IMG/VR virus record: IMGVR_UViG_2877953467_000001
Origin: a virus
Taxonomy: Duplodnaviria > Heunggongvirae > Uroviricota > Caudoviricetes
Reading direction: 5' to 3' (one strand)
Length of the DNA stretch: 3,411 bases
Shown here: positions 1 through 3,411 of the stretch, in pieces
Layout of the letters: the number at the start of each line of letters is the position of its first letter
Numbering within the stretch: the first letter of the stretch is position 1
The notes under the pieces: generated by a model
Seen by the model: the letters and a program-made list of their open reading frames with translations, nothing else
Told to the model about the DNA's origin: nothing
The model's database searches: none
Program-made: the position numbers and the translations under genes

Positions 1-996
1 TTATGGACGCATTATGGACATTTCTGACACCGGGTTAAGAGTCACAGCATCTTGTAAGAAATCCGGTGCAAAGTGTGCGTAGGTCATAGTTTGCTGAATG
101 TTAGAATGACCCAGGATGCGCTGCAATGTGATTATGTTACCTCCATTCATTATAAAATGTGTGGCAAATGTATGCCTCAAAACATGCACTGCCTGTCCGT
201 CAGGTAAATCGGGTTTTACTTCCCTGAGAGCGTTGCGCACTTTGTAGTAACTGGCATTAAAAAGCCTGCCTGAGTTTTTGGTCTTGATCCGTTTAATCAG
301 GTCCTGCGAAACGGGAATTGTCCTGCGCTTTCCGTTTTTAGTTTTCATAAACGTAACCATCTGGTTAATGATGTGTTCAGCTTTTAAATTAGACACTTCA
401 CTCCAGCGTCCACCAGTAGAAAGGCAGACCAGAGTCGCATTTAATTCATCACCATCGAGCATGGATAACAGCCGTGTAATCTCTTCACTGGACAAAAAAG
501 CCATTTCTGTAACAGCTTCACGTAATCGCTTAACCTCACGGAACGGGTTGTGAGAATGGTATTCACCGGCGTCAATTAACTTGGTGAACATCCCGCTCAT
601 TATTGCCAGATGCCGATTTACGCTGGCTGGTTTTAGACCATCGTTCATCATTACAACGCGATAATCAGTTATCGTTTTCTTTGTTAGCTGGTCAGCTCTG
701 GACACTCCCATTTCTGCAAATTTGGCGATTATTGTCGTCAAACGCCCCCGTTCAATATCTCCACGCTCATGTGATTTTCCGTGATATATCCACCATCTGC
801 CTAACAACTCTGTAAGAGTTCGGCGGTCGGCTGGCTTCTCCAGCCACTCTTTGTTGTGGTAGTTAACCAGTACATGACGTTCGAATGCTTGAGCTTCACC
901 TTTAGTTTTAAATTTCCGCCTGATACGTTTTCCATCTGCACCCTGCGGTCTGACGTCCACTTCATAACGACCATCATCGAGCTTTTTAATAGACAT
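1..996 (-). CDS. int: Phage integrase, tyrosine recombinase (P2-family Int), complete 331 aa
   Basis: Full-length minus-strand ORF with ATG at 996-994 and TAA at 3-1. The N-terminus MSIKKLDDGRYEVDVRP...GKRIRRKF is the P2/186-type arm-binding start. The C-terminal catalytic region has LSTGGRWSEV (Arg), HVLRHTFATHF (His-x-x-Arg), GHSNIQQTMTYAHF (Tyr nucleophile). A GGAGGG Shine-Dalgarno (rc of 1001-1006) sits 4 nt upstream of the ATG. Family assignment is from motif recognition, not a search. Confidence 0.92.
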   Translation of the reverse strand: MSIKKLDDGRYEVDVRPQGADGKRIRRKFKTKGEAQAFERHVLVNYHNKEWLEKPADRRTLTELLGRWWIYHGKSHERGDIERGRLTTIIAKFAEMGVSRADQLTKKTITDYRVVMMNDGLKPASVNRHLAIMSGMFTKLIDAGEYHSHNPFREVKRLREAVTEMAFLSSEEITRLLSMLDGDELNATLVCLSTGGRWSEVSNLKAEHIINQMVTFMKTKNGKRRTIPVSQDLIKRIKTKNSGRLFNASYYKVRNALREVKPDLPDGQAVHVLRHTFATHFIMNGGNIITLQRILGHSNIQQTMTYAHFAPDFLQDAVTLNPVSEMSIMRP

Positions 997-1089
997 AAAG
1001 CCCTCCGATGACGCTGTTTACTTCTACTACTTGAAAATTAATGCAATTTTCTTTCGTACATTTACTGCACACATATGCTGAATAAATCG
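997..1089 (-). promoter_or_regulatory. AT-rich C-int intergenic spacer carrying the int ribosome-binding site; possible internal promoter or processing region
   Basis: 93 bp between the C stop (1090-1092) and the int start (996). Contains the int Shine-Dalgarno (GGAGGG, rc of 1001-1006) and short tandem TACTT/TACTAC repeats at 1018-1032. In P2 int is co-transcribed with C, so an independent promoter is not required. No convincing -35/-10 pair found by eye. Confidence 0.3.
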
Positions 1090-1401
1090 TCAGCCAGTCT
1101 TTTGGTCTGAGTGGTGCAAGGTTGTTGAGTCTTGCCCAATGTGCGCGAGCGCCGGGGCTATTTGTCCGCCAGCGGGATCAGTTTCATCAAACATGAACCA
1201 GTCACGGTACTTGCGAAATCTTTCTGGCTTGAAAAATTTCATGCCTGCGTCAAAAGACATCTTTACTTTTCCCTGCTCATATCCAGCATAGGTGTTGTAG
1301 TTAATTCCAGTTAATTCAGCAACTTGCTTCCTTGTCATTCTTTCTGACTCCCGAATAAGTGCGAGTTTCTCTGCTTGAGATGTGATTTGTGTATTTGACA
1401 T
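1090..1401 (-). CDS. C: Immunity repressor, P2 C-type (short HTH repressor), 103 aa
   Basis: First ATG of the minus-strand ORF is at 1401-1399, giving MSNTQITSQAEKLALIRESERMTRKQVAELTGINYNTYAGYEQG... ending ...GQIAPALAHIGQDSTTLHHSDQKTG. The N-terminal MSNT start, the HTH segment (RKQVAELTGINYNTYAGYE) and the C-terminal GQIAPALAH...QKTG tail match my recollection of P2 C. The 119-aa version in the ORF track needs a TTG start and is not favoured. It sits directly upstream of int on the same strand, as in P2. Confidence 0.85.
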   Translation of the reverse strand: MSNTQITSQAEKLALIRESERMTRKQVAELTGINYNTYAGYEQGKVKMSFDAGMKFFKPERFRKYRDWFMFDETDPAGGQIAPALAHIGQDSTTLHHSDQKTG

Positions 1402-1505
1402 GAATTGTCGTATCTCGTAATTTATGTTGCATGCGACACGCCAGAACAACGCAGAGCGGCTTCAAATAGCTCTGGTTGAATGGCACCAAAGTTGAGGATA
1501 TCAAA
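1402..1505. promoter_or_regulatory. Lysis/lysogeny switch region between divergent C and cox (expected face-to-face Pc/Pe promoters and repressor operators)
   Basis: 104-bp gap between divergently oriented C (minus) and cox (plus). A perfect TTGACA lies at 1395-1400 on the plus strand, overlapping the C start codon, with a weak -10 candidate TAATTT at 1418-1423 (17-bp spacer). Direct repeat TCGTA at 1408-1412 and 1415-1419. Imperfect 14-bp palindrome tgttgcatgcgaca at 1425-1438 (one mismatched pair). GAGGA Shine-Dalgarno for cox at 1493-1497. Promoter and operator assignments are tentative. Confidence 0.45.
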
Positions 1506-1862
1506 ATGAGTATTGGATCAGAAATGAATAACGATGTTGGAGAAAAAGTATCTGATCTCACAAAAAGTAAAAAATGTGACATCAAACTTGCAGCCGCACC
1601 GTCGGATTTGCTCTCGAAAGAGGGATTTGCTCTTTACATCGGTAAGACGCCTCGTGCTGTTGCTGAAATGGCGAAAGCAGGCAAGTTACCAGCCTTTTAT
1701 ATGACGGACCCATTAAAGCCGGGCGGTCATGCTGAGTTATGGATTAATCGCCGTGAGTGGGACAGGTACGCAGCCCAACTAGTTGATGAAGCTCCGACAG
1801 AATGGCATGACTGGAAAAATCGCATTAGTTACAGCAAATCAAGACATGGCCGTGCGGCTTAA
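1506..1862 (+). CDS. cox: Cox-like protein (excisionase / early-operon regulator of P2 family), 118 aa with extended N-terminus
   Basis: ATG at 1506 preceded by GAGGA (1493-1497); stop TAA at 1860-1862. The core FALYIGKTPRAVAEMAKAGKLPAFYMTDPLKPGGHAELWINRREW resembles the P2 Cox core as I recall it (...LIGKSTGAVRRMIDKGKLPVIDMTDP...). First gene transcribed away from C, as expected for cox/apl. Start could instead be ATG 1524. The TTG at 1476 used by the ORF track is unlikely. Confidence 0.75.
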   Translation: MSIGSEMNNDVGEKVSDLTKSKKCDIKLAAAPSDLLSKEGFALYIGKTPRAVAEMAKAGKLPAFYMTDPLKPGGHAELWINRREWDRYAAQLVDEAPTEWHDWKNRISYSKSRHGRAA

Positions 1863-1872
1863 GGTGGAAAGG

Positions 1873-2043
1873 ATGAACGAGCCTCGTTGTATTGCTCAGC
1901 TATTGCGTAATGAAAGCCCCAGGGCGATTGACTTCACCATCACCCACGGTAAGGGGCGTAAGGGAATCATTATCCGCACCAAAAAACAGAGTCCGTTAAA
2001 GAAGGCTCTGACCTTTCTGAAAAGCCGGAGGGTATGGAAATGA
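1873..2043 (+). CDS. Small basic hypothetical protein, 56 aa, in the position of P2 orf78
   Basis: ATG at 1873 follows an AAGGTGG/GGAAAGG Shine-Dalgarno (1861-1871) 10 nt after the cox stop. Product MNEPRCIAQLLRNESPRAIDFTITHGKGRKGIIIRTKKQSPLKKALTFLKSRRVWK is lysine/arginine-rich. Stop TGA 2041-2043 overlaps the next start (ATGA). The 86-aa extension in the ORF track overlaps cox and is not favoured. No function recognisable from sequence. Confidence 0.55.
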   Translation: MNEPRCIAQLLRNESPRAIDFTITHGKGRKGIIIRTKKQSPLKKALTFLKSRRVWK

Positions 2044-2540
2044 CAGTGATGACGCTCAATCTCGTTGAAAAACAGCCAGCAGCTATGCGCCGGATAATTG
2101 GTAAGCATCTTGCCGTTCCTCGCTGGCAGGATACATGTGATTATTATAATCAGATGATGGAGCGCGAACGGTTAACGGTTTGCTTCCATGCTCAGTTAAA
2201 ACAGCGTCACGCAACGATGCGTTTTGAAGAAATGAACGACGTCGAACGTGAACGACTGGTATGTGCAATTGATGAATTGCGTGGTGCATTCTCAAAACGC
2301 CGTCAGGTTGGCGCAAGTGAGTATGCATATATTAGTTTTTTAACAGTCAGTCAGCGTCGTACTTTATTTATGCATGCCGGATTGACTGAAAAAGAATTCA
2401 ACCAGCCATACTGGCGAATTAATGAAGAGTCATGTTACTGGCGTGATGCTTTATTCCGTGCATTACGTGAATTATTCAGTCTATTTGAGTATGCACCGAC
2501 AATTCTGACGTCGGTAAAACCAGAGCAATATCTGCATTAA
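2040..2540 (+). CDS. B: P2 gpB-like replication protein (lagging-strand synthesis / helicase-loading factor), 166 aa
   Basis: ATG at 2040 with GGAGG at 2027-2031 (8-nt spacer); stop TAA 2538-2540. Product MTVMTLNLVEKQPAAMRRIIGKHLAVPRWQDTCDYYNQMMERERL...EYAPTILTSVKPEQYLH has the length and sequence character of P2 gpB as I recall it, and the correct position after cox and the small ORF. ATG 2034 is in frame but too close to the Shine-Dalgarno. Confidence 0.8.
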   Translation: MTVMTLNLVEKQPAAMRRIIGKHLAVPRWQDTCDYYNQMMERERLTVCFHAQLKQRHATMRFEEMNDVERERLVCAIDELRGAFSKRRQVGASEYAYISFLTVSQRRTLFMHAGLTEKEFNQPYWRINEESCYWRDALFRALRELFSLFEYAPTILTSVKPEQYLH

Positions 2541-2561
2541 GTAATTAACCAGAGTTTTTAA

Positions 2562-2589
2562 CGCACTTAATTGTGCGGGGCTTCTTTTT
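2562..2589 (+). terminator. Weak stem-loop followed by a T-run in the B-orf80 intergenic gap (possible attenuator or partial terminator)
   Basis: cgcac (2562-2566) / gtgcg (2573-2577) form a 5-bp stem with a 6-nt loop, followed by gggcttcTTTTTg (T-run 2585-2589). Stem is short and the T-run is 7 nt away, so this is marginal. It is the only sizeable intergenic gap (63 bp) inside the early operon. Confidence 0.15.
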
Positions 2590-2603
2590 GCCTGGAGAAA
2601 GTC

Positions 2604-2828
2604 ATGCATACAGTTTCTGAAAATCAGTGCGGTAAATACGCATTACTGCTGCAACAGGCCAGAACCGAAGCACAGGCCGACGCAGCGACGCGCTTTTCTT
2701 CTCATCTTGACGCCATGATTCGCCACATCACAAAGGCGGAGTTATCCCGCGTGGAGATAGTCGAGCTGCTCAGTCAGGAGTCGGAAAAATTTCACAATAT
2801 CGGATTGTCTCGCGGGGAGGTGCTTTGA
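2604..2828 (+). CDS. Hypothetical early protein, 74 aa, in the position of P2 orf80
   Basis: ATG at 2604 preceded by GGAGA (2593-2597, 6-nt spacer); stop TGA 2826-2828 overlaps the next ATG (TGATG). Product [74 protein letters not shown]. No recognisable catalytic motif. The TTG-initiated extension from 2571 is not favoured. Confidence 0.6.
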
Positions 2829-3130
2829 TGTCCTGTTCTCGTTCAGTTGTATTACTGAATAACGCCTTAAAAATCGCCGTTATGAAAAATGGCGATTTAT
2901 CTCTTATTCAACTTGGTCTTGATAAAGAAAAACGCGAAATAACTGAGTCTGTTATCGCGATTTATCAGAACGAATTAAATCTCCTGTCTGATGTGGTCAA
3001 TTTACTTGTTAAACGCGCTGTATTTCACAAGCAAATCTCCTCCGTGGATGAACTGACGAAATTAACGACAGAAATCGCCAGCTATTGCGCTGATGAATTT
3101 AAAAAACTGAACGACAAAAGGAACTGGTAA
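2828..3130 (+). CDS. Hypothetical early protein, 100 aa, in the position of P2 orf81
   Basis: ATG at 2828 with GGAGG at 2816-2820 (7-nt spacer), overlapping the upstream stop. Stop TAA 3128-3130 overlaps the next ATG (TAATG). Product [100 protein letters not shown] looks helical and leucine-rich. No known motif recognised. Confidence 0.65.
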   Translation: MSCSRSVVLLNNALKIAVMKNGDLSLIQLGLDKEKREITESVIAIYQNELNLLSDVVNLLVKRAVFHKQISSVDELTKLTTEIASYCADEFKKLNDKRNW

Positions 3131-3342
3131 TGCCGGACAACATAGATTTTATTCAGGAACAACAGGCTGAATTACTGGAGCGCCAGATTAACGCGGCAAG
3201 GGTAAAACATTGCGGTGCTTCTGCGCTGGTTTGCGAAGAGTGTGACGCGCCAATACCTGCTGCCCGTCGTGCGGCTTATCCGTCAGCCACGCGTTGTGTT
3301 TCCTGTCAGGCAGTCTTTGAAGCAAAAAACANNNNNNNNNNN
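3130..3342 (+). CDS. TraR/DksA-family C4 zinc-finger protein (P2 orf82-like); 3' end falls in or just beyond the N-run
   Basis: ATG at 3130 with AAAGGAA at 3117-3123. The first 67 residues are MPDNIDFIQEQQAELLERQINAARVKHCGASALVCEECDAPIPAARRAAYPSATRCVSCQAVFEAKN. They contain CEEC, 17 residues, then CVSC, the CxxC-x17-CxxC pattern of DksA/TraR zinc fingers. The ORF runs into the N-run at 3332-3342, so the true stop and C-terminus cannot be read. The in-frame continuation to 3411 in the ORF track is not trustworthy. Confidence 0.7.
3332..3342. other. Run of 11 ambiguous bases (assembly gap or masked sequence)
   Basis: Literal n characters at 3332-3342. True length of the missing sequence is unknown, so reading frame across it is undefined. 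Confidence 0.95.
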
Positions 3343-3411
3343 ACAATTAGATATCAAAAAATGTCACCAATAACTGACATTGCGGTGTTTCTCCAGATGT
3401 GGCCCATCTGA

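Follow-up and report, generated by a model that had tools for sequence, protein, structure and literature searches.

[quoted passage not shown] Footprinting of P2 C gave four protected sites, one of them downstream of O2, and the mapped Pc of W-phi gives a transcript overlap of 82 nt (both PMC1904263). The cox boxes of P2 are phased at 10-11 bp, and P2 targets have at least six of them (PMC3936717).

The window, by which we mean the whole stretch of 3,411 nucleotides that was analysed, corresponds to the int / C / cox / B part of a common E. coli prophage of the P2-like (Peduovirus) type, and its positions 1395-1505 are the lysis/lysogeny control region, an ordinary one of its kind. Of 5426 complete E. 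coli genomes, 233 (about 4%) carried the immunity module, which was also present in the phages pro147 and S164; the immunity class is widespread and unstudied, and it is a new member within the known P2-type switches. The reading we favor, to which we assign a probability of roughly 0.7, is that of a P2-like switch of a class other than those of P2 and W-phi, in which the early promoter Pe would lie at 1395-1423, C would act on the half-sites O1 and O2, possibly together with O3, and a convergent Pc and a set of Cox repeats would complete the circuit.

Genes of the module and the early promoter

The features on which this part of the analysis is based are as follows.

1090-1401, minus strand: C immunity repressor gene (open reading frame; 103 aa, helix-turn-helix protein of the P2 C family)
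1506-1862, plus strand: cox gene (118 aa; PGAP start identical)
1395-1400, plus strand: Pe -35 hexamer TTGACA, overlapping the C start codon (1399-1401)
1418-1423, plus strand: Pe -10 hexamer TAATTT, exactly 17 bp after the -35, with a predicted start near 1430
1412-1416, minus strand: GAGAT, the probable Shine-Dalgarno sequence of C (ATCTC on the plus strand)

The order int-C / cox-orf78-B agrees between P2 and the window according to the ORF layout and related phage records, with cox opening the early operon, divergent from C, and int downstream of C. The C protein matched the P2 C entries in PDB (2XCJ/2L49) over residues 9-103 with E = 4.7e-24 by phmmer and also gave a Pfam HTH_3 match, and its identity in alignment was 47% to P2 C and 41% to W-phi C. 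The start codon of C is the CAT at 1399-1401 (ATG on the minus strand), for which the PGAP start was identical in L007, L008 and L172, and the protein carries a four-codon N-terminal insertion peculiar to its own class. Cox was matched by the Pfam family Phage_Cox (PF10743) with E = 3.2e-29 at residues 26-106 and by the PDB entry of P2 Cox (4LHF) with E = 1.7e-6, and its N-terminus is extended by about 25-30 aa in a class-specific manner. The protein cluster names for the window proteins gave generic annotations only. The spacer between C and cox is 104 bp. Conservation within the class was assessed by comparing 24 haplotypes; the ungapped polymorphism density of cox was inflated by two indel haplotypes (L056 and L057), and its figure is left out here.

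The preliminary description of this DNA had proposed a Pe whose -35 overlaps the C start codon, and the placement is well supported. When the C-cox interval was scanned with a sigma-70 PWM, the proposed pair ranked first on the plus strand with a score of 12.0 in comparison to 6.5 for the runner-up, and its layout is that of the annotated P2 Pe: the -35 positions are identical, and the P2 -10 likewise lies at 17 bp. TTGACA was invariant in all immunity types compared and in 24 of 24 haplotypes of the class, and TTGACA(T/C) was found at the C start of about 40 C-type loci from many genera, from Escherichia to Aeromonas. A hexamer of the TAnnnT type lies exactly 17 bp from the -35 in P2, DAX4, E92, W-phi and L058, while D8 has AATTAT, and TAATTT was invariant among the haplotypes of the class. 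From this promoter the early genes (cox, the orf78-like gene, B and onward) would be transcribed rightward, starting near 1430. A plain consensus promoter scan overlooked Pe, because TAATTT matches at only 3 of 6 positions, and reported nothing between C and cox. GAGAT would probably be the Shine-Dalgarno sequence of C, although the 10 nt to the ATG are rather long; the corresponding (A/G)ATCTC block is common to the window, P2, D8, E92, L099 and L107.

Candidate operators of C

The candidate half-sites, all of the form TGTYGYAT, and the segment next to them are listed below.

1406-1413, plus strand: O1 candidate half-site TGTCGTAT, in the Pe spacer; invariant in the class
1425-1432, plus strand: O2 candidate half-site TGTTGCAT (TGTTGTAT in the majority allele), over the Pe start site
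1431-1438, minus strand: O3 candidate half-site TGTCGCAT, inverted, abutting O2; invariant in the class
1439-1458, no strand: unconstrained spacer from the C-operator/Pe block to the Cox-side block; 5 of 20 positions polymorphic

The likely binding sites of C are, judged from sequence comparison, the members of this set, which is a better candidate than the repeats that were proposed earlier. O1 and O2 are 19 bp apart centre to centre on either side of the -10, and they are identical at 6 of 8 positions in the allele of the window and at 7 of 8 with C1430T, the allele found in 14 of the 24 haplotypes. In an unbiased repeat scan over offsets 6-23 and spacings 9-39 they were the best 8-mer direct-repeat pair (offset 11, spacing 19), with shuffle P values of 0.0098 (allele of the window) and 0.0012 (majority allele). 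An automated repeat search of 1330-1560 had returned no direct-repeat family, since copies that agree at only 6/8 positions escaped it; O1/O2 came out in the later Hamming scan. Three exact matches to TGTYGYAT were present in the window, all of them within 1406-1438, in comparison to 0.82 expected window-wide, and the trio was the sole cluster of at least three sites in the pro147 genome (32.7 kb), even with one mismatch allowed; the consensus and the 19-bp geometry behind these counts were set after inspecting the data. Within the class, 1 of 44 positions was polymorphic in 1395-1438 in comparison to the 5 of 20 in 1439-1458, and the latter fraction also differed from that of the remainder of 1395-1505, 3 of 91 (Fisher p = 0.0046).

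Based on this arrangement, the 103-aa C, a helix-turn-helix dimer of the P2 C family, would most likely shut Pe through the direct half-sites O1 and O2, and the bound protein would occlude RNA polymerase at the promoter. The spacing of 19 bp corresponds to 1.8 turns and is unlike the reported 22, 26 and 34 bp. The third, inverted copy O3 is placed like the fourth site protected by P2 C, which lies downstream of O2 (PMC1904263).

The preliminary description had looked for the operators in the direct repeats TCGTA at 1408-1412 and 1415-1419 and in the near-palindrome tgttgcatgcgaca at 1425-1438, which is symmetric at 6 of 7 pairs, so that C would bind the tandem TCGTA, a symmetric operator TGTTGCATGCGACA, or both. 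Both were found where that description had placed them, as were the two promoter hexamers and the C start codon; the repeats and the near-palindrome lie on either side of the -10 or overlap it. No haplotype of the class varies in either TCGTA copy or in 1431-1438, the P2 C dimer is similar to the palindrome binders P22 c2 and 434 (PMC2995052), and one C dimer would be accommodated by a pseudo-palindrome of 14 bp whose arm centres are 9 bp apart. However, when the 104-bp spacer was shuffled with its dinucleotides preserved, 30% of the shuffles had a 5-mer repeated exactly and directly within 10 bp (P = 0.30), and 15% had a palindrome of 14 bp in which 6 or more of the 7 pairs were symmetric (P = 0.15), so that neither element is remarkable alone. 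The second TCGTA lies in CTCGTAAT, within the block (A/T)TCTCGTAAT, which contains the Pe -10 together with the likely C Shine-Dalgarno sequence and is common to the other immunity types L058, DAX4 and L098, and this copy therefore cannot be class-specific. In addition, the first TCGTA reads TCATA in L058 although the recognition helix is identical there, the core GCATGC of the near-palindrome is broken to GTATGC by the majority allele C1430T, and the 7-bp spacing of the TCGTA copies fits no known C operator. Binding of C in this form is thus unlikely. What stays of the proposal is the first TCGTA, which lies inside O1 (TG-TCGTA-T), and the two halves of the near-palindrome, the left one being O2 and the right one the inverted copy O3; what drops out is the second TCGTA, which belongs to the shared block, and the symmetry of the palindrome core, which is broken by C1430T.

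The same segment can also be read as a long inverted repeat formed by TGTCGTAT (1406-1413) and ATGCGACA (1431-1438), which would be a site for two head-to-head C dimers or a hairpin in the C mRNA leader controlling C translation, the 3' arm ending 4 nt before the AUG. Of the 8 positions, 7 pair between the arms, which have the -10 at their centre and do not vary within the class. In L058 a G to A substitution on the left is matched by C to T on the right, one compensatory change, but both outer pairs are lost there. The distance of 25 bp between the arms is beyond the reach of a single helix-turn-helix dimer, and the trend in the family is toward direct repeats at 19 bp. As for the RNA form, the putative C leader folded no better than shuffles, with z values of -1.4 for this leader and -1.2 for the other, neither significant in comparison to shuffles, and all that was retained in its minimum-energy fold was a stem of 5 bp closing a loop of 20 nt. 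On balance we consider an inverted-repeat function in either form quite improbable. The DNA form is compatible with the main model, where O1 and O3 are both half-sites.

A further pair of repeats, 35 bp apart and alike at 8 of 10 positions, has its first copy within the class-peculiar four-codon insertion at the N-terminus of C and could provide C half-sites on either side of the -35, an arrangement for which P2 Hy dis offers a precedent (PMC1904268). The first copy is not kept in L058 (TAGCTCTGTT), where the recognition helix is identical, the 35-bp spacing at that position was absent from the related classes compared, and position 1382 is polymorphic in one haplotype of the class, which makes half-sites of this kind very improbable indeed.

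For the reading of O1 and O2 as direct half-sites, the related immunity classes offer a comparison. The same repeat geometry was the top repeat in 9 of 13 classes of the C subfamily defined by the helix xNYxTYxGYE, in comparison to about 3% expected per class, and the sequence of the repeat differs by class (TTGCTA, AATC, TACGT, TATAAGA and TATYGAG). No good repeat in the 19-bp geometry was found in four related classes (DAX4/YpM117, L092, L147 and L095). A common repeat core goes with an equal recognition helix for the window and L058, for E92 and L108, and for L100 and L103. The strict rule that the same helix means the same repeat was rejected, and the relationship is only a trend, because L095 has the recognition helix of D8 and a different downstream repeat. 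L058 has the same helix 3 and departs completely from the sequence of the window from about 1437; the middle position differs there in all three TGTYGYAT copies, indicating either that the specificity was shifted or that this position is not read.

The geometry also invites a more far-reaching interpretation, namely a mixed operator in which the direct half-sites O1 and O2, at 19 bp or 1.8 turns, are combined with the inverted O3, so that one C dimer would bind symmetrically in the manner of 434 or P22 and the other asymmetrically. The C of this class would then be intermediate between the palindrome binders and the P2 C family, and the 19-bp rule would be ancestral for the Enterobacterales C subfamily. 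We regard this as a doubtful though conceivable extension of the main reading.

Candidate Pc and the Cox side

Two features are proposed to the right of the unconstrained spacer.

1459-1477, plus strand: candidate Cox boxes GCTTCAAAT and GCTCTGGTT, two direct repeats phased at 10 bp
1495-1523, minus strand: candidate Pc, with the -35 TTCTGA (1523 to 1518), a 17-bp spacer and the extended -10 TGaTATCCT (1503 to 1495); predicted start near 1488

No strong consensus promoter for Pc was found in the region. The combination of TGaTATCCT and TTCTGA is the best candidate, though an unproven one, and it gave the best minus-strand PWM match with a score of 7.1 in comparison to 6.8 for the mapped P2 Pc. 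The pattern ATTTCWGAT...TTTGMTATYCTC is kept in 8 immunity classes, but this conservation is ambiguous, because the candidate overlaps the cox ribosome-binding site and the conserved codons 5-6 and coding constraint is possible. A placement at the position homologous to that of P2 (38-41 nt upstream of the cox ATG) was considered and rejected as the main candidate: the hexamers TATTTG / TGAAGC make a poor -10 there, and the hexamers TAGAGT / TAAAGT of DAX4 and L058 are not conserved in the class of the window. C and int would be transcribed leftward from a convergent Pc located to the right of Pe, for which TGaTATCCT is the best candidate.

Cox bound to the 10-bp-phased repeats at 1459-1477 would probably repress Pc. 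Equivalent GGCTCTAGAT / GGCTCCAGTT repeats occur in the same place in D8, DAX4, E92, L092, L093 and L095, which have the DNA-binding part of Cox in common. The repeats of the window obey the phasing rule of 10-11 bp, but there are two copies only, and no match to the P2 cox-box consensus TTAAA(G/C)NC(A/C) was found in the window. They lie downstream of the candidate Pc start, whereas the P2 boxes cover the -10 and the -35.

With concrete candidates for the operator and for Pc, it may be possible to predict homo- and heteroimmunity from sequence for this class and to build reporter or induction constructs. The class would also add a further data point for a symmetric helix-turn-helix dimer that reads direct repeats, while the general picture of how a P2-type switch works would be unchanged.

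Comparison with described switches

P2 (class I) is similar to the window in that C and Cox are homologous and the -35 lies over the C ATG; the convergent Pc, the two direct 8-bp half-sites flanking the -10 and an extra protection downstream of O2 in P2 have their counterparts in the candidate Pc and the candidate sites of the window. The candidate half-site is TGTYGYAT in the window in comparison to GTTTAGAT in P2, for which no match with one mismatch or fewer was found anywhere in the window, and the spacing is 19 bp in comparison to 22 bp. The recognition helix has Y/T/A/G/K in the window where P2 has Y31/T33/S35/Y36/R41, and Cox has 118 aa with the N-terminal extension in comparison to 91 aa in P2. 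In addition, the window has no TATAAT at the P2 Pc position and P2-type cox boxes (TTAAAG/CNCA) are missing. Its operator and recognition helix would place the window outside P2 immunity class I.

In W-phi (class III) C likewise binds direct repeats flanking the Pe -10, and the Pc start given by the 82-nt overlap fits an extended -10 TGtTACCCT near the cox start, in the style of the window's candidate (TGnTAnCCT). The W-phi half-sites are 10 bp long (TATTGGTGAC) and 34 bp apart, and none was found in the switch region of the window; a single perfect copy of TATTGGTGAC lies at 3363-3372 on the minus strand, in the attR tail. The W-phi -35 follows the C ATG whereas that of the window overlaps it, the spacer is 152 bp in W-phi in comparison to 104 bp, and W-phi Cox has 90 aa. 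The window would thus also lie outside immunity class III. The earlier proposal of a P2-like switch with a repressor of non-P2 specificity agrees with the presence of a C homologue and with the P2 and W-phi operators being missing from the switch region.

The pR/pL switch of phage 186 (CI, Apl, CII) has its lytic and lysogenic promoters facing each other, as is proposed for the window, and, like the window, an excisionase/repressor of the Cox/Apl family with a dual role, but 186 CI, at about 190 aa, is twice the size, is unrelated in sequence and binds inverted repeats, and 186 has cII. The repressor of the window is the 103-aa P2 C homologue, and no cII-like ORF was found between cox and B. 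The PhiECO5 prophage of E. coli UTI89, which represents immunity class IX (Nilsson et al. 2011), was rejected as a match since its proteins differ, being a 113-aa helix-turn-helix protein and a 173-aa Cox-family protein.

The sister classes with the 118-aa type of Cox (phage D8/12W/pro483 type, E. coli E92 type and the type of Yersinia phage vB_YpM_117 and E. coli DAX4) have their own recognition helix and their own repeated 8-mer, with TTGCTA in D8 and AATC in E92, and the first 30 or so residues of their Cox are class-specific. D8 and E92 have direct repeats at +11 and +30 relative to the -35, and the DAX4 type is without a clear 19-bp repeat. In these sister classes the C-terminal half of C and the DNA-binding part of Cox are near-identical to those of the window, the spacer is 93-104 bp, and the Cox-box-like repeats GGCTCTAGWT and the block TTTGMTATYCTC at the cox start are common with the window.

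Gene content and distribution of the C-cox module

The genes called in the window are as follows.

1-996, minus strand: tyrosine integrase (ORF call)
1090-1401, minus strand: C, the immunity repressor, a 103-aa helix-turn-helix protein matching the solved P2 C protein (E = 4.7e-24)
1506-1862, plus strand: Cox-family protein of 118 aa (Pfam Phage_Cox, E = 3.2e-29; P2 Cox, 4LHF, E = 1.7e-6)
plus strand: orf78-like ORF
2034-2540, plus strand: gpB homologue
plus strand: homologues of P2 orf80-82

The C-cox module was at least 99% identical in phage pro147 and in the 'P2' entry OU784746, and 98.6% identical in S164. It is carried by 233 of 5426 complete E. coli genomes, and the exact C protein is on record in more than 1000 contigs, so the window represents a common P2-like (Peduovirus) prophage. 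E. coli GF31 (NZ_CP172152) matched positions 1090-1870 at 100%, and its prophage (L172 3451-3884) is a remnant in which a truncated gene B abuts a truncated tail gene; since gene B is intact in the window, the window does not derive from GF31.

At 3332-3411 there are 12 N followed by 68 bases which do not continue the orf82-like ORF and which match the ogr-pflB intergenic junction at the other prophage end (attR side), indicating that the window joins both prophage ends over a gap or masked stretch. Part of this tail was present in 5425 of the 5426 E. coli genomes and its full length in only 394, about the number matching the C-cox module (395). The tail also holds, at 3363-3372 (minus strand), all 10 bp of the half-site TATTGGTGAC of the W-phi C operator without a mismatch; about 0.007 chance matches are expected in window-sized DNA, and this lone copy, which has no partner repeat, is probably a coincidence. 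At the extreme 3' end of int, the direct repeat TTATGGAC (1-8 and 12-19, 11 bp apart) is similar to tgTGGaCa, the arm-site consensus of P2-type Int (Nilsson et al. 2011), and both copies are likely to be arm-binding sites for Int in the att region. [quoted passage not shown]

The predicted early promoter Pe and the candidate C operators

The preliminary description had placed the rightward early promoter Pe across the C start, and its reading was accurate: TTGACA (1395-1400) overlaps the C start codon (CAT, 1399-1401) and is followed, after a 17-bp spacer, by TAATTT (1418-1423). A sigma-70 PWM scan and the alignment with P2 agree on this placement of the predicted Pe, which was the best match of the C-cox interval by a wide margin (12.0 vs 6.5 for the next). 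The same architecture is found in the P2 RefSeq annotation, where the -35 TTGACA lies over the C start codon, the -10 lies exactly 17 bp downstream, and the operators O1/O2 are GTTTAGAT twice, 22 bp apart, one on each side of the -10. TTGACAT was unchanged in all six aligned immunity types, and a -10-like hexamer stands 17 bp past the -35 in every type (TAGTAT, AATTAT, TATTCT, TATTTT, TATATT). TTGACA(T/C) was present at the C start in about 40 C-type loci of Escherichia, Yersinia, Serratia, Proteus, Erwinia, Klebsiella, Aeromonas and others, and positions 1395-1429 were invariant within the immunity class (24 distinct haplotypes, 49 loci). The P2 Pe was mapped experimentally by primer extension (PMC1904263), and by homology to it the Pe assignment is well supported at the level of sequence.

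For operators, all 8-mer pairs at offsets 6-23 from the -35 and spacings 9-39 were scanned; the P2 and W-phi repeats, used as positive controls, were both found again by our repeat scan. The best pair in the window by this unbiased scan had offset 11 and spacing 19, and the consensus TGTYGYAT has three exact matches in the window, giving the following candidate half-sites.

1406-1413, plus strand: O1, TGTCGTAT, from the best-pair scan
1425-1432, plus strand: O2, TGTTGCAT, from the best-pair scan
1431-1438, minus strand: O3, TGTCGCAT, the third TGTYGYAT match, abutting O2

O1 and O2 are identical at 6 of 8 positions in the window allele (probability of at least 6/8 in the 19-bp geometry, 0.0098 in shuffles). 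The commonest class allele has T at 1430 (14/24 haplotypes), by which O2 becomes TGTTGTAT and matches O1 at 7/8 positions (0.0012 in shuffles). Nowhere else in pro147 (32.7 kb) do three TGTYGYAT sites occur within 40 bp, even with one mismatch. Four patches were protected in the P2 C footprint, at O1, in the spacer, at O2 and some 12 nt downstream of O2, and were read as four C monomers (PMC1904263); O3 coincides in position with the fourth of them.

These candidates retain part of the earlier operator proposal, which had named two TCGTA repeats (1408-1412 and 1415-1419) and a 14-bp near-palindrome TGTTGCATGCGACA (1425-1438), all correctly located. Dinucleotide shuffling of the 104-bp spacer gave a direct 5-mer repeat within 10 bp in 30% of cases and a 14-bp palindrome with at least 6/7 pairs in 15%. 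The first TCGTA copy is the core of O1, whereas the second lies within CTCGTAAT, which includes the -10 and is present also in the heteroimmune DAX4, L098 and L058; the near-palindrome consists of O2 and the inverted O3, and the majority allele at 1430 leaves its GCATGC centre unconserved. ATCTC, which reads GAGAT on the strand of C, adjoins CTCGTAAT and is kept even in P2; it probably serves as the ribosome-binding site for C.

Within the class, 1 of 44 positions was polymorphic at 1395-1438, 5 of 20 at 1439-1458 and 2 of 47 at 1459-1505 (1439-1458 vs the rest, Fisher p = 0.0046). Locus L058, whose C protein is 83% identical to that of the window with an identical helix 3, showed only seven DNA differences over 1395-1436 (~83% identical) and complete divergence beyond 1436 up to the Cox-side block. 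Its versions of the three half-site copies are TGTCATAT, TGTTCTAT and caTCACAT, in which the TGT and AT ends are mostly retained and the fifth position is altered in all three.

Several further observations concern this interval. In the D8-type class (L003, L060-L090), a common C/T polymorphism in the O2 repeat (TTGCTA or TTGTTA) aligns with C1430T of the window's class, and a C/T transition in O2 seems to be tolerated in two classes. In S164 (L001, ON239131; ~1905-1925, corresponding to window 1411-1415), five bases, TATCT, are missing between the -35 and -10, leaving a Pe spacer of 12 bp instead of 17, an incomplete O1 and no putative C Shine-Dalgarno; either Pe is dead and the prophage locked, or the record, which is marked 'partial genome', contains a sequencing error. 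Two alternatives are unlikely: folding did not support a hairpin in the RNA of the C leader formed by 1431-1438 and 1406-1413 (z = -1.4), and a pair of the P2 Hy dis type on either side of the -35 (1383-1392, 1418-1427) is not kept in L058.

The Cox side and a candidate leftward promoter Pc

Two 10-bp-phased repeats lie on the Cox side of the spacer.

1459-1467: first repeat, GCTTCAAAT
1469-1477: second repeat, GCTCTGGTT

Their counterparts in sister classes with the same Cox DNA-binding part are GGCTCTAGAT / GGCTCCAGTT. The phasing is like that of the P2 cox boxes, which are phased at 10-11 bp over Pc (PMC3936717); no match to the P2 cox-box consensus was found here. The inverted repeat CAGAGC-N11-GCTCTG (1452-1457 / 1469-1474) spans the first Cox-box-like repeat and is the main stem in predicted folds of both leaders, which were no better than shuffles.

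The window has no good promoter at the site that corresponds to P2 Pc. On the minus strand, the best candidate consists of TTCTGA (1523..1518), a 17-bp spacer and TATCCT (1500..1495) with TG at 1503..1502, and it scored 7.1 in comparison to 6.8 for the mapped P2 Pc by the same matrix. W-phi Pe/Pc transcripts overlap by 82 nt (PMC1904263), and the Pc start deduced from this overlap adjoins TGtTACCCT in locus L010, an extended -10 of the same style as the window's candidate, for which the predicted overlap is about 58 nt in comparison to about 35 nt in P2 and 82 nt in W-phi. A block ATTTCWGAT-N-TTTGMTATYCTC is kept in eight immunity classes with an otherwise variable Cox N-terminus, and since the cox ribosome-binding site and codons 5-6 fall in the same stretch, its conservation is ambiguous. 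We give the TTCTGA/TATCCT candidate roughly even odds at best of being Pc.

Within Cox residues 1-30 (1506-1595), the first 25-30 lie outside the Pfam Cox domain match (residues 26-106) and vary between immunity classes, the remaining protein being nearly identical; inside the class this segment is near-invariant, position 1521 alone varying. The N-terminal extension may serve class-specific recognition or interaction.

The 19-bp geometry and known C classes

In 9 of the 13 distinct classes that belong to the window's C subfamily (recognition region xNYxTYxGYE), the best repeat pair had a spacing of exactly 19 bp and offsets of 7-12, a geometry taken by the top pair of shuffles about 3% of the time.

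Repeat words of C classes
D8: TTGCTA
E92 and L108: AATC
L093: TACGT
L099: TATAAGA
L100 and L103: TATYGAG

Classes with the same recognition helix tend to have a common repeat core (window/L058, E92/L108, L100/L103), with the exception of L095, whose helix is that of D8 and whose downstream repeat differs. A good 19-bp repeat was not found in DAX4/YpM117, L092 and L147.

The switch belongs to the family of P2-type C/Cox switches. With P2 and W-phi it is not homoimmune, since it contains the operator words of neither phage and its C has other recognition residues, and among the published classes compared (P2, W-phi and class IX) its class is not the same as UTI89 class IX either. The result is an ordinary regulatory region rightly recognised, plus a refined, testable operator proposal with a 19-bp spacing rule for one subfamily. 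According to Karlsson et al. 2006, as cited in a passage of PMC2995052, all seven classes apparently recognise direct repeats. P2-type C repressors bind two direct repeats whose sequence, length, spacing and position depend on the class, and up to 2007 experiments had located the operators of three classes only (PMC1904268). [quoted passage not shown]

Follow-up and report, generated by a model that had tools for sequence, protein, structure and literature searches.

Three small genes of a P2-type prophage, orf78, orf80 and orf81: fixed parts of the early operon under purifying selection, with a probable link between Orf78 and phage 186 Fil

Introduction

P2 Orf82 and lambda Orf73, both of the TraR/DksA type, are small early phage proteins that bind RNA polymerase and inhibit rRNA promoters (PMC9239242). 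P2 Orf82 binds the polymerase at the DksA site and inhibits rrnB P1 with an IC50 of 250 nM, and its overexpression has been reported to stop growth (PMC9239242). The product of P2 gene B has been counted among the helicase loaders (PMC12661323); B is noted as an essential protein in the P2 record, a note that orf78 does not carry, and the same record gives gpA as the initiator. For phage 186, the record states that overexpression of fil blocks cell division and that antitermination acts on the terminators of the region in lytic growth, and it describes Orf79 and Orf83 as "unknown function; not essential". Variation among P2-like phages is concentrated in two loci, which have been described as carriers of anti-phage genes (PMC9122126).

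The genes orf78, orf80 and orf81 are already known in P2 and have been annotated without an assigned function since the 1990s. A literature search, with the key older P2 papers outside its scope, found no functional studies of orf78, orf80, orf81, DUF2732 or DUF5405. Here, the three genes were examined in a stretch of 3,411 nucleotides from a virus of the Caudoviricetes (IMG/VR record IMGVR_UViG_2877953467_000001; the whole stretch is called the window below), for which an earlier note, made from the letters alone, had put forward three small early ORFs as candidate host-takeover or anti-defence genes.

Results

The ORF list and the family searches place the left end of a P2-type prophage in the window (Table 1); the DNA of the window is 98% identical to that of Peduovirus records, OU784746 and phage pro147 among them. 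A run of Ns occupies 3332-3343; the final 68 bases beyond it are non-contiguous with the phage sequence and represent the ogr-side attachment junction and E. coli chromosome beside pflB, and the window is therefore a composite of both prophage ends. Gene order and overlaps are those of P2, and so is the terminator that separates B from orf80. The immunity module is unlike that of P2, where the C ORF has 99 aa and Cox 91 aa, compared with 103 aa and 118 aa in the window (as annotated for pro147); orf78, orf80 and orf81 themselves, however, show no such difference. The three ORFs of 56, 74 and 100 aa exist where the earlier note had placed them, and each has a ribosome-binding site (Shine-Dalgarno sequence); AAGGTGGAAAGG, GGAGAAAGTC and GGGGAGGTG precede the orf78 ATG, orf80 and orf81, respectively. 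The range 1873-3130 also spans gene B, the earliest in-frame ATG of which is at 2034, and a hairpin (2562-2577), neither of which had been named in that note.

Table 1. Features of the window, with positions counted from its first letter
Feature	Position	Strand	Remarks
integrase	1-996	minus	
C-type repressor	1090-1401	minus	
Cox-family protein	1506-1862		
orf78	1873..2043	+	56 aa, pI 11.7; stop overlaps B start (ATGA)
gene B (helicase loader)	2040..2540	+	P2 annotation; phrog_235 at 2.5e-105
terminator-like hairpin	2562..2590	+	between B and orf80
orf80	2604..2828	+	74 aa, DUF2732
orf81	2828..3130	+	100 aa, DUF5405, orf83 paralogue
orf82 (TraR/DksA-type zinc finger)	3130..3331	+	PF01258, TIGR02419; 5' part only, ends at N-run

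The naming of the ORFs as orf78-, orf80- and orf81-like was borne out by identities of 100%, 98.6% and 97% to the respective proteins of P2 (AF063097). Of 5426 complete E. coli genomes, 1671, or about a third, have the 1258-bp block that holds them. When phage records were searched with tblastn, orf78 and orf81 matched only 75, essentially the genus Peduovirus as judged from record names and the lineages that were checked; all copies of orf78 in these records were at least 95% identical and all copies of orf81 at least 80%, and orf80 also matched a few remoter relatives among the phages of Klebsiella, Yersinia and Enterobacter. Across 80 IMG/VR loci, the full-length copies of all three genes were intact, segregating sites were concentrated at third codon positions, and pairwise dN/dS was 0.049 for orf78, 0.085 for orf80 and 0.091 for orf81, with 0.027 for the essential gene B. 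Because the copies are intact and dN/dS is low, the ORFs are genuine, selected genes, and the selection on them is strong and purifying.

To place the three genes among related phages, a census was made of 80 Enterobacterales loci anchored on the initiator A, each with 6 kb upstream and one genome per species in the collection; ORFs were classed by jackhmmer with P2 and 186 proteins as seeds, and statistics were computed on the 74 of them that had 5 kb or more of upstream sequence. The backbone that emerged consists of cox or apl-cII, then orf78 or fil, then B or a shorter B-like gene, the hairpin, a DUF2732 gene, in some loci a DUF5405 gene, a TraR-like gene, a variable stretch, in some loci again a DUF5405 gene, and A. 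DUF2732 genes were present in 50 of the 74 loci and TraR-like genes in 56, with no correlation between the two (p = 0.57). The TraR-like gene and A lie about 0 to 2160 nt apart, with exonuclease, PAPS-reductase-like, orf91-like and unassigned genes in between, and this stretch is the operon's slot for variable cargo. The three ORFs lie in the Pe early operon, as had been stated, where they are fixed, translationally coupled parts rather than variable cargo. Related prophages of Enterobacter, Citrobacter and Lelliottia (loci L086-L092 for Enterobacter and Citrobacter) are without orf81 and orf82 and have kept orf78-B-orf80-orf83-A. Of the small early genes here, orf82 is the only one with a demonstrated host-directed activity, and proteins of its TraR/DksA type have no relation in sequence or fold to Orf78, Orf80 or Orf81.

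Orf78 is a member of phrog_273 (7e-41) and matched no family in Pfam, NCBIfam or PADLOC. In alignments the family measures about 56-60 aa and has a core of P4, I7, A8, L11 and F21-x-I-T-H-G-K-G-R-K-G-I-I-I-R-T, all of which the window protein contains. An exhaustive search of 1.84 billion representative proteins yielded only 26 relatives, many of them truncated or extended variants, and a profile search yielded 329 proteins, of which every one with a named organism was from Enterobacterales and every one with a named product was "hypothetical". The AF2 model, which is of moderate confidence only (pLDDT 77, pTM 0.38), predicts an alpha-beta-beta-alpha arrangement of helix, beta-hairpin and helix, with the invariant basic loop HGKGRKG at the tip of the predicted hairpin; a fold search with this model gave no meaningful PDB neighbour. 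Orf78 is thus probably small and very basic, with an alpha-beta-beta-alpha fold whose hairpin, FTITHGKGRKGIIIRT, is conserved.

A comparison with phage 186 yielded the one concrete functional lead among the three ORFs. Fil of 186 occupies the same slot as Orf78, directly 5' of a B-like gene that it overlaps, and is similar in size and basic charge; the two genes co-occurred in none of the 74 census loci. Profile alignment of the two families with hhalign gave a probability of 91.5% and an E value of 8.7e-7 over only the N-terminal 20 or so residues (22 columns), with a score of 35.9 compared with no more than 20.3 in any of 400 column shuffles and at most 15.5 for control small families. Within this module, ePrcIAqlLr.qsP of Orf78 corresponds to ePSfAsLLvkQSP of Fil. 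Beyond the module the two proteins were left unaligned by hhalign, and their central hairpins read HGKGRKGIIIRT in Orf78 and HGWIxGxDGxRWHP in 186 Fil. The Pfam Fil model (PF10893) found no match at E <= 1 in the window protein or in 107 members of the Orf78 family, and the two families stayed separate in jackhmmer searches. For Dhr, the other host-directed 186 protein that had been invoked, BLAST showed no similarity to Orf78 and hhalign none to B. Judged from these alignments, Orf78 and Fil are probably distant homologues, or at least have an N-terminal module in common. The analogy to 186 fil and dhr therefore fits Orf78 better than the earlier note could know, by exact position as well as by the probable module in common with Fil; it applies to the slot of orf78 and B only, whereas the 186 counterparts of Orf80 and Orf81 are Orf79 and Orf83.

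The second feature of orf78 is its association with gene B. In all 20 census loci that carry it, orf78 lies directly 5' of a full-length B of at least 166 aa, and stop and start overlap as ATGA in 17 (as at 2040-2043 in the window) and as GTGA in 3. Across the 74 loci, 20 had both orf78 and a full-length B, none had orf78 alone, 2 had a long B without orf78 and 52 had neither (Fisher 4e-16, uncorrected for shared ancestry); the switch region next to the 20 pairs was of the cox type in 14 and of the cII type in 6. Orf78 and the DnaB-helicase loader B may accordingly be read as an obligate two-gene cassette. It is possible, though we doubt it, that Orf78 is simply a subunit or cofactor of B, a basic nucleic-acid-binding partner that helps to deliver DnaB to the displaced strand and has no role towards the host. 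The strict co-occurrence and the conserved stop/start overlap would suit such a partner, as would the joint movement of the pair through differing immunity modules, the pI of 11.7 and the invariant Gly/Arg/Lys beta-hairpin. However, the N-terminal module is probably common to Fil, for which the recorded phenotype is a block of cell division; moreover, two loci do with a long B in the absence of orf78, and the P2 record gives essentiality for B with no such note for orf78.

Orf81 was assigned to DUF5405 (PF17399, 119.1 bits against a cutoff of 21.6, E 1e-34), and so was P2 orf83, the product of which is 52% identical to 186 Orf83; Orf81 and 186 Orf83 are thus both DUF5405 proteins. Two DUF5405 genes, orf81 and orf83, flank the TraR-like gene in P2, compared with one in 186, in which an RNase T-type exonuclease and a PAPS-reductase-like protein are also encoded between the TraR-like gene and A. 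BLAST detected no similarity between Orf81 and Orf83; jackhmmer searches started from either one converged on 42/43 ORFs, and single DUF5405 proteins of Pectobacterium and Brenneria prophages match both and bridge the two. By this sequence evidence orf81 is a diverged paralogue of orf83. The AF2 model of Orf81 (pLDDT 85, pTM 0.70), built on a shallow alignment of 23 sequences, predicts four antiparallel strands followed by a helical hairpin. The fold search gave no meaningful PDB neighbour, and Foldseek against BFVD returned only uncharacterised proteins of assorted phages, among them Morganella phage MP1, Salmonella phage TR2 and Lactobacillus phage Bacchae; the presence of the predicted fold in such unlike phages is easier to reconcile with an autonomous accessory protein than with a dedicated partner of A. 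The structure prediction that had been proposed as a check, when run on Orf78 and Orf81, thus matched no known fold in either model, and in agreement with the earlier note no catalytic or DNA-binding motif was found by Pfam, NCBIfam, PADLOC and PDB sequence searches or, for Orf78 and Orf81, by fold search.

Several leads on Orf81 were followed and set aside. A likeness of the protein to the N-terminus of oligoribonuclease (E ~0.04) was examined because the neighbouring slot in 186 has the RNase T-type exonuclease; BLAST was negative, the AF2 model has only a four-stranded beta-sheet and two helices, and the likeness was dismissed as coincidence. The best hit of the DUF5405 profile in the PDB, to prion protein at E ~0.01, was not significant. 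The label "replication initiation protein", carried by phrog_265 and some RefSeq records, was rejected, as Pfam, NCBIfam and PDB searches detected no Rep domain, and NC_070906 labels the gene "minor tail protein"; since the product labels contradict each other and come without detectable homology, they are unreliable. Apparent fusions of orf80 with orf81 (P0003, P0009, P0107) and of orf81 with orf82 (P0092) are frameshift products and not Rosetta-stone evidence. One protein combining DUF5405 with DUF7415 (P0256) was uninformative. A hairpin within orf81 (2871-2898) has mismatching, uncompensated variants and is probably fortuitous.

In the census, DUF5405 occurred only alongside DUF2732: 28 loci had both, 22 had DUF2732 alone, none had DUF5405 alone and 24 had neither (p = 5e-7, uncorrected for shared ancestry). 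hhalign showed no relation between the two families. A bolder pair of readings, which we hold to be rather unlikely, would make more of these associations: Orf78 and Fil could form one diverged family of small basic proteins, coupled without exception to a B-type (DnaB-binding) gene, or, alternatively, DUF2732 and DUF5405 could be an unrecognised two-protein early module with a target in the host or in counter-defence. If the Orf78/Fil family were true, P2/186-like phages would tie the arrest of host division, or another take-over step, to hijacking of the replicative helicase in one conserved two-gene cassette.

That one or more of Orf78, Orf80 and Orf81 neutralise bacterial immunity early in infection, as had been suggested, appears improbable. 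The proposal draws on the fact that they are small proteins without an assigned function in the early (Pe) operon and that Pfam, NCBIfam, PHROG and PDB searches gave no homologue of known function; in addition, orf81 is present in some related prophages and absent from others, and the predicted DUF5405 fold is scattered over unrelated phages, as is often the case for accessory genes. PADLOC, which holds models of defence systems only, and NCBIfam gave no match for any of the three. However, the three are near-invariant backbone genes, for which neither 75 phages nor about 1600 E. coli prophages show allelic turnover, and lie outside both variable hotspots of P2-like phages (PMC9122126). Stop/start overlaps chain them to B, orf82 and A, and the variable slot of the operon is elsewhere, between the TraR-like gene and A. 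The generic marks of anti-defence genes, namely a variable accessory region, allelic turnover or diversifying selection, were found for none of the three. The anti-defence candidacy thus found no positive support, and it is disfavoured by invariance, purifying selection and translational chaining.

Orf80 belongs to DUF2732 (PF10809, 39.9 bits against a cutoff of 25, E 4e-10) and to phrog_128, and is 31% identical to 186 Orf79, another DUF2732 protein that is likewise encoded by the first gene past a terminator, tR1. Single-sequence and profile searches of the PDB gave nothing significant for Orf78, Orf80 or Orf81. Upstream of orf80, the hairpin CGCAC-TTAATT-GTGCG, with a 5-bp stem and a 6-nt loop, is followed by GGGGCTTCTTTTT, comprising GGG and a T-rich run; it is annotated as a "putative rho-independent terminator" in P2, and tR1 stands at the equivalent place in 186. 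The hairpin was present in 29 of 31 distinct lineages, and its stem covaries through compensatory changes (for example CGCAC/GTGCG, CACGC/GCGTG, GACGC/GCGTC, TGACG/CGTCA and TGGCG/CGCCG). In all but one of the loci measured, the DUF2732 gene starts 17-80 nt past the B-like gene. Since the putative terminator lies 5' of orf80, orf80 and orf81 would be expressed only by read-through; expression immediately after derepression, as the three ORFs had been credited with, carries this caveat for the two genes behind the terminator.

These observations also bear on the idea that Orf80, Orf81 or both regulate phage transcription, with read-through at the B-orf80 terminator or the timing of A expression as examples, an idea that we consider quite improbable. 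A conserved, covarying hairpin directly 5' of orf80, the antitermination of the region's terminators in lytic growth of 186 and the adjoining gene for the RNA-polymerase binder Orf82 all fit it. Nevertheless, orf80 is downstream of the terminator and could only feed back on it, no nucleic-acid- or RNA-polymerase-binding family was detected by Pfam or PDB profile searches, and the 186 orthologues are annotated as not essential. Finally, the view that the three are chance reading frames or decaying remnants, to which the very short ORFs and the lack of a Pfam family for Orf78 might lend themselves, is practically untenable, as it is refuted by the selection analysis (intact full-length copies in 80 loci, dN/dS of 0.05-0.09, third-position excess) and is also opposed by homologues that are conserved, to about 40% identity, between Enterobacterales genera and by a Shine-Dalgarno sequence for each ORF.

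Discussion

Taken together, these data favor one overall reading, to which as a whole we give a probability of roughly one half. As their identities to P2 show, the ORFs correspond to orf78, orf80 and orf81 in a P2-type (Peduovirus) prophage; Orf78 would be a Fil-like protein linked to B, and Orf80 and Orf81 would be accessory proteins rather than interchangeable counter-defence cargo. The early operon to which they belong is conserved and chained translationally as cox-orf78-B and, past the terminator, as orf80-orf81-orf82-orf83-A. Orf78 would be the P2 counterpart of 186 Fil, as suggested by the common slot, the absence of co-occurrence and the N-terminal module of about 20 residues, and it most likely targets a host process when lytic growth sets in; it may act by blocking cell division, as overexpressed Fil does, or by assisting or regulating B. 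Orf80, Orf81 and Orf83 are probably non-essential accessory factors of an early programme that would combine TraR-type reprogramming of host RNA polymerase with rolling-circle replication dependent on A.

With respect to the two roles that had been suggested for these ORFs, a host-directed one is plausible, by analogy through the Fil link, for Orf78 alone among the three, and nothing was found that refutes it. The anti-defence candidacy, by comparison, is disfavoured by an invariant backbone that is under purifying selection, located outside the hotspots (PMC9122126) and chained translationally to B, orf82 and A. If P2/186-like early operons carry counter-defence cargo, the slot between the TraR-like gene and A is the first place to look for it.

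The genes themselves have long been on the P2 map, and what is added here is modest: the orf78-B cassette, the module probably common to Orf78 and Fil, the paralogy of orf81 and orf83, and the dependence of DUF5405 on DUF2732. Because P2-type prophages are present in about a third of E. coli genomes, the three proteins are among the commonest "known unknowns" of this species, and assigning a function to orf78, orf80 and orf81 would make the map of a classic model phage more complete.

Exchange of the switch region upstream of a conserved operon

Exchange affects the switch region independently of the operon that lies downstream. The immunity module of the window is unlike that of P2, and its cox gene was matched at the DNA level in only 26 of 83 related loci; orf78 to orf82 were matched at the same level in 81-82 of the 83. 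Short B-like proteins of 74-146 aa (mostly 91-135 aa) are encoded by most 186-like and Serratia/Rahnella prophages (loci L105-L163); by hhalign (98.5%), their homology is to residues 24-87 of P2 B, the counterpart of the B gene at 2040-2540 of the window. In phage 186 itself, the unrelated dhr sits in the B-like position.

Sequence features of the window
Feature	Position	Detail
Immunity module	1090-1862	C ORF, 103 aa; Cox, 118 aa; as annotated for pro147
Terminator-like hairpin	2562-2590	B-to-DUF2732 intergenic region; compared across L084-L163
Terminator-like hairpin, 11 bp	2871-2898	Within orf81
A6 run	3105-3110	Near the end of orf81
N-run, 12 bases	3332-3343	Followed by 68 bases to 3411

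Hairpins between B and orf80 and within orf81

The hairpin preceding orf80, the DUF2732 gene, has a stem of 5 bp and a loop of 6 nt, with GGG and then a T-rich run after it, and is the counterpart of both the 'putative terminator' of P2 and tR1 of phage 186. Across the corresponding intergenic regions of 80 Enterobacterales prophage loci (L084-L163), this hairpin was kept in 29 of 31 lineages, and the changes in the stem were compensatory. Intrinsic terminators do not usually have a GGG spacer between stem and T-run, as this hairpin does. The terminator-like hairpin inside orf81 is probably fortuitous, because natural variants disrupt its pairs without compensating changes.

Paralogy, fusion and naming of orf81

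The orf81 gene (2828-3130) and P2 orf83 (L002:3770-4045) are diverged paralogues, both of the DUF5405 family; the two flank the TraR-like gene, and are bridged by single-copy DUF5405 proteins from Pectobacterium and Brenneria prophages. A +1 insertion in the A-run of orf81 leads to an orf81-orf82 fusion, represented by a protein cluster (P0092) with 74 member sequences on 10 contigs; this insertion may be genuine variation, or it may come from sequencing error in the homopolymer. RefSeq names for orf81 orthologues conflict ('replication initiation protein' versus 'minor tail protein'; L001:2931-3233 and L164:4451-4750), and two records list 'tail fiber protein' against the match to orf78. These product names are propagated labels, without detectable homology to support them.

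Prophage junction and the stretch upstream of A

The 68 bases after the N-run are not a continuation of orf82: positions 3344-3376 correspond to the arm of the attachment site on the ogr side, and the remainder is E. coli chromosome adjoining pflB. Both ends of an integrated prophage are thus brought together in the window, over a gap of unknown size. When the 68-base tail was used as the query, a partial match was obtained in 5425 of 5426 E. coli genomes, and the complete junction in 394. Among L084-L163, the stretch from the TraR-like gene to the replication initiator gene A varies in length from approximately 0 to 2160 nt and contains RNase T-type exonuclease, PAPS-reductase-like, orf91-like or unknown genes. 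It looks like the slot in which the early operon carries its cargo, and counter-defence genes would therefore be better sought there.

Follow-up and report, generated by a model that had tools for sequence, protein, structure and literature searches.

What is encoded by a small gene that appears to be cut short at the end of a viral sequence record, and is that gene intact in the genome from which the record was drawn? The locus lies in a stretch of 3,411 nt (here, the window) that is identical over its whole length, Ns included, to a substring of GenBank record CP023201.1 of Escherichia coli 360/16, and it belongs to a prophage of the P2 type (Peduovirus) with its integration site at the start of pflA. 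The genes follow the order int-C / cox-orf78-B-orf80-orf81-orf82, as in the annotation of phage P2. On the minus strand, the window begins at the stop codon of the gene for a tyrosine integrase (331 aa, 1–996, identified with Pfam), next to the gene for a C-type immunity repressor with an HTH (103 aa, 1090–1401; Pfam and the annotation in a relative). The plus strand carries the early (Pe) operon, the first gene of which is a cox-type gene (1506–1862; PF10743, E 3.2e-29; annotated at 357 nt), followed by the orthologs of orf78 (56 aa, 1873–2043; annotation of P2 and of relatives), of the replication gene B (166 aa, 2040–2540; P2 annotation, and PF26815 Phage_RepB in contigs L004–L007), of orf80 (DUF2732, 2604–2828; Pfam and P2 annotation) and of orf81 (DUF5405, 2828–3130; PF17399, E 1.2e-34, and P2 annotation). 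A terminator-like hairpin is located 3′ of gene B (2562–2577), at the same position as the putative rho-independent terminator annotated between B and orf80 in P2, and a second hairpin with 11 pairs and a weak T tail is found inside orf81 (2871–2898). An earlier reading made from the letters alone (the sequence-only reading) had assigned the gene at 3130 to the early operon, and the presence of cox-orf78-B-orf80-orf81 upstream of orf82, as in P2, bears this placement out.

The gene in question starts with an ATG at 3130 that overlaps the stop codon of orf81 (TAATG), and the frame reads MPDNIDFIQEQQAELLERQINAARVKHCGASALVCEECDAPIPAARRAAYPSATRCVSCQAVFEAKN up to base 3330/3331, corresponding to the first 67 codons plus 1 nt (3130–3331, plus strand). 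Two CxxC pairs, C35/C38 and C56/C59, are separated by exactly 17 residues and make up a C4 zinc-finger core, CEEC-x17-CVSC (3232–3306), that was assigned by its spacing, by PF01258 and by alignment with TraR. The Pfam model PF01258 (zf-dskA_traR) matched residues 34–64 over positions 5–35 of the 36 profile positions with 43.5 bits (E 3e-11), compared with a gathering cut-off of 24.9 bits, and a phmmer search against PDB chains returned TraR as the best match (E 3.5e-10 for 5w1s and 6.2e-10 for 6n57), YbiI (E 1.6e-7) and DksA (E 0.14). The two TraR chains match over residues 15–71, and all four Cys of the window protein align with Cys of TraR. Given the Pfam score above the cut-off and these PDB matches, the zinc finger is not a chance resemblance, and the assignment to the TraR/DksA C4 zinc-finger family that had been made from the spacing of the cysteines is confirmed. 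In the tip motif near the N-terminus, D3-N-I-D6-F-I (3136–3147), both aspartates are kept and the A8 of DxxDxA is replaced by I (DNIDFI). A single-sequence AlphaFold model of low confidence (pLDDT 66, pTM 0.30) consists of a helix at 3–28, a non-helical Cys-rich middle part and a helix at 57–66. When this low-confidence model was compared with PDB structures using Foldseek, the top 10 of 10 matches were chains of TraR, YbiI or DksA, the first being TraR in complex with RNA polymerase (6n57_M, probability 0.99, TM 0.46); the zinc-finger fold, for which a structure prediction had been proposed as a check, is thus not absent.

Between 2800 and 3331 the window is 97.9% identical in nucleotides to P2, under the P2-annotated orf80, orf81 and orf82. 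Within orf82 itself, 199 of 202 nt and 65 of 67 residues are identical, leaving three nucleotide and two amino acid differences (I5V and A61S). This sequence comparison identifies the gene at 3130 as orthologous to orf82 of phage P2, an ordinary gene that is already known. All 202 bases are found unchanged in E. coli PE15, TK3887 and NCTC9104 and in contigs L004 and L006. The copies in PE15, L004 and L006 read as a gene of 225 nt that ends in ...EAKN-KHYRRTA-stop, encodes 74 aa and overlaps the start of orf83, and for TK3887 and NCTC9104 the annotation shows a TraR/DksA-family gene at the matching position. Contigs with the very same integrase (exact-protein match) also contain the 74-aa gene in intact form, with orf83 and gpA next to it, which the present record lacks because of the contig join described below. 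Of the 5,426 complete E. coli genomes, about 1,555 have a copy that spans 80% or more of the 2800–3411 query. In PE15 (L001 745–6335) the identical orf82 resides in a P2-type prophage by yegR with a different integrase of 337 aa and with a gpA pseudogene. As orf80–82 stand beside another integrase there, this early-gene module is common to phages with different integration modules.

The window holds about 10 residues of the C-terminal helix (57–67), and the record lacks the final seven residues, KHYRRTA, that is, the last 23 nt of orf82 including the stop codon; the lost part comprises the KHY that is conserved with TraR. The C-terminal helix had been described as impossible to assess, which proved too pessimistic, as part of it is in the window and the identical genes show how it ends. 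With 67 residues in the window and 74 aa encoded by the genes that are identical over the 202 nt, the protein belongs to the TraR size class of about 73 residues, equivalent to the C-terminal half of DksA. We assign a probability of roughly 85% to the overall reading, in which the product of the gene at 3130 is a TraR-family protein of about 74 residues from a P2-type (Peduovirus) prophage and its truncation is a feature of the deposited assembly, not of the strain.

The record departs from these relatives at a run of 11 Ns (3332–3342), a contig join that is present as the same run in CP023201.1 (L005 7655–7665), and all database matches to 2800–3411 end at 3331. The end of the gene had been given as 3342, which is the last of the 11 (not 12) Ns; the coding bases end at 3331. 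E. coli 360/16 was isolated from a neonatal calf in India and sequenced on an Illumina NextSeq, the reads were assembled with CLC and Edena and merged with CISA into 136 contigs, and these were ordered by the reference-assisted tool Ragout into a draft of 4,748,376 bp (PMC5814501). In view of this ordering, the N-run is to be read as the junction of two contigs that were paired by reference synteny, not as a measured gap. The number of 11 Ns presumably is the standard minimal spacer of Ragout; a literature search for this point returned nothing relevant.

The two flanks of the N-run come from different parts of the prophage. In E. coli E24377A, ogrK is followed after 91 nt by the 69 nt found 3′ of the Ns; this is the right end of the prophage, beside pflB, and its homology to the ogr terminator and the Int P-arm of P2 stops 1 base before the post-gap sequence. 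Where both halves are present, the two breakpoints are 27,038 nt (OZ040091.1) or 26,003 nt (strain 602354) apart, and in OZ040091.1 the interval contains 37 annotated genes, beginning with orf83 and gpA, continuing with the late genes and ending with ogrK. The candidate explanation of a small gap within the gene was rejected: in intact genes 'aaaaaaca' is followed by aacattaccgg and then agaacggcatga, but what comes next in the window is acaattag... from attR. The sequence-only reading was therefore right in that the record cuts the gene at the N-run, but what it took for a small unread patch is a Ragout join between ends that are 26–27 kb apart in intact relatives. Because of this distance, the proposed PCR across 3300–3360 would serve as a test for a deletion, not for gap closure. 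Very probably, about 26–27 kb of prophage are hidden by the join, either left out of the record or placed elsewhere in it.

The sequence right of the Ns can be divided into a phage part and a host part, since prophage-free genomes match only 3366–3411, under the annotated start of pflA. Positions 3343–3365 are the phage-derived arm of attR, which lies past ogr at the prophage's right end, as supported by its position in E24377A, by the P-arm comparison and by the lack of the arm in prophage-free genomes. Positions 3366–3411 are host DNA with the native pflA start and its upstream region on the minus strand (ATG at 3380–3378). The 13-bp att core ACCAATAACTGAC (3366–3378) is the longest exact stretch common to both prophage ends; it covers part of codon 1 through codon 5 of pflA and recurs at attL, 102 bp left of the window. 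A phage-type attR at pflA was found in 394 of the 5,426 complete E. coli genomes. At attR, the prophage cuts the native promoter and the first five codons off pflA, leaving the stub MSVIGDIF*. At attL, just left of position 1 (L005 10997–11100), PflA gains a phage-encoded leader of 20 residues, MSNLTNCNTTENTAAAGATK-SVIGRIHS..., and has 265 instead of 246 aa. As this leader-bearing pflA follows int after 31 nt in the same orientation, the phage C-int transcript may extend into it in lysogens.

The record acquired its truncated gene as follows: one short-read contig ended inside orf82, and the next contig to be placed starts in the right end of the prophage. A true deletion junction is unique sequence across which short reads assemble, so the join by Ns at 3332–3342 points to a repeat-induced break. 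A second P2-type prophage in 360/16 could have made de Bruijn contigs break at 3331 and 3343, and contig breaks at the edges of P2-shared sequence would be the pattern expected of a genome with repeated P2-like DNA. The left contig extends for 21 nt beyond the last base at which it deviates from P2 (3310), and the right contig begins 1 nt past the P2 homology (L003 4999–5001). A point against an assembly artefact is that the left breakpoint (3331) falls at no obvious module boundary.

We infer that orf82 is intact in strain 360/16, and we regard it as very probable that the truncation is an artefact of the assembly. According to the competing explanation, the truncation is real and 360/16 contains a 3.4-kb remnant reaching from int to codon 67 of orf82, with the rest of the prophage lost as far as the attR arm, perhaps through an IS element that is repeated in the genome and so broke the assembly. 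The record indeed sets both ends side by side, and ACAA occurs at both breakpoints (aaaaACAAcatt and tcatACAAttag) and could act as microhomology. Remnants are also known from the same site: at pflB-pflA, E24377A retains only the decayed right half of a P2-type prophage (L003 1–4910; truncated tape measure, a tail gene, gpD and ogrK), which adjoins the IS21-like element ISEc62, so that real remnants do exist there, and K-12-type genomes retain ogrK-type relics. However, no Ns should have been needed to assemble a simple deletion junction, the join stems from a reference-guided orderer and not from read evidence, and the right breakpoint matches the end of the P2-shared sequence to 1 nt, as for a repeat-induced break. 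Moreover, the two parts are not neighbours in any of the 5,426 complete E. coli genomes (best coverage of the query 87%), and the pattern GTCTTTGAAGCAAAAAACA-N{0,30}-ACAATTAGATATCAAAAAATG, i.e., a junction with 0–30 nt between the parts, had no match among 185,579 species-representative genomes. A real deletion is therefore unlikely, and the same low likelihood applies to its consequence for the gene, namely, that orf82 would be a pseudogene or would encode a C-terminally altered protein without the KHY tail. Slightly more doubtful still is the further-reaching scenario of a domesticated stub in 360/16, in which immunity and early genes were kept and an altered RNA polymerase modulator without KHY lies by the displaced pflA promoter.

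The join also creates an open reading frame of its own. Mechanical translation from 3130 reads through the 11 Ns to 3411 and yields 93 aa, the last 22 residues of which correspond to the att arm and to the antisense of the pflA start region. One might take this for a real zinc-finger protein of greater length whose C-terminal extension, TIRYQKMSPITDIAVFLQMWPI, is novel, as the frame is open across the 11 Ns and its stop codon coincides exactly with the last base of the window. Yet the frame survives the join only by the accident that 1 nt and 11 Ns add up to 12, the extension includes host DNA that is found in 5,425 of 5,426 E. coli genomes, and the relatives that were read (PE15, L004 and L006) stop after KHYRRTA, which leaves this interpretation with a practically negligible likelihood. 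The coincidence between the stop codon and the last base of the window suggests instead that the boundary of the window was probably set by a gene caller building across the Ns.

The biological weight of the locus is small, given about 1,550 near-identical copies among the 5,426 genomes and a P2 ortholog that has already been characterised biochemically. Its practical value is a warning: a GenBank record that looks finished is a reference-ordered short-read draft, in which a run of 11 Ns very probably conceals a whole prophage and yields both a falsely 'truncated' gene and a chimeric 93-aa ORF. In automated scans, short N-runs in Ragout-type pseudo-molecules are best treated as contig ends. 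Other short N-runs in CP023201.1 may likewise hide repeats, prophages or IS elements, and the same applies to the sister record CP023200.

What the protein does can be approached through its P2 ortholog. Alignment with P2 Orf82 and lambda Orf73 and promoter reporter assays had been suggested for the gene at 3130; the comparison was well chosen and such function tests are already published for P2 Orf82, since Gopalkrishnan et al. (mBio 2022) purified this protein and, with it, four further TraR homologs including lambda Orf73 (PMC9239242). P2 Orf82 competes with DksA for E. coli RNA polymerase approximately as well as TraR does, with half-maximal competition at 0.65–1 µM, and it inhibits rrnB P1 with an IC50 of 250 nM without ppGpp, while RNA-1 is not inhibited (PMC9239242). 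Its lower potency was ascribed by the authors partly to the missing A8 of DxxDxA; induced P2 Orf82 fully complements a dksA deletion in minimal medium (PMC9239242). Expression of the protein is driven by Pe, as is that of the replication genes, and a halt of cell growth upon its over-expression has been reported (PMC9239242). In TraR–RNA polymerase structures, the N-terminal helix enters the secondary channel and brings D3 and D6 close to the active site; the zinc globule, at the rim of the channel, touches β′ Si3, and the C-terminal helix touches β Si1 (PMC9239242). The promoters that are inhibited are those with short-lived open complexes, i.e., rRNA and ribosomal protein promoters (PMC9239242).

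On the basis of the 65 of 67 identical residues, the variant in the window (I5, A61) would be expected to behave like P2 Orf82. Following the homology to TraR, its N-terminal helix with D3 and D6 would reach down the secondary channel of RNA polymerase toward the active site, the C4 zinc globule would be placed at the channel rim and the C-terminal helix on the Si1 insertion of the β lobe. Made from the early promoter Pe during lytic growth, along with the replication genes, Orf82 may shut down rRNA and ribosomal protein promoters without ppGpp and so redirect host transcription. The alternative that the product is an Ogr/Delta-like zinc-ribbon regulator that binds DNA at phage promoters, and not a secondary-channel factor, draws on the fact that P2-type phages activate their late promoters via the small C4 zinc protein Ogr. 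It also draws on the remark that certain homologs of TraR might control promoters of the phage that encodes them (PMC9239242). We consider this alternative very unlikely because the DksA/TraR model and TraR itself match near full length, including the N-terminal DxxD tip, because P2-type prophages have a separate ogr at the far end beside attR, and because P2 Orf82 binds the DksA site on RNA polymerase in vitro (PMC9239242).

The arrangement resembles most closely that of P2 Orf82 itself (NP_046793.1, 74 aa), which likewise follows orf81 with overlapping stop and start codons, contains CEEC-x17-CVSC and has the tip aspartates D3 and D6 without A8. It differs from the window protein by V5 instead of I5 and S61 instead of A61, the A61 being shared with TraR, and the last seven codons of the gene are missing from the window record. 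The phages themselves differ in the integrase, the repressor, cox and the att site, which for the phage in the window is the start of pflA. The TraR protein of the F plasmid (73 aa; 5W1S and 6N57) is in the same length class, with the N-terminal helix bearing DxxD, the C4 zinc globule and the C-terminal helix, and is the best structural match at ~29% identity; the residues IP-ARR after the first CxxC are common to both, and KHY at the C-terminus is common to TraR and the full-length relatives of the window gene. In contrast, TraR is encoded in a conjugation operon, has the full DxxDxA and is approximately 5-fold more potent on rrnB P1 than P2 Orf82 (50 vs 250 nM) (PMC9239242). More distant relatives are YbiI and DksA of E. 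coli, which have the DksA/TraR C4 finger domain in common with the window protein. DksA (151 aa), however, has an extra N-terminal region with a coiled coil and needs ppGpp, whereas the window protein is TraR-sized, and YbiI is a chromosomal paralog. Lambda Orf73, a phage TraR homolog like Orf82, inhibits rRNA and ribosomal protein promoters, slows host growth and raises the burst size. It belongs to another phage family and another operon (the pL exo-xis region), its in vitro activity exceeds that of P2 Orf82, and in vivo effects were measured for Orf73 only. Orf82 probably acts in a similar way, with lambda Orf73 as the model.
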